Origin: Alphaproteobacteria bacterium | GTDB taxonomy: Bacteria > Pseudomonadota > Alphaproteobacteria > CADEGL01 | Direction of reading: 5' to 3' | NCBI GenBank assembly: GCA_050180485.1 | Contig: JBFXED010000021.1 | Span: forward strand, 245-64,244 | Length of the DNA: 64,000 bases | Part shown: one piece after another, positions 1-64,000 of the stretch | Layout of the letters: each line of letters opens with the position of its first letter | Numbering within the stretch: position 1 is the stretch's first letter | The notes under the pieces: model-generated | Told to the model about the DNA's origin: nothing | The model's input: the letters and a program-made list of their open reading frames with translations, nothing else | The model's database searches: none | Made by a program: the position numbers and the translations under genes

Positions 1-1
1 T

Positions 2-340
2 TCCGACCGGCATTTCCGTCGCGCGGGCCTTGATTACCTGCCCGAGGCCGCGTTGATCCGGCACCGCTCCTGGGCCGCGTATTGCGATGCGCGCCCGGCT
101 GGGCGCCTGATCGCCCTCTCTACCCATGCCGACACCCCCTATACCGGCTTCCGATTCCGGCCTGACGACGCGCTGTTGCTAGGCCAGGAATCGATCGGCC
201 TGCCGTCCGAGGTCGAGGCCGCGGCCGACGCGCGCCTGCGCATTCCCATGCGCGCCGGTTTGCGCTCGCTCAATGTCGCGGTCGCGGCGGCCATGGTATT
301 GGGAGAAGCATTGCGGCAGACGGATGGATGGCCGGCATGA
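2..340 (+). CDS. trmL: tRNA (cytidine/uridine-34 2'-O)-methyltransferase, SPOUT family (5' truncated by window)
   Basis: Frame reads [12 protein letters not shown]...[10 protein letters not shown]...[27 protein letters not shown], typical TrmL motifs; lies just upstream of hemF. Confidence 0.9.
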
Positions 341-1203
341 TGGTGGACGAGCGCAAGGAGGCCGCACGGATCTGGTTCGAAGGCTTGCGCGACCGGATTT
401 GCGCGGCTTTCGAGAAATTGGAAGACGATTATCGGGGTTCCGATGCCGCGCGCGCGGCATCCGGCCGTTTCGAGCGAAAACCTTGGACCAGGACACCCGA
501 ACCGGGCATGGCGTCCGGGGGCGGCGGCGTGATGGCCATCATGCGCGGCCGGGTGTTCGAGAAGGTCGGCGTCAACGTCTCGACCGTGGAAGGCGAGTTC
601 TCGCCCCAGTTCCGCAAGGAAATGAAAGGCGCCGAGGACGATCCGCGCTTCTGGGCCAGCGGTATCTCGCTGGTCGCCCATATGCGCTCGCCGCTGGTGC
701 CCGCGGTCCACATGAACACGCGCCATATCGTGACGTCGCGCGGTTGGTTCGGCGGCGGCGCCGACCTGACGCCCATGACGCCGGACGAGGCAGACACGCG
801 GGATTTCCACGCCGGCCTCAAGGCCGCGTGCGACGCCCACGATCCGTCCTACTACCCGCGCTTCAAACAATGGTGCGACGAGTACTTCTTCCTCAAGCAC
901 CGCAACGAGCCGCGCGGGGTGGGCGGCATCTTCTACGACGATCTGGACAGCGGGAACTGGGAGGCCGACTTCGCTTTCACCCGCGCGGTCGGCGAAGCGT
1001 TCCTCACAACGTATCCGCCGCTCGTGCGCCGGCACATGGACAAGCCCTGGACCGAGGAGCAGCGCCGCCACCAGCTCCAAAGGCGCGGCCGCTACGTGGA
1101 ATTCAATCTTCTTTACGACAGGGGCACGCGTTTCGGCCTGATGACCGGCGGCAACACCGAGGCCATTCTGATGTCGCTGCCACCTTCCGTCACCTGGCCG
1201 TAA
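328..1203 (+). CDS. hemF: Oxygen-dependent coproporphyrinogen III oxidase
   Basis: [66 protein letters not shown]. Confidence 0.96.
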
Positions 1204-1288
1204 TGGCCGAGATCGATTGTCGCGCTTGATTGTCGTTCGGGCGTTCCTTCCCTATCATCGCGCCGCAAACCCAGTTGGAGGGGCAACT

Positions 1289-1825
1289 ATGGTTCGGTTC
1301 CTGGCGGCGTTCACGGCCATCTTCCTGGCATGGACCACGGGCGCGGCGGCGGCGGATATTCCGCTCAATTCGTTCTTCGGCAAGTTCCGCGGCTCGGCCG
1401 TGGCCGAGACGGATGCGGCGAAGAAACTCGACTTCGCGCTGCGCGACCTCGACGTAACGATCGCGCCGAAGGGCGACGGGTTCGAGATCTCGTGGATCTC
1501 GAACCAGCGACCGATCCCTGGCAGCGGCGACAAGGTAAAGAAGCACCAGAACAGTGTCGCGTTCCTGGCACCCAATGAAGACGGCCTCTACAGGCCCGAA
1601 CAGCAGGGCGATCCGTTGACCGGCGGCAGGCTGGCCTGGGCTCGGATCGAGAACCGCACCTTGTTCGTCCATGTGTTGTCGATCGGCGAGCGCGGGGCGT
1701 ACGAACTGCAGAGCTATGCTCGCACTCTGTCGCCGGACGGCAAGGAAATGAAACTTCTGTTCACGCGTTACCAAGACAACCAGCGCGTGCGGCAGGTTTC
1801 CGGCACGCTGAAGCGGTATCAATAA
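1289..1825 (+). CDS. Hypothetical exported protein (paralog of next gene)
   Basis: GGAGG RBS before ATG 1289; signal peptide ending AAAA-D; shares FFGKF.GS.VA, AWARI..TL.V and YE.QSYARTL with 1862..2395. Confidence 0.8.
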   Translation: MVRFLAAFTAIFLAWTTGAAAADIPLNSFFGKFRGSAVAETDAAKKLDFALRDLDVTIAPKGDGFEISWISNQRPIPGSGDKVKKHQNSVAFLAPNEDGLYRPEQQGDPLTGGRLAWARIENRTLFVHVLSIGERGAYELQSYARTLSPDGKEMKLLFTRYQDNQRVRQVSGTLKRYQ

Positions 1826-1861
1826 CCGAGAACGCCGGTCCTGCCGGCACGAGGGGTTAAT

Positions 1862-2395
1862 ATGAAACGCGCCATCGTCGTGCTGGCCGCCATCGGCTGC
1901 TGGCTCGCGCTGCCGGCCGCCGCCGCCGACCTCAATATCAAGGCGTTCTTCGGCAAATTCACTGGCAGCGGTGTCGCCCAGTCGGAAGACAGCCTCTATT
2001 TCGCGACCACCGTGCGCGATACGGACGTGGAGATCGGGCCGACGCCGGATGGGTTCCGCATGGTGTGGACCACGGTCCTGCGCCAGGGCGGCGATCCGTC
2101 CAAGCCGAACGTCCGCCGGAAGCAGACGACGATGGACTTTGTCCAGCAGGTGCAGCTCAACCAGTTCAAGGCCAAGCCCAGCGAGGGTATCCCGCCCGGC
2201 GGCCAGGCTTGGGCGCGCATCAACGGCAACACGCTGACGGTCTATATCTTCAGCGTGGACGAGAACGGCATGTACGAGATTCAGAGCTACGCGCGCACGC
2301 TGACCGGCGCGGGCATGGACCTGATCTTCTCGCGCATCAAGGACGGCGAGGAGACGCGCACCGTGAAGGCCAAGCTGACCCGGATGGCGAACTAG
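1862..2395 (+). CDS. Hypothetical exported protein (paralog of previous gene)
   Basis: GAGGGG RBS; signal peptide MKRAIVVLAAIGCWLALPAAAA; host-like codon usage. Confidence 0.82.
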   Translation: MKRAIVVLAAIGCWLALPAAAADLNIKAFFGKFTGSGVAQSEDSLYFATTVRDTDVEIGPTPDGFRMVWTTVLRQGGDPSKPNVRRKQTTMDFVQQVQLNQFKAKPSEGIPPGGQAWARINGNTLTVYIFSVDENGMYEIQSYARTLTGAGMDLIFSRIKDGEETRTVKAKLTRMAN

Positions 2396-3033
2396 CCGTC
2401 CAGGAGCTTCCGCCAGGCGGGCCACGCGGCCACGCGTTCGGCCATCAACCCATAGCCGCCGCGCAGGGGATGCACGCCGTCGAGCGCGTGCAGATCGGCC
2501 GCGATCCGGGCGTCCGTCTCGAACGGCGTGTAGCAGTCGAGATAGGGCACGCCCAATTCCGCCGCCAGCGCGGCGTAGGCCTTGTTGTATTCAGCGATGC
2601 GCGCGTTGCGGAAATCGTAATTGATGCTGGGCCGCGGCCGCATGGGCTGCAGGCTTTCGTCGACCGGCGTCGGCCCGATCCATAGCGTCGGACGCCAGGC
2701 CTTGGCTTCGGCCAGCATCTTCCGCGCGAGCTTAAGCGATTCCGGCAGCGGCACGCGTAAGCCCTTGCCCACGTCCTCCGCGCTGTCGTTGATGCCGAAA
2801 GCGAAGACGATGGCGCACGGCACGTCCGGCGGGAACCGCGCCTCGCATTCACGCCGCCAGCGCGGCTCGATCAGCGCCGAGGTGTCGCCGCGAATGCCCA
2901 AATTGTAGAGAGTCACGTCGTGGCCGGCCTTGCGCTCGCGCACGCAAACGCGCCCGGGCCAGCCCAGGAAATCGTCGTCGCCCGTGCCGGCGGTGATGCT
3001 GTCGCCCACGAAGGCGTATCTCATGACGGTCAT
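2392..3033 (-). CDS. SGNH/GDSL hydrolase
   Basis: C-terminal part of ORF 2392..4311: FVGDSITAG, YNLGIRGDTS, FGIND, DGVHP; start overlaps cca stop (ATGA). Confidence 0.88.
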   Translation of the reverse strand: MTVMRYAFVGDSITAGTGDDDFLGWPGRVCVRERKAGHDVTLYNLGIRGDTSALIEPRWRRECEARFPPDVPCAIVFAFGINDSAEDVGKGLRVPLPESLKLARKMLAEAKAWRPTLWIGPTPVDESLQPMRPRPSINYDFRNARIAEYNKAYAALAAELGVPYLDCYTPFETDARIAADLHALDGVHPLRGGYGLMAERVAAWPAWRKLLDG

Positions 3034-4298
3034 GACCGGTCTTTCCCCTTCTCCACGATTCGCGCGAGCTGTTCCAACGCCTGCGCCCGGCCGGCCTGGA
3101 AATCGCCCTCGATCCACCAGGCCTCGACCTCTCCGAGCACTCTGCCGACCTCCGGCCCGCCGGCCACGCCGAGCGTCATGACGTCCTCGCCGCCGACAGG
3201 CAAGCGTGGGCGCGCCCATGTTTCGGCCAAACCGAGCAAGGCGCGCCAGCCCTCGGCCTCCCGGCGCGGCGATTCGCCCCTGGCCGCGGTCGCGTCCGCC
3301 CAGGCCAGCAGCACCAGGTCGCGGAATGCTTCCGTCCCCAAGCGATAGAGCCAGCCGCGCGCCACACGCGCGTTCCACTCCGGGTCCGGCCGCACGGGCG
3401 GTACCACGAGACGCGCCAGCCGCTCGCGCTGGGCGTTCGACAGGCGCAGCCGGCCGCACACCGCGTTCGCAGCGGAGGCCCCGCCATCGACCAGCGCGGC
3501 CAGCCGGCGAACTGGATCGGCGCCGACCGTGATGCCCTCCACGGTCACGAGCGCGCGCAGCCGCGCGGCCCCACCGGCCTCGGGCAGGATCGCGGCCAGG
3601 ATTCCCGCTTCCGCCATCAGCGCGACCGTCGAAGCAGGCTCCGGTGCGTTCAAAAGCTTGAGAAGTTCCGCCGCGACACGCTCGCCCGAGAGCGTGGGTA
3701 AAAGATTCGCCAGCCGGCGGCAAGCCGCGAAGCCTTCGGCATCGGGCGCGCCGCGCCCGAAATGGGCATGGAAGCGGAAGAAACGCAGGATGCGCAGCAC
3801 GTCCTCGCGGATGCGCGTTTCGGCGTCGCCCACGAAGCGCACCCGTCCGGCCGAAAGGTCGGCCGCCCCGCCGAACGGATCGTAATATGTGCCGTCCAGA
3901 TCGGCGTAGAGCGCGTTCATGGTGAAGTCGCGCCGCGCCGCGTCGGCCAGCCAATCGTCGGTGAAGGCTACGCGTGCGCGGCGCCCGTCCGTTTCCACAT
4001 CGTGTCGCAACGTGGTGACCTCGAACGGCACGTGATTCACGACCGCGGTCACCGTGCCGTGGTCCAGCCCCGTCGGGATGGCCTTGAGGCCCGCCGCATC
4101 GAGAAGGCGCAGGACGGTTTCCGGCGGATTGGATGTGGCGATGTCCTTGTCGCCCACCGCGCGGCCGGCCAGCGTGTCGCGCACGCATCCGCCGACGAAA
4201 CGCGCGACAGCGCCGTCGGCCGTGAGCGCGGCCATCACCGCACCCACCTCGGGCGCGCCGAGCCACGCCACGCCGGACAGGCGGCCGGCGGGCTTCAT
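3030..4298 (-). CDS. cca: CCA tRNA nucleotidyltransferase / poly(A) polymerase family
   Basis: RFVGGCVRD..G...D.DIAT, EVTTLR, DAARRDFTMNAL, RIREDVLRILRFFRF. Confidence 0.92.
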   Translation of the reverse strand: MKPAGRLSGVAWLGAPEVGAVMAALTADGAVARFVGGCVRDTLAGRAVGDKDIATSNPPETVLRLLDAAGLKAIPTGLDHGTVTAVVNHVPFEVTTLRHDVETDGRRARVAFTDDWLADAARRDFTMNALYADLDGTYYDPFGGAADLSAGRVRFVGDAETRIREDVLRILRFFRFHAHFGRGAPDAEGFAACRRLANLLPTLSGERVAAELLKLLNAPEPASTVALMAEAGILAAILPEAGGAARLRALVTVEGITVGADPVRRLAALVDGGASAANAVCGRLRLSNAQRERLARLVVPPVRPDPEWNARVARGWLYRLGTEAFRDLVLLAWADATAARGESPRREAEGWRALLGLAETWARPRLPVGGEDVMTLGVAGGPEVGRVLGEVEAWWIEGDFQAGRAQALEQLARIVEKGKDRS

Positions 4299-4326
4299 GC
4301 GAGCAAGGCACGGTAGCGGAGGGCCA

Positions 4327-4956
4327 TCAGCGCTCCAGGACGTCGCACAGGTTGATCAGCATGCCCGCCGTGGCGCCCCAGATGAAGCGTCCTTCGTAAG
4401 GCATGGCGAAATAAGTGCGCTCGCGCCCGCGCCAGAAACCCGTGCGGCGTTCGTGGTTGCGGCGATCCAGGACGAAACTCAGCGGAACCTCGAACACGGC
4501 CGCCACTTCGCTCGGATCGGGCTGCAACGGGAAAGGCGGGCGCACGAAACCCACGATCGGCGTCACCACGAAGCCCGTGCCGGTCTCGTAATCGTCAAGC
4601 CGCCCGACCGTCTCCACATGGCTGCGCGCCAAGCCGATTTCTTCCTCGGTTTCGCGCAAAGCCGCGGCGACGGCGTCGTCGTCCGTCTCTTCGATGCGGC
4701 CGCCGGGAAAGGCAACTTGGCCCGCATGGGCCGACAGATGCTCGGTGCGCTGAGTCAACAGCACACTCATCTCCGTCGGGTGCTCGACCAGTGGCACCAG
4801 GACGGCGGCGGAACGGCGCGGCTGCACCGGTTCCGGCAAGCTGGGATCGAAATCGCGGTCGCCGCGCAGGCGCCAACCGCTGGCGTCGCGCACGCGACCC
4901 GCCGTGACCTCGGCGCTGGCACGCAGCCGCTTTAGAATGAAGTCGCGCGTAATCAC
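4327..4956 (-). CDS. CoA pyrophosphatase (Nudix, NudL/PCD1-like)
   Basis: AAVLVPL, LLTQR..HLSAHAGQVAFPGG, ALRETEEEIG Nudix box, IWGATAGML. Confidence 0.92.
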   Translation of the reverse strand: MITRDFILKRLRASAEVTAGRVRDASGWRLRGDRDFDPSLPEPVQPRRSAAVLVPLVEHPTEMSVLLTQRTEHLSAHAGQVAFPGGRIEETDDDAVAAALRETEEEIGLARSHVETVGRLDDYETGTGFVVTPIVGFVRPPFPLQPDPSEVAAVFEVPLSFVLDRRNHERRTGFWRGRERTYFAMPYEGRFIWGATAGMLINLCDVLER

Positions 4957-5525
4957 GCGTCACCCCGCGCGCCCAGCGCGAAGAACACGCCACCGGCCCA
5001 AACCCCAAGCACCGTCTTGCCCGCCTCTGTGCGTTCCACGGCCAAATCGACCAACTGATAGAAGACCGGCCGCAGGATCAGCGCCTCCAACCCCTCGCGA
5101 ACCATGACATAAGGCCGCGGTTCGCCATCGTGGTCCGCGACGCGGATCGGATGGTCGGGGCCAGCCGTGACTTCGTCGTCCACATTGGTACGAAAGACCA
5201 ATTCCTGCGCCTCGCCCTGCCCGCGCGCCTCGAGCGCCACCGCCGTGAAAGGCGCATCCTCCACCTCGATCCGGCCACGTTCGGCCGGCGTGACCAACCA
5301 ATAGGAGCCGTCGGGCGCGCGCCGCAACACGGTCGAGAACAAACGGACCAGAGGTTTGCGGCCAATCGGCGAGCCGTGATAGAACCAAGTGCCGTCACGG
5401 GCGATGCGAATGGCGAATTCGCGGCAGTTTTCCGAGCTGTTTGGCCAAGCTTCCCCGCTCGGCGCGCCGGAAGAAGCGCGCGCGGCGAGGGAGAGAAGAT
5501 TCGGGTCCGGCACGGTTTTCGCCAT
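4953..5525 (-). CDS. DUF1285 family protein
   Basis: IRIARDGTWFYHGSPIGR..LVRLFSTVLR, LVTPAE...IEVEDAPF, FRTNVDD, PYV.VR.GLEA. Confidence 0.88.
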   Translation of the reverse strand: MAKTVPDPNLLSLAARASSGAPSGEAWPNSSENCREFAIRIARDGTWFYHGSPIGRKPLVRLFSTVLRRAPDGSYWLVTPAERGRIEVEDAPFTAVALEARGQGEAQELVFRTNVDDEVTAGPDHPIRVADHDGEPRPYVMVREGLEALILRPVFYQLVDLAVERTEAGKTVLGVWAGGVFFALGARGDA

Positions 5526-5566
5526 CTCGATGTTGCCGTCGGGCCGCCGCGTGTGGAGAGATCGCC

Positions 5567-6583
5567 GTGAACGTGACCCCGACGAGCCTGCCGTCCAACG
5601 AAAGGCCTGACCAGTTGCTGGCCGAGATCGAAGCGCTCGGCGAACGCATGGCTTCCGTCCGGGAACGCGTGGGACGCGTTATCTTCGGGCAAAGCGGCGT
5701 GATCGATGAAACACTTATCACGCTGCTGGCGGGCGGTCACGCCCTGTTGATCGGCGTTCCCGGCTTGGCCAAGACGCGCCTGGTCGAGACGCTCGGCACG
5801 GTTCTAGGCCTCGACGACAAGCGCATCCAATGCACCCCCGACCTGATGCCCGCCGACATTCTGGGCTCGGAGGTCTTGGAGGAACCCGAACCCGGCCGCC
5901 GCTCCTTCCGTTTCATTCCCGGTCCCGTCTTCTGCCAGCTTCTGATGGCCGACGAGATCAATCGCGCCAGCCCGCGCACCCAATCGGCGTTGTTGCAGGC
6001 CATGCAGGAATCCCGCGTCTCGATCGCGGGCCGTTACCATTCGCTGCCGCGTCCGTTCCACGTGCTGGCGACGCAGAACCCGCTGGAGCAGGAGGGCACC
6101 TATCCGCTTCCCGAAGCCCAGCTCGACCGTTTCCTGATGGAGGTGCGCGTCGGCTATCCGGACCAAGACGCCGAGCGCCACATGCTTTTGGCGACCACGG
6201 GCGCGGTCGAGGAGGCACCCATGCCCGTGATGAGCGCGGATGAGCTGCACGCCGCGCAGAAGCTGTTGCGCCGCATTCCCGTGGGCGAAAGCGTGGTGAA
6301 GGCCATCCTGGGCCTGGTCCGCGCCGGCCGGCCCGAATCGACCGACCTCGACGAGATCCGCGCCCAGGTGGCGTGGGGCCCCGGTCCGCGCGCCAGTCAG
6401 GCGCTCATGCTGACCATTCGCGCCCGGGCGCTTCTGGATGGCCGTCTCGCGCCCTCCATCGACGACGTGCTGGCGTTGGCGCCCGCCGTGCTGCGCCACC
6501 GCATGGCGCTGACCTTCGCCGCGCGCGCGGAAGGCGTCACCATCGAGCAGGTCGTCGACCGCTTGTGCGCGCGCCTGGCCTAA
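5567..6583 (+). CDS. moxR: MoxR family AAA+ ATPase
   Basis: GVPGLAKT Walker A, RIQCTPDLMPADILG, LMADEINRASPRTQSALL, ATQNPLEQEGTYPLPEAQLDRF; GTG start after GGAGAG. Confidence 0.93.
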   Translation: MNVTPTSLPSNERPDQLLAEIEALGERMASVRERVGRVIFGQSGVIDETLITLLAGGHALLIGVPGLAKTRLVETLGTVLGLDDKRIQCTPDLMPADILGSEVLEEPEPGRRSFRFIPGPVFCQLLMADEINRASPRTQSALLQAMQESRVSIAGRYHSLPRPFHVLATQNPLEQEGTYPLPEAQLDRFLMEVRVGYPDQDAERHMLLATTGAVEEAPMPVMSADELHAAQKLLRRIPVGESVVKAILGLVRAGRPESTDLDEIRAQVAWGPGPRASQALMLTIRARALLDGRLAPSIDDVLALAPAVLRHRMALTFAARAEGVTIEQVVDRLCARLA

Positions 6584-6602
6584 GCCGCGCGAATCCCGGT
6601 CC

Positions 6603-7487
6603 GTGACGATGGCCGACCGCCGCGCGCTGCAATACCGGGCCGAGCATCTCGCGGGCACGTTCCCGCCACTCTTGGTCGCCGCGCAGCGCGTGGCGGCCAC
6701 CGTCCTGCAAGGCGTCCACGGCCGCCGCCGCGTCGGCATGGGCGAGACGTTCTGGCAGTTCCGTCCCTACGAGCCCGGCGATCCGGTCCAGCGCATCGAC
6801 TGGCGCCAATCGGCCAAGCGCGAACGCGCCTTCATCCGACAGACCGAGTGGGAAGCCGCGCAGACCGTCTGGCTGTGGCTCGATGCCTCGCCATCGATGG
6901 ACTACCGCTCGCATCTGTCGTCCGTCGAGAAGAGCGAACGCGCGACGTTGCTTACGCTCGCCTTGTGCGCGCTGCTGCTGCGCGGGGGCGAGCATGTGGC
7001 GTTCCCAGGCGAGGCGCGCAAGTTCACCGGCCGCTATGCGTTGGAACGCGCGGCCGCGGCGCTCTCGCGCATCGCCGCGCGCGGCAACGACGGCGTGCCG
7101 CCGCCCGCGCCGTTGCCGCGTCACGCGCGGATCGTCCTGATCGGCGACTTCCTGGCGCCGCTGAAGGAGACCGAGCGTGCCGTGCGCGCGCTCGCCGCGC
7201 GCGGCGTGACCGGACACCTGCTGCAGATTCTCGATCCCGCCGAGGAAAGCCTGCCCTTCCAGGGCCGGACGCTGTTCGAGGGTATGGAAAACGACGGCGC
7301 GCTTCTGGTGCGGCGGACGGAAAACCTTCGCGAGGCTTACACCGCGCGCATGGAAGCGCACCGCGCCGCTCTGGCCACGCTCGCGCGCGCGGCCGGCTGG
7401 ACCCTGGCCGTCCACCACACCGACCGTCCGGCCGAGGCGGCCCTGTTGCCGCTTTATGTCGCGTTGGCCGAACGGCCGGGCGTCTAG
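6603..7487 (+). CDS. DUF58 family (VWA-associated) protein
   Basis: HGRRRVG.GETFWQFRPY.PGD...IDWRQSA, D.SPSM; follows moxR. Confidence 0.9.
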   Translation: MTMADRRALQYRAEHLAGTFPPLLVAAQRVAATVLQGVHGRRRVGMGETFWQFRPYEPGDPVQRIDWRQSAKRERAFIRQTEWEAAQTVWLWLDASPSMDYRSHLSSVEKSERATLLTLALCALLLRGGEHVAFPGEARKFTGRYALERAAAALSRIAARGNDGVPPPAPLPRHARIVLIGDFLAPLKETERAVRALAARGVTGHLLQILDPAEESLPFQGRTLFEGMENDGALLVRRTENLREAYTARMEAHRAALATLARAAGWTLAVHHTDRPAEAALLPLYVALAERPGV

Positions 7488-7490
7488 CCC

Positions 7491-10241
7491 ATGTGGTCGC
7501 TTGGCCCGCTCGCCTTTGGTGCGCCTTGGCTTCTGGCCGCTCTGATTGCCTTGCCCGCGCTGTGGTGGCTGCTGCGCGCGACGCCCCCTGCCCCGCGCCG
7601 CGTGCGCTTTCCCGCGCTGCGCCTTCTGATCGGGCTGAAGCAAGAGGACGAGACACCGGCGCGCACGCCATGGTGGCTGTTGCTCTTGCGCTTCGCGATC
7701 GCCGGCCTTCTGATCGTGGGACTCGCGCGCCCGCTGCTCAATCCCGGCAGCCCGCTCTCGGGCAGGGGGCCGCTGCTTCTGGTCGTCGATGACGGCTGGG
7801 CCGCCGCCCGCGAATGGACCGCGCGGGAACGCGCGCTCGACATGCTGCTCGATCATGCCGAGCAGGAGAACCGCAAGGTCGCGCTGGTCACCACCGCGCC
7901 CCGTGTGGGGGTCGCCCCGGCCGACCCGCAGCCCTTTACCGATGCCGGGACGATCCGCCAGCGCGTGAAGGCGCTGACGCCCGAACCCTGGCCGGTCGAC
8001 CGCCGCGCCGTGCTGGAGCGGTTGGAGAAAATGACGCCGCCGGACGGCGTCGAGACCTGGTGGTTGGCCGACAGCTTCGATGACGGAAACGCCGTTTCGT
8101 TGGCCGAACGTCTGGCGCGCTTCGGCCCGCTGACGGTCGCGGAAGACGCGCCGGCGCGGCGGCCGCGCCTGATGCTGGCGCCCAGCGTCGACGCGGGCGG
8201 CCTCATGGTCCGTGCGCGGCGCTTCGCGACGGACGGAGAAGAGACGATCATGGTACGCGGCACCGCGGCCGATGGGCGCCTGTTGACCCGCGAGCCGCTG
8301 CGCTTCGAGCCGGGCCAGGCGGACGGATCCAAGCTCCTGGCGCTGCCGGCGGAGGTGCGCAACCAGGTCGAGCGGCTCGAGATCGAAGGCGAAGCCAGCG
8401 CGGGCGCGACCGCCCTGCTCGACGAACGCTGGCGCCGTCGCGTGGTCGGCGTGGCCGCTTTGCACGCCGAAGGCCGTAGTATGCCGCTGTTGGGCGAGGC
8501 CTACTATCTGGAGAAGGCGCTGGCGCCTTACAGCGAGGTCCGCGTCGGCCCGATCGACGCGCTCCTGGCCCAGCCTCCGTCGATGCTGATCATGCCCGAC
8601 TCGGGCGCCGTGCCGGAGAACGAGGTGCGCGCGCTGGAGAATTGGATGAAAGCGGGCGGCGTGCTGGTTCGCTTCGCAGGGTCGCATCTGGCCCAGGGCG
8701 GCGACGAGCTGGTGCCGGTCGCGTTGCGGCGTGGAGGCCGGGCACTCGGCGGCGCCATGTCGTGGGCGCAGCCCGCGCGCCTGGCGCCGTTCCCCGAGAC
8801 CAGTCCCTTTACCGGCCTGACCGTGCCCGCGGACGTGACTGTCGACCGCCAGGTCCTGGCGCAGCCCGGCCCCGACCTCGAGGGTAAAACCTGGGCGCGG
8901 CTCGTGGACGGCACGCCTCTGGTCACCGGCGAGCGGCGCGGCAATGGCTGGCTTGTGCTATTCCACGTCACCGCCAATCCCGACTGGTCCAACCTGGCCA
9001 TCTCCGGCCTGTTCGTGGAGATGCTGCAGCGGCTGGTCGCACTGGGCGCGGGTTCGGCCGGCGAAGAAGGCGCCGGCGCCCTGCCACCGCTGGCGCTTCT
9101 CGATGGTTTCGGGCGGCTCGGGCCGCCCCGCCCCGGCACCCGCCCCATTCCGGGGCGCGATTTTCTCCAAGCGCGCGTCTCGCCCGAAACACCACCGGGT
9201 CTTTACGGCACGGCCAGCGCACGGCGGGCCCTCAACCTGGCCAGTTCCGTCGGCGAGCTGTCGCTTCTGCCCGCCCTTCCCGCAGGCGCGTCCCGTCATC
9301 TGCTCACCGAGGACGGCGAAGTCGATCTGCAACCTTGGCTCCTGACCCTCGCCCTTGCCCTGGCCATCGCGGATGCCTTGGCCAGCCTGGCCTTGCGCGG
9401 CTATCTGGCCGTTCGGGTGCCGTCTTCGCTGAGACGTGCGGCCATCCTCATCCTGTTGGGCGCAGGGGCGGCTCTTGCCCTCCCCATGGGCCAAGGGTCA
9501 GCCCAGAGCCTGTCCGACCCCACGGCAGCCGCGCTCCGTGCCACCAGCCAAATGCGGCTCGCCTATGTACGTACGGGTAACGCAGAGGTTGACTATACCA
9601 GCCGTACAGGCCTGCAGGGGTTACGGAAAGTCCTCCAAGATCGCACGTCCGTGGAGCTCGGAGACTCCCTGGAAGTCGATATCACACGGGATGAATTGGC
9701 TTTTTTCCCTATCCTGTACTGGCCGCTGGGGCGCGCGCCTCTGACCTTGACACCGGATGTGGTATCTCGCGTGTACGCGTACATTCGCAATGGCGGGATG
9801 ATTCTGTTCGACACCCAGAATCAAGGCGGCCTCGGTGCGGCGAGTCCGGATGCTAGCGTGCCCGGGCTTCAGCGCTTCCTCAGCCGGCTCAACCTGGCGC
9901 CCCTGATCCCCATTCCGGCGGACCATGTGCTGGCCCGCTCCTTCTACCTGCTGTCGGAATTCCCCGGCCGTTGGAACGCAGGCACGGTCTATGTCGAGGC
10001 CAAGGGCGACGGCAAAGATGACGAGGCCGTTTCCTCCATCATCTTGGGCGGAAACGACTGGGCCGCGGCCTGGGCCGTCAGCGACCAGGGCCAGCCGCTG
10101 TTCCCCGTCGTTCCCGGCGGCGAGCGGCAGCGCGAGATGGCCTACCGCTTCGGCGTCAACGTCGTGATGTACGCGCTCACCGGCAACTACAAGTCGGATC
10201 AAGTCCACCTGCGCTTCATCCTGGAGCGCCTGGGCCAATGA
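7491..10241 (+). CDS. BatA-like N-terminus / DUF4159 membrane protein
   Basis: LWWLLRATPPAPRRVRFPA, TPWWLLLLR, VDDGWAAA, C-terminal FPILYWP...HVLARSFYLL...RFGVNVVMYALTGNYKSDQVH. Confidence 0.88.
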   Translation: MWSLGPLAFGAPWLLAALIALPALWWLLRATPPAPRRVRFPALRLLIGLKQEDETPARTPWWLLLLRFAIAGLLIVGLARPLLNPGSPLSGRGPLLLVVDDGWAAAREWTARERALDMLLDHAEQENRKVALVTTAPRVGVAPADPQPFTDAGTIRQRVKALTPEPWPVDRRAVLERLEKMTPPDGVETWWLADSFDDGNAVSLAERLARFGPLTVAEDAPARRPRLMLAPSVDAGGLMVRARRFATDGEETIMVRGTAADGRLLTREPLRFEPGQADGSKLLALPAEVRNQVERLEIEGEASAGATALLDERWRRRVVGVAALHAEGRSMPLLGEAYYLEKALAPYSEVRVGPIDALLAQPPSMLIMPDSGAVPENEVRALENWMKAGGVLVRFAGSHLAQGGDELVPVALRRGGRALGGAMSWAQPARLAPFPETSPFTGLTVPADVTVDRQVLAQPGPDLEGKTWARLVDGTPLVTGERRGNGWLVLFHVTANPDWSNLAISGLFVEMLQRLVALGAGSAGEEGAGALPPLALLDGFGRLGPPRPGTRPIPGRDFLQARVSPETPPGLYGTASARRALNLASSVGELSLLPALPAGASRHLLTEDGEVDLQPWLLTLALALAIADALASLALRGYLAVRVPSSLRRAAILILLGAGAALALPMGQGSAQSLSDPTAAALRATSQMRLAYVRTGNAEVDYTSRTGLQGLRKVLQDRTSVELGDSLEVDITRDELAFFPILYWPLGRAPLTLTPDVVSRVYAYIRNGGMILFDTQNQGGLGAASPDASVPGLQRFLSRLNLAPLIPIPADHVLARSFYLLSEFPGRWNAGTVYVEAKGDGKDDEAVSSIILGGNDWAAAWAVSDQGQPLFPVVPGGERQREMAYRFGVNVVMYALTGNYKSDQVHLRFILERLGQ

Positions 10242-12316
10242 ACGCCGACGTCGCCAACATCGTCTGGTCGCCGCTGGTGCCGTGGGAATTCCTGACGGCG
10301 CTCGGCGTCTTGGCTGCCTTGATTCTTCTCTACGGCGCGCTCCGGCGCGCGCGGGGCGTGGTCTGGCGCGCGTTCTCCATCGCCATTCTTTTGACGGCCT
10401 TGTTCAACCCATCCCTCGTCTATGAAGAGCGCGAGCCGCAGAGCGACATCGCCGTGATCGTGGTGGACGATTCACCGAGCCAGCAGATCGGCGACCGCCG
10501 CCAGAAGCGGGATGCGGCCCTGGCATCCATCGAGCAGCGGCTCAAAAGCGAGGCGAATCTGGAGGTGCGCGTCATTCATGCCGGCGCCGCCGCGCGCGAT
10601 GGCGCGGAAGATCCCGGCACCCGCCTGTTCGAGGCAGTCGGCCGCGCGTTGGGCGACGTGCCGCGCGAGCGCCTGGCGGGCGTGATTCTGCTGACCGACG
10701 GCCAAGTGCACGACGCCGACACGGCGGAATCCCTCGGCCTCAAGGCGCCGGTCCATACGCTTTTGACCGGCGCGCGCAACGAAGCGGACCGCAGGCTGGT
10801 GGTCCAGGCCGGCTCGCCCTATGCCATCGTCGGCAAGCCGGTCGAGATCAAATTCCGCGTCGAGGACGCGCCCGGCGCCAAGGGCACCGCGCGCGTCACC
10901 ATCCGCCGCGACGGCAACCCCGCGCGGACCGTGACCGTGCCGGTCAACGGCGAAGGCAAGGCAGAGATCACGCTTAACCGCGCGGGCCCCACGGTCCTCG
11001 AGATCGAAGCCGAGCCTGGCCCCAACGAGCTGACGCTCGACAACAACCGCGCCGTCCTCACGCTCAACGGCGTGCGCGACCGCCTCAAGGTTCTCTTGGT
11101 TTCGGGCGAGCCCCATCCTGGCGAGCGGACGTGGCGAACCTTTCTCAAGTCGGACCCATCGGTGGACCTCGTGCACTTCACCATCCTTCGGCCGCCGGAG
11201 AAGCAGGACAACACGCCGCTGAACGAACTGGCGCTGATCACCTTCCCCGTGCGCGAGTTGTTCGAGGTGAAGCTGAGCCAATTCGACCTGGTCATTTTCG
11301 ACCGCTACCGCCGGCGCGGCGTGCTGCCGCTCAGCTACTACGCCAACATCGCGGAGTATGTGAAGAAGGGCGGCGGACTGCTGTTGGCCGCCGGCCCGCC
11401 CGACGCGACCGCGTTGAGCGCATTCCAAACGCCCCTGGGCGAGGTGCTACCCGCGCAGCCGACCGGGCAGGTGATCGAGACCGGCTACCGTCCCGCGCTG
11501 ACCGCCGTGGGCAAACGGCACCCGGTGACGGCCGAGCTATCCGGCGCGCCCGAAGGCACCGAGAAATGGGGCCGCTGGTTCCGGCAGATCGAGGCCACGG
11601 CCAAGGGCGGCACGGTCCTGATGGAAGGGCCCGGCAAGCGTCCGCTTCTCATCCTGGCGCGCGAGGGCGAAGGGCGCGTGGCCGTCCTTCTGTCCGACCA
11701 GATATGGCTGTGGGCGCGCGGCTTCGAGGGCGGCGGGCCGGAGGCCGAGTTGTTGCGGCGCATCTCCCATTGGTTGATGAAGGAACCCGAGCTGGAGGAG
11801 AACGATCTGCGCGCCTCAGTGCGCGGTAACCGGCTGGAGGTGGTGCGGCGGTCGCTTGAGAGCGGCAAGAAGAGCGTGACCGTGACCGCGCCCAGCGGAA
11901 AGGAAACGACGCTGGACCTGACGGAAGAGGTCGCGGGCCGCGCCGTCGGCAGCATGCCGATCGAGGGGCCCGGTCTTTATCGCGTGAAGGACAAGAACAA
12001 GACAGCCTTCGCCGCCGCGGGCGCGCCCAACCCGCTGGAAAGTTCGGACGTGCGTACGACCGACGCGAAGCTAGCGCCCATCGCCCAAGCCACGGGCGGC
12101 GGCATCTTCTGGCTGGCCGACGGACAACCCGAGATCCGCCGCCAAACCGCCGGCCGGTCCATGAAAGGCGCGGCAAGCGATTCCTGGCTGGGCCTTCAAA
12201 CCAACGAGAGCTTTGTCGTGCTGGGCACACGGCGCGTACCGTTGGCGCCCGCCTTCGCGGTCCTCGCGCTCGTGCTCCTGCCGCTCGCCTTCGGCTGGTG
12301 GCGCGAAGGCCGTTGA
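10238..12316 (+). CDS. Membrane protein with VWA-like and glutamine-amidotransferase-like domains
   Basis: VVDDSPSQ, LLTDGQVHD, VLLVSGEPHPGERTWR, VDLVHFTILRPPEKQD; ATGA overlap with upstream gene. Confidence 0.87.
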   Translation: MNADVANIVWSPLVPWEFLTALGVLAALILLYGALRRARGVVWRAFSIAILLTALFNPSLVYEEREPQSDIAVIVVDDSPSQQIGDRRQKRDAALASIEQRLKSEANLEVRVIHAGAAARDGAEDPGTRLFEAVGRALGDVPRERLAGVILLTDGQVHDADTAESLGLKAPVHTLLTGARNEADRRLVVQAGSPYAIVGKPVEIKFRVEDAPGAKGTARVTIRRDGNPARTVTVPVNGEGKAEITLNRAGPTVLEIEAEPGPNELTLDNNRAVLTLNGVRDRLKVLLVSGEPHPGERTWRTFLKSDPSVDLVHFTILRPPEKQDNTPLNELALITFPVRELFEVKLSQFDLVIFDRYRRRGVLPLSYYANIAEYVKKGGGLLLAAGPPDATALSAFQTPLGEVLPAQPTGQVIETGYRPALTAVGKRHPVTAELSGAPEGTEKWGRWFRQIEATAKGGTVLMEGPGKRPLLILAREGEGRVAVLLSDQIWLWARGFEGGGPEAELLRRISHWLMKEPELEENDLRASVRGNRLEVVRRSLESGKKSVTVTAPSGKETTLDLTEEVAGRAVGSMPIEGPGLYRVKDKNKTAFAAAGAPNPLESSDVRTTDAKLAPIAQATGGGIFWLADGQPEIRRQTAGRSMKGAASDSWLGLQTNESFVVLGTRRVPLAPAFAVLALVLLPLAFGWWREGR

Positions 12317-12348
12317 GATATCGCGCGTCGTCCGTCCCCATACCAGCC

Positions 12349-12473
12349 GTCACCTTGCACTCGGCGCGGGGTCCAGCGCCGGGCGGCCTGCGAATGCGGT
12401 GATGATCTCGCCGCGCCTTCGGAGCTCTTCGCGCGCTCACGCGGCTGGATGCACGGTCAAGCCCGCGCATGAC
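12349..12473. repeat. Degenerate REP-like inverted pair (family C)
   Basis: GTCACCTTGCACTCGGCGCGGGGTCCAG ... CTGGATGCACGGTCAAGCCCGCGCATGAC, imperfect inverted arms. Confidence 0.5.
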
Positions 12474-12503
12474 GATTCAGGCAGGGAGCTTTTTTTGCTA
12501 GAG

Positions 12504-12641
12504 CCCCCTGCCCCCCTCCCTCGTTGGGAGGAGTAAAAAAACACATGAGGGAGGGGCGCTAAAAAAGCGCACGTCTCATTCTTCCACCCCTCCCCTTGAG
12601 GGCTTGAGCGGCGAAGCTGCTCGAGGCAGAGGGGGGAGGGG
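12504..12641. repeat. REP-like C/G-tract palindrome pair (family A)
   Basis: CCCCCTGCCCCCCTCCCTCGTTGGGAGG ... CCCCTCCCCTTGAGGG[hairpin with GCGAAGC]GGGGGAGGGG. Confidence 0.7.
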
Positions 12642-12789
12642 TTTGCCAACCCGCGTCGAGCCCCTCAGCCCGAGTCGTCGAGGGTTCGTCCCGCGTTGCC
12701 CCGGGGGATAAAGGCCCGAAAGACACAGAAGGCCACGCCGTCTGGGCGTGGAATAGGGATGTTGGCCGCCGCCGCAAACCCATCCACGC

Positions 12790-12824
12790 AAAAGAAAACC
12801 GGCCCTCCTTGCGGAGGGCCGGTT
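12790..12824 (-). terminator. Rho-independent terminator of the porin gene
   Basis: 12-bp stem AACCGGCCCTCC/GGAGGGCCGGTT, GCAA loop on minus strand, followed by a T-rich tract. Confidence 0.85.
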
Positions 12825-12853
12825 CATAGTCTCAAGAAACGTTGGTCTGTTTC

Positions 12854-14260
12854 TTAGAAGTTGTACTGCATGCCGAGCTGCAGACGCTGGGCGGAGCCCG
12901 ACGTGTTGCCTGCGCCCGTGTTATGCGAGCTGGCAACTTCGCGCCAACCCATCATGTATTCCAACCCGATCGAGACCTTGGAAACCGGGTTCCAGATCAG
13001 GTTGATGTGCGTCGTAACGATCTGGTCGGTCTGACCGTTGGCATTGGAGCCCAACTGAGCTACCGGGATGTCCATCGTCTGCGCGCCGCCGATGATGTTG
13101 GAACGCAGATTGTCAGCCCAGTAGTGCGTGAACGCACCCCAGCCGCCGAGCGCCGACACTGTCGTGATTTGGCTGCAGGTGTTCGTCGGTGCAGCACCGC
13201 CACCGGCAGAAGCGCAGTTCGTCACGTAGTAGTCTTCGGTCGAGCCGTTCAGGTAACGGCCGAGACCCTTACCGTAGTTGATGACACCACCGATGGTGTC
13301 CTTGCCCCACAGCTTGACCGTGACGCCGGCGTGACCGCCGCCGCCCCAGGCGTTGTCGTCGAAGTTGTTACCGCTGTTGTAGTTGAAGTTACGCGCAACG
13401 CCGGAGACGTTGATCGCACCCCAAGACGGACGGTAACGCAGAGCAGCAACAAAGTCCGGCATCTGGTCGATACCGTTGATGTTGTTGTTCGCGGCGGGAA
13501 TACCGTTAACACCAGCACCAGCGGCAACCGCGTTGTTCTGCTCCGGGTTTTCGATCGCGAGATCGGCCGACAGGGCGTCCATGACGGAAGCCGTGTAGCG
13601 AATCTGCGTCTGACGGACGAACTCCTGACCGGCGGCGCCGTAGAAGTCCACCGTGTCAAAGAACGTGTCCTGGTCCATGAAGGTCGACCAGGTCTGACCG
13701 GCGAGAACCGGGCCCAACTGGCCATACGCATGACGGACGCGGAAGCTGTCCGAGTTCGTCACGCGCTGGTTGCCGGCGGGACCGAAGAAGTCGCCTTCAA
13801 TGCGGGTCCGCAGGGAGCCCCAGTCCGTCGGCGTCCGCGAGTCGAAGCGGATACGCGACTGACGGGAATGCATGCGGAAGTCGCCGCCCTGGCTGTTGGC
13901 CGCGCTGCTCTTCAGCGGGATGGCCGTAACAGCGAACGAGTCGCCAATCGCGGTGCTCGGCGCGTTCATCGTGAAGAACGAGTCGGCCTTCACGTAACCG
14001 CTGAAGCTGATCGACGTGTCCGAGCCAGGAAGCTTCCAAGAGCCCGGGAACTCGCCGCCCGTGACGGCCTGCGCGGGAGCAACCTGCTCCTTCTGGGCCT
14101 TCGTGGTCGACTGAGTCTCGAGCTGGTTCAAACGGTTCTGAAGGGCATCGATTTGCGCCTTCAGGTCCGCGTTGTCATCCGCAGCGAACGCGGGGCCAGC
14201 AAGCAGAGCAACTGCCGCGCCGGAACCGAGCAGTGCGGTCTTAAAAGTGGTGTTGATCAT
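12854..14260 (-). CDS. dcaP: DcaP-family trimeric outer-membrane porin
   Basis: GGAGAGGAGG RBS, signal peptide, N-terminal coiled coil, FPGSWKLPGSDT...SGYVKAD, RQSRIRFD, EGDF, RVRHAY, LAGQTWSTFMD, C-terminal YNF. Confidence 0.88.
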   Translation of the reverse strand: MINTTFKTALLGSGAAVALLAGPAFAADDNADLKAQIDALQNRLNQLETQSTTKAQKEQVAPAQAVTGGEFPGSWKLPGSDTSISFSGYVKADSFFTMNAPSTAIGDSFAVTAIPLKSSAANSQGGDFRMHSRQSRIRFDSRTPTDWGSLRTRIEGDFFGPAGNQRVTNSDSFRVRHAYGQLGPVLAGQTWSTFMDQDTFFDTVDFYGAAGQEFVRQTQIRYTASVMDALSADLAIENPEQNNAVAAGAGVNGIPAANNNINGIDQMPDFVAALRYRPSWGAINVSGVARNFNYNSGNNFDDNAWGGGGHAGVTVKLWGKDTIGGVINYGKGLGRYLNGSTEDYYVTNCASAGGGAAPTNTCSQITTVSALGGWGAFTHYWADNLRSNIIGGAQTMDIPVAQLGSNANGQTDQIVTTHINLIWNPVSKVSIGLEYMMGWREVASSHNTGAGNTSGSAQRLQLGMQYNF

Positions 14261-14736
14261 CGAACCTCCTCTCCAAGAACGCATCGAAGTCCCTGACACG
14301 GTTAGCAATCGAAGCGTCTCGACGGCACTCGGCCTTTGTTTTTGGTACCGAGATTGGAGCTTTTTTGAGCTATCGGCGGCCAAACAGCAAGGCCGGAATA
14401 TGGCGATTGTAACATTCTTTGGATGCCTGTGGCGCTTTCGCCACATGGGGCCCGGCGGGGTTTAGGGCCAGCCTCCGCCTCACGAGATTCGCATTTTACA
14501 GCATTTCTACCGGACGCGAAGAGCTGCACATTTCGCTGAAAATAGGGGTGAGTCGTTTCGGCAACACAATCTTTAGTGCTATGCTTTGATTTAATGGCGA
14601 AACTTGGAACGACGCCGCCTTTCCTGCATGATCCGGCAGTCGATGCAGCGCCCAATATGGATATTTATTCCTAATTTGACCAAAAGCCGCGGCCCGAGCC
14701 GCTCCTGACCAACCGGACAAGACCCATATTTCGACC

Positions 14737-15825
14737 ATGGCGGATCCGCCCTCTTCAAACCTGACCAGCGCCCTGGCCGTGGCGGCCCGCCATCACCACG
14801 AGGGGCGGCTGCGCGAAGCGGAGGCCATCTATAAGGACATCCTCCGCGAGACACCCGACAATGGCGAGGCGCTCCACCTTCTTGGCTTGGTCGCCTATCA
14901 AAGCGGACGTCCCGAACAAGCGATCGAACTGATCGGCAAGGCGCTCCTCGCGGACGACGCCAACGCGGCCTATCACGACAATATCGGGCTGGCCTACCGG
15001 GCGACGGGCAAGATCGAAGACGCCGTGAAGCACGCGCGGCGCGCGGCCGCGCTCGACCGCACCAATCCCGGCACGCAATTCAACCTGGCTTGCGCGCTCG
15101 ACGCGGCCGGGCGCACCGACGAAGCGGTCAGCGCCTATCAGCGCGCGCTCGCCGTGGTGCCGAACCATGCGGAGGCGCATAACGGCATCGCCAACGCCTT
15201 CATGCGCCTGGGTCGGACCGAACAAGCCATCGGTCACTACCGGCGCGCGCTTTCCATTCGCGCCGGCTATGGCGAGGCGCACCACAACCTGGCCAGCGCG
15301 CTTGCCCTGCAGGGGCGATTGGAGGAAGCGGCCAATCATTACCGCGCCGCGCTGGCGGCCGACCCGGCCGCGACCGACACGCAAACCGCGCTTGGCGCCA
15401 TTCTCGCCCAACTCGGCAAGACCGATGACGCGATCGCCGTTCTGGAAAAGGCGCACATGGCCTCGCCGAATGACACCGATGCGCTGTTTTTCCTGTGCGA
15501 CGCGCTGCGTAGGAGCGGCCGTGTCACGAATGCGGCGGCGCATTATCGCAAGCTGGTATCGCTGCGCCCCGATCTGGTCGACGCGCGCTGCAATCTGGGC
15601 AACCTTTTACTGGAGACGGGCCAAATCGCGGAGGCCCGCGCCACCTATGACGCGGCACTCGCGCGCCGGCCGTCGTTGGCCGACGCATTGGTCGGCGTCG
15701 GGCGCTGCGAGGAAGTCGAGGGCCGCCGCGATTCCGCCGCCGATTGGTACCGCAAGGCCCTCGAAGCGGCGCCCGGACACCCATTGGCCAGCCAGTTGTT
15801 GACCGCTCTGGTCCCTCGCCATTAA
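14737..15825 (+). CDS. Tetratricopeptide-repeat protein
   Basis: About ten tandem TPR units (EALHLLGLV, EAHNGIANA, ARCNLGNLL); no catalytic domain seen. Confidence 0.87.
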   Translation: MADPPSSNLTSALAVAARHHHEGRLREAEAIYKDILRETPDNGEALHLLGLVAYQSGRPEQAIELIGKALLADDANAAYHDNIGLAYRATGKIEDAVKHARRAAALDRTNPGTQFNLACALDAAGRTDEAVSAYQRALAVVPNHAEAHNGIANAFMRLGRTEQAIGHYRRALSIRAGYGEAHHNLASALALQGRLEEAANHYRAALAADPAATDTQTALGAILAQLGKTDDAIAVLEKAHMASPNDTDALFFLCDALRRSGRVTNAAAHYRKLVSLRPDLVDARCNLGNLLLETGQIAEARATYDAALARRPSLADALVGVGRCEEVEGRRDSAADWYRKALEAAPGHPLASQLLTALVPRH

Positions 15826-15873
15826 CTCCGCGCGCACCATATTAGGCTGCGACCGACGGAAGGCGGGCATACC

Positions 15874-18069
15874 TTGAACACCACCCCAAGCGCGACTGGA
15901 ACGGATGCCGACGCGATTTTCTCGGCCGCGCTGGCGCACCATCAGGCCGGCCGGCTGCGCGAGGCCCAGACCGGCTACCGCTCGGCCCTCCAAGCCAAGG
16001 CCGATCACGCGCCATCGCTCCACTATCTTGGCCTTTTGGCCCATCAGGTCGGCCAGAACGACCTGGCCGTTTCGCTCATCAGCCGCGCCGTCGCCGCCGA
16101 CCGCGGCAACGCGCTTTACGCCTACAATTTGGGCGAGGCCTACCGGGCGCTGGAGAAATTCGAACAAGCCATCGCCGGGTATCGTCAGGCGCTGGCGCTC
16201 GATCCCGAATTGGCGGACGCGCATTTCGCGCTCGGCAATGCGCTGTACGAGCAGAAGCGGGTCGGCGAAGCCATTGCCGCCTACCGGCGCGCGGTCGAAC
16301 TGACGCCGGAAGATCCCGAAGCCTGGAGCAATCTCGGCAATGCCCTTATGGACCAAAAAGCCCACGGGGAGGCTGGGGAGTGCTATCGCCGCGCGATCAA
16401 GGCCGATCCGTCCTATCTGCCGGCCTACATCAACCTGGGCACCGTCCTCATCGGCGCCAAGCGCCATGACGAGGCCGCCGCGCTGTTCCGCGGCGTGCTC
16501 GCGCGCGACGAGCAAGTGCCCGAAGGCCATTACAATCTGGGCAACGCGCTGTTCGCCTTGCACAAGATCGACGAGGCCGTGGCCAGCTATCAGCGCGCGC
16601 TGAGCCTGCGGCCAGGCTTTGCCGAGGCGCATAACGCGCTGGGCCTCGCGCTGCAGAAGCGCAACGATCCCTCTTCCGCGACCGAATCCTTCCTCAAGGC
16701 GATCGCGCTCAAGAAAGATTACGTCGAGGCACACACCAACCTGGGCGGTGCCTTGGTCGATTTGCGCCGCTTCGACGACGCTCTGGGTGCCTTGAACGAA
16801 GCGCTGCGTCTCGACCCGAATCATGCCGAGGCGCACAACCAGATCGCCAGCACCCTGTCGCTGATCGGCCGGATCGACGAAGCCATCGTCAGCGCCCGCC
16901 GCGCGCTGGATGCCAAACCGGACTTCGCGGAAGCCCATTACATGATGGGCGTCCTGGTCGAACAGCAGGGAAAGTTCGACGAAGCCGTGGAATGGCAGCG
17001 CAAGGCGCTGGCCCTCGATCCGACCCTGTCGGAAGCGCACTACCATATGACATTGAGCGGCCGTGCGACGAAGGAAGCCGCCGGCACGGCCGAAATGGAG
17101 CGATTGCTCGAAACGGGAAACTTGGACGACCGCCAGCGCGCGAATCTGCATTTCGCGCTCGGGAACGCGGCCGACCACACGGGCGACTACGAGCGCGCGT
17201 GGAGACATTTCCGCGCGGCGAACGACCTGAAGAAAGCCGAGGCGTCATTCGACGAAGGCGGTGTCGGCCCTTACGTCGATGCGCTGATCGACACCTTCGA
17301 CGCGGACTACTTCGCCACGCGTCAGAATATCGGTAGCCGCTCCGAACTGCCCGTCTTCGTGTTGGGCATGCCGCGCTCGGGCACCACGCTGGCCGAACAG
17401 ATCATCGCCAGCCATCCGCGCGCATTCGGCGCGGGCGAGTTGGAACATATGGGCCAACTCACCTCGAGTTTGCCCGAGCTGTTGCAGACGCCGGTGCCTT
17501 ATCCGAAGGCCGCCGAGTTGATCGACGCCACCAATGCCAGGCGCGTCGCGGACCATTATCTGGCCGCTCTGCGCGAACGCGCGCCCAAGGCCGACCGCGT
17601 CGTCGACAAGATGCCGCTCAACTTCCTGCGCGTGGGTCTGATCGCGACGCTCCTACCCAATGCCCGCATCATTCATACCCGCCGCGATCCCATGGACACT
17701 TGCGTGTCCTGTTACTTCCAGCATTTCGCGCGCGGCTTCCACTTCTCCTATGACCTGGCCAATCTGGGCCTCTATTACCGCGAGTACGAGCGCCTGATGG
17801 CGCATTGGCACAAGGTTCTGCCCGGCCGCATCCTGGACGTGCAGTACGAGACGTTGATCGCGGAACAAGAGGCCGGCATCCGCAAGATCATCGATTTCTG
17901 CGGGCTGGAGTGGGATGCGCGCTGCCTCGCGTTCCACGAAACCGACCGGCAGGTGCGGACGGCCAGCTTTTGGCAGGTGCGGCAACCGCTTTACGCGTCT
18001 TCCGTCGGCCGTTGGCGTCATTATGAAAAGCATCTTGAGCCGCTGAAAGCAGCCTTGGGCCTGGCATGA
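15874..18069 (+). CDS. TPR-containing sulfotransferase
   Basis: TPR array then PVFVLGMPRSGTTLAEQII.SHP (PAPS loop), DKMPLNF, RRDPMDTCVSCY, TASFWQVRQPLY. Confidence 0.92.
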   Translation: MNTTPSATGTDADAIFSAALAHHQAGRLREAQTGYRSALQAKADHAPSLHYLGLLAHQVGQNDLAVSLISRAVAADRGNALYAYNLGEAYRALEKFEQAIAGYRQALALDPELADAHFALGNALYEQKRVGEAIAAYRRAVELTPEDPEAWSNLGNALMDQKAHGEAGECYRRAIKADPSYLPAYINLGTVLIGAKRHDEAAALFRGVLARDEQVPEGHYNLGNALFALHKIDEAVASYQRALSLRPGFAEAHNALGLALQKRNDPSSATESFLKAIALKKDYVEAHTNLGGALVDLRRFDDALGALNEALRLDPNHAEAHNQIASTLSLIGRIDEAIVSARRALDAKPDFAEAHYMMGVLVEQQGKFDEAVEWQRKALALDPTLSEAHYHMTLSGRATKEAAGTAEMERLLETGNLDDRQRANLHFALGNAADHTGDYERAWRHFRAANDLKKAEASFDEGGVGPYVDALIDTFDADYFATRQNIGSRSELPVFVLGMPRSGTTLAEQIIASHPRAFGAGELEHMGQLTSSLPELLQTPVPYPKAAELIDATNARRVADHYLAALRERAPKADRVVDKMPLNFLRVGLIATLLPNARIIHTRRDPMDTCVSCYFQHFARGFHFSYDLANLGLYYREYERLMAHWHKVLPGRILDVQYETLIAEQEAGIRKIIDFCGLEWDARCLAFHETDRQVRTASFWQVRQPLYASSVGRWRHYEKHLEPLKAALGLA

Positions 18070-18839
18070 TCGCGCGCGCCGTCACGGTTTGTCTGGCCAC
18101 CCTCGCGCTTGCCGCCTGCGCGGGCGAAGGGAAGCCAAAAAGCGATCCGCCGATGACGTTGAGCTACCGTTCCAGCGCCGCGGCGGGAACAGCAGGCACC
18201 TTCCAAAATTACCAGCAGGTCGTTCAGAAGACCGCGCCATCCTATGTGCGCGTCAAGATCACGGACCCGAATGCCGGCAAGGACGCCTCGACCGACACGG
18301 TTAATGGCGCCAGCGGCGTAATCGTCGATCCGTCGGGCCTGGTGGTGACCGCCGCGCATATCGCGCTCGACACCAAGCTGGCCGTCCAGGTCGTCACGTT
18401 CGACGGCCAGTATCACAAAGGGACTATTCTGCGGGTGGATCGCAACAGAGAGCTGGCCCTGATCCGCATCACCCCATTCGCCGGCATTCAGTCCGCGCCA
18501 CTCGCCGATTCCGCCAAACTCACCGTGGGCGAGCCGGTCTTCGCCATCGGCACACCCGACAACAAGCCCGGCGTCGTCTCGCTCGGCCAGGTGGTCGAGA
18601 CCAAGCACGCCGAGCGGTTGGAATATAACGGCTTCGGCTTCGACGACGCGGTCAAGCTGCGGATCGAGGTGGACCCCGGCAATTCAGGGGGGCCGGTCTA
18701 TGACAGCCAGGGCCGTCTGATCGGCATCATCGCGGCCTTCGTGCTGGGCAACACGGACGCGGCGAAGAACTACAAGCTCTCCTACCTGGCCTATGCGGTG
18801 CCGTCGAACGCCATCCGCGCCTATATGGGCAACCGCTGA
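18066..18839 (+). CDS. Trypsin-like (S1C) serine protease lipoprotein, no PDZ
   Basis: Lipobox LAAC; ASGVIV, VTAAH, GNSGGPV; ATGA overlap with sulfotransferase. Confidence 0.87.
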   Translation: MIARAVTVCLATLALAACAGEGKPKSDPPMTLSYRSSAAAGTAGTFQNYQQVVQKTAPSYVRVKITDPNAGKDASTDTVNGASGVIVDPSGLVVTAAHIALDTKLAVQVVTFDGQYHKGTILRVDRNRELALIRITPFAGIQSAPLADSAKLTVGEPVFAIGTPDNKPGVVSLGQVVETKHAERLEYNGFGFDDAVKLRIEVDPGNSGGPVYDSQGRLIGIIAAFVLGNTDAAKNYKLSYLAYAVPSNAIRAYMGNR

Positions 18840-18845
18840 CGCCGC

Positions 18846-20351
18846 TCAGAAGGCGTAAGTCAGCGTGATCTCGGTCAGATACCAAGTCCGGTTGAAATCG
18901 GTCGATGCGTTGGGAAAATTCGAAACGGCGTTCTGAAGATATTGCCGCGCGCCCGCGCCGGCCCAGGCGAAGCTTTGGGCAAGGGCGAGATTGATCTTGC
19001 TGGTGATCGACCACGATGCGATGAGATCCAATTCGTCCAGCGCATGGCTCGACGTGGCGCCGATCTGCCCGGGTTCGTCGTAATAGTTCCGGTAGAAAAA
19101 CCCGTAGAGAGCGAGATCCTTCAAGGGATTGGCGGAAATGCCGATCTGGTGCGTGTTCTGGTTGCTGTTGAACAAAAAGCTCTGGGCCGCGATCTCGCCC
19201 AGGAACCACGTGCCGTAGCCGCGGCCGACCGTATAGAACAACGGGTCGAAGGAGCGTTTAACGTCGTCGCTTGAGTTCCCGTCGCCGCTGAAATGGGTGT
19301 AGCGATAGAAGATGTGCGGCGTCCAAGACGCATTGGAGAACGTCCAGCCGGGCTCGGCATACCAGCCGTTGGCGCGCACCTTGTCGCCGGTGTGGTTGTT
19401 GTATTCGTAGGCGTATTCGCCATAGAACGTCAGGTCTTGCACATCCGGGATCATGCTTCCGCCGAAGCGGGCGGAAAGGACGCCCAATCCCTTGCGGTCG
19501 GAGGTGGAGCTGATCTGCGAAATGCCGCCGGGGCAATTCCGGGTCGAAAAGCATCCCGCGCTGTCGGCATCATAGATGTACATCGCCATGATGCCCGCGT
19601 AGCGCGCGCGGTCCGTGTAAGCGAAACGCCCGTCGCCATCCTTTTTTGATTCAAACCATTCGATATTCGTGCCGACGAAGTCCGTTCGCGGCCAGTCGAG
19701 GCCATTCAAGAGCGTCTGGTCGGTGGTCGAGCGCAAAAGGAACAGATCGGCGCGGACGGGATCGGTATTGACCCGAACCACGCCGAGTCCGTCGAACGCC
19801 GAGCGCGGCGACATGGAATTGGCGGCGCGGGCACCTGAGTTGAGGGTGCCATCGCCGATCAGGAAGGCATCGCCAACCTGGAAGTTCTGACGCCCCAAGC
19901 GGGCGTCGAGCGCATCCGCGCCAAGCTCGTTGAATACACCGCCGGATCGCCATCCCACGAAGGCTTCTTCGACCGCGATATGGCTCGGGTTGCCCCATGT
20001 GCTGGAGACCAGGTTCGCATCGCCGTCGCCGCGCGTGGCCGCGCCGATAGCGCTGCCTCCGGCGTAAAACTCGCCGGCGTTCGCTGAAACGAAAGACATC
20101 TTCAACGACGGAAGGATGAAACCTTCGAACCAGACCGGGTCTTGCGAGATCGGCTCGTTGCTGCCCGGCCGGTAGGTGCCGGCGCCAAACTGGGCGCCGG
20201 GAGCGGCGGAAAACTCGAAGCCGCCCGCGAAGCCGGCATCCAGCGCGAATCCCCCGCTCTCATAGAATCGCCAATCGGCGTGCGCTCTATGTTCCGAGAC
20301 GGCGGCAAACAACAGGACGAGGAGCGCCAGCAGGCGTGCCAAGCGACCCAT
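18846..20351 (-). CDS. Outer-membrane beta-barrel, alginate-export (AlgE-like) family, paralog 1
   Basis: Signal peptide, EEAFVGWRSG, GRQNFQVGDAFLIGDG, WYAEPGWTF, FDPLFY...GYGTWF.GEIA, C-terminal YAF. Confidence 0.78.
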   Translation of the reverse strand: MGRLARLLALLVLLFAAVSEHRAHADWRFYESGGFALDAGFAGGFEFSAAPGAQFGAGTYRPGSNEPISQDPVWFEGFILPSLKMSFVSANAGEFYAGGSAIGAATRGDGDANLVSSTWGNPSHIAVEEAFVGWRSGGVFNELGADALDARLGRQNFQVGDAFLIGDGTLNSGARAANSMSPRSAFDGLGVVRVNTDPVRADLFLLRSTTDQTLLNGLDWPRTDFVGTNIEWFESKKDGDGRFAYTDRARYAGIMAMYIYDADSAGCFSTRNCPGGISQISSTSDRKGLGVLSARFGGSMIPDVQDLTFYGEYAYEYNNHTGDKVRANGWYAEPGWTFSNASWTPHIFYRYTHFSGDGNSSDDVKRSFDPLFYTVGRGYGTWFLGEIAAQSFLFNSNQNTHQIGISANPLKDLALYGFFYRNYYDEPGQIGATSSHALDELDLIASWSITSKINLALAQSFAWAGAGARQYLQNAVSNFPNASTDFNRTWYLTEITLTYAF

Positions 20352-20452
20352 GCAACGATCGAATCCCTCAATGAGCTTTACGAAACGGCCCAGATTCCCG
20401 CACCTTGGCGGAGGGATGCGATGGTGTCCATCGATACGGTATGGAAGGCCAC

Positions 20453-21958
20453 TCAGAACGCGTAGGTCAGCGTGACTTCGGTGACCGTCCACGGGCGGTT
20501 GAAGCTGGTCGGCGGATTGTTGAAGCCAGACGTGGCGTCTTGCAGGAACTGCCGCGCGCCCTTGCCCGACCAGGCGACGCCCACAACGCCCGCGAGCGAT
20601 AGCTGGCCGGTAATGGCCCACTGGGCGACGAAGTCCAACTCGTCCATGGCATGGCTGGCGGTGCCGCCGAACTGGCCGGGCTGGTCATAGGAGAAACGAT
20701 AATAGATCGCGCTGAGGGTCAAATCGGCTGCGGGATTGGCCGAGACGCCGAGCTGATGCGTGTTCTGATTGCTGTTGAACAGGAAGTACTGGCCGGCGAT
20801 CTCGCCCATGGTCCAGGTTCCGTAACCGCGACCGCTCGTATAGAAGAGCGGATCGAACGACTGCTTGGTGCCGTCGTTCGGGTTGCTGTCGCCGCTGAAA
20901 TGGCTGTAGCGGTAATAGACGCGCGGCGCCCACGCGACCGACGAGAACGACCAGCCCGGCTCGGCGTACCAGGCGTTGGCGCGCACCCGATCGCCGCCGC
21001 GGCTGTTGTATTCGTAGGCGTATTCGCCATAGAGCGTGAAATCCGGCAAAGCCGGAATCATGTTTCCACCGAGGCGCGCGGCGATCACGCCGAGCCCCTT
21101 GCGATCGGCACTGGCCGAAATCTCGGACGGGCCCAACAGGCAATTCACGAATGAAAAGCAACCCGCATTGTCTGCGTCGTAGGCATACATCGCCATAAGC
21201 CCGACATAACGCGCACGGTCGATGTAAGCCGAACGCCCTTGCCCGTCCTGCTTGGATTCGAACCACTCCACGTTGCCGCCGAAGAAGTCCGTGCGCGGCT
21301 GATCCAGCCCTGTCAGAAGCGTCTGATCGGTCGTGGAGCGCAGCAGGAACAGATCGCCGCGCACAGGATCGGTGTTCACCTGGGCCACACCCAGCCCGTC
21401 GAAGGCGAGGCGCGGGTTCAGGATGTAAGCCGCGCGGCGGCCGGCGTCGAACGTGCCGTCGCCGATCAGGAACGCATCGCCCACCTGGAACGGTTGGCGG
21501 CCCACTCGGATATCCAGGGCGTTGCTGGGCAAATCGCCGAGGACGTCGCCGGATCGCCAACCGACGAAGGCGTTCTCCACCGCGATGTGCTGCGGATTGC
21601 CGAAGGTGAGGCTGTTGAGGTTCGCATCGCCGTCGCCGCGCGTCATGGCGCCCACGGCGCTGACGTCGCCAAAGAATTCACCCGCGCCGGACGAGATGAA
21701 GGACGCCTTGAGGTTTGGCGCGACGTAGCCCTCGAACCAGACCGGATTCTTGGCGATGAGCTGGTTGTTGTTCTGGGTGTATGTGCCCGCGCCGAACTGG
21801 GCGCTGGGGCTGGAGAAGAGACCTGTCCCGGCCGTAAAGCCGGCATCGAGGGCGAAACCACCGTCTTCGTAGAATCGCCAGCCGGCATACGCACCGCGTG
21901 CCAGGACGGCCGCGGCGAGAAGGATGGGGACGGCGAGAAGGCGGATCGGGCGGCCCAT
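20453..21958 (-). CDS. Outer-membrane beta-barrel, alginate-export (AlgE-like) family, paralog 2
   Basis: Same motifs as paralog 1 (ENAFVGWRSG, GRQPFQVGDAFLIGDG, FNSNQNTHQ), C-terminal YAF. Confidence 0.78.
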   Translation of the reverse strand: MGRPIRLLAVPILLAAAVLARGAYAGWRFYEDGGFALDAGFTAGTGLFSSPSAQFGAGTYTQNNNQLIAKNPVWFEGYVAPNLKASFISSGAGEFFGDVSAVGAMTRGDGDANLNSLTFGNPQHIAVENAFVGWRSGDVLGDLPSNALDIRVGRQPFQVGDAFLIGDGTFDAGRRAAYILNPRLAFDGLGVAQVNTDPVRGDLFLLRSTTDQTLLTGLDQPRTDFFGGNVEWFESKQDGQGRSAYIDRARYVGLMAMYAYDADNAGCFSFVNCLLGPSEISASADRKGLGVIAARLGGNMIPALPDFTLYGEYAYEYNSRGGDRVRANAWYAEPGWSFSSVAWAPRVYYRYSHFSGDSNPNDGTKQSFDPLFYTSGRGYGTWTMGEIAGQYFLFNSNQNTHQLGVSANPAADLTLSAIYYRFSYDQPGQFGGTASHAMDELDFVAQWAITGQLSLAGVVGVAWSGKGARQFLQDATSGFNNPPTSFNRPWTVTEVTLTYAF

Positions 21959-21980
21959 GACGGGTCGGTGAATCCCTCGC

Positions 21981-22916
21981 TCAAGCCGTCGGATTGGCGG
22001 GCGTGTCCCAGTACGGATTGGGCCCAAACCGGTCGGCCAGGAAATCGACGAAGACGCGCACCTTGGCTGACAGATGCCGGCTGTGCGGATAGACGGCATA
22101 GACCGAGGCGCGGTTGGGCAGATAGTCGCGCAGCACCTCCTTCAGTCGCCCGGCCTGGACGTCGGGGCCGACGATGAAGGACGGCAGCACCGCGACGCCC
22201 AATCCGGCCAACAGCGCCTGGCGGATCGCATCGCCATTGTTCGCGCGCAGATTGCCTCGCACCGAGACCGAGCGCGTGCCTTCGCCGTCGACGAACTGCC
22301 ATTGGTCGGTATCGGACACATACGCATAGCTAAGGCAGTTGTGCTTAGCCAAATCGTCGGGCGTGCGCGGTTCGCCATGCTTCGCAAAGTAGGCCGGCGC
22401 GCCGCACAGGACGCGCCGGTCGGGCGCCAGGCGCCGCGCGATCAGGCTGGAATCGGTCAGCCGGGCAATGCGGATGGCGACATCGAAGCCCTCGTCGATC
22501 AAATCCACGAACCGGTCGTTCATCGTCATATCCACGCGCACCTCGGGATAGCGCGCGAGAAAATCGGGTATCGCCGGCGCGATATGGAGATGGCCGAAGG
22601 TCATCGGCGCGTTAACCCGCAATGTGCCGCGCGGTTCGGATTGCAGATGGGTGACGGCCAGCTCCGCCTCCTGCGCCTCGGCCACCACGCGTGCGCAGCG
22701 ATCGTAGAAGGCGGCGCCGGTTTCCGTGAGGCTCAGACGGCGGGTGGTCCGATTCAAGAGGCGCGCGCCGAGCCGGTCCTCCAGGCGCGTGATCTGCTTC
22801 GAGACGGCGGATTTCGACAGGCCCAGTTCGGTGGCGGCGGCCGTGAAGCTGCGCGCCTCCACGACTTTGGCGAACACCGCCATGCCGGCCAGGCTGTCCA
22901 ACGGCGCTAGAGTCAT
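21981..22916 (-). CDS. LysR-family regulator (CrgA/DmlR-like)
   Basis: FAKVVEARSFTAAA..LGLSKSAVSKQI..LE..LGARLLNRTTRRLSLTE; SAKVRVFVDFL. Confidence 0.94.
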   Translation of the reverse strand: MTLAPLDSLAGMAVFAKVVEARSFTAAATELGLSKSAVSKQITRLEDRLGARLLNRTTRRLSLTETGAAFYDRCARVVAEAQEAELAVTHLQSEPRGTLRVNAPMTFGHLHIAPAIPDFLARYPEVRVDMTMNDRFVDLIDEGFDVAIRIARLTDSSLIARRLAPDRRVLCGAPAYFAKHGEPRTPDDLAKHNCLSYAYVSDTDQWQFVDGEGTRSVSVRGNLRANNGDAIRQALLAGLGVAVLPSFIVGPDVQAGRLKEVLRDYLPNRASVYAVYPHSRHLSAKVRVFVDFLADRFGPNPYWDTPANPTA

Positions 22917-23140
22917 TGGCTATTTCCTGGAAACAATACTTGTCCATTTAACGAATTTTCAGATCGAACGGAAACATCTATCTGTTCGCCGAACATGCTC
23001 GGCAATGGCGAATTTCTAAGAAAACGGCCGGGGACCGGCGGGCTCCCCGTCCGCCGAGATGGTGGCGAAACGAGCGCGGAAGGCTTCAAGATAGCGGACC
23101 GTTCGTAACCGGCGGCTCATGAAGGATGGGAGAAAACGAT

Positions 23141-23611
23141 ATGACCGAAAAGGTCGACCGCTCCAAGTTGATCATTCCCGCCGTGGCGCCCCTTTACGAG
23201 GGGCTCAGCTGCGTAGCGTACCCCTTGATGCGCATCGTCGTCGGCGGTTTCCTGATCCCGCACGGCATGCAGAAGCTGTTCGGCGCATTCGGCGGCGGCG
23301 GCCTTGAGGGCACCGCGGCCGGCTTCGCCAAGATGGGGCTGGAGCCTGCGTCGCTTATGGCGATCCTGGCCGGCGGCACGGAATTCTTCGGCGGCATCCT
23401 GATCGCACTGGGGTTGTTCACACGCATCGCAGCGGCGGGCGCCGTGATCCTGCTGTTGGTCGCCTCGATCCATGTCCACTACGCCAACGGCTTCTTCGCC
23501 GGCAAAGGCGGCTATGAATACGCGCTCCTGTGGGCGGTGATGGCGTTCTACGTCTTCGTGCGCGGCGGCGGGCATTGCTCAATCGACCGCAAGATTGGCA
23601 AGGAGTTCTGA
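23141..23611 (+). CDS. DoxX-family membrane protein
   Basis: RIVVG...HGMQKLFG, EFFGGILIALGLFTR.AA, GGYEY, G.G..SID. Confidence 0.9.
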   Translation: MTEKVDRSKLIIPAVAPLYEGLSCVAYPLMRIVVGGFLIPHGMQKLFGAFGGGGLEGTAAGFAKMGLEPASLMAILAGGTEFFGGILIALGLFTRIAAAGAVILLLVASIHVHYANGFFAGKGGYEYALLWAVMAFYVFVRGGGHCSIDRKIGKEF

Positions 23612-23642
23612 TCGTCGTGCGGCGGTGCGTGAAAGGCATGGC

Positions 23643-24425
23643 ATGACCAAGTGGCCCAGCATCTTCGTCGGCCACGGCAGTCCCGGCATGATCCTGGAGC
23701 GTGCCGCCGCGCGCGATTTTCTGGCCGGCTTGGGCCGGCAGATGGGGAAACCCAAGGCCATCCTCGTCGCGACCGCACATTGGGAAACCGGCGCACCTTC
23801 CGTGGGCGCCGCCGACAAGCCCGAGACCATCCACGATTTCTTCGGCTTCCCGCAGGAACTGTACCGTATCGTCTACCCGGCATCCGGCGCGCCTGAAGTG
23901 GCCGTGCGCGCGCAGACGCTTTTGAACGAAGCGGGGTTCGATGCCGCGCTCGACCATGCGCGCGGGCTCGACCACGGCGCCTGGTCGCCGCTCTATCTCA
24001 TGTACCCCGACGCGGATGTGCCGGTGACGCAGATCTCGCTGCAGCCTCGTCGCGGACCCGGTTATCACCTTTCCATCGGCCGCGCGCTCGAACCCTTGCG
24101 CGCGGAAGGCGTGCTGGTCATGGGCAGCGGCGCCATCACCCACAATCTGCAAGACTTCGGCCGATACGATCTCAACGATCCGCCCGCCGCCTACGCCGCC
24201 GAGTTCGACTCGTGGGTGCGCGACGCGGTCACGCGCGGCGACACCGATGCCGTGGTGGACTATCGCCAGCGCGCGCCACACGCCGCGCGCAACCAGCCCA
24301 GCGAGGAGCATTTCCTGCCGCTCCTGGTCGCCATGGGCGCCGGCGGCGAAGGCGCCAAGGGACGCACGCTCCACGCGGGCTTCACCTACGGCTTCCTATC
24401 GATGGCGGCCTACGCGTTCGATTAG
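23643..24425 (+). CDS. DODA-type (LigB family) extradiol dioxygenase
   Basis: FVGHGSP, AHWET, TIHDFFGFP, RGLDHGAW.PL, GSGAITHNL, EHFLPL. Confidence 0.92.
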   Translation: MTKWPSIFVGHGSPGMILERAAARDFLAGLGRQMGKPKAILVATAHWETGAPSVGAADKPETIHDFFGFPQELYRIVYPASGAPEVAVRAQTLLNEAGFDAALDHARGLDHGAWSPLYLMYPDADVPVTQISLQPRRGPGYHLSIGRALEPLRAEGVLVMGSGAITHNLQDFGRYDLNDPPAAYAAEFDSWVRDAVTRGDTDAVVDYRQRAPHAARNQPSEEHFLPLLVAMGAGGEGAKGRTLHAGFTYGFLSMAAYAFD

Positions 24426-24518
24426 CGTCACGCCCGCCAAATAGACCTGCGAAAATCGCATACCCCGCCCGGGCGCACGCGCCTTGCGCGCAAAGGGGCG
24501 CGCGCATGTAATCCGGCG

Positions 24519-26042
24519 GTGACCGCCACTGCCCCTTCCCTGCTCCAGGAGCCCGCCGCGCCGACGGGCATTGCGAAGGCCCTTCAGGTCACCACCGGCG
24601 TTTTCTGCACCCACCTCTACCTGCTGGCCATGTCGGGCGCGAGCATGGCGCTGCCGCACATGCAGGGCGCGTTCTCGGCCGGGCCCGATCAGATCGCCTG
24701 GGTGGTGACGGCCTTCATCGTCACCGTCGCCATGACCAATGCCTGCGCCGGCTGGCTGACCGACCATCTGGGCCGCCGCAGGCTGCTTCTGATCTGTGTC
24801 GTCGGCTTCACCCTGTCCTCGGTCCTGGTCGGCCTGACTGAAAGCCTCGAGGCCGCCGTGCTGGCGCGCGTGCTGCAAGGCATGTTCTGCGCGCCCTTGG
24901 CGCCGCTGGGCCAGGCCATCGCGGTGGACGCGTGGCCGCGCGACCGGCAGGCCATGGCCACCTCGGTCTGGAGCATGGGAGCCTTGTGGGGTTCCTTCAT
25001 CGCGCCGCTCGCGGGCGGCTACCTAGCCGAGAATCTGGGCTGGCAGTGGGTCTTCTACATGCCCGTGCCGATCGGAATCCTCACCTTCATCACCGGCTGG
25101 CTGTCCGTGCACGAGAGGGCCGAACGTGGGCACAGTTATCTGGATTGGCTCGGCTTCTTCACCCTCGTGCTGTCGATCGGCTCCTTGATGTATGGGCTCT
25201 CGCGCGGCGAGCGGCTGGACTGGTTCGCATCCGGCGAGATCATCGCGGCGGCCTGCATCGCGCTCTTGGCCTCCTACGTCTTCGTCGCCCGCATGATGAT
25301 GGCGCGGCGCCCTTTCATTCCGATGAGTCTCTTCAAGGACCGCAACTACACGATCGCGCTGCTCTTCATCTTCATCTACGGCAACTACAACTATCTGCCG
25401 ATCTTCGTGCTGCCCATCATTCTGACCAGCGTGATGGGGCTGACCCTGCCCGTGGTCGGCGCGCTGATCGCCGTGCGCAGCCTCGGCTCCTTCGCCAGCA
25501 TGCTGATCGTGGCGCCGCTCTCGGACCGGGTGAACATGCGCGTCTGGCTGATCGCCGGCTTTCTCACCCTGATGGCGCCTTTCTGGATGATGGCCCGCTG
25601 GGGAATCGATCCGTCGTGGAGCGCGATCATCATCGCCATGTTCCTGCACGGCTTTGGCTCCAGCATGCCCTATATCGGCATCAGCGCCGCGGCCTTCGCG
25701 ACCCTGCCGGTCGAACTGCGCAGCCAGGGCATGAGCCTGTTGCATCTGACCAACAACATGGGGGTCGCCATCGGCACCACGGCAATCTTCGCGCTTCTCG
25801 CGCGCGAGATGCAGACCAGCTACTCCGCGCTGGTGCAGTTCGTGAGCCCCTACAACGAGGCCATGCACGCCGGCACGGCGCGCAACATGCTTCACCTCGA
25901 CAACGTCCACGGCTTGGCTTCGATGGGTGCCGAGGTGAGCCGTCAGGCCACCATGGTGGCCTTCAACTCCACGCTCCAGATCGCGGCCTATCTCGGGCTC
26001 ATCATCCTGCCGCTTCTATTTTTTGCCCGCGTGCGCCACTGA
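24519..26042 (+). CDS. DHA2 (EmrB/QacA) MFS transporter
   Basis: ALPHMQG.FSA..DQIAWV.T, GRRRL, ARVLQG, W.WVFY..VPIG, GERLDWF.S; many TM segments. Confidence 0.88.
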   Translation: MTATAPSLLQEPAAPTGIAKALQVTTGVFCTHLYLLAMSGASMALPHMQGAFSAGPDQIAWVVTAFIVTVAMTNACAGWLTDHLGRRRLLLICVVGFTLSSVLVGLTESLEAAVLARVLQGMFCAPLAPLGQAIAVDAWPRDRQAMATSVWSMGALWGSFIAPLAGGYLAENLGWQWVFYMPVPIGILTFITGWLSVHERAERGHSYLDWLGFFTLVLSIGSLMYGLSRGERLDWFASGEIIAAACIALLASYVFVARMMMARRPFIPMSLFKDRNYTIALLFIFIYGNYNYLPIFVLPIILTSVMGLTLPVVGALIAVRSLGSFASMLIVAPLSDRVNMRVWLIAGFLTLMAPFWMMARWGIDPSWSAIIIAMFLHGFGSSMPYIGISAAAFATLPVELRSQGMSLLHLTNNMGVAIGTTAIFALLAREMQTSYSALVQFVSPYNEAMHAGTARNMLHLDNVHGLASMGAEVSRQATMVAFNSTLQIAAYLGLIILPLLFFARVRH

Positions 26043-26076
26043 CGCGCAGCATAGGCGGCCGGGCGGAACGCATGAT

Positions 26077-29000
26077 CTACCACGTCAGGCTGAACCGGCC
26101 GGTGAGCGCTTGGGCATTGTCCGACCCGTTGAGTTCGGCATCGTAGCGCAGGAGAAACGACAGGCTGTCGGTCAGACTCGCGGTGGCGCCGACAGCCGCC
26201 ACTGCGCTATCGCGCGCGATCTGGGCGCCATCGACGGTGAAGCCCGGCCCGGTTGACCCCACGAAACTGGCCGTCATAGGACGCGCGGTGTTGGCGTATT
26301 CGTGCGCCCAGCCGGCGCGGGCTAGAAGCGCGATGGGTTTGGCGAGGCCAATATTCGCGTCGTGATCGAGTTGGACACCGAGAATGCTGCGAACCGAATT
26401 GGTGGTCTGGCTATCGACCGACAGATTGAGCGCGCCCGCGCCGGTTTCCGTGAAGCTGGCCTGATTCACGGTGGTTCCCTGCAGGCCGAGGAACGGCGTG
26501 AGATCGGTCACCCGTCCCACGGGGATGCCATAGCCGGTTTCGATCGCGCCAAGGAACTGGTTCGACGAGGTATCGCCCTCGGCTTGGCGGTTCACGCCCG
26601 GGAAACTGATCGTCCGCTCCATGGAATTCTCGTTATAGCCATAGCCCGCGAGCCCCTGGACATAGAACCGGTCCGGCCCGTAGCTGCCATAGAGCGCAAG
26701 TTGGTAGCTGTTCACCGCGCCACTGCTGGCCACGCCTTGCGTGCTCACGCTCGTGTTGGCATAGCCGGCGGCGATGCCCGCGAACAGGCCGGGCTCTAAG
26801 GTCTTGTCGATTCCGAATGCGCCGCCGCCGCCCGAATAATTGACCGTGCTGGCGCCATTGCTGCCCGCGATCTCGCCAGTCACGCCGACGCCGCTGACCC
26901 ATGCGTTCCAAGGACCCGTGCGCGGCGGAGAGCCGGCGGAGGCCCCGGTTTCGCCCATCGTTGGTTGGCCCAGTGATGCCAGGTTGATGCGCGTGCCGGA
27001 CGATAGAGCGGCGTTTCCGCCCGCGCGCGCTTGGCCAATCTGCTGGTTCAGCGCCATCATGAACGTCTGCCCGGCCACGACGCTTACCGAGCCGACATCG
27101 GAATAGGCCTCGCCCGACATCTGCTCGAATGCGTCGTCGGCCTGCGCCCCGCTCAGGCCAAGCACCGCATTGATGACGGTCGCCATGTCGCCGGTCGCAT
27201 TCGTGGAGGCGGCGTCCAACGCGGTCGCCACCGCGCTCTGATTCCCCGTCGTCGCCACGGCGGCGAAATTCACGTTGTTGCGCGTGAGCGTCAGGTTCAC
27301 GTCGGTCGTGGTGTAGGCCAGGCTCGGCGTGAGGAACGCCAGGTTGGAGGTCACATTGCCGAACGTTCCCGTTACGCCGCCGGCGGCATTGAGGATCGTA
27401 TAGGTGGTGTTGACATTGTAGCTGCCGCTGGCCGCTTGCACGCTAACCGTGCCGCCGTTGATGGTTGCCGTACCCGTGGCGTTGACGCGGTCGCCGGCAC
27501 CCGACGAGTCCACCTCCACTTCGAAGGTCGAACCCACGTTAAAGGTAACGTTGCCGGTCACGTTCTGCGTGCCGATGGAGTTACCCGGCGCCCAGATGCC
27601 GCCTGCGATGACATTGCCCGTAATTGTACCCGTACCGCCCAGCGTGCCCGACGCGCCAATCGTGACCGCGCTGGTCACCGAGCCATTGACGCGCAGCGTA
27701 CCCGAATCGATCGAAGTCGCACCCGTGTAGGTATTCACGCCGCTAAGAGTCAACGTGCCCGTCCCCGACTTCGTCAACGCGCCGCCGCTACCCGAGCCGC
27801 CGATGACCCCCGACAGGGTGGTGTCGTTGCCATTGGTGTTCCAGGTGGCGGCACCGCCGAGGTTGATGGCGTTCGAGAGGGTGAACGCGGCATTCGATTG
27901 CGCCGTCGTGCTGGCGCCGAGATTCAGAGTGCCCGTTCCCACGGCGCTATTATTGCCGAGGGCGAGCGTACCGGCCGAGACGGTGGTGCCTCCGGTATAG
28001 GTGTTCACGCCGCTGAGGGTCAGCGTACCTGTCCCGGACTTCGTTAGCGAACCGCCGCCTGTGCTGCCGATAATCCCCGATACGGTGGTGTCGTTGCCGT
28101 TGGTGTTCCAGGTTCCGTTGCTCGCACCGAGCGTGATTGCGTTGGCGATCGCCATGGCGGCATCCGAGCGCAAGGTGCCGCCGTTCAACGTGACGCCGCC
28201 GGTGCCAAGCGCCGTCCCTGCGCCCGCGGCCAATGTGCCGGCGGTGACCGACGTCGTGCCGGAATAGTTCGCGTTGGCGCCCGTGATCGACAGCGTACCG
28301 GCACCACTCTTCGAGATACCGCCCGTGCCGGCGATCGCGTTCGCACCTGCAAGCGTCTGAGTGTTGCCGTTGCCGACGTTGAAGCCGGTGCTGCTGGACC
28401 CGTGCAGGAACATGGTGGTGCCTTGGGCCTGTCCCGCCGTCGCGCCGCCCGTGCCGCCGGTCGTGCCGCCCGTCACGCTGTAGGTGCCGGCGAAAGATCC
28501 GTCGACGATGGTGAGGGTGCCGCCGTCGCGCACGAATACGGCGCCGCCCAATGCCGCGCCGCCGCCGCCGTCCGAAAAGTCGCTGGAACCGCCATTTCCG
28601 CCGAACGTGCCGCCGGCACCCGCGTTGAAGCCGCCGCCGCCGCCGCTGCCGAAACCGCCCGCGCCACCAGTCTGCGTGGCGTTCGCTTTCGAACCGCCGC
28701 CGCCGCCGCCGAAACCGCCCGTACCGCCGGTTGCGGTGATCGGGGTGCCGCCGCTCTGCCCCGTCCCGCCGCCGCCGCCGAAATCGCCTCCCGTACCACC
28801 GTTGAAGCTGCCGCTGGTAAAATTGGCGCCACCGCCACCCCCACCGCCAATTCCGCCCGTTCCACCGCCGCCGGTTCGTGATCCACCACCGCCGCCGCCT
28901 CCCGAGCGTCCACCCGCACCGCCGTCAAAGCCCGTCGAGCCGCCACCGCCTCCCCCAAGCGCTGCGCCTGCAGTGCCCGCACTGTTATTGCCGCCAGCGC

Positions 29001-29943
29001 CACCTTCCGCACCACCACCGGCACCCGCACCGCCAGCCGTACCGGGTGCGCCGCTGGCGGTTGCACCGCCTCCTCCTCCGGCGCCGCTCGCGTTGGGAGA
29101 TGCGCCACCAGTTCCTTGCTGGCCACCGCCGCCGGCACCCGAAGAAGCCGATGCGCCGCCAGTACCAAATTCGCCGCCGCCGCCACCACCGCCGAAGCCA
29201 CCTTGTCCCGTCACGGCGCCACCTGTGCCCTCGTAACCACCGCCGCCGCCGCCGCCGAACGAGTTCGAACTGCCGCCGTTGCCGCCCAAGCCGCCGCCGC
29301 CGCCGCCTCCCATCCCGGCCGCGACGGTTCCCGCACCGCCGTTGCCGCCTGCGCCGCCGACCGCAGACGCATTGCCAACAGCCACACTCGTCAGCGTGAC
29401 GTTCGCCCCCTGATTCACGAAGACGGCGGCGCCTGCGCCCAGACCGCCGCCACCGCCGCCGCCATGCTGCGCACCGTCGCCGCCGTTGCCGCCTTGGGCG
29501 AGCGCGTTGTTGACCGTGACGTTGCTGATCGAGACGGTGCCGCTCTCCACGAAGAAGACGCGGCCGATACTTGCGGCGTTGATGGTGAAGCCGCCGCCGT
29601 TGACCGTGACGTTGGACGAGATCATGGGCAGCGACTGCGTCAGCAGGATGTTGCCCGTGATGTTGATGGTGGTGGAGCCGGCACCCGTGTTGGCGTTGAA
29701 GATCGCCGTGCGCAACTCGCTCTCGGTCGAGACGTTGACTTGCGCGAAGACGGGCGAGGCGAACAGGATCGTCAGAACGAACAGCAGCGCGGGACAGAAA
29801 GTGGGAAGGCGATGGTTAATCGCGCCGTTTGGCGACGTGCGGCGATTACGACCGATACCTATTCGCAGCCCGCGCCAATCCGCGGCCGCCGCTCCGCCCC
29901 AAGGGGCGCGTAACGCCGTCCCCACTCGGCCATCCCCTGGCAC
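26077..29943 (-). CDS. Glycine-rich autotransporter (type Va); start uncertain
   Basis: Signal-like LLFVLTILFASPVFA-Q, long Gly-rich tract, passenger repeats (LTKSGTGTLTLSGVNTYTG), APGNSIGT, beta-barrel ending W. Confidence 0.9.
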   Translation of the reverse strand: MPGDGRVGTALRAPWGGAAAADWRGLRIGIGRNRRTSPNGAINHRLPTFCPALLFVLTILFASPVFAQVNVSTESELRTAIFNANTGAGSTTINITGNILLTQSLPMISSNVTVNGGGFTINAASIGRVFFVESGTVSISNVTVNNALAQGGNGGDGAQHGGGGGGGLGAGAAVFVNQGANVTLTSVAVGNASAVGGAGGNGGAGTVAAGMGGGGGGGLGGNGGSSNSFGGGGGGGYEGTGGAVTGQGGFGGGGGGGEFGTGGASASSGAGGGGQQGTGGASPNASGAGGGGGATASGAPGTAGGAGAGGGAEGGAGGNNSAGTAGAALGGGGGGSTGFDGGAGGRSGGGGGGGSRTGGGGTGGIGGGGGGGANFTSGSFNGGTGGDFGGGGGTGQSGGTPITATGGTGGFGGGGGGSKANATQTGGAGGFGSGGGGGFNAGAGGTFGGNGGSSDFSDGGGGAALGGAVFVRDGGTLTIVDGSFAGTYSVTGGTTGGTGGATAGQAQGTTMFLHGSSSTGFNVGNGNTQTLAGANAIAGTGGISKSGAGTLSITGANANYSGTTSVTAGTLAAGAGTALGTGGVTLNGGTLRSDAAMAIANAITLGASNGTWNTNGNDTTVSGIIGSTGGGSLTKSGTGTLTLSGVNTYTGGTTVSAGTLALGNNSAVGTGTLNLGASTTAQSNAAFTLSNAINLGGAATWNTNGNDTTLSGVIGGSGSGGALTKSGTGTLTLSGVNTYTGATSIDSGTLRVNGSVTSAVTIGASGTLGGTGTITGNVIAGGIWAPGNSIGTQNVTGNVTFNVGSTFEVEVDSSGAGDRVNATGTATINGGTVSVQAASGSYNVNTTYTILNAAGGVTGTFGNVTSNLAFLTPSLAYTTTDVNLTLTRNNVNFAAVATTGNQSAVATALDAASTNATGDMATVINAVLGLSGAQADDAFEQMSGEAYSDVGSVSVVAGQTFMMALNQQIGQARAGGNAALSSGTRINLASLGQPTMGETGASAGSPPRTGPWNAWVSGVGVTGEIAGSNGASTVNYSGGGGAFGIDKTLEPGLFAGIAAGYANTSVSTQGVASSGAVNSYQLALYGSYGPDRFYVQGLAGYGYNENSMERTISFPGVNRQAEGDTSSNQFLGAIETGYGIPVGRVTDLTPFLGLQGTTVNQASFTETGAGALNLSVDSQTTNSVRSILGVQLDHDANIGLAKPIALLARAGWAHEYANTARPMTASFVGSTGPGFTVDGAQIARDSAVAAVGATASLTDSLSFLLRYDAELNGSDNAQALTGRFSLTW

Positions 29944-30238
29944 TTGTTTCCCCGAACGGCCTAGTGATGGCGTTAAGGAATATTAGCTCTACTAAATATT
30001 GTATAACACCTTGGATTTGCAATCAAATACTTGCATCTAATTGTTACGTTTTTTTCAACAATGCTTGATGAATCGAGATTTTGTTTCGATCAAGAATCAA
30101 TCGCCGCCGGCCCGCGCGGCATGGCCGGTCGAATACGACCTTTAGTTTGGAAAGCCAGGAGAAGCGGGTTAGGCGCGGGCGCTTTTATCCTGCCATGGGC
30201 GCAGTGAAGGAAGGCGGGCTGCCTTCCCTGGAGAGGCG

Positions 30239-31198
30239 CTAGCCCTTGACCCAATCCTTGTTCGCGCGCAGCGCCTTGATGATGGCGACCAGGTTCTTGT
30301 CCCGTGCGCGCGACAATTCCGTATAGGACTTGCCCTCGGCCATCCGCTCACACGCCTCGATCACCTTCGTCTTCATCTCGGGCGTCAGCTTGGGCGAGGC
30401 CAGCTTGCTCCACACGCTGGCGTTCTCCATGTCGAAATGCTCGAAGAAATGACGCATGCCGCCCTCGCCGCCCGCCATGTGCATGTGCACGAACGAGCCC
30501 ATCATGGCCCAGCGCAAACCGGGCCCCTGGCGGATCGCCGCGTTGATCTGCTCGGGCGTGGCGATGCCGTCCTGCACCATGTGCAGCGCCTCGTGCCACA
30601 TGGCCTGTTGCAGCCGGTTGGCGATATGGCCCGGCGCCTCCTTGATCATCTTGATCGCGTAGTGGCCGTTGCGGTTATAGAAGTCGCAGGCCCAATCGAC
30701 CGCCCATTCCGACGTCTTCCGGCCGCCGCAGACCTCGACCAGCGGAATGATGTGGGGCGGGTTGAACGGATGGCCGATCACCGTGCGCTCCGGATGGATG
30801 CTCTCCTTCTGGATGTCGCTCATGATGAAGCCGGAGGTGGAGGACGAGATCACGATGTCCTTCGGCGCGGCCTCCTCGATCTGGGGCAGCAGCTTGACCT
30901 TGATCTCGAGTTTCTCGGGCGCGCTCTCCTGGATGAAATCGGCGTCCTTCACGATGTCGCCGAGCGAGGTGCTGAATTTGAGGCGCGAGCGCGAGGCACC
31001 GGGTGCGAGCCCCAACTCCTCCAGGAACGGCCAGGCCTGGTCGAGAAGCCTGTGCAGCTTGGCCTCGGCCTTGGGGTCCGGGTCCTGAACCGAGACATCG
31101 AAGCCCTTGGCCAGGAAATGCGCGGCCCAGCCGCCGCCCATCAATCCCGTACCCACGCAGGCCACGCGGCGCACTTTGTCGGGTGTCGGTCGAGCCAT
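30239..31198 (-). CDS. L-carnitine dehydrogenase-like 3-hydroxyacyl dehydrogenase
   Basis: VGTGLMGGGWAAHFLAKG, FIQESAPE, SSSTSG, GHPFNPPHIIPLVEV, GHIANRLQ, GPGLRWA.MG. Confidence 0.87.
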   Translation of the reverse strand: MARPTPDKVRRVACVGTGLMGGGWAAHFLAKGFDVSVQDPDPKAEAKLHRLLDQAWPFLEELGLAPGASRSRLKFSTSLGDIVKDADFIQESAPEKLEIKVKLLPQIEEAAPKDIVISSSTSGFIMSDIQKESIHPERTVIGHPFNPPHIIPLVEVCGGRKTSEWAVDWACDFYNRNGHYAIKMIKEAPGHIANRLQQAMWHEALHMVQDGIATPEQINAAIRQGPGLRWAMMGSFVHMHMAGGEGGMRHFFEHFDMENASVWSKLASPKLTPEMKTKVIEACERMAEGKSYTELSRARDKNLVAIIKALRANKDWVKG

Positions 31199-31217
31199 GG
31201 CTGGTTCCCTTTCTCTC

Positions 31218-32369
31218 TCAGCCCGTCTTCAGATCCGGCGGCGGGGTGCGGGCGACCGCGTCGCGGTGGGCCTCGTCGGCCAGGGCGTCGATGTTCTCCT
31301 GCCGCTGGGCGGCGGCGGCCTCGTCGTAGAGGAACGGCAAGAAGCAGAAGCGCCGTCCGCGCGTGATCGGCCACACCTCGTGCAGGACCGAACAGGAAAA
31401 GACAATGGCGCCGCCCGTGGCCGCGCGATACATGCGCGGGTCGTACTCGGGAAAACGCAAGTCGCCGCCCTCGTACTCCTCGGCGTTCAGGTTGATCGTG
31501 ACGGCGAAGCGGCGGTGCGCCGTGCCCTTGGTGGTGTCGTCGCGATGGGCGCGGAAATAGCCGCCCGTCTGCGAATCGTAGCAGGCCACGATATGCCGCT
31601 CGATGCGCGTGGCGGTGAACTGGAACACCTTGCGCACCTCGGGCACCAGGCGGCGCGCGATCTTGGCGTTGATGGTTTCCTGCAACGCCATGTCGCGGAT
31701 GGGGCAGTCGGCGCGGCGCTTGAAGCCGTGGTCGACGGTCGAGACCGTCTTGCCGCTGGCGGGATCGGTGCGCATGAAGCCGCTGTCCTCGCCGCCGTCC
31801 TTGTCGTACAGCGCGATCAGCTCGCGGCAGAATTCCTTTTCGAACACGTTGGGCACGGCCAGGACAGGCGCGCCGGGCCCGGCCATGGAGCGGTCGTCTG
31901 AGGCCGGCTGCGCATCGATGACGGACAGAACCTCCGCCACATGCCGCTCCGGCGCGTCGATCTTCAGCACGGCCAATACGCGCAAGGTTCGGTCCAGCAC
32001 CAGCGAGAACGGGTGATAGACGCCGGCCTCGTCGCAGGCGCCATAGAGCATGCTGAGTTGCCGCCGGTAGTCGAGGAACAGCCGCGCACCCGGCCTGCGC
32101 TCGGCCAGGCGCCCGTCCTTCACGTCGGCGGGATCGCAGGTGACGATGAACAGCGACGCGCGAATGTCGTTGAAAACGCGCTCGTCGGAAATCATTTGAG
32201 CCGCCATGGTGCGCAACCGCTCGTCCTTGGCCGAACCCAGGAAGGTCAGGACGACGTAGCGGCCGCCCGCGATGTTGAAATGGAAATCCTGCCGCTCGGG
32301 TGTCGGCGCGACGAACCACGGCACCGGATCGCCGGGGCTGAAGGTCCGAGGCTTCTTCAGTTGCGCCAT
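31218..32369 (-). CDS. Redoxin-like domain fused to 2OG-Fe(II) oxygenase
   Basis: N-terminal PGDPVPWF...GGRYVVLTF; C-terminal GGYFRAHRDD (HxD), RRFAVTINLN, YEGGDLRFPE, LHEV.P.TRGRR. Confidence 0.86.
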   Translation of the reverse strand: MAQLKKPRTFSPGDPVPWFVAPTPERQDFHFNIAGGRYVVLTFLGSAKDERLRTMAAQMISDERVFNDIRASLFIVTCDPADVKDGRLAERRPGARLFLDYRRQLSMLYGACDEAGVYHPFSLVLDRTLRVLAVLKIDAPERHVAEVLSVIDAQPASDDRSMAGPGAPVLAVPNVFEKEFCRELIALYDKDGGEDSGFMRTDPASGKTVSTVDHGFKRRADCPIRDMALQETINAKIARRLVPEVRKVFQFTATRIERHIVACYDSQTGGYFRAHRDDTTKGTAHRRFAVTINLNAEEYEGGDLRFPEYDPRMYRAATGGAIVFSCSVLHEVWPITRGRRFCFLPFLYDEAAAAQRQENIDALADEAHRDAVARTPPPDLKTG

Positions 32370-32419
32370 GCCCGCTTCGCGGCCGCGCGCGGTTTTTGGG
32401 TCCGCGCGCGGCGCAGCGC

Positions 32420-33355
32420 CTAGAACGAGACCTTGTCGCCGCCCTTCAGGCCCAGCATTTGGCGCGCCTCGTCCGGCGTCGCGACCGAGAGCGACAGGTC
32501 CTCGACGATGCGGCGGATCTTGGCGACCTGGGCCGCGTTCGATTCCGTCATCTGGCCTTTGCCCAGATAGAGGCTGTCCTCCATGCCCACGCGCACGCTG
32601 CCGCCCATGATCGCATTCATGGTGCAGAAGGCCATCTGATGGCGGCCCGCCGCGAGAACGGAGAAATAGAAGTCTTCGCCGAACAGCCGGTCGGCCGTAC
32701 GCCGCATAAAGACCAAATTGTCGTAGTCCGGGCCGATGCCGCCCAGGATGCCGAAGATGCCCTGGATCAGGAACGGCGGCTTCACGAAGCCGCGGTCGAC
32801 CAGATAGGCCAGGCTGTAGAGATGGCCGACGTCATAGCACTCGAACTCGAATTTGGTGCCGTGCCCTTCGCCCAGTTCCTTGCAGATGCGTTCCATGTCG
32901 TGGAACGTGTTCTTGACCACGAAGTCTTTCGTACTGTCGAGATACTGCTTCTCCCAATCGAACTTCCAATCCTTGAAGCGCGCGGCGGCCTGGAACAGGC
33001 CGAAATTCATCGAGCCCATGTTGAACGAGGTCATCTCGGGTGAGGCCGCCTTGGGCGCGGCCAGGCGCTCGTCGAGCGTCATGCCCATGCCGCCGCCCGT
33101 GGTGATGTTCACCACCGCGTTGCAGTTCTGCTTGATGCGCGGCAGGAACTCCATGAACACGCCCGGGTCCGGCGTCGGCTTGCCGTTCTTGGGATCGCGC
33201 GCGTGCAAATGGATGATGGCGGCGCCCGCTTCCGCCGCCGCGATGGACGCCTCGGCGACCTCGGTCGGGGTGATCGGCAGATACTTCGACATGGTCGGCG
33301 TGTGCACGGAGCCCGTGACCGCGCAGGTGATGATAACTTTGTCGGTTTTCTTCAC
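32420..33355 (-). CDS. BKACE beta-keto acid cleavage enzyme (DUF849/Kce family)
   Basis: KVIITCAVTG..HTPTMS.YLP, AGAAIIHLHARDP, FECYDVGHL, VRVGMEDSL; GTG start after GGGAGG. Confidence 0.92.
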   Translation of the reverse strand: MKKTDKVIITCAVTGSVHTPTMSKYLPITPTEVAEASIAAAEAGAAIIHLHARDPKNGKPTPDPGVFMEFLPRIKQNCNAVVNITTGGGMGMTLDERLAAPKAASPEMTSFNMGSMNFGLFQAAARFKDWKFDWEKQYLDSTKDFVVKNTFHDMERICKELGEGHGTKFEFECYDVGHLYSLAYLVDRGFVKPPFLIQGIFGILGGIGPDYDNLVFMRRTADRLFGEDFYFSVLAAGRHQMAFCTMNAIMGGSVRVGMEDSLYLGKGQMTESNAAQVAKIRRIVEDLSLSVATPDEARQMLGLKGGDKVSF

Positions 33356-33464
33356 GAACCCCTCCCAGATTGATCCCCGAAGCCGGTTCACCGGCCGTTC
33401 GCGCGGGAGTATGGCGCGCTGGGAAGGGGGCGGTCCAGGGGCGCAAAACGAGCTTTAGATCGTG

Positions 33465-34229
33465 CTAATTCGCAGTAGCCGCAGCGGAGGGAAAGGCATC
33501 CCAGGTTCGTCCATTGAGCTTGCGGCCAGTGGCCTTCTTGTTGCGCCCTCCCCATTGCTTAAAAAAGAACGCGACGTCATCGCGCTCGCACAGAAATTGA
33601 ATCTGCTGAACCCAAGACTCATTCATTGGCCGGGCTTTGGGTCCAGATTCTCCGCCGACGATTGCCCAGTGGATACTACGCAAATCAACTTCGCCGACCG
33701 CGCCGATCAACGGCTCGAAGGAGACGAACCGAACTGCAGCAGGCGTAGCCTTGAGATGCTTGAGACGAAACACTTGCTCCGAACCCTCTATGGATGTTCC
33801 GAGCCAAACGTTATTCAAAACAGGAAGCTTCGCCTCGCTTAAGATCGCAGCCATCCGCTTAGGTCTCTTAGTGAGAATCTGGAAAACATGCCATTGAGCC
33901 GCCTGCATAATTTCCCAAACGCTCGCTATAAAATTTACGGGCACATCGTCCTGGAATAAATCTGACATCGAATTTACGAAAATCTTTCGAGGTTTTCTCC
34001 ATTCGAGCGGAGCATTAAGCGATGAGTGGTCCAGCACGACTTTTCCTGTCCAGACGGCGCGCTTGCCACTCTTCCGCGTAGTGCCTTTGTACTTGGCGCT
34101 GCCCATAGCCTCGAGGCGCGCCGCCATACGCATGGCATAGCAATTGGTGCAACCAGGAGAAACTATCGAGCAACCGGCAATCGGATTCCATGTCGCGTCA
34201 GTCCATTCGATATCTGACAAACCAGCCAT
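33465..34229 (-). CDS. DUF5131 (phage Gp37/Gp68-like) three-Cys-motif protein
   Basis: IEWTDATWNP..GC...SPGC.NCYA, FVNSMSDLF, FQILTKRP, RFVSFEPLIG, W.IVGGESGP.ARPM, FFFKQWGG. Confidence 0.92.
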   Translation of the reverse strand: MAGLSDIEWTDATWNPIAGCSIVSPGCTNCYAMRMAARLEAMGSAKYKGTTRKSGKRAVWTGKVVLDHSSLNAPLEWRKPRKIFVNSMSDLFQDDVPVNFIASVWEIMQAAQWHVFQILTKRPKRMAAILSEAKLPVLNNVWLGTSIEGSEQVFRLKHLKATPAAVRFVSFEPLIGAVGEVDLRSIHWAIVGGESGPKARPMNESWVQQIQFLCERDDVAFFFKQWGGRNKKATGRKLNGRTWDAFPSAAATAN

Positions 34230-34231
34230 GG

Positions 34232-35125
34232 CTACTGTCCTTTCAATGCGGCTGCCGCTAGCTTTCTAGCCAACAACTTCGCTTTTTCGCTCCGGCTAGA
34301 GCAGGCAAAATACAGCGTATACATGGGCATGTTTGGACGGCCAAGAGTCAGCCCCTTCGGGGCGACTTCAGGAAAAATGGTTTTCAGCCGTTCGATAACA
34401 TAAGCCTCGATATTGCCGATGCTAGCTGTCCGCTGGGTCTGCACATCATTAGCACCAAATAAATCCGTGCTCTCGGTTGTCACATAGAAGCGGCTGCGCC
34501 AGTTCCTATCACCCAGAAGACGATCCAGACGGTCTTCCCATGAGCGCGGCATGCTCCGCCCATGAGGGGTCATGCGTCCGATCCCCATTGCGGTCGGAAA
34601 CAGATACCAAACATCAAGTATACCAGTTGCCGCTATGCGCTTTAGCGTCTCCCAGTCGAGTTGTGTGCCGTACGGATCAAGGAAGATCACACCTCGCGTC
34701 GATTGCTTATTCACGCTTTCTATGAAGCTTTTGGTAGCGGCATTTGCGTCACCGCGAATGAAATTGCAGCGTGCGGCGAGTTGGGCATATTCGGCCCGCA
34801 CAGCCTGCTCCAGCTCATCCAAATGACGAGCACGCTTTTCGATAAAGACATAGCTTTGAAATGGCGGGGTGATCTCCAGGGCTATTCTGGAGGAGCCCTT
34901 AGCCAAATCTGCATATGCAGAAGTATCGACCTCGAACAACTCTCCGTCCCCGGCAGCGATCGCCCGCGAGCCGGTTCCGGCGAATGCGTCGATGAAAACG
35001 AGCGAAAAGCCCTTGTTCTGTAAAGCCGTCGTATAAGCGCCGAGATAGCGCCGGAGAATCGCGAGTTTCTTCTCGGTCCATTCACCGCCGAAAGTGTGCG
35101 ACACAGCGTTCCCCGCGTTCGCCAT
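34232..35125 (-). CDS. tcmP: Three-Cys-motif partner protein (SAM-dependent methyltransferase-like)
   Basis: FGGEWTEKKL.IL..YL, FIDAFAGTG, GS..IAL, GDAN, IFLDPYG, DVWYLFP; immediately upstream of DUF5131 gene. Confidence 0.85.
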   Translation of the reverse strand: MANAGNAVSHTFGGEWTEKKLAILRRYLGAYTTALQNKGFSLVFIDAFAGTGSRAIAAGDGELFEVDTSAYADLAKGSSRIALEITPPFQSYVFIEKRARHLDELEQAVRAEYAQLAARCNFIRGDANAATKSFIESVNKQSTRGVIFLDPYGTQLDWETLKRIAATGILDVWYLFPTAMGIGRMTPHGRSMPRSWEDRLDRLLGDRNWRSRFYVTTESTDLFGANDVQTQRTASIGNIEAYVIERLKTIFPEVAPKGLTLGRPNMPMYTLYFACSSRSEKAKLLARKLAAAALKGQ

Positions 35126-35152
35126 GTCGGGAAATTATGCCATATAAAGCGG

Positions 35153-35359
35153 CTAATTGCTGCCCTTCGCGCAGGATTTGATGAACTTCTCGCGCTCGAA
35201 GCCCTTGAGCTTTTTCGCGTCCGCCGTGTCGGCGCATTCCTGGATGCGGCGGTCGCTGACCCATGTCGCATGCGGGTCTGCCTGCCACGGCGTGGCCTGC
35301 ACGGCCGTGGCCAGGATCAGGTTTGGAACGATGACGGCAAGCAACAAAGCCGGTTTCAT
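35153..35359 (-). CDS. Small exported protein with PsiF-like repeat
   Basis: Signal peptide then C...ADAKKLKG.ER.KFI.SC, resembling a PsiF repeat. Confidence 0.55.
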   Translation of the reverse strand: MKPALLLAVIVPNLILATAVQATPWQADPHATWVSDRRIQECADTADAKKLKGFEREKFIKSCAKGSN

Positions 35360-35490
35360 CACGATCCGCTCAAAAGAGTTATGACGCCGTGATTCTTGCA
35401 AGCGCTCCCTGCTACCGCAAGGCCTGCGAACCTAAGCAATTTCCCGCATGGACGCTGGAGCGGGGCGGCGCATTCGGCCATCATGCGGCC

Positions 35491-37173
35491 ATGATCGAAT
35501 ATGATTTCCTGATTATCGGCGGCGGATCGGCCGGCGCCACGATGGCCGGCCGCCTGTCCGAATCGGGCGGCAACACCGTCCTTCTGGTCGAAGCGGGCCC
35601 TGACACACCGCCGGGCCAGGAACCCAAGAGCGTGCTCGATTCCTATCCGGGCGTCGCCTATTTCGATCCGCGCTATCACTGGTCGAAGCTGCGTGTGTTC
35701 CTGGAACAGGGCAGCACCGTCCCGCGGCGCTTCGAGCAAGCCAAGATCATGGGCGGCGGCTCCAGCATCAACGGCACCTTCGCCATTCGCGGCCTACCGG
35801 CCGACTACGACGCGTGGGCCGCCATGGGCGTCACCGGATGGTCTTTCGCCGATTGCCTGCCCTTGTTCAAGAAGCTGGAACGCGACCTCGATTTCGACGG
35901 GCCCGTGCACGGCAAGGACGGGCCGATCCCCATCCGGCGCGTGAAGTTCGAGGATTGGCCCGGCTTCTCCCGCGCGGTCGGCGATGGGCTGAGCGGGCGC
36001 GGCGTGCCCTTCCGCCCCGACCATAACGGCACGGCGGAAGACGGCTGGTTCTCCATGCCGATCAACAACGAGAACGACCATCGCGTCTCGACCGCGATGG
36101 CCTATCTGGATGCGACGGCGCGCAAGCGGCCCAATTTGCGCATCTTCGCCGAGACCATGCTGGAGCAGCTGACCTTCGACGGAAAACGCTGTACCGGCGC
36201 GGTCCTGATCCGCCCCAACGGCCGCGAGACGGTGGCCGCGCGCCGGGTGATCGTCTGCGCCGGCGCGCTCCATTCGCCCGCCATCCTCATGCGCGCGGGC
36301 ATCGGCCCCGGCGGGGAAATTCAAAAGCACGGCATTTCCGTGCTGCACGACCTTCCCGGCGTCGGACGTAATTTGATGGAGCATCCGACCGTGGCCTTGG
36401 GCGCGCATCTGCGCCGCGCCGCGCGCCAACCGCGCCGCATGGGCCGCCACATCATGCTGGGCTGGCGCTATTCCTCGGGCATCGAGGGTTGCACGCCCGG
36501 CGACATGCATGTGCTCGCCATCAACCGCGCGGGCTGGCACCCGTTGGGCCGCCGCCTGGGTTCCATGGTCTGCGAATGCAACATCTCCTACTCGCGCGGC
36601 TCGGTCACGCTGCGCTCGCAGGCGGCCGAGGACGAGCCCATCGTTCATTTCAACTTCTTCTCCGACCGCCGCGACCTGGAGCGGCTGGTTCAGGGGATGA
36701 AGCGGCTGTACACCGTGATGACGACGCCGCAGGTGCAAGAAACGGTCACCGAGATCTTTCCCACCAGCTACACCGAGCGCGCGCGCGACATCGCCATCGT
36801 CTCCGTGGGCAATTGGCTGCGCACGGCGGCGGGCGCGGCGCTAATCGATTCGGGCGAAGCGGGGCGGCGCTACATGATCCACCGGAAGATCAGCCCGGAC
36901 ATCGATATCCACGCGCTGGTGCGCAACGACAAGGCGCTGGAGCAATGGGTGCGCGACAAGGCCTATGGCAGCTGGCACGCCAGCGGCACCTGCCGCATGG
37001 GCGCTGATGGCGACCCCATGGCCGTTCTCGATCCGTCGTGCCGGGTGCGCGGGATCGAGAATTTGCGCGTGGTCGATGCCTCGGCCATGCCGTCCATCCC
37101 GGCGGCCAACACCAACATCACCACCATCATGATGGCGGAGAAAGTGGCCGCCGCGATCCGGGCCGGCGAATGA
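35491..37173 (+). CDS. GMC-family FAD oxidoreductase
   Basis: YDFLIIGGGSAG, GGGSSING, SPAILMRAGIG, GVGRNLMEHP, WHASGTCRMG, LRVVDASAMP, NTNITTIMMAEK. Confidence 0.93.
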   Translation: MIEYDFLIIGGGSAGATMAGRLSESGGNTVLLVEAGPDTPPGQEPKSVLDSYPGVAYFDPRYHWSKLRVFLEQGSTVPRRFEQAKIMGGGSSINGTFAIRGLPADYDAWAAMGVTGWSFADCLPLFKKLERDLDFDGPVHGKDGPIPIRRVKFEDWPGFSRAVGDGLSGRGVPFRPDHNGTAEDGWFSMPINNENDHRVSTAMAYLDATARKRPNLRIFAETMLEQLTFDGKRCTGAVLIRPNGRETVAARRVIVCAGALHSPAILMRAGIGPGGEIQKHGISVLHDLPGVGRNLMEHPTVALGAHLRRAARQPRRMGRHIMLGWRYSSGIEGCTPGDMHVLAINRAGWHPLGRRLGSMVCECNISYSRGSVTLRSQAAEDEPIVHFNFFSDRRDLERLVQGMKRLYTVMTTPQVQETVTEIFPTSYTERARDIAIVSVGNWLRTAAGAALIDSGEAGRRYMIHRKISPDIDIHALVRNDKALEQWVRDKAYGSWHASGTCRMGADGDPMAVLDPSCRVRGIENLRVVDASAMPSIPAANTNITTIMMAEKVAAAIRAGE

Positions 37174-37177
37174 CGCC

Positions 37178-38188
37178 ATGAGACGCCGGACATTCCTGAC
37201 CGTCATCGCCTTGGCGCTGGTGGGCGCCAGCGCGATCGCGCTGGCACCCGACTGGCGGAAAACCTTCGATCCGCTTCCGTCCTGGAACGAAGGAACCGCG
37301 AAGCACACGATCATCGATTTCGTGCGGCGCGCCGTGGCCGAGGGCGGGCCGGATTACATCCCGCCCGAGAAGCGCATCGCCACCTTCGACAATGACGGCA
37401 CGCTGTGGGTGGAACAGCCCACCTATCCCGAAACCGTGTTTATCTTCGATCGCGTGAAGGCGCTGGCACCGCAGCACCCCGAATGGGCGGAAGCCGAGCC
37501 CTACAAGTCGGCCTTGGCCGGCGACTACAAGGCCGTCGCGCGCCAGGGCGACGCGGCCCTCCTGACGCTGGCCATCACGGCCGGCGCGGGCATGACCGAC
37601 GCCGCCTTCGAGCAGGCGGCCGCGCAATGGCTCGAAACCGCCCGCCATCCGCGCTTCGACCGGCCCTACACGGACCTCGCCTATCGGCCCATGCTGGAGC
37701 TGTTGTCCTATCTGCGGGACAACGGCTTCAAGACCTTCATCGTCTCGGGCGGCGGCATCGCGTTCCTGCGCGCCTTCGCCGAGAAGACCTACGGCATTCC
37801 CCCCGAGCAGGTGATCGGCTCGGCCGTCGCCCTGTCGTACCGAATGGACCAGGGTAAACCGGTCCTTCTCCGCTTGGACCGCGCGACCGCGATGGACATA
37901 GGGCCGGTGAAGGCCGAACGCATCGGAACCGTGATCGGCCGCCGGCCGGTCTTCGCCGCGGGCAACTCGGACGGCGATCTGGAAATGCTGCAATGGACCA
38001 CCATGGCCGGTGGCGCGCGCTTCGGCATGCTGGTGCGCCACACCGACGCCGAGCGCGAATACGCCTATGACCGGCAGTCCGACATCGGCCAACTGTCCGT
38101 GGCGTTGGATCAGGCGCGCGAGCGCGGCTGGATCGTGATCGACATGAAGCGCGACTGGCGCACGATGTTCGCGTTCGAGAATCCCTAG
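37178..38188 (+). CDS. Exported HAD-family hydrolase
   Basis: DPLPSWN, IATFDNDGTLWVEQP, IVSGGG, GNSDGDLEML, D.EREYAY; MRRRTFL Tat-like signal. Confidence 0.9.
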   Translation: MRRRTFLTVIALALVGASAIALAPDWRKTFDPLPSWNEGTAKHTIIDFVRRAVAEGGPDYIPPEKRIATFDNDGTLWVEQPTYPETVFIFDRVKALAPQHPEWAEAEPYKSALAGDYKAVARQGDAALLTLAITAGAGMTDAAFEQAAAQWLETARHPRFDRPYTDLAYRPMLELLSYLRDNGFKTFIVSGGGIAFLRAFAEKTYGIPPEQVIGSAVALSYRMDQGKPVLLRLDRATAMDIGPVKAERIGTVIGRRPVFAAGNSDGDLEMLQWTTMAGGARFGMLVRHTDAEREYAYDRQSDIGQLSVALDQARERGWIVIDMKRDWRTMFAFENP

Positions 38189-38958
38189 GGCTTTTTCCCC
38201 ATCCGCGCCTCGGCGGGACAGAAGGGCGAACGCTTGCGCGCGATGTATTCGTCGATGATCTCGGTATAGCGCTCGCGGCCGAAGCTGGCGTAGTGCCCGC
38301 CGTGGACGACCGAGACGGGCACGCTCCGGATCCGCTCCACGCTGGTCAGGAAATCGTCCTCGACCGTGTGATAGAGGATCAGCTTGCCGATACCGTTGGC
38401 GCCGTTATGGACGACGTCGCCCGAGAAGAGGATGCCGGTCTTCTTCTCGTAAAGCGCGATCGAGCCCGGCGAGTGGCCGGGGATGTGCAGCACCTCGAAG
38501 GCGCGGTCGCCCAGATCGACCACATCGCCCTCGACCAGCTTTCGCGTGGCAGGCGCGGCCTTCACCTCGTATTCGGCGGCGGAAAACCCGGCCGGCTTCT
38601 CGCCCTCGAACATCTCGTCGACGACGTACGGGTCGGCCACCGTGTTGAAGCGCGTCGGGCGCGCCATGATGTCGGCCTCGGCCGCATGGATGTGACGGTG
38701 GCCGAACTCGAAATGCCCGCCCACGTGGTCGCAGTGGCTGTGGCTGCCCACGGCCAGCACGGTGCGCTCGTTCAATTCGGGAATGGAATCCAAAAGGCTG
38801 ACCAGGCCGAAGCCCGTGTCCACCAGCATGTCGCGGTCGCGCCCGCGCACATGCCAGATGTTGCAGCGGAAATCGGGCTTGATGCGCGCTTCCCAGAACA
38901 GGGTGACGCCGTCGCCCGCGGATTTCGAACGGAACCAGCCGTCCGCGTAGGAGCCCAT
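38185..38958 (-). CDS. Metallo-beta-lactamase-fold hydrolase
   Basis: CNIWHVRGRDRD.LVDTG, SHSHCDHVGG, PGHSPGS, LFSGD, HGGH. Confidence 0.88.
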   Translation of the reverse strand: MGSYADGWFRSKSAGDGVTLFWEARIKPDFRCNIWHVRGRDRDMLVDTGFGLVSLLDSIPELNERTVLAVGSHSHCDHVGGHFEFGHRHIHAAEADIMARPTRFNTVADPYVVDEMFEGEKPAGFSAAEYEVKAAPATRKLVEGDVVDLGDRAFEVLHIPGHSPGSIALYEKKTGILFSGDVVHNGANGIGKLILYHTVEDDFLTSVERIRSVPVSVVHGGHYASFGRERYTEIIDEYIARKRSPFCPAEARMGKKP

Positions 38959-38998
38959 CGTTTCTGACCCTTTGCAGCAGATTAGATCGAACGGCCCT

Positions 38999-39979
38999 TC
39001 AGGGCATCTCGAACGACGCCACCAGCGGCGCATGGAAGGAATCGGGCGGATGCGTCACCGGCGGCGTCGATATCTCATCGAACAGGGACTCGTTGTGGAC
39101 CTCGACGCCGCGCACGTGTGCCAGAAGCGCACGCGAGACCAGGACATGGTCGATCAGCGACGTACGTCCGCCATGAACGACCGAATAGCGGTTCGATTCC
39201 GGAATCGACCCTTCCAAGGGGACGAGCGCGCGGTGGGCCAGACTGCCGTTTCCCGTATCGGCCTCGGCGGCGATCAGGGTGCGCACCGGCATCTCGCGCG
39301 CCTCGGCGTTGAAGTCGCCTGCAACTGCGATCAATGCCTGGCGGTCGGCATCGAACAACCCATCGACGAACAGGCGCGTCTCCAGCGCCTGGCCCGCACG
39401 CTTCATGGTGGCGAGGAAAAAGCCTTCGGCCCAGGCGCGCGCCGAGCCCCAGGCGAAGGGGCCGGTCTTCCCTCCCGGCACGAAAGCGGCCAGCGGCGCA
39501 CGCAAATGAAGGTTGATGACGTGGAACATCCGGCCTCCGCCTAAATCGAGCGCCGTGTGGAGCACGGGCCGGTCCCATTCCACGGGCGCCGCCGTCTCGG
39601 CCACGGGCGAAGCCGCGACCAGATGGTAGGACGGCGCCGGCACGATCCCGTGCCGGATCTGGGTTTGGTCGCGGATGGGGAAGCGCGACAGGGTGACCAG
39701 GTTGTGGACGTCGTAGGGGCCATGCTCGCCCTTGGTGTGGGCGCGCGCATAAGACGCGTAGGGCGTGCCTTCCAAGAGCCGATCGAGCGCGGCGAGGGTG
39801 CGCGGCGCATGGCGCGCCGAAGGCTGGCCGTTCACCTCTTGCAGGCAAAGCACATCGGCCCGCAGCCGCGCGAGCTGTGGGCGCAGGATCTCGATGCGCC
39901 GCTCAAGCGGCGGCGCGCGCTCCGGACGGTCATCCAGACTTTCGAGATTGAAGGTGGCGAGGCGAAAGGCGAGCGGCAT
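38999..39979 (-). CDS. Endonuclease/exonuclease/phosphatase family protein
   Basis: RLATFNLE, ADVLCLQEV, NLHL, AGDFNA, IDHVLVS, SFHAP. Confidence 0.88.
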   Translation of the reverse strand: MPLAFRLATFNLESLDDRPERAPPLERRIEILRPQLARLRADVLCLQEVNGQPSARHAPRTLAALDRLLEGTPYASYARAHTKGEHGPYDVHNLVTLSRFPIRDQTQIRHGIVPAPSYHLVAASPVAETAAPVEWDRPVLHTALDLGGGRMFHVINLHLRAPLAAFVPGGKTGPFAWGSARAWAEGFFLATMKRAGQALETRLFVDGLFDADRQALIAVAGDFNAEAREMPVRTLIAAEADTGNGSLAHRALVPLEGSIPESNRYSVVHGGRTSLIDHVLVSRALLAHVRGVEVHNESLFDEISTPPVTHPPDSFHAPLVASFEMP

Positions 39980-40054
39980 GGCCCCGGCTTTCCGGTTTCA
40001 GGCGGCCGAGGATAGGGCGTTCTAGCGATTGGGTCAGCGATTCAAATAAAGACC

Positions 40055-40313
40055 GTCATGCTTCGACAAGCTCAGCATGAGGACTTTCTTATCAGGCAAC
40101 CCCCTCCCCCAACCCCTCCCTCGTAGGGGAGGGGTGAAGGATAACGTGATGCATTCTTCTTACTCCCCTCCCCTACGAGGGAGGGGTTGGGGGAGGGGGT
40201 CTCTAAAGAGAAGTCCCTTGAGCCTGTCGAAACACTTGAGCGCCAGAGGCGCTCAAGCCGGCCTTCTCGACCTTCTTCGAAGGTCGAGCCCTTTGGCGGA
40301 GCTCAGGGTGAGG
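40055..40313. repeat. Nested composite REP-like cluster (family B arms around a family A 35-bp perfect inverted repeat)
   Basis: GTCATGCTTCGACAAGCTCAGCATGAGG at 40055; 40100-40134 is the exact reverse complement of 40165-40199; TGAGCCTGTCGAA at ~40219; further hairpins to 40313. Confidence 0.82.
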
Positions 40314-40322
40314 TTCATTTTT

Positions 40323-41144
40323 TCACTCGCCCTTGAAGTTGGGCACGCGGTCATCGAACCAGGCGTTGGTGCCTTCGATCGAATCCTTGGAGAACGAGGC
40401 CTTGAGGTAATACTCGCTCTCGAACATCAGCACTTCGTCCAAGGGCGCCTCGGTCGCCTTATCGATCATCTCTTTATGGAAGCGGATGGAGATGGGCGCG
40501 CGGCTGGCGATGACGTCGGCCATCTTCTTGGCCTCCTCGCGCTCCTTGCCCACGGGCACCACGCGGTTCACGAGGCCGATGCGGTGCGCCTCGACCGCCG
40601 GCCACCACTCGCCGAGATAGGCGATCTCTCTCGCGCGCGCGATGCCCACCTTCTGGGCCAGCATCTTGGTCGTGCCGTTGGTCATGGTGATGCTGAGCGT
40701 CACTTCGGGGCAGCCGAACTGCGCGTTCATGGACGCCACGACCAGGTCGCAGCCGATGCAGATCTCGGTGCCGCCGCCGACGCACCAGCCCTGAACGGCC
40801 GCGATGACGGGGAACGGCACCTGGCGGATCAGGCGCGTCACGCGCTGGGCGATCTGCTGCCAGGCGAACAGCTGCTCCTTCGAGACCGAGCCGTCGGCAA
40901 TGCCCTGGGAGTGCTCGCGGATTTCGGTCACGTCGTGGCCGGCCAGGAAGGACGTGCCGTTGGCCGCGATGATCAGGCAACGGACGTTCTTGTCCTTGCC
41001 CAGCGCCTCGATGGCGTCGCCGGCCTCTTCCCACATCACCATGGTGAAGGCGTTCGACTTCTTGGGCCGGTTGAAGATCACCCAGGCCACGTGACCTTCC
41101 TTCTTGGTGATGATCAGGCCGCTCTTGGAAACTGTCTCGCTCAT
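40323..41144 (-). CDS. Enoyl-CoA hydratase/isomerase (crotonase family)
   Basis: NRPKKSNAF, FLAGHD, PVIAAVQGWCVGGGTE, FGCPEV, GLVNRVVP. Confidence 0.9.
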   Translation of the reverse strand: MSETVSKSGLIITKKEGHVAWVIFNRPKKSNAFTMVMWEEAGDAIEALGKDKNVRCLIIAANGTSFLAGHDVTEIREHSQGIADGSVSKEQLFAWQQIAQRVTRLIRQVPFPVIAAVQGWCVGGGTEICIGCDLVVASMNAQFGCPEVTLSITMTNGTTKMLAQKVGIARAREIAYLGEWWPAVEAHRIGLVNRVVPVGKEREEAKKMADVIASRAPISIRFHKEMIDKATEAPLDEVLMFESEYYLKASFSKDSIEGTNAWFDDRVPNFKGE

Positions 41145-41172
41145 GGCACTCTCGGGGTTCGGGTGAAAACCG

Positions 41173-42792
41173 TTATCGCTTCAGCTTGACGCCCGCCTTC
41201 TCACGGTCCCAGGTCGTAGGCGTGAGGCCGCGTTCGCGCAGCGGGAATTTCTGGATCTTGCCGGTCGGCGTCTTGGGCAGGGCGTCGATCGTGTCGACAT
41301 AGCGCGGGATCATGAAATAGGCCATGCGCGGCTCGAGGAAGCGGATCAGCTCGACCGGATCGACCGTCATGCCCTGCTTGGGCACGATCACGGCCATCAC
41401 TTCCTGTTCGGTGTGTTCGGATTCCGCCGGGATCACCGCACATTCCAGGATGGAAGGGTGCTTCACGATCTCCTGCTCCACCTCCATCGACGAGATGTTC
41501 TCGCCGCGGCGGCGGATGGCGTCCTTGGTACGGTCGACGAAGTAGTAATTGCCCTCCTCGTCGCGCATCAGCATGTCGCCCGTGTGATACCAGAGGTTCC
41601 GCCACGCCTTGACCGTCCAGTCGGGGTGGTTCCAGTAGCCCAGCGTCATGTCCCACGGGTTCTTGGTGCGCACGCACATCTCGCCCGGCACGTTGGGCGG
41701 CACCTCTTCGTCGTTCTCGTCGACGATGCGGACCTCGTAGCGGTCGAGCAGCGGCCGCCCGCAGGTGCGGTTGTTGGCCAGGTTGAAGCTGGAGCGCATG
41801 GGGCAGTTCTGCTCGGTCCCGCCATACGTCGTGGAGACACGGACGCCGAAGCGCGTCTTGAAATCCTCCACCTCGGGCAACAGCGGCACGACGATGATGC
41901 GGTCCATCGTGTTGTCCGCATCGTTCGGCAGCGGCGCCTGGCGGTAGAGAAAATTGGCCATCGCGCCGAGAAGGAACGAGATCGTGGCCTTGTACTTGCG
42001 CACGTCGTTCCAGAACTCGGTCAGCGAGAAGGTGCCGGTCAAGACCGCCGTGCATTCGGCGATCATGCAGGCATAGACCACGGCCCATTGGCCCGCGATG
42101 TGGAACATGGGCAGCGGCGCGTAATAGATGTCTTCCGGCTGCATCTCCAGAAGCTCGACCGCCACCACCGCGTATTCGTAGGCATGGGCGTGGCAGTTCA
42201 TGGAACCCTTGGACGGACCCGTCGTGCCCGAGGTGTACATGACACCCATGATGTCGCGGTAGGTCGGGCCGGGCTCCTTCAGCGCCGATTCGTCCGCGTC
42301 GAACAATTTCTCGAAGCGCACCTCTTCCATGCGGCCGGACAGGCTCGCGGGCAGGCCCGGCTCCTTGCCGTTGGCGTCCTTGCTGTAAAGGACGAGGCGT
42401 TTCAGATCCTTGAGGTCGCCCAGCACGAACTCGATGCGGTCGAGATACTGCCGGTCCACGATCATGGTGGCGGCCAGCGAATCGTTCAGGATGTGGGCGA
42501 AGACCGTGCCCTTGGCGTGGTTGTTCACCGGCACCTCGATGGCGCCGATCTTGGCCAGGGCGCACCAGGCCAGGATGTAGTCGATCGTGTCGGGCAGCAT
42601 GATCAGCACGGTGTCGCCGTGCTTGATGCCGGCCTTCAGGAAACCCCGCGCCAACGCGTTAGAGCGCTGGTCCATCTCGCGGTAGGAATAGGCGCGCTCG
42701 GCCGTGACGATCCACGGCTTGTCGCCGAGCTTGTCGGCGCGCCGTTTCAGCACCTCTCGCAAGGTGCGTTCTTTCCGCGGCTCCAGAGCCAT
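41173..42792 (-). CDS. CaiC-like acyl-CoA ligase
   Basis: MYTSGTTGPSKG, YGGTE, WYHTGD, FVDRTKDAIRRRGENISSMEVE, LPKTPTGKIQK. Confidence 0.92.
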   Translation of the reverse strand: MALEPRKERTLREVLKRRADKLGDKPWIVTAERAYSYREMDQRSNALARGFLKAGIKHGDTVLIMLPDTIDYILAWCALAKIGAIEVPVNNHAKGTVFAHILNDSLAATMIVDRQYLDRIEFVLGDLKDLKRLVLYSKDANGKEPGLPASLSGRMEEVRFEKLFDADESALKEPGPTYRDIMGVMYTSGTTGPSKGSMNCHAHAYEYAVVAVELLEMQPEDIYYAPLPMFHIAGQWAVVYACMIAECTAVLTGTFSLTEFWNDVRKYKATISFLLGAMANFLYRQAPLPNDADNTMDRIIVVPLLPEVEDFKTRFGVRVSTTYGGTEQNCPMRSSFNLANNRTCGRPLLDRYEVRIVDENDEEVPPNVPGEMCVRTKNPWDMTLGYWNHPDWTVKAWRNLWYHTGDMLMRDEEGNYYFVDRTKDAIRRRGENISSMEVEQEIVKHPSILECAVIPAESEHTEQEVMAVIVPKQGMTVDPVELIRFLEPRMAYFMIPRYVDTIDALPKTPTGKIQKFPLRERGLTPTTWDREKAGVKLKR

Positions 42793-42921
42793 CGATTCCT
42801 CCCAACCCCCGGGTCGAGAAACCGACCGGTGAGTCCGTTCCGATGTTATGGGCGGGATTTTAGCCGATCAAGAGGCCCGGGCGAACGGCAGGCGATTGCA
42901 GGGTAAATGAAAATGAAAAGT

Positions 42922-43024
42922 GTCGCCCCGGCCTCCGAGCCGGGGCCTAGTCGCGCGGAGCGCGCCGAGGCTTTTTGTCGGCCTACCGGCCTCCACTAGG
43001 TCCCGGCTCGGAGGCCGGGACGAC
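42922..43024. repeat. REP-like inverted pair (family C)
   Basis: GTCGCCCCGGCCTCCGAGCCGGGGCCTAG ... CTAGGTCCCGGCTCGGAGGCCGGGACGAC, near-perfect inverted arms, each self-complementary. Confidence 0.8.
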
Positions 43025-43042
43025 GATTACGGGGTGGCAAAT

Positions 43043-43780
43043 TCAGTTTTGCTGCAAAAACAATTTCTTCACGAAGGCCAGGGCCTCGGCCCGGGGCGTG
43101 CCGGGCTTGAGCGCGGGGTCGTAAAGTGTGTGCAGCAGAAGCTCGCCCGCAGGTGTTAGGCCCGAGCCCCGATACTTATAACCGGGCACCGGATCCTTGA
43201 TACCTGGCGCGTCGTTGGGCAGGCCCAACACCTGGGTCATTTCCTCCAAGAGACAACGTTCAAGCTCGTTTTTCGGCCGTTCCACGTTGGCCACCACGGC
43301 ACCGTAAAGGATGCGGTCCTCCTTGGAATAGGACAGAAAGTAGCAGCCGCCCGACGCCGCATCGACGATGCGCTTGAGCCTGGCCGGGTCCTTCTCCACC
43401 AGTGCGCCCGCGTCATACATTTTGTCGCGCGGCACCAGCATGACGACCAGGTTCTCGCCCGCCTCCTTGGGGCCGATCTCCTGATAAGCGCTGCCGGTCA
43501 GGCTCGCGAGCATCGTTGCGTGGCGCTGGACCACCGGGCGCCAGGTGGCCAGATCGCTGCCGGCCAGTTTGTAGCGGATTGGCACCGTCCACTTGCGCAC
43601 GCGTTCCGCCGGTGCCACGCCCGGAATCTCGCTGCCAAACACCACGATATCGAAAAGGCGGGTCAGCCGCTCCGCCTCCTCCGCCGTGCGCGCGTGAGCG
43701 GTGATGCCGGCAAGAAGAGCTGCCAGAAGGAGTGCTGCCGCGACGACCCGGCGCGAAGCGAGATGCATGACGTGCTTCAT
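43043..43780 (-). CDS. DUF2927-like exported protein
   Basis: Signal peptide; VRKWT.PIRY, C.F, CLLEEMTQVLGLPND, LL.TLYDP.LKPG. Confidence 0.75.
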   Translation of the reverse strand: MKHVMHLASRRVVAAALLLAALLAGITAHARTAEEAERLTRLFDIVVFGSEIPGVAPAERVRKWTVPIRYKLAGSDLATWRPVVQRHATMLASLTGSAYQEIGPKEAGENLVVMLVPRDKMYDAGALVEKDPARLKRIVDAASGGCYFLSYSKEDRILYGAVVANVERPKNELERCLLEEMTQVLGLPNDAPGIKDPVPGYKYRGSGLTPAGELLLHTLYDPALKPGTPRAEALAFVKKLFLQQN

Positions 43781-43815
43781 TCCAAACGATTCCACGGCCG
43801 AAGAGTTTTCTACTA

Positions 43816-43966
43816 CCCCCTTCCCCCATCCCCTCCCTCGTTGGGGGAGGGGAGAAAAAGACGATACGGCAACATTTGCCAATCCCCCTCCAACGCGGAA
43901 GAGGTCAAATGATCGCGGTTCCCTATTTCACCCCTCCCCTACGAGGGAGGGGTAAGGGGGAGGGGG
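43816..43966. repeat. REP-like inverted pair (family A)
   Basis: CCCCCTTCCCCCATCCCCTCCCTCGTTGGGGGAGGGG ... CCCCTCCCCTACGAGGGAGGGGTAAGGGGGAGGGGG. Confidence 0.8.
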
Positions 43967-43973
43967 AAGAAAA

Positions 43974-45347
43974 CTATCGCAACCCCGCGCGCTTGCGCTT
44001 GACGCGGGCAGCCTGAGCGGCGGATTCGTATACGGCACCTTCGTCCATGCGGGTCAGACGGCCGTGCTTCACCAGCACCTCGCCATCCACCAGCACCGTG
44101 TCCACCGTACGCGACTTGGCCAAAAGAAGCTGGTGGCGCACCGCGTTGTGGCGCGGCCAAGCTTCCGGCGTGTCGTTGTTGCGAATCACGATGTCGGCGC
44201 GCTTGCCCGCTTCCAGGCTGCCGATCTCCTTGTCCATCATCAGCGCCTTGGCGCCGTTGATCGTGTACATGCGCAGCAGATCGGTGGGCGAGATGTATTC
44301 GTTCTGGTCGCGCGCGAGAAGATAGGCCGTATAGATCTGGTCGCCGAAGGATGCCGCCTTGCTGACGTCGAGGCCGATGCAAATGTTGACGCCGCGCTTG
44401 TGGAGCGAGGGGAACGGCGTCTTCACCGTTTGCCGCGCGCCATAATACCAAGAATTGGTCGGGCTCCAGACGATGGACAGGCCCGAATCCACCACCGGGT
44501 CCAATTCGTCCGGGCGCAGCACGTTCATGTGCACGAAGACGCAATTCTTGCCGAGCAGGCCGATCTCCTCGAAATGCACCAGCGGGTGCTTGCCGAAGCG
44601 GCGGTCGTCGAACTCGGCGTCGTCCACGCTCTGCGACTGGTGCATGTTGAAGGGCACCTTGTTGCGGTCGGCGCAGTGCTTGGCGGCCAGGCGCAGCTCG
44701 TCCGAATCGTTGCCCATGCCGTAGACCGAGATGTGGGCGCGCACGCGGCTATCCTTGTCCTTGTTGCGCCAGAGCTGCTTGCCCAGCCCCTTGATCGCGG
44801 CCTTGCGGCCCACCGTAGCGCGGCGGATGTCGGAGATCTGCGGCCCCTTCTCGTCCAGCAGCCACGGATCGGCGACCGAGACGCGGAAACCCAACGCGTC
44901 CGACGCCCGCGCCAGGTTCTCCGGCTCGAACGCCGAGCCGGGGTCCATGACCGAGGTCACGCCGCTCTTCAGCATGTCGAGGCCAAGCAACAGGGAGCTT
45001 GCGTATTCCTCCTCGTCCTCGACCGCGTTGATCAGGCGCGTGTACTGGTCGGCCACCCAAGGGCCCGGGTCCTCGCCGCCGAAATCGGCCTCGGCGATCA
45101 TCTTGCCCACCATGTGGAAGGTCAGGTGGTAATGCATGTCGATGAAGCCCGGATGCACCAAGCCGCCCTTGGCGTCGATGCTGCGCGCGGCTTCGTACTT
45201 GGCCGCGATGGCTTTGTCGGGCCCGACCGCGACAATGTCCCTGCCCCTGATGGCGATGGCGCCGTCCGTATAGGTCGAATTCTTCTTGTCGCAGGTCAGG
45301 ATGTGGGCGTTGCGGATCAACAGATCGCTCGCGGTCTTCTTGGCCAT
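43974..45347 (-). CDS. Amidohydrolase/deaminase (AtzA/MTA-SAH deaminase-like), paralog 1
   Basis: PGFIDMHYH, MLKSGVT, MHQSQS, FVHMN, GLDVS, TINGAKAL, GSLEAGKRADIV. Confidence 0.88.
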   Translation of the reverse strand: MAKKTASDLLIRNAHILTCDKKNSTYTDGAIAIRGRDIVAVGPDKAIAAKYEAARSIDAKGGLVHPGFIDMHYHLTFHMVGKMIAEADFGGEDPGPWVADQYTRLINAVEDEEEYASSLLLGLDMLKSGVTSVMDPGSAFEPENLARASDALGFRVSVADPWLLDEKGPQISDIRRATVGRKAAIKGLGKQLWRNKDKDSRVRAHISVYGMGNDSDELRLAAKHCADRNKVPFNMHQSQSVDDAEFDDRRFGKHPLVHFEEIGLLGKNCVFVHMNVLRPDELDPVVDSGLSIVWSPTNSWYYGARQTVKTPFPSLHKRGVNICIGLDVSKAASFGDQIYTAYLLARDQNEYISPTDLLRMYTINGAKALMMDKEIGSLEAGKRADIVIRNNDTPEAWPRHNAVRHQLLLAKSRTVDTVLVDGEVLVKHGRLTRMDEGAVYESAAQAARVKRKRAGLR

Positions 45348-45377
45348 GGTGTCCTCCCTCTCGTGTTCGCCCGCGCC

Positions 45378-46754
45378 TTACGCCAGCCCGGCCCGCTCGC
45401 GCAAGGTGCGGGCCGCGCGGTCGGCGCGGTCGTAGATGACGTTTTCGTCCAATTTCGCGTGGCGGCCGCCTTCGAGCAGTACCTCGCCGTCCACCAGCAC
45501 GGTGTCCACGGACTTCCCGCGCGCGATCAGGAGCTGCTGACGCTCCTGGTTGTAACGCGGCCAGGTCTCGGGGCGGTCTTGCGAGCGGATCACGATGTCG
45601 GCGCGCTTGCCGGCCTCCAGCGAGCCCAGCCACGGCTCCCAACCCATCGCATAGGCGGCGTTCCGGGTCTGCATCTGGAGCAAATCCTCGGGCGAGAGAT
45701 GGTCGCCCTGATCGCGCGCGATCAGATAGGCCATGTGCGCCTGGTCGCCGAAGGACGCCGCCTTGCTGACGTCCAGGCCGAGGGTGACGTTGACGCCGCG
45801 CTTGACCAGCTTGGGAATGCGGTTGGGCGCGCGCATCCGCGTGCCGTAATACCAGGAGTTGGTCGGGCTCCAGACCACACTGATGGGCGAGCGCGCCACC
45901 GCCTCCACCTCGTCGTCGCGCAGCACGTTCATATGCACGAAGACGCAGGAACGCGACAGCAGCCCCTCCTCCACATAGGCAACCAAAGGGTGCCTCCCCA
46001 GCTTGCGGTCGTCGGCTTCCGCATCGTCCGTGCTTTGCGATTGGTGCATGTTGAAGGCGCAGCCGTTCTTTTCCGCCAGCGCCTTGGCATGGCGGATCAT
46101 CGCCAGCGAATTCGCCGAGCAGCCGTAGATGGCGATGTGGCCGCGCACTTTCGCGTTCTTGTCCCGGTTGCGCCCAAGCTGGCCGCCAAGATGTTTCGCG
46201 CCGTGCTCGAAGGTCGGAACCACGCCACGGATATTGGTGAAGGCAGGGTCGTCCGAATCGACGATCCACGGATCGGCAAAGCTCGCCCGTCCGCCCACGG
46301 TCGTCACGGCGTCGGCCACGGCGTCGTGGGAATAGATGGTGCCCGGGTCGACGAAACCCGTGACTCCGTTCTTGAGCATGTCGAGGCACGCCAGCGCGCC
46401 GTTCGCCCATTCCTCCTCGGGCCCCAACGCGTTGTTCATGCCGGTGTACTGCTTGGCGATCCAGGCCGTGGGATCGGCGCCCTCGAAGGACACTTCCTGG
46501 ATCATCTTGCCGATCATGTGCTGGGTGACGTGGTAGTGCGCGTCGATCATGCCCGGATGGACCATCCCGCCACGGGCATCGATCGTGCGCCTGGCGCGGA
46601 AGCGCGCCTCGATCTCGGCCGACGGGCCGACCACCACGATCTCGCGGCCCCGAATGGCCACTGCGCCGTCTTCGTGCTTCGTGCGTTTGGCATCGCATGT
46701 CAGCACATAGGCGTTACGGATCAGCACATCGCAGGCTTCGGTCTTGTCGGCCAT
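45378..46754 (-). CDS. Amidohydrolase/deaminase, paralog 2
   Basis: PGMIDAHYH, MLKNGVT, MHQSQS, FVHMN, GLDVS, GSLEAGKRADIV. Confidence 0.88.
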   Translation of the reverse strand: MADKTEACDVLIRNAYVLTCDAKRTKHEDGAVAIRGREIVVVGPSAEIEARFRARRTIDARGGMVHPGMIDAHYHVTQHMIGKMIQEVSFEGADPTAWIAKQYTGMNNALGPEEEWANGALACLDMLKNGVTGFVDPGTIYSHDAVADAVTTVGGRASFADPWIVDSDDPAFTNIRGVVPTFEHGAKHLGGQLGRNRDKNAKVRGHIAIYGCSANSLAMIRHAKALAEKNGCAFNMHQSQSTDDAEADDRKLGRHPLVAYVEEGLLSRSCVFVHMNVLRDDEVEAVARSPISVVWSPTNSWYYGTRMRAPNRIPKLVKRGVNVTLGLDVSKAASFGDQAHMAYLIARDQGDHLSPEDLLQMQTRNAAYAMGWEPWLGSLEAGKRADIVIRSQDRPETWPRYNQERQQLLIARGKSVDTVLVDGEVLLEGGRHAKLDENVIYDRADRAARTLRERAGLA

Positions 46755-46845
46755 CGCGGTCCTCCCCCGGTCAAGCGCGCGAATGCTAGCACGCCGCGCC
46801 CGGCAGGGAATTAGGCCGATCGTATGGACTGTCGGCGCTCCTTCT

Positions 46846-46966
46846 CCCCCTCACCCGCTCGCTTCGCTCGCCACCTCTCCCGCGTTGGGGAGAGGGTTCA
46901 ATAACATCATGTCCCCTCCCCTACGAGGGAGGCTTAAGCCGCGAAGCGGATTAAGGGGGGAGGGGG
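46846..46966. repeat. REP-like inverted pair (family A with inserted GCGAAGC hairpins)
   Basis: CCCCCTCACCCGCTCGCTTCGCTCGCCACCTCTCCCGCGTTGGGGAGAGGG ... CCCCTCCCCTACGAGGGAGGCTTAAGCCGCGAAGCGGATTAAGGGGGGAGGGGG. Confidence 0.78.
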
Positions 46967-47050
46967 AATCCAAATCACATTCTCGGGAGCGAGGGCTGCA
47001 ACCCCGATGCGGACGCACTAGATTAGACGGGCGGAACCCAGGAGGCGGCC

Positions 47051-47461
47051 ATGAACACGAAAACCAAGATCAACAAGAGCGAAACCGAGTGGCGCAAGGA
47101 TCTCTCGCCCGAGCAGTACCATGTCACGCGCGAACACGGCACGGAGCGCGCCTGGAGCGGCAAGTACAACGAGCACAAGGGCAAGGGCACCTACAAATGC
47201 GTCTGCTGCGGCGAGCCCTTGTTCGCTTCCGACACGAAATATGAGTCCGGCAGCGGCTGGCCGAGCTTCTGGGCGCCGCTGAATGAGGGCGCGGTCGAGA
47301 CCACAACGGACAAAAGCCACGGCATGGTCCGCACCGAGGTTCATTGCGCCAAGTGCGACGCGCATCTCGGCCATGTCTTCCCCGACGGACCGAAGCCGAC
47401 GGGCCTGCGCTACTGCATGAACTCGGCGTCGCTCGACTTCGAGGACAAAGAGAAGAAGTAG
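47051..47461 (+). CDS. msrB: Peptide-methionine (R)-S-oxide reductase
   Basis: [47 protein letters not shown]. Confidence 0.96.
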
Positions 47462-47465
47462 CCCC

Positions 47466-48350
47466 TCACTCGCCCCGGCGGTGTTCCGCGGACAGAACCG
47501 CGATCCCGCCGGCGACGATCAGGGCGATTCCCACGAAGGCGGCGCGACTCGGAAGCTCGGCGAACGCCAGCCAGCCGAACAGGGTCGCCGTCACCAGCTC
47601 GAGATAGACCAGCGGCGAAAGAGCCGCCGTGTCGGCGTGACGGAACGCCACGATCACAAGGAAATGGCAGAAGGTCGACAGCGCGCCCATCGCGAAGACA
47701 AGCGCCAGCGCCTCGCCCGTCGGCCATGACCAGTGAAGGACGGCCAGCGGCGTCAAAAAGAGTGCGCCAAGAATGCACTGCGCCAGAAGCGCAGGCAGCG
47801 GCGGCGTCTTTGCGGCCATAACGCGGGTCGCGACCAAATACCCGCCGACCAGCACGCCGCTGGCGACAGCCAGCAGCGCCCCGAGCTGAAACTCCCCGCC
47901 AGGACGGACGATGAGGAGCGCACCGATCAGGCCAGCCGCGACAGCCGCGCTCCGGCGCGCCGTCATCGCCTCGCCCAAAAGCCGCGCGGCCAGAACCGCG
48001 GCGATGACGGGCCCGATGAAATAGCCGCCCAACGCCGTGGCCAGCGGGATTTCCGAGATCGCCCAGAAAAAGCATGTCATCGCGCTGACCACGAGGAGTG
48101 CGCGAAGCCAGTTCGACGCCATGGCGTCCTTGACCGCGTGCATTCGCACGCCGCGCGCCACCGCCAGCGGAAGCACGAGCAGGGCCGCGGCGGTATATCG
48201 CGCCCAGGCCACCAGGAACGGCGAATGCGTTTCGATCAACAGCTTCGCGATACCGTCGACCAACGGCAACGTGAGGGAGGAGACGCTCATCAGCGCGATG
48301 CCGGTGAGCGGCACGGGTTTCCCCGTCTGTAAGGCCCAACTGTCCGCCAT
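47466..48350 (-). CDS. DMT/EamA transporter
   Basis: Two EamA repeats, about 10 TM; LLGE, LIVRPG, LSPLVY, F.ELP. Confidence 0.87.
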   Translation of the reverse strand: MADSWALQTGKPVPLTGIALMSVSSLTLPLVDGIAKLLIETHSPFLVAWARYTAAALLVLPLAVARGVRMHAVKDAMASNWLRALLVVSAMTCFFWAISEIPLATALGGYFIGPVIAAVLAARLLGEAMTARRSAAVAAGLIGALLIVRPGGEFQLGALLAVASGVLVGGYLVATRVMAAKTPPLPALLAQCILGALFLTPLAVLHWSWPTGEALALVFAMGALSTFCHFLVIVAFRHADTAALSPLVYLELVTATLFGWLAFAELPSRAAFVGIALIVAGGIAVLSAEHRRGE

Positions 48351-48369
48351 GGCGAAAATCACTTGATCG

Positions 48370-48446
48370 GTAACTGCCGTAACTTAGGATACTAGTGACA
48401 TAAGCTCGCACGATAGGTGACTAGTCAAGTGAAATTAGACAGTTAC
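48370..48446. promoter_or_regulatory. Pair of inverted 30-bp candidate operator sites between divergent EamA and CGNR genes
   Basis: GTAACTG-N14-ACTAGTGAC (48370-48399) and, on the minus strand, GTAACTG-N14-ACTAGTCAC (48417-48446). Confidence 0.55.
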
Positions 48447-48992
48447 GTAGACACCGGCATCCTGGTCGCCCAGCAATTGGTGAACGGCCTGACGCCGGGG
48501 TTTGACCGGGGCAAGCCGATGGAGGCGATCGATCCGGCGGGCGTTCTGGCCGCGACGCTGGCCGTCGATCCGCCGTCGCTCACGGCGCTCAGGAAGCGCG
48601 ACGAGGCCGGCTTCGTTCAATTGGCGCGAGAGCTTCGCGCGGTCTTCGGCCATCTCGACCGCGCGGAGATCGATGCCGCCGCGCGGCGGCTCAACATGCT
48701 TCTTGGCGAGAGCCCGGCGAATCCGCATCTGGCGAAAGAGGACGGGGTTTGGCGCTTGCATCGCCACCCGGCCCACGCGGCCCTCCTTCCCATGTGGACG
48801 TCGATCTGCGCGGAGGCGATCGCGCGCATGATCGGTGCACAGAACGCCGGCCGTTTCGGTGTCTGCGTCGCGACGAACTGCGACCGGGTTTTCGTCGATA
48901 CGAGCAAGAACGCCAGCCGGCGCTTCTGCTCCCTCACCTGTCAGAACCGGACGAAGGTGGCCGCGTTCCGCGCGCGGAAAGGCGGCGGCTAG
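48417..48992 (+). CDS. CGNR zinc-finger (ABATE) putative regulator
   Basis: C....C..VFVDTSKNASRRFCS..CQNRTKVAAFRAR. Confidence 0.88.
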   Translation: MTSQVKLDSYVDTGILVAQQLVNGLTPGFDRGKPMEAIDPAGVLAATLAVDPPSLTALRKRDEAGFVQLARELRAVFGHLDRAEIDAAARRLNMLLGESPANPHLAKEDGVWRLHRHPAHAALLPMWTSICAEAIARMIGAQNAGRFGVCVATNCDRVFVDTSKNASRRFCSLTCQNRTKVAAFRARKGGG

Positions 48993-49000
48993 CAGCGCTT

Positions 49001-49594
49001 TTATTTCCCGTTTCGCACCGTCTTCTTCATCTCCGCTGACCCCTTCCGTGCCACCGCCTTGCCATCGACTTTGGCCTCGCCCTTCGCCATCGCCTTTTCC
49101 ATCCGCGCGAGCAGATAGTAATCATGCTCGTCGCGGTAAGGCTTAAGGTCGAGGTCCGCGGGCACGCGCCGCAATTGTTCGTGGCCGATCTCCTTCACGT
49201 GGCCCTGCATGAAGCGATCGTAGGCGTGCCACTCGATCCGGTCGGCGCGCACGGCCGCCTGCTCGGCCCGCGTCGCGATCTGGTGGGCGTGGAGATAATG
49301 CAGCCCGAGATGGTCGATCAGCGCCTTCTCCACCTCCTCATGGAGGATCAGGTAGCGGTCCACCTCGACGACGCGCGCGCGGTAGACGAAGGTCTCCGGC
49401 AGGTGCCGGTCGATATAGATCGTTCGTCCGTCCACGCTGTAGCCCGCGAGATAGGGTACGTCGTGCTCCCGGTCGAGAACGGCGCGGCGCAGGATGGCGT
49501 CCACGGCCCGGTCCATCATCAGGCTCGAGACGTACCATTCCGGGATGCGCAGTTTCTTGTGGGCGGCGATCGGGTGGCAGCGCGAGCCGGCCAT
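49001..49594 (-). CDS. Hypothetical His/Glu-rich protein
   Basis: C-terminal part of ORF 49001..50626 with ATG after AGGGGG; DVPYLAGYS.DG.TIYID, LILHEEVEK, YLHAHQIA. Confidence 0.65.
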   Translation of the reverse strand: MAGSRCHPIAAHKKLRIPEWYVSSLMMDRAVDAILRRAVLDREHDVPYLAGYSVDGRTIYIDRHLPETFVYRARVVEVDRYLILHEEVEKALIDHLGLHYLHAHQIATRAEQAAVRADRIEWHAYDRFMQGHVKEIGHEQLRRVPADLDLKPYRDEHDYYLLARMEKAMAKGEAKVDGKAVARKGSAEMKKTVRNGK

Positions 49595-49732
49595 GGCGTT
49601 CCCCCTGTTCGCGCCCCGAAGGCGCGTTCCCCCTAGGATCGCGGCATTGCCGCCCCGTCGGCAAGCGTGAAGAGCGGGGAACCTTGGGCGCACAGGGCCG
49701 TTTTGTCTTGAGCCGCGACACTGTGACGGCCC

Positions 49733-51817
49733 ATGACCCTGAGACGGAAAATTTTCATCGGCGCCGGCGCCGCAATCGGACTCGCCGTCGTTTTCGTCGG
49801 CGTGATCGCGGTCGTGCTTTTGACGATGGACTGGGACCGGTTCCGCGGCCAGATCGGCAGCCAAGCATCCAGCCGCCTGGGCCGCACGGTCGAAGTGCGC
49901 GGCCATCTGCAAGTCGTCCCAGCCTGGCGCCCGGAGGTGCGCGCGGCCGAATTCGTCATCGCCAACGCCAAGGGCGGCAGCGGGCCGGAGATGTTCCGGG
50001 CCGAGGACGTCTATTTCCAATTCCGCATCTGGCCGCTCTTGATCGGGCGGCTTGAGATCGATGCCGTGCGCTTGGCCAAGGTGAACGTGCTGCTGGAGAA
50101 ATATAAAGACGGTTCGGCCAACTGGCAGTTCCCGACCGATTCGCCGGAGGCCGCGGCCGTGAGGGCGGCGACGCCGGAACGCCGCGAGGAATTCCCCGTC
50201 TTGCGCCACCTGATCATCCAGGACGCCAAGCTGGTCTACCGCTCGCCGGGCCAGAAGGAGCCCATCGAAGTCCAGGTGGCCAAATTGGAAGGGCGCGGCG
50301 GCGACATGGACAGCCCCGTCTCGCTGGCGATGAACGGCGTCTACCAGAAGGCGCCCTTTTCCCTCGACACCAAGCTGGGCTCGTTCGGTGCGTTGCGCGC
50401 CGGCGCCGAGCCGTACCCCGTCGACGCCAAGATCAAGTTGGGCTCGGTCGACGCCACCTTCGACGGCACGATGAAGGAGCCCGTGAGATTCAAGGGACTG
50501 GACGGAAAGATCAGCGCCAAGGGCCAGAACCTGGCCGATCTCTATAAGCTGATGGGCTTGCCGTTGCCGGAATCGCCGCCCTATCGGTTGACAGGCCAGT
50601 TGCGCGAGGACGGCAACATTTACCATCTGGAAGGCTTCAAGGGCACGCTGGGCACCAGCGACATGGCGGGCGACGTATCCGTCTCGACCGGCGGCGCGCG
50701 ACCGAAGATCACGGCCAAGGTCGTGAGCAACGCGTTGGCCATGGACGACATCGCGGGCTTCATGGGCGCCAAGGACCCCACCGCCAAGGGCACGGCGAAC
50801 GAACAGGTAAAGCAGCTGGCCAACACGAAGGCGGCCAAACCCGCGGACGACAATGGCGCCAGCGTCACCCCCGACCGGCCGTTCCGTCTGGACAAGCTGC
50901 GCGAGATGGACGCCGACGTCGATTACGTCGCCAAGTCGATCAAGCTGTCGGGCGTGGCGCTGGACGACATGAAAGCGAAGCTAACGCTCGACAACGGCAA
51001 GCTGAACCTGCATCCGCTGGAGCTAGGCGTCTTCCAGGGCCAAGTCGCGCTCAATCTCGATCTCGACGCGAGCAAGGACGTGCCCACGGTCGCGGGCGAC
51101 TATACGGTGCGCGGGCTTTCGCTCGGCACGGCGCTGAAGTTGCTCGACATCGACGACAAGTCGGTCGGTACTCTGCGCGGCAAGGGCAAGATCGCCACCC
51201 GCGGCGGCTCGTTGCACCAGTGGGCGTCGAATGCCGACGGCTCGGGCATCCTGATCATGGAAGCCGGGCAGATCAGCAACCTCTTGCTGGAGCTGATGGC
51301 GCTCGACCTGCAGGAGGCGCTGGGCCAGTGGATCGGCGGCAACAAGGAGGTCGCCGAGATCTCGTGCCTGTTGGCGCCCTACAAGGTCGAGCAAGGGCGC
51401 GTGCTGGCGGACCCGTGGCTGTTCGACACCTCGGACGCCTTCGTGGTGATTCGCGGCCATATCGACCTGAAGAACGAGACGCTGGAATTCAAGCTGATGC
51501 CCCAGCCCAAGGATTACAGCTTCTTCAACTTCCGCACCTCGATCGTCGTCGAGGGCGACCTGAAGACGCGCAAGGCCAACGTCAACGCGCTAGACGCCAT
51601 CGCCAAGGTGCTGCTTAAGGCCCTGGTCGCCCCCGCCATGCCCTTCGTCTCGCCGCCCGAGGAAGAGGCGGCGCGCGAGCAGCGGCCCTGCGACAAGCTG
51701 ATGAAACAGGCCCAGAGCGCCGAGGCCAAGAAGCCCGGCACCGTCACGGGCGGCACGATCACGCCGGCGCGGAAACCGCCCGCCACGACGAACCCGCCCA
51801 ACCCGCCGGTGAAATAA
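49733..51817 (+). CDS. AsmA-family protein (YhjG-like)
   Basis: N-terminal TM, DW, LGRTV, ANW, G.SD..G, L..MDADV, DT....I.G.IDLK.E.L. Confidence 0.87.
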   Translation: MTLRRKIFIGAGAAIGLAVVFVGVIAVVLLTMDWDRFRGQIGSQASSRLGRTVEVRGHLQVVPAWRPEVRAAEFVIANAKGGSGPEMFRAEDVYFQFRIWPLLIGRLEIDAVRLAKVNVLLEKYKDGSANWQFPTDSPEAAAVRAATPERREEFPVLRHLIIQDAKLVYRSPGQKEPIEVQVAKLEGRGGDMDSPVSLAMNGVYQKAPFSLDTKLGSFGALRAGAEPYPVDAKIKLGSVDATFDGTMKEPVRFKGLDGKISAKGQNLADLYKLMGLPLPESPPYRLTGQLREDGNIYHLEGFKGTLGTSDMAGDVSVSTGGARPKITAKVVSNALAMDDIAGFMGAKDPTAKGTANEQVKQLANTKAAKPADDNGASVTPDRPFRLDKLREMDADVDYVAKSIKLSGVALDDMKAKLTLDNGKLNLHPLELGVFQGQVALNLDLDASKDVPTVAGDYTVRGLSLGTALKLLDIDDKSVGTLRGKGKIATRGGSLHQWASNADGSGILIMEAGQISNLLLELMALDLQEALGQWIGGNKEVAEISCLLAPYKVEQGRVLADPWLFDTSDAFVVIRGHIDLKNETLEFKLMPQPKDYSFFNFRTSIVVEGDLKTRKANVNALDAIAKVLLKALVAPAMPFVSPPEEEAAREQRPCDKLMKQAQSAEAKKPGTVTGGTITPARKPPATTNPPNPPVK

Positions 51818-51856
51818 AAGCTCCTGAAGCTGCCCAAGGCGGGCGTCTTTGATTTT

Positions 51857-51978
51857 CCCCCTCCCCAACGCGGGAGGGGGTTGGGGGAGGGGGTAAAAAA
51901 CACGCCGTTCCATTCGCCTCGCCGCAGCAACTCATTTGTGAATCCCCCTCCCCCTGCCCCTCCCGCGTTGGGGAGGGG
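51857..51978. repeat. REP-like inverted pair (family A, opposite arrangement)
   Basis: CCCCCTCCCCAACGCGGGAGGGGGTTGGGGGAGGGGG ... CCCCCTCCCCCTGCCCCTCCCGCGTTGGGGAGGGG. Confidence 0.8.
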
Positions 51979-52092
51979 TGAAAGAAAATCGCCCCGCCAC
52001 CGCCCCTACCGCATGGTAAGCCCGCCCGCTTGCCACCGGCCCAACGCGCGCACGACAATCGCGGCGTTACCCTTAACCGGCGGAGCATTCCC

Positions 52093-53202
52093 ATGAAGGC
52101 TGCGGTTCTGCGCGAGTTCGGCAAGGACATGCCGATCGAGGATGTGAAGCTCGACGATCCCAAGGGTCGCGAGGTCTTGATCCGCGTTACCGCCGCGGGC
52201 GTCTGCCACAGCGATCTGTCGGTCGCGCGTGGCAAAGGCAGCATGCCCCTGCCCTGCATCCTGGGGCATGAGGCCGCGGGCGTGATCGAACGGACGGGTC
52301 CCGGGGTCAGCCGCGTGAAGAAAGGCGACACCGTCGTCCTGTCTTGGACGCCCTATTGCGGCAATTGCTTCTACTGCCGCGCGGGATTGCCCGCCCAGTG
52401 CGAGGCCTACAATCGTGCGGCCGGCCAGGGCATGCTCTTCGACGGCACCGGCCGCCTTAAAAGTGCGTCGGGCGAGCGCATCTATCACTTCACGTGCCAA
52501 TCTTCCTTCGCGGAATACGCGGTGATGCCGGAGACGGGCGTGCTGCCGATCCACAAGGAAATCCCGGCGACCGTCGCGGCCCTGGTCGGCTGCGCCGTCA
52601 CCACGGGTTATGGCGCCGTGGTCAACGACGCCCAGGCGCGGCCGGGTGAATATCTGGCCATCTGGGGCCTGGGCGGCGTGGGCATCTCGGCGCTCATGGC
52701 CGCGCGCCTGTGCAACGCCGAGGTGATCGTGGTTGTGGACCCGAACCCGCGGAAGGAAGAGGTCGCCCGCCGGTTCGGCGCGACCCATTACATCAACCCC
52801 AAGACGACCGAGGACGTGCCCGCCAAGATCCGCGCGTTGACGCAAGGGCGCGGCGTCGATGCCGCCTTCGACTGCATCGGCCGCCAGGCCGCCTTCGAGC
52901 AGGGCTATAACTCCATCCGTCCGGGCGGAAAGCTGGTCATCGTCGGCCAGGCGCCGCGCGGCGACGTCTTCACCATTCCCGCCGCGCGTGCTTTCCCCGC
53001 CGTACAGAAGCGCATCTTGGGCAGCTATTACGGCGGCGGCATCCCGGAGCAGGATTTCCTGCGCATCCTCGACCTCTACCGCATCGGCAAGCTGGAACTC
53101 GACGCCATGGTGGGCAAGACTGTGCCGCTGTCCGGCGTGAACGACGCCTTCCGCGAACTGGAAAGCGGCATCGACACGCGCACGGTGCTGCTCTTCAACT
53201 AG
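52093..53202 (+). CDS. Zn-dependent alcohol dehydrogenase (class III-like MDR)
   Basis: GVCHSD, LGHEAAG, CGNCFYC...C, GCAVTTG.GA, GLGGVG. Confidence 0.93.
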   Translation: MKAAVLREFGKDMPIEDVKLDDPKGREVLIRVTAAGVCHSDLSVARGKGSMPLPCILGHEAAGVIERTGPGVSRVKKGDTVVLSWTPYCGNCFYCRAGLPAQCEAYNRAAGQGMLFDGTGRLKSASGERIYHFTCQSSFAEYAVMPETGVLPIHKEIPATVAALVGCAVTTGYGAVVNDAQARPGEYLAIWGLGGVGISALMAARLCNAEVIVVVDPNPRKEEVARRFGATHYINPKTTEDVPAKIRALTQGRGVDAAFDCIGRQAAFEQGYNSIRPGGKLVIVGQAPRGDVFTIPAARAFPAVQKRILGSYYGGGIPEQDFLRILDLYRIGKLELDAMVGKTVPLSGVNDAFRELESGIDTRTVLLFN

Positions 53203-53278
53203 GCGCGGCGCACCCGGTTTAATGCGCCATGGGCAGAGGCCGGTGCGAAGGCAGACCGCAATGAATGGAGGACGAACG

Positions 53279-53602
53279 ATGCCACCTCTCAAAATCCGGT
53301 ATCACGGTTTAGACCAATCGGACGCGATCGACGCCAAGCTGCACGCTCGCGCCGAGAAGCTCGACCGGTTTTTCGACCGCATCACGGCCTGCAACGTCGT
53401 GGTGGAATGCGCGAATCACCGCCACCACAAGGGCCGCATCTACCGCGTCGGCATCGATCTGGTCGTGCCAGGCACCGAATTGGTCGTCAGCCGCGCCCCA
53501 GATGAGAAGCACGAGCACGAGGACGTCTATGTGGCGATTCGGGATTCCTTCGACGCCGCGGAGCGGCTGCTGCAGAACCACGCCCGCCGCAAACGCGAAT
53601 AA
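53279..53602 (+). CDS. HPF/RaiA-family ribosome-associated protein
   Basis: PL.I...GL..SDA, KL.RFFDRIT.C.VVVE, H.KG..YRV.IDL.VPG.ELV, HEDVYVAIRD.FDAA.R. Confidence 0.85.
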   Translation: MPPLKIRYHGLDQSDAIDAKLHARAEKLDRFFDRITACNVVVECANHRHHKGRIYRVGIDLVVPGTELVVSRAPDEKHEHEDVYVAIRDSFDAAERLLQNHARRKRE

Positions 53603-53611
53603 CCGGACCGT

Positions 53612-54958
53612 TTAGGCCGTGGGCGGCCGCGGGATCGCGCCGCCCGCGGTCAGCAGCGCCAGCGCTTGCCGCGCGCCGGCGATCCGCTCCATGGCGCCCC
53701 GGAAAATCTGGTCCCGGGTCATCGCGACCGACGCCAACCCCTCCTGCATGGCCGCCATGCCGACCGCCGAGGCCAAGCGCGCCGCGACGGAGGGCTCATC
53801 CATCGCGGGAAGGATGCGTTGGGACGTCGGCCCCTCCGAACCCACGCAGGCGGCCAGTTCGCGCGCCGCGGCCAAGGCCATGCCGTCCGACACGGCGCGG
53901 GCGCGCACGTCGAGCACGCCCCGGAAAATGCCGGGGAAGGCCAGCGCGTTGTTGACCTGATTGGGGAAATCGCTGCGGCCCGTGCCGACCACGGCCGCCC
54001 CGGCCTCCAGCGCGTCCCAGGGCCAAATCTCCGGCACCGGGTTGGCGCAGGCCATCACGATCGCGCCGCGCGCCATGGCGCGTATCCAGTCCGGCCGGAT
54101 CACGTCCGGGCCCGGACAGGAGAACGCGATGCACACATCCGCGCCGCGCAACGCGGCCTCGATGCCGCCCTCCACGCGGCCGGGGTTGGTTTCCTGGCAG
54201 AGCGTCCATTTATCGGCAAACCGCGCGCGGGCCCCTTCGATATCCGTCCGGCCGGCATGAAGCGTGCCGCGGCTGTCGCAGGCGATGACCGCGCGGGGAT
54301 CGACGCCCGCCGCCTTCAGCAACCGATACGTCGCGATGTTCGCGGCACCCGTCCCGATCAGGGCGAATCGCGCCGCAACAATCTCCTTCCCCACGACCTT
54401 CAAGGCATTGATGACGGCGGCCAGCGCGACGGTCGCCGAGCCCTGCTGGTCGTCGTGCCAGACGGGGACGCGCGCCGATTCGCGCAGCCGCGCGAGGACA
54501 TCGAAGCATTTGGGTTGGGCGATATCCTCGAGATTGATCCCGCCGAACGAGGGCTCGAGCCAGCGTACCGCCTGGACGATGTCTTCGGGCCGCGTCGCGC
54601 CGATGCAGAGCGGCACCGCGTCGACCCCGCCCAGATATTTGAACAGCAGCGCCTTACCCTCCATCACCGGCAGGCCGGCTTCCGGGCCAATATCGCCCAA
54701 GCCGAGAACGCGCGAACCGTCGGAGACGATGGCCACCGTGTTCGCCTTGTTGGTGTGCTGATAGACCAGCTCCGGCGCCGCGTGGATCGCCTTGCAGGGC
54801 GCGGCCACGCCTGGGCTGTACCACACGGCGAAATCGCCCGGCGCGCTGACCGGGCATTTCGGCATCATCTGCACCTTGCCCCGGTAGAACGGGTGCAGAC
54901 GCAACGCCTCTTCCGCCGGCTTGGCCGCGCGCGCAAGGAACTCGCTCCGGTCGTTCAT
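53612..54958 (-). CDS. Malic enzyme, short form without PTA domain
   Basis: YSPGVAAPC, AIVSDGSRVLGLGDIGP.AGLPVMEGKALLFK, GGINLEDI, HDDQQG, ANPVPEI, TGRSDFPNQVNN. Confidence 0.93.
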   Translation of the reverse strand: MNDRSEFLARAAKPAEEALRLHPFYRGKVQMMPKCPVSAPGDFAVWYSPGVAAPCKAIHAAPELVYQHTNKANTVAIVSDGSRVLGLGDIGPEAGLPVMEGKALLFKYLGGVDAVPLCIGATRPEDIVQAVRWLEPSFGGINLEDIAQPKCFDVLARLRESARVPVWHDDQQGSATVALAAVINALKVVGKEIVAARFALIGTGAANIATYRLLKAAGVDPRAVIACDSRGTLHAGRTDIEGARARFADKWTLCQETNPGRVEGGIEAALRGADVCIAFSCPGPDVIRPDWIRAMARGAIVMACANPVPEIWPWDALEAGAAVVGTGRSDFPNQVNNALAFPGIFRGVLDVRARAVSDGMALAAARELAACVGSEGPTSQRILPAMDEPSVAARLASAVGMAAMQEGLASVAMTRDQIFRGAMERIAGARQALALLTAGGAIPRPPTA

Positions 54959-55018
54959 CGTTAACCCCCAAGGTACTGGCGCGTGACGGATTTATCTGAC
55001 CGCGCGGCGTTCCGGACT

Positions 55019-55032
55019 GTGATTTAGGTCAA
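55019..55032. promoter_or_regulatory. Candidate FNR/FixK box
   Basis: GTGAT-TTAG-GTCAA versus consensus TTGAT-N4-ATCAA (2 mismatches), between divergent genes. Confidence 0.5.
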
Positions 55033-55086
55033 TGCTCGACCGAGTACAAAAGCTCAGATTACACATCTGATCTTAGGAGGCCCGCT

Positions 55087-55644
55087 ATGGATGTTATGAA
55101 TGCCATTAACACCCGGCGCGCGGTGCGCGAGTATACCTCGGCCACTCTCAGCCGGGCCGTGATCTCCGATCTCGTTAAAGCGGCCGCGCAGGCGCCGAGC
55201 GCCATGGATTTGCAGCCCTGGTCATTCCTTGTCATCGAGGGAGCCGGGGCGCTCGAGCGCCACTCGGTGGAGATCAAGAAGCACCTGCTCGCGGTGCTGA
55301 GTTCGTCCTCGCCACTATACAAATACCGGGACCACCTGACCGATCCCGATTTCAATCTCTTCTATGGCGCGCCTACGCTGGTGACGGTGTTCGCGGCCAG
55401 CGGCGATGAGCAATCCATTGAGGATTGCTGCCTGGCGGCCGAGAACCTGATGCTGGCCGCACAGGGCAAGGAACTTGGCACCTGCTGGATCGGCCTAGCC
55501 AGGCCCTGGCTGAATTTAACCGAATCCAAGGAAAAATTCGGAATTCCTCCAGCACGCGTGGCCGTTGCGCCCATCATCGTAGGGACGCCGAAAGCCGTGC
55601 CCCAGCCGCTGCCTCGCCGCGCGCCCGAGATCGTATGGGCCTGA
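55087..55644 (+). CDS. Nitroreductase family protein
   Basis: AINTRRAVREY, APSAMDLQPWSF, AAENLMLAA...LGTCWIG; AGGAGG RBS. Confidence 0.9.
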   Translation: MDVMNAINTRRAVREYTSATLSRAVISDLVKAAAQAPSAMDLQPWSFLVIEGAGALERHSVEIKKHLLAVLSSSSPLYKYRDHLTDPDFNLFYGAPTLVTVFAASGDEQSIEDCCLAAENLMLAAQGKELGTCWIGLARPWLNLTESKEKFGIPPARVAVAPIIVGTPKAVPQPLPRRAPEIVWA

Positions 55645-55683
55645 AAGGAGCCGGACGGCGCCACCGCTAAGAAGGACGTTCAC

Positions 55684-57669
55684 ATGGAACTTTCGCGCCA
55701 CCGGGACGAAATGGTTCGCCATCAGATCGCGAGCCGCGGCGTGCGTTCCCCTCTCGTGCTCGACGCGATGCGAACCGTTCGGCGCGAGGCGTTTCTGCCG
55801 GAACGCCTGCGCCAGTTCGCCTACGAGGACTCGCCGCTTCCGATCGACGCCGAACAGACGATCTCGCAACCCTACATCGTCGCGCTCATGGTCGACGCGT
55901 TGGACCTCCAGGGCGGCGAGACCGTACTCGAGATCGGCACGGGATCGGGCTACGCGGCGGCCGTCCTGGCCGAAATCGCGGGCGAGGTCTACACGGTCGA
56001 ACGGATCGCCCAGCTCGCCGAGCGCGCAGCCAGCGCGCTGACCGACCAGGGTTACGACAACGTCCATGTCCGGCATGCGGACGGAACCAAGGGTTGGCCG
56101 GAGCATGCGCCCTATGACGCGATCGTGGTGGCGGCCGGCGGCCCCGAGGTTCCCAAGCCGCTCCAGCGGCAGTTGAAGATCGGCGGGCGTCTGGTCATCC
56201 CGATCGGCACCGATCCCCGCGCGCAGGAGCTGGTGCGCGTCACGCGCCTGTCGGAGGACGAGTTCCGGCGCGAAGATCTGGCCGATGTCCGCTTCGTGCC
56301 TCTGATCGGCCAGGAAGGCTGGGCGCCCGAGGAAATCGCTCCGGCGCGGCCACCCCGCGCGCGCCCGGCCGAGACATCCCTGGCGGACGCCATTGCGCGC
56401 GCCTGCGAGCCGTTCGAATCGCTTGAGAAAGCCAAGCTCGCGCCGCTTTTGCGCCGCGTCGGCCAAGCCAAGGTGGCGCTGCTCGGCGAAGCGACGCACG
56501 GGACGTCGGAGTTCTACCGGATGCGCGCGCGCATCTCGCAGGAACTCATCGCCGAAAGGAACTTTCGCTTCGTCGCGATCGAGGGCGACTGGCCCGATGT
56601 CGCGCGCATCGACCATTATGTGCGCCACTTCGAATACCCGCCGTCCGAATGGACGGCCTTTTCCCGCTTCCCCACCTGGATGTGGCGGAACGCCGAGACC
56701 CGTGCCTTCGTCGATTGGTTGCGCGCCTTCAACGCCGGCCGGCCGCCCGAACGGCGGGTGGGCATTTACGGACTCGACCTCTACAGCCTGTTCACATCGA
56801 TCCGCGCGGTGCTCGAATATCTCGACCGCGTCGATCCGGATTCAGCACGTATCGCGCGCACGCGCTACGGCTGTCTCACCCCCTGGCAGTCCGATCCCGC
56901 GAGTTACGGCCACGCCGCGATCGCGGGACACTACCGGACCTGCGAACGCGAGGTCGTGCGGACGTTGGAGGATTTGCTGCAAAAGCGGCAAGCCTATGTC
57001 CGGCGCGACGGCGAGCGCTTCATGGACGCGGTCCAGAACGCCAAGCTGATCGCCAACGCCGAGCATTATTACCGCACCATGTATTACGGCTCGCGCGAAT
57101 CGTGGAATTTGCGCGACACGCACATGTTCGAGACCTTGAAGGCGCTGCTCGAATTCCACGGTCAGGACGCCAAGGCCGTGGTGTGGGCCCATAACTCCCA
57201 CGTCGGCGATTCGGCGGCGACCGAGATGGCGGCGCGCGGCGAGTTCAACGTCGGGCACCTCTGCCGCGAGGCATTCGGAAGGGACGCTTACACCATCGGC
57301 TTCGGCACCCATTCCGGCACGGTGGCGGCGGCCACCGATTGGGACGGGCCGATGCATGTGAAGACTGTCCTGCCTTCGCTCGCGCGTAGCTATGAGCATC
57401 TCTGCCACGAATCGCAGGAGGAGAATTTCCTGCTGCCGCTGCGCGACGCCGCACCGGCCGATCTACGCCAGGGCCTCTCGGCGCCGCGCCTCGAACGCGC
57501 CATCGGGGTGATCTATCGGCCCGAATCGGAACTCGCCAGTCACTATTTCCAAGCGGTCCTGCCGCAGCAGTTCGACGAGTATATCTGGTTCGACCGCACC
57601 CATGCCGTCACACCCTTGACCACAAGGGAGCTGCAGGACCTCCCGGATACCTACCCGTTCGGCCTCTAG
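55684..57669 (+). CDS. pcm: Protein-L-isoaspartate O-methyltransferase fused to erythromycin-esterase-like domain
   Basis: QTISQPYIV, VLEIGTGSGY, APYDAIVV; then LLGEATHGTSEFY, EGDWPD, WAHNSHVGD, LERAIGVIY. Confidence 0.92.
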   Translation: MELSRHRDEMVRHQIASRGVRSPLVLDAMRTVRREAFLPERLRQFAYEDSPLPIDAEQTISQPYIVALMVDALDLQGGETVLEIGTGSGYAAAVLAEIAGEVYTVERIAQLAERAASALTDQGYDNVHVRHADGTKGWPEHAPYDAIVVAAGGPEVPKPLQRQLKIGGRLVIPIGTDPRAQELVRVTRLSEDEFRREDLADVRFVPLIGQEGWAPEEIAPARPPRARPAETSLADAIARACEPFESLEKAKLAPLLRRVGQAKVALLGEATHGTSEFYRMRARISQELIAERNFRFVAIEGDWPDVARIDHYVRHFEYPPSEWTAFSRFPTWMWRNAETRAFVDWLRAFNAGRPPERRVGIYGLDLYSLFTSIRAVLEYLDRVDPDSARIARTRYGCLTPWQSDPASYGHAAIAGHYRTCEREVVRTLEDLLQKRQAYVRRDGERFMDAVQNAKLIANAEHYYRTMYYGSRESWNLRDTHMFETLKALLEFHGQDAKAVVWAHNSHVGDSAATEMAARGEFNVGHLCREAFGRDAYTIGFGTHSGTVAAATDWDGPMHVKTVLPSLARSYEHLCHESQEENFLLPLRDAAPADLRQGLSAPRLERAIGVIYRPESELASHYFQAVLPQQFDEYIWFDRTHAVTPLTTRELQDLPDTYPFGL

Positions 57670-57676
57670 GCGACGC

Positions 57677-58123
57677 TTACGGCCGCCGCGGCACGACCAG
57701 GTTGGGCACCATGACCAGCACGGGCTCGTCGTTCTGGTTGAGCGTGGTGACGCGGATTTTCACCAAGCCTTGCCCGGGCCGCGACTTGGAGGGACGCACC
57801 TCCAACACCTCGCTCTCGACGCGCAGCGTGTCTCCGGGACGCACCGGCCGCGGCCAGCGGAACTCGTCGAGGCCCGCGCCGATGATGCCGCCAGCCGGAG
57901 TCAATTCGCTGTCGACCAGAAGCCGCATGGTGAGCGACGCCGTGTGCCAGCCGCTGGCCGCGAGGCCCTGGAAGAACGATGCATCGGCCGCCGCCTCGTC
58001 GAGGTGGAATGCTTGCGGATCGTATTCGGCGGCGTAGCGCTTGATCGCGGCCGCATCGACCGTGACGCTGCCCGAGCGATAGACCTGTCCGGGGGTGAAG
58101 TCCTCGAGATAGAGGACCGCCAC
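57677..58123 (-). CDS. MaoC-family dehydratase
   Basis: YLEDF.PG, YDPQ.FHLDE.AA, GLAASGWHT, RWPRPVRPGD. Confidence 0.88.
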   Translation of the reverse strand: MAVLYLEDFTPGQVYRSGSVTVDAAAIKRYAAEYDPQAFHLDEAAADASFFQGLAASGWHTASLTMRLLVDSELTPAGGIIGAGLDEFRWPRPVRPGDTLRVESEVLEVRPSKSRPGQGLVKIRVTTLNQNDEPVLVMVPNLVVPRRP

Positions 58124-58125
58124 GG

Positions 58126-59427
58126 CTAGCGGCTCTGCCAGCGGTCGGCCAAGCCGTACCACTTCATGACATAGGGCATGAACCAGTTGCCGCCCGTGTG
58201 GCCCGGCACGGTCGGGAAGTTGCGGTCGGCGAAAATCGTTTTCGCTTCGGATGTCTTGAGAATGCGCGCGGCGGCCTTGCGCCCCAGATAGGTGCCCATG
58301 GGCAGGCCTGCGAAGCAGTAGCCGCCCGCGAAGTGGATGCCCTCGTGGGTCACAAGATGTGGCCACAGGTTGAAGGTGCCCGCGCAGCGCCCGGTCCAGG
58401 AATGCGTGATCTTCAACTTCGCGATCTCTGACACGATGGCGGCCGCATCGGCGTGAAGCTGCGCGCCCTTCTTGCGTGGCGTGCTGGGCTTAGTGCCCGT
58501 GCGCCAGAGGAAAAGGATGCGCGTGCCGTCGGGCGAGCGGCGCAGCGAGATAATGTCGTGGACGTGATCCAGATAGGTGCGGTCAGTCGGCAGCAGCTTC
58601 TGCATCAGCGCCGGGTCCAGCGGCTCGGTCGCGATCATGTAAGCGTCGAAGGGAATCAGGCGCCGCTGCAGCCACGGCCACAGATTGCCGGTATAGCCGT
58701 TGGTTGCGACCAGCACGTCCTTCGCGCGCGTGGGGCCCTGCGCCGTCGCCACGTCGAACCCGTCGCCGTCGCGGCGCAGGCCCGTGACCGGCGTGCCGCC
58801 GATCAGCGTGACGCCCGCCGAGCGCGCGCGGTCCAAAAGACCTTTGTGATAGAGGCCGGGATGGATCGCGGCCAGGCTGGGGATGACGGCGCCACCGCAA
58901 TAAAGATCACTGGAGATTTCGTTCCGAATCTCGGACTTGGGCACCATGTGGAATTCGGTGCCCAGGTGCTTGCGCCGCCGCTCGAACTCGTCGGCCAGGT
59001 CTTCGTACTGGCGCTTTGCCTTGGTCAGGATCAGGCGGCCGCACAGCTTGAAGCCGCAATCGATCTGTTCGTTCTGCACGCGCTCGGCGACCGAATCGAA
59101 CGCCGCCTTCATCTCGCGATAGACGGCTATGGCGTAATCGTCGCCCCGGCTCAATTGCAGGTCGCGGAAACTGTGCTTGAGCGTCTGGCCGACATAGCCC
59201 GCGTTGCGCGTGGATGCGCCGTGGCCCAGATCCTCGGCGTCCAGCACGACGACCTTGCGGCCCGCGCGCGCCAAGTCGATGGCGGCATTCAGTCCCGTGA
59301 AGCCCGAGCCCACGATGGCCACGTCGACGCTTTTCGGCGGCGCCTCGGGCACGGCCGTCATGCGCGGCGCGGCCTCCCACCAATAGGGCGTGTCCTTGAA
59401 ACCGGGCGCGAAAATGTCCGCGCTCAT
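58126..59427 (-). CDS. DAO-family FAD oxidoreductase (PuuB/OrdL-like)
   Basis: PYWW, DVAIVGSGFTGL.AA, GASTRNAG, ATNGY, MIATEPL, HSWTG. Confidence 0.9.
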   Translation of the reverse strand: MSADIFAPGFKDTPYWWEAAPRMTAVPEAPPKSVDVAIVGSGFTGLNAAIDLARAGRKVVVLDAEDLGHGASTRNAGYVGQTLKHSFRDLQLSRGDDYAIAVYREMKAAFDSVAERVQNEQIDCGFKLCGRLILTKAKRQYEDLADEFERRRKHLGTEFHMVPKSEIRNEISSDLYCGGAVIPSLAAIHPGLYHKGLLDRARSAGVTLIGGTPVTGLRRDGDGFDVATAQGPTRAKDVLVATNGYTGNLWPWLQRRLIPFDAYMIATEPLDPALMQKLLPTDRTYLDHVHDIISLRRSPDGTRILFLWRTGTKPSTPRKKGAQLHADAAAIVSEIAKLKITHSWTGRCAGTFNLWPHLVTHEGIHFAGGYCFAGLPMGTYLGRKAAARILKTSEAKTIFADRNFPTVPGHTGGNWFMPYVMKWYGLADRWQSR

Positions 59428-59539
59428 ACCGGGCCGCGATCCATCGGGCATCGAAGTCGCTCCTAAAAAACCAATAGTGAACTAGCACAATGCGCGTCAA
59501 AATTCCTGGGATGGATGGGACGGGGCTGCGAATCTATCC

Positions 59540-60823
59540 ATGCCGCACAGAATTAGGAACACTCTGGCTTGCCTCCTGATCGCTACCGTATGGGCCGGCG
59601 AAGCGAAGCCACAATATCGCCTGCCTCCGTTTCCGCAGCCTATCCCCACAGAACTGTTGGAACCGGATATTCCTCTGCCGTTCAAAGAGGGAACCGAAAC
59701 CATCCAGGTGGGAGCTGGAAATCGCCTGAAGGTGATATCGCTCGCTGGCCCAATGATCCCAGATCGGGGACGTGCGTACTGGGTAAATAACGACACCATT
59801 CTCTTCGTAGGCTACGGTCCGGCCGAATTCCCCGAGCAAAGTGGACTGCTCGAATTGCCGACCAAAGATCAGCGTCCTTCCCAAAGCAACCTTTACGTTT
59901 GGAAAATCGGGCACTCGCTCGTTAAATCGATTCCCGCAATATCCATTTTGTGTCACGGCATTTCTAAAAATATGACCGTTGCAAACGTAAACGTGAAAAT
60001 GGATGGCCAGCTACATACCTATAGTATTAGCGCCAACAAACTGTCTGATGGTATTCGGCAAATATCCAATATAGACGGTTGGATTGACCGTTTTTCATGC
60101 ACGAACTATGAGCGGCTGAAAAAACGAGCACCCCATCTCGAATCGTCAACCCAAAATGGCCACCCCGTTTGGTTTTATCTAGCATTCTTCGACTTGTACC
60201 TCGAGGCCCCGAGACGTGCCGTGTCGATCGAATATAAGGGCACCGGATGGGTAGCGCCCCGAGTTTCTGATCTTCGTCTCATCGATCCTAATTCCAACAA
60301 CGTGACTATTCTGCCCATACCCGACGTGGGTATCGAAGCCCATGTCGGTTCAACCGGCGGTATTAACTATTCTCCGCACGACCGCTCTTACTTGCTTTGG
60401 GACGCGCGAGCACCGGGTCGCGCGATCATGACTCCAGACGACCGTGAGGAGGCTCCAGAGGTCGCATGGAAAGCGGCGGGGTGTCGGCCGGGTTGGACGC
60501 TTGATGCCGAACGCCGAGTAACAGAGCACTGCTTACCGGCAGATCTCCCACTCAACGTCTTTACCCAAACCAACGCCGGCATCATCGGGTTTGTCCGCTG
60601 GCCGGGAGGTTTCAAAATGTCTGCTGATGGTGCGGTCTATAGAATTGCGGATAGTAAAGGCACGCGCTTGCTCGACCAGGTTCTCACATCCACTCGACTC
60701 GAAGCGCCGCTGGCGTCACCAGACGGGTGCCGCGTCGCGGCGACTCTATCGCCATCGGACAAGCCCACCGCTCGTCCCCGGCTCACAATCCTCGATTTCT
60801 GTGCTGCTTCGGACGGAAAGTAG
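59540..60823 (+). CDS. Hypothetical exported protein, low GC
   Basis: 427-aa open frame with signal-like N-terminus, several Cys, C-terminal ASPDGCRVA; no family recognised. Confidence 0.6.
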   Translation: MPHRIRNTLACLLIATVWAGEAKPQYRLPPFPQPIPTELLEPDIPLPFKEGTETIQVGAGNRLKVISLAGPMIPDRGRAYWVNNDTILFVGYGPAEFPEQSGLLELPTKDQRPSQSNLYVWKIGHSLVKSIPAISILCHGISKNMTVANVNVKMDGQLHTYSISANKLSDGIRQISNIDGWIDRFSCTNYERLKKRAPHLESSTQNGHPVWFYLAFFDLYLEAPRRAVSIEYKGTGWVAPRVSDLRLIDPNSNNVTILPIPDVGIEAHVGSTGGINYSPHDRSYLLWDARAPGRAIMTPDDREEAPEVAWKAAGCRPGWTLDAERRVTEHCLPADLPLNVFTQTNAGIIGFVRWPGGFKMSADGAVYRIADSKGTRLLDQVLTSTRLEAPLASPDGCRVAATLSPSDKPTARPRLTILDFCAASDGK

Positions 60824-60857
60824 GACCCAGAGACGGCGTACCTGGAATAGCTTTGGC

Positions 60858-60990
60858 CGGTGGCTGGTGCGCCAGGATTAGAACCTGGGGTCGCGGGACT
60901 AAAACCCGCTGCCTTACCACTTGGCCACGCCCCAATACCGGCCGTCCGTCGCGGCACGCAAAGTAGGTGGAAGCGCCGGGAGCCGCCCTA
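60858..60990. repeat. Direct repeat copy 1 (tRNA plus promoter region); partner at 63394-63530
   Basis: Aligns from CGGTGGCTGG through the tRNA, ATACCGGCCGTCCGTCGCGG and TAGGTGGAAGCGCC to CCGCCCTA. Confidence 0.92.
60861..60934 (-). tRNA. tRNA-Gln-derived gene with UUA anticodon (ochre suppressor-like or pseudogene)
   Basis: TGGGGCGTGGCCAAGTGGTAAGGCAGCGGG-TTTTAGT-CCCGCGACCCCAGGTTCTAATCCTGGCGCACCAGCCA; 70/74 identical to 63397-63470. Confidence 0.85.
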
Positions 60991-61155
60991 TCCGAGCTTA
61001 CTTTTCGCAAGCCGCCCCCTTGACGGCCCACGGGCGCGCCACCATTTCCCTGCGCAACCCGGATCCGGGCCCCTCTGGCAGGCAGGTCGCTGCTTGCGAT
61101 GTCGGATCCTTCACCTGCTCGAGCGCCGACGGGCGCGGAAGCATCTGGAGGCACC

Positions 61156-62151
61156 ATGGAGTGGCTCGCCACGGCGCTCGGCGCCGATTTTCTGGGTAAA
61201 CCCGCTTGGCTCTGGCTTGTCTTCGCCGGCATCGTCGGCGCGCTCTTGACGTTCGACCTGGGCGTGCTCCACCGCAAGCAGCGCGAAATCGAAGTCCGCG
61301 AAAGCCTGTGGCTCAGCGCCGGATATATCGCCATCGCTCTGGTATTCGGCGCCTGGATTTGGTCGTCGATGGGCAGCGAAAGCGGCATGGCCTATCTCAC
61401 CGGCTTCTTCATCGAGAAGTCGCTGGCGCTCGACAATGTCTTCGTCATCTCGTTGATCTTCGCGTATTTCGCGATCCCCCGGCAGTATCAACACCGCGTG
61501 CTGTTCTGGGGCATCCTGGGCGTCATCGTGCTGCGCGCGGTGATGATCGGCCTGGGCGCCGCGATCGTTTCGGAATTCGCCTGGGTGCTCTACATCTTCG
61601 GCGCGTTTCTGCTGTTCACCGGCGTCAAGATGCTGGTCCTGGCCGACGCCATGCCGAAGGTGGGCGAGAACCCGCTTCTGCGCTTTCTCAAGCACCGCAT
61701 GAAGGTGACCGACCAGCTTCACGGCCAACGTTTTCTGGTTCGCTTGCCGGTTCCCGGTACTACGCGGAAGGCCACCTACGCCACGCCGCTTCTGCTCGCG
61801 CTGATGCTGATCGAGGTGGCCGACCTGGTCTTCGCGGTCGATTCGGTGCCCGCCATCTTCGCGATCACCACCGACGCGTACATCGTCTACACCTCGAACA
61901 TCTTCGCCATCCTCGGCCTGCGCGCTCTGTACTTCGCGCTGGCGGCTATGGTGCACCGGTTCCACTACCTCAAATACGCGCTGTCCATCGTGCTGATCTT
62001 CATCGGACTGAAGATCTTCTGGAATCAGCTTTTCGGGAAGCTCGACCCCACGATCTCGCTGGGCGTGACGTTCGCGCTTCTCGCGGGCGGCGTGCTGTAT
62101 TCGCTGTGGAAGACGCGCGCGTCCCCGGCGTCCGCGACGAAGGAGGTCTGA
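61156..62151 (+). CDS. terC: TerC/Alx-family metal-homeostasis membrane protein
   Basis: YLTGFFIEKSLALDNVFV, QHRVLFWGILG..VLR, E.ADLVFAVDSVPAIFAIT.D..IVYTSNIFAILGLRALYF; GGAGG RBS. Confidence 0.93.
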   Translation: MEWLATALGADFLGKPAWLWLVFAGIVGALLTFDLGVLHRKQREIEVRESLWLSAGYIAIALVFGAWIWSSMGSESGMAYLTGFFIEKSLALDNVFVISLIFAYFAIPRQYQHRVLFWGILGVIVLRAVMIGLGAAIVSEFAWVLYIFGAFLLFTGVKMLVLADAMPKVGENPLLRFLKHRMKVTDQLHGQRFLVRLPVPGTTRKATYATPLLLALMLIEVADLVFAVDSVPAIFAITTDAYIVYTSNIFAILGLRALYFALAAMVHRFHYLKYALSIVLIFIGLKIFWNQLFGKLDPTISLGVTFALLAGGVLYSLWKTRASPASATKEV

Positions 62152-62154
62152 GCC

Positions 62155-62469
62155 GTGGCCGCACTGGAGAAGACGATCTGGTTGGTGACTGCGGCGGCGA
62201 CCGCGTTCTGGAGCCTCGTGTGCGCCGCAGGCTACGGTCTGGTCGCGCTGTTCGGCGGCATCGTGCAAGAGCATGTCCAAGGCTTGCATTTGCATCCGGC
62301 GATCGATCCCTGGATCGCCGCGGCCTTTGGCGTCACCCAGGATCTGGGTCCGGTATTACTGGTCACGTTGTGGGTGGGCGGCGTCGTGCTGATCCTGGGG
62401 CTCGCCGCGCTGACCGCCGGCATGAAGCGCGGCGTGCTACGGTCCGACCGCCGCAGGCGCTTCCGTTAG
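62155..62469 (+). CDS. Small hypothetical membrane protein (2 TM)
   Basis: AGGAGG RBS within terC end; two hydrophobic segments, Arg-rich C-terminus; tightly packed between terC and channel gene. Confidence 0.65.
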   Translation: MAALEKTIWLVTAAATAFWSLVCAAGYGLVALFGGIVQEHVQGLHLHPAIDPWIAAAFGVTQDLGPVLLVTLWVGGVVLILGLAALTAGMKRGVLRSDRRRRFR

Positions 62470-62485
62470 CGGAGGAGTCGCGGCA

Positions 62486-63304
62486 ATGACATCAGTGACC
62501 TTCATCCGCGGGCGCGTGCGAGCGCAGCTCGAACAAAGCCGGGTGCAGAACGCCCTGATTGCGCTGATCGTTCTGAATGCGATCGTATTCGGCATCGAGA
62601 CTTCGCCCAGCGCGATGGCCGAGATCGGTCCGGCATTGCGTCTGGCGGACCGTTTGATCCTCGCGGTGTTCGTGATCGAGATCGGCCTGCGGTTGTTCGC
62701 TTATGGTCCGCGCTTTTTCCGCGACCCGTGGAGCGTCTTCGACTTCGCCGTCGTGGCGTTGGCCCTACTGCCCGCGACAGGCAGCCTCAGCGCCTTGCGC
62801 GCGCTGCGGGTCTTGCGCGTGCTGCGCCTCATCAGCCTGGTGCCCCAATTCCGCATGGTGGTCTCGGCTCTGCTCGGCGCCGTGCCCGGTATCGCCGCCA
62901 TCGCCGGCATCCTCTCGCTTTTGCTCTACGTATCGGCCGTGATCGCGACCAAGCTGTTCGCGGCATCGGCGCCCGACCTGTTCGGCACATTGGGACAGAC
63001 GCTGTTTACCCTGTTCCAGGTCATGACGCTGGAAGGCTGGGCGGACGTCGCGCGCCGGCTCATGGACGATTACCCGGCGGCCTGGCTGTTCTTCGTGCCC
63101 TTCATCCTGGTCACCACCTTCACCATGTTGAACCTCTTCATCGCCATCATCGTGGGCGCGATGGACCGCGAGCGGCAACGCGCCGATCCGGTGTCGGAAC
63201 GTCTGGACCGGCTGAGCCGTCAGATCGAGCGGCTGGAAGGTAAAATCGCGTCTGCGTCCAAGGCGCAGCCGCTTGTCACGTCCGGCTCCACGCGCCTGGA
63301 ATGA
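62486..63304 (+). CDS. Voltage-gated cation channel, BacNav-like 6TM family
   Basis: FFRDPWSVFDF (S3), RALRVLRVLRLIS (S4), TLFQVMTLEGWAD filter, NLFIAIIV.AM (S6), C-terminal coiled coil. Confidence 0.92.
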   Translation: MTSVTFIRGRVRAQLEQSRVQNALIALIVLNAIVFGIETSPSAMAEIGPALRLADRLILAVFVIEIGLRLFAYGPRFFRDPWSVFDFAVVALALLPATGSLSALRALRVLRVLRLISLVPQFRMVVSALLGAVPGIAAIAGILSLLLYVSAVIATKLFAASAPDLFGTLGQTLFTLFQVMTLEGWADVARRLMDDYPAAWLFFVPFILVTTFTMLNLFIAIIVGAMDRERQRADPVSERLDRLSRQIERLEGKIASASKAQPLVTSGSTRLE

Positions 63305-63396
63305 CGCAAGTTCCTCGCGCGGGAATGCGCGGGATGGCCGACCGCCCGGAAAGCGGCATCAGGAACCGGTAAAGAAGTAGACAGCGATCACGACGG

Positions 63397-63470
63397 TGGC
63401 TGGGGCGCCAGGATTCGAACCTGGGATCGCGGGACCAAAACCCGCTGCCTTACCACTTGGCCACGCCCCA
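63397..63470 (-). tRNA. tRNA-Gln (UUG)
   Basis: TGGGGCG...GCGGG-TTTTGGT-CCCGC GATC CCAGG-TTCGAAT-CCTGG CGCCCCA G CCA; full cloverleaf, U1-A72, encoded CCA. Confidence 0.96.
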
Positions 63471-63493
63471 ATACCGGCCGTCCGTCGCGGCGC

Positions 63494-63522
63494 AAATTAG
63501 GTGGAAGCGCCCGCCCCCGCAA
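63494..63522 (-). promoter_or_regulatory. Sigma70-like promoter of tRNA-Gln
   Basis: TTGCGG (63522-63517), 17-nt spacer, TAATTT (63499-63494), GC-rich discriminator. Confidence 0.6.
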
Positions 63523-63549
63523 CCGCCCTAGGCAGCCATTTTACGGTAG

Positions 63550-63618
63550 CTCACCCTTCGACGAGCTCAGGGTGAGGACTTCTATATGGACCTCGTCCTG
63601 AGCCCGTCGAAGGACGAG
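63550..63618. repeat. REP-like inverted pair (family B)
   Basis: CTCACCCTTCGACGAGCTCAGGGTGAGG ... CCTCGTCCTGAGCCCGTCGAAGGACGAG. Confidence 0.82.
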
Positions 63619-63631
63619 CAAGCGAAAGGTC

Positions 63632-64000
63632 TCACGCGGCTTTCGCGACGTTGGTCAGATACCAGGCATAGGCATCGGCCAGGCCCTGGTCCAGGCCGGT
63701 CTTGGCCTTCCAACCGAGGGCGTTGATGCGCGAGACGTCGAGCAGCTTGCGCGGCGTGCCGTCGGGCTTGGACGCGTCGAAATCGAGCCCGCCCTTGAAG
63801 CCGACCGCGCGGCAGACCTTCTCGGCCAACTCGCGGATGGTGACGTCCTCGCCCGTGCCGACGTTGATCGTCCGCTCGTCCGAGTAGTTCACCATCAGGT
63901 GAACCAGCGCGTCGGCCAGATCGTCGACATGCAAGAACTCGCGCTTCGGCGCGCCTGAGCCCCAGACCTCGATCGATTTGGCGCCCGACTGCTTCGCCGC
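63632..64000 (-). CDS. fcl: GDP-L-fucose synthase (5' truncated by window)
   Basis: EVWGSGAPKREFLHVDDLADA, INVGTGEDVTIRELA, FDASKPDGTPRKLLDVS...LGW. Confidence 0.93.
   Translation of the reverse strand, partial: AAKQSGAKSIEVWGSGAPKREFLHVDDLADALVHLMVNYSDERTINVGTGEDVTIRELAEKVCRAVGFKGGLDFDASKPDGTPRKLLDVSRINALGWKAKTGLDQGLADAYAWYLTNVAKAA

Follow-up and report, generated by a model that had tools for sequence, protein, structure and literature searches.

A tRNA-Gln copy with a UUA anticodon, a probable decaying duplicate at a tRNA-Gln insertion locus

The window, the whole stretch of 64,000 nucleotides that was analysed, contains a tRNA-Gln-derived gene with the anticodon UUA. This gene is probably a young, redundant and decaying duplicate of a single tRNA-Gln(UUG) gene. 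We infer that it is poorly transcribed, folded and charged, so that its part in decoding would be small or nil. The window corresponds to contig C21 of a draft genome (3.9 Mb, 83 contigs) that is 97% complete with 3.9% contamination.

The UUA copy and its intact counterpart

The two tRNA genes and their putative promoter regions are located as follows.

60861..60934, minus strand: tRNA-Gln-derived gene with anticodon UUA, U57 and a G4·A69 mismatch (ARAGORN tRNA-Stop(tta); Rfam tRNA)
60935..60988, minus strand: duplicated leader of the UUA copy with a degraded putative promoter and a 2-nt insertion (sequence)
63397..63470, minus strand: intact tRNA-Gln(UUG), the working copy (ARAGORN tRNA-Gln(ttg); Rfam), with a 5′ flank matching the one in the genus relatives
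63494..63522, minus strand: probable promoter of the UUG copy, TTGCGG-N17-TAATTT (conservation in relatives)

ARAGORN predicts two tRNA genes in the window, tRNA-Stop(tta) and tRNA-Gln(ttg), both 74 nt long. They differ at sequence positions 35, 45, 55 and 67, corresponding to window positions 60900, 60890, 60880 and 60868. These differences are the anticodon change G36A, a variable-loop substitution, the T-loop change G57U and the acceptor change C69A, which places A69 opposite G4. The 5′ half, the U1-A72 pair, the anticodon stem and the encoded CCA are the same in both copies. A preliminary description of this DNA had reported a 74-nt UUA tRNA, four differences from the UUG copy and an intact 5′ half with U1-A72, anticodon stem and CCA; ARAGORN and direct comparison reproduce its coordinates, and all four sites match exactly. 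The differences are all real, but the one in the variable loop is not specific to the copy.

The UUA copy is 95% identical to the UUG copy and 96% identical to the tRNA-Gln of two same-genus genomes, G001 and G003. In a search of the own genome the likeness of the two copies is far above chance (E = 3.5e-27), and they are the only two occurrences of the sequence. Against the Rfam tRNA model (RF00005, gathering score 29) the UUA copy scores 53.9 bits, with a match spanning model positions 1-71, and the UUG copy 63.6 bits. The minimum free energy is -28.5 kcal/mol for the UUA copy versus -33.2 kcal/mol for the UUG copy. The centroid structure of the UUA copy leaves the acceptor stem open at its outer four positions; in the folding model, this stem is weakened.

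A purine at position 57 is a general tRNA feature. The UUA copy lacks it, and it also lacks a fully paired acceptor stem of 7 bp. Its anticodon is neither of the two glutamine anticodons, UUG or CUG, and is complementary to UAA. Other traits of tRNA-Gln, the U1-A72 pair and a D-stem of 3 bp, are present in the sequence and in the ARAGORN drawing.

The copy is redundant in its genome. Two intact paralogues are available, the tRNA-Gln(UUG) at 63397-63470 and a tRNA-Gln(CUG) on contig C65, so that both the UUG and the CUG isoacceptor are present. A third candidate reported by ARAGORN, a 91-nt "tRNA-Gln(ttg)" on contig C6, was judged false, with a poor and irregular fold in the drawing. ARAGORN also lists a tRNA-Ile(tat) in the draft, no tRNA-Tyr or tRNA-Trp, and a permuted (two-piece) tmRNA at C26:18233-18574. 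Permuted tmRNA is associated with alphaproteobacteria, and the tmRNA found here is consistent with such an origin. Elsewhere in the window, a 661-aa ORF at 55684-57669 on the plus strand combines protein-L-isoaspartate O-methyltransferase (PCMT) and erythromycin-esterase-family domains (Pfam).

Insertion and duplication at the tRNA-Gln locus

Both tRNA genes lie in the arms of a direct repeat, and a further segment adjoins the UUA copy on its 3′ side.

58126-59451: FAD oxidoreductase gene
59452..60857, plus strand: low-GC segment on the 3′ side of the UUA copy (GC 48-54% versus 64.7% for the genome)
59540-60823, plus strand: 427-aa ORF whose N-terminus is hydrophobic; no match to Pfam at E ≤ 1
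60858..60986: left arm of the direct repeat (repeat search: 98 nt with 4 mismatches and 30 nt at 83%)
60987..63393, plus strand: inserted segment between the arms with terC RNA motif, TerC ORF and Ion_trans ORF (Rfam, Pfam)
61057-61114, plus strand: terC RNA motif (RF03067; Rfam 59.6 bits)
within 61099-62151, plus strand: ORF for a TerC-family membrane protein (Pfam TerC, 4.7e-52)
62486-63304, plus strand: ORF for an Ion_trans channel of the voltage-gated type (Pfam Ion_trans, 9.8e-44)
63394..63520: right arm of the direct repeat (repeat search)

The repeat of about 129 nt comprises the tRNA, a leader of about 52 nt and a trailer of 3 nt. Positions 60858-60955 pair with 63394-63491 over 98 nt with four mismatches, all of them within the tRNA. 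After a 2-nt indel, 60957-60986 pairs with 63491-63520 at 83%. The block of 2.46 kb between the tRNA genes is host-like in GC content and codon bias (GC3 0.84-0.85), and Pfam detects no integrase or other mobility gene in it. A terminator-like hairpin is located in this block at 61172-61186.

The arrangement in relatives allows the locus before insertion to be reconstructed. G001 and G003 have a single tRNA-Gln no more than about 30 nt after the FAD oxidoreductase gene; the upstream side of this tRNA-Gln corresponds to window 63380-64000. In the third same-genus genome, G002, the oxidoreductase gene is followed by a homologue of 59452-60860 (78% identity) and then by the tRNA-Gln, at which the contig ends. 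By this comparison, a single ancestral locus has been split in two: one half now adjoins the UUA copy on its 3′ side, and the other adjoins the UUG copy on its 5′ side. The 2.46-kb block was inserted here, and tRNA and leader were duplicated. Window 60988-63379 has no DNA match in G001-G003, and a search with 60935-63396 gives 0 matches in these genomes at E ≤ 1e-20. In the rest of the order, with 12 genomes searched, only distant terC or channel matches are found. Sequence comparison thus shows the repeat and the insertion, and it shows that the UUA copy is restricted to this genome among those searched.

We propose that insertion of the 2.46-kb block at the tRNA-Gln locus would have duplicated about 129 nt. 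A possible route is a single crossover that integrates a circular molecule with its own copy of the tRNA region, though another mechanism may have been at work. The copy that remained beside the original upstream gene would have kept the full promoter and stayed intact. The copy beside the original downstream flank would have lost its -35 box at the repeat boundary. Freed from selection, this UUA copy may then have gathered changes from G/C to A/T, one of which would by chance have turned UUG into UUA. Site-specific integration of an island was also considered, with all differences lying in the anticodon or 3′ of it, and was set aside with the whole tRNA and leader repeated and an integrase absent.

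The other end of the repeat shows a further irregularity. Directly 3′ of the UUA copy, six consecutive bases are unlike the flank that the UUG copy has in common with the genus relatives. Beyond these six bases, homology resumes after a length difference of a few bases (60858-60870 compared with 63380-63396, G001 and G002). From the alignment, the change at the repeat end looks like a small rearrangement and not like point changes.

The low-GC segment of 1.4 kb on this side is found in G002 at 78% DNA identity and is absent from G001 and G003. By its composition it appears foreign, and it represents a second acquisition at the same tRNA-Gln locus. Counting the terC-channel block, this locus has therefore taken up DNA at least twice.

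Among the 40 relatives searched, 30 gave a match and 10 did not; 29 loci were examined, with the match in G038 left out. One tRNA-Gln(UUG) is present in 28 of these 29 loci, and the remaining one, in G002, is cut by the contig end and reads UUG, G57 and C69 in the part that is present. No second copy and no UUA copy is found in the 29 loci, so retention of the UUA anticodon among them is not seen. We also scanned collections that may omit the genome of the window itself. A longer pattern of the UUA anticodon arm gives 0 matches in 185,579 species genomes. A shorter one gives 5 matches, three in Brevibacterium, one in a Syntrophomonas MAG and one in an Acidobacteriota MAG; this is about the number expected by chance by a rough estimate, and ARAGORN recognises no tRNA at any of the five. 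In metagenome contigs, 0 matches each are obtained for a pattern of the UUA 3′ end with its flank and for the UUA anticodon-arm pattern.

Signs of decay and alternative readings

G36, G57 and C69 are conserved without exception in the relatives (28 of 28); all three are retained in the UUG copy and changed in the UUA copy. The C in the variable loop of the UUA copy is also present in G001, G002 and G003, at a site that varies between relatives (C in 6, T in 22). Judged from this distribution, the variable-loop difference is an ordinary ancestral polymorphism and not a lesion. Therefore, only three changes are specific to the UUA copy, and all three (G36A, G57U and C69A) run from G/C to A/T. 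This is the direction expected at unconstrained sites in a GC-rich genome. The derived changes amount to 3 in the 74 nt of the tRNA body; the duplicated leader carries 1 substitution and one 2-nt insertion in 43 nt, a density similar to that of the tRNA body. The score of 53.9 bits is lower than that of all 20 tRNA-Gln of relatives that were scored (57.3-67.8 bits) and lies 7.9 bits under the nearest orthologues (61.8 bits). The UUA copy combines lineage specificity, changes at invariant sites and a lowered model score, as a decaying duplicate does.

The sequence in front of the gene is also changed. The motif TTGCGG-N17-TA(A/G)(T/C)TT precedes the UUG copy as well as the tRNA-Gln of each family relative for which upstream sequence is available, six in all (G001, G003, G004, G006, G008 and G009). 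A scan with a strict promoter consensus finds no promoter in front of either copy, so it is from their conservation among relatives that we infer the TTGCGG and TAATTT boxes to form the promoter. In the leader of the UUA copy, GGGCGG (60983-60988) stands where the -35 box TTGCGG is expected and TACTTT (60960-60965) replaces TAATTT, because the repeat decays exactly there.

Several observations speak against decay. The cloverleaf is kept and scores well above the Rfam threshold, and U1-A72, the discriminator base and CCA are retained. The -10-like TACTTT remains, and read-through transcription would be possible. A formal rate test would need more changes than 3 versus 0 (one-sided p about 0.125). 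In addition, all four differences are located in the 3′ half; such clustering is not expected from neutral decay and has a chance of about 0.08.

Charging of the UUA copy would have to follow the indirect route. In the assembly, which is 97% complete, no GlnRS matches over the family cut-off, while GatB and two GluRS genes are present; the route through GluRS and GatCAB that the preliminary description gave for most alphaproteobacteria therefore applies to this genome by gene content. In Helicobacter pylori, GluRS2 is specific for tRNA-Gln, and the anticodon-loop changes G36C, G37A and U38C have little or no effect on charging (PMC2777447). By analogy with this tolerance, A36 might be accepted in charging and alone need not block glutamylation. 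Single changes of the acceptor pairs, save the 3rd and the 6th, yield poor substrates for this enzyme (PMC2777447). By the same analogy, the G4·A69 mismatch, at pair 4, would fall in the acceptor region that carries identity.

We looked for a footprint of UAA reading in ORFs of at least 100 codons with GC3 of at least 0.80 and GC3 minus GC2 of at least 0.30, a filter that misses about a third of the likely genes. The 2446 filtered ORFs end in TGA (1317), TAG (688) and TAA (441), so all three stops are in use. In 400 kb of G003, which has no copy, 303 ORFs end in TGA (167), TAG (82) and TAA (54). The TAA share is 18.0% (441/2446) compared with 17.8% (54/303) in G003 (Fisher p = 1.0). Past the stop, a coding-like frame stays open for 80 codons in 29 of 435 cases for TAA, 44 of 683 for TAG and 38 of 1309 for TGA. 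Within 120 nt, 21 of the 29 frames after TAA offer a start codon in frame together with a Shine-Dalgarno-like word, and in 7 of the other 8 an ATG is seen by eye within about 30 nt. Nearly all 29 have an in-frame start within about 80 nt, which is the pattern of adjacent genes. Compared with TAG, there is no excess of in-frame TAA in this crude GC3-filtered set of about 2446 ORFs, and the scan gives no signal of sense decoding at TAA. Weak suppression could occur without a footprint of this kind.

The variants are supported by metagenome contigs. In three runs from a single study, X1-X3, 92-96% of the words sampled from 59400-63600 are present; the run search lists no RNA dataset that carries this region. 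In each of X1-X3, positions 59413-60930 are spanned by a Logan contig of 1518 nt that shows 0 differences; its depths are 58, 9 and 24, respectively, similar to the flanking contigs (58.3 compared with 54-63 in X1). All four variant sites lie on this one contig, continuous with the unique 3′ flank. With 0 differences in the contigs of three runs, the variants are therefore not an artefact of one assembler. These data are contigs and not raw reads, so minor alleles are possible, and X1-X3 may include the source sample of the genome and therefore do not count as independent support. The contig ends at 60930 and the next one starts at 60926; this break is expected, since the 55 nt of 60901-60955 are identical in both copies and unique 31-mers end there. 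In a run of a different study at low depth, X4, pieces of the terC-channel block are found with few differences; the depth is zero in six bins spanning 59547-60575 and 0.9-2.3 in two bins up to 60869.

A second arrangement of the locus is also seen in these samples. Contigs of X1 and X3 join the end of the oxidoreductase gene (59451) straight to the tRNA-Gln (63397/63383), without both inserts. At the joint 59451 to 63383, seen in one contig of X1, 20 letters stand between the oxidoreductase side and the tRNA side, and they match a 3′ flank of the G001 type. These joints, which skip the inserts, suggest that a relative with an uninserted locus is present alongside, with roughly one tenth to one third of the depth.

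These data bear on the possibility that the UUA copy is a strain chimera or an assembly or sequencing error, in an organism with only one normal tRNA-Gln(UUG). The fragmentation and contamination of the draft would favour such an error, as would the uninserted relative in the same metagenome (joint 59451 to 63397); the shared 55 nt break k-mer contigs, which leaves the link between 3′ half and leader unproven from contigs alone. An error is nevertheless extremely unlikely, given one contig that carries all four sites and the unique 3′ flank, free of differences and at single-copy depth in three runs, and given that a full-length UUA gene results whichever leader joins the 3′ half. A genuine copy could also have been kept for a role outside decoding, either as a recombination site for gain or loss of the terC-channel block or as a signal, for processing or as a boundary, beside the divergent terC leader. 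The 129-nt direct repeat around the block has this copy in one of its arms, the divergently oriented terC RNA motif lies 122 nt away, and tRNA genes are common insertion sites of islands. We hold such a role to be very unlikely, since the block contains no mobility gene, no joint between the repeat arms that would indicate excision is among the 15 joints listed (41 more lie outside the list), and the role leaves the particular changes unexplained.

The preliminary description had offered two readings, a decaying pseudogene and a weak or conditional ochre suppressor, with a leaning towards impaired function; the direct repeat around the inserted block and the ancestral state of the variable-loop difference had escaped it. 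The relatives, the promoter, the invariant sites and the missing TAA trace favour the pseudogene; the suppressor is unlikely. Such a suppressor would be weakly transcribed, receive glutamate from one of the two GluRS enzymes and be amidated by GatCAB; a small share of UAA codons, and of UAG codons through wobble, would then be read as glutamine, with the promoter and structural lesions keeping the level tolerable. Such a function could be read from the UUA anticodon in a recognisable tRNA-Gln body with U1-A72 and CCA intact at 53.9 bits, from G36A being the change in the classic E. coli suppressors supB and supE, and from the gene set of two GluRS and GatB with no GlnRS match over the cut-off. 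The indifference of H. pylori GluRS2 to anticodon-loop changes (PMC2777447) points the same way, as do the 0.3% of standard-code bacterial genomes for which suppressor tRNA genes are predicted (PMC13092985). Against it, the copy is absent from every relative locus examined and the conserved -35 box of the inferred promoter is lost. U57 and G4·A69 affect sites that are invariant in 28 of 28 relatives, and the H. pylori enzyme reads identity in the acceptor stem. TAA and TAG together end 46% of the filtered ORFs with no shift relative to the genus relative without the copy, and in-frame TAA is not in excess. The full version of this reading, a glutamine-inserting UAA/UAG suppressor in a bacterium with only GluRS-GatCAB, derived from its sole tRNA-Gln(UUG) and dosed low by a crippled promoter, acceptor stem and T-loop, is quite unlikely.

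Comparison with known systems

With decay of a redundant duplicate as the preferred reading, the gene should be annotated as a probable tRNA pseudogene and not as "tRNA-Sup", and its presence should not be read as evidence of an altered genetic code. The redundant arm would drift by G/C-to-A/T changes, and a stop-reading anticodon would arise by accident.

The E. coli nonsense suppressors supB and supE derive from the UUG and the CUG isoacceptor of tRNA-Gln, respectively, by a G36-to-A change. The UUA copy has the same anticodon change, here giving UUA, which would pair with UAA and, by wobble, with UAG. In contrast to the UUA copy, supB and supE were selected in the laboratory and are otherwise intact, expressed and charged by GlnRS. 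The UUA copy carries U57 and G4·A69, has no -35 box and would need GluRS and GatCAB.

A survey of 42,109 bacterial genomes predicts suppressor tRNA genes in 0.3% of those with the standard code, with tRNA-Sup UUA as one class and with pseudogene-flagged genes excluded (PMC13092985). Such predicted genes are therefore known, if rare. Our case is alike in that a stop-reading anticodon is found in a bacterium that plainly uses all three stops; it differs in that the survey, as far as its accessible part extends, did not cover the present lineage or an origin by duplication (PMC13092985). The accessible part of a further source, PMC7918605, holds nothing specific on suppressor tRNA genes. Should the suppressor reading hold, this copy would add a rare case of an ochre suppressor that occurs in nature and is charged via the indirect pathway.

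Islands at tRNA genes can be flanked by direct repeats of tRNA sequence. Unlike in these islands, the repeat described here comprises the whole tRNA with its leader and not just the 3′ part, and the segment is 2.46 kb long, has host GC and lacks an integrase. It would represent a clean, small example of how an insertion at a tRNA gene can duplicate the entire gene. The likeness to tRNA islands is that extra DNA is located at a tRNA gene between repeats of the tRNA, at a locus that also took up the low-GC segment shared with G002.
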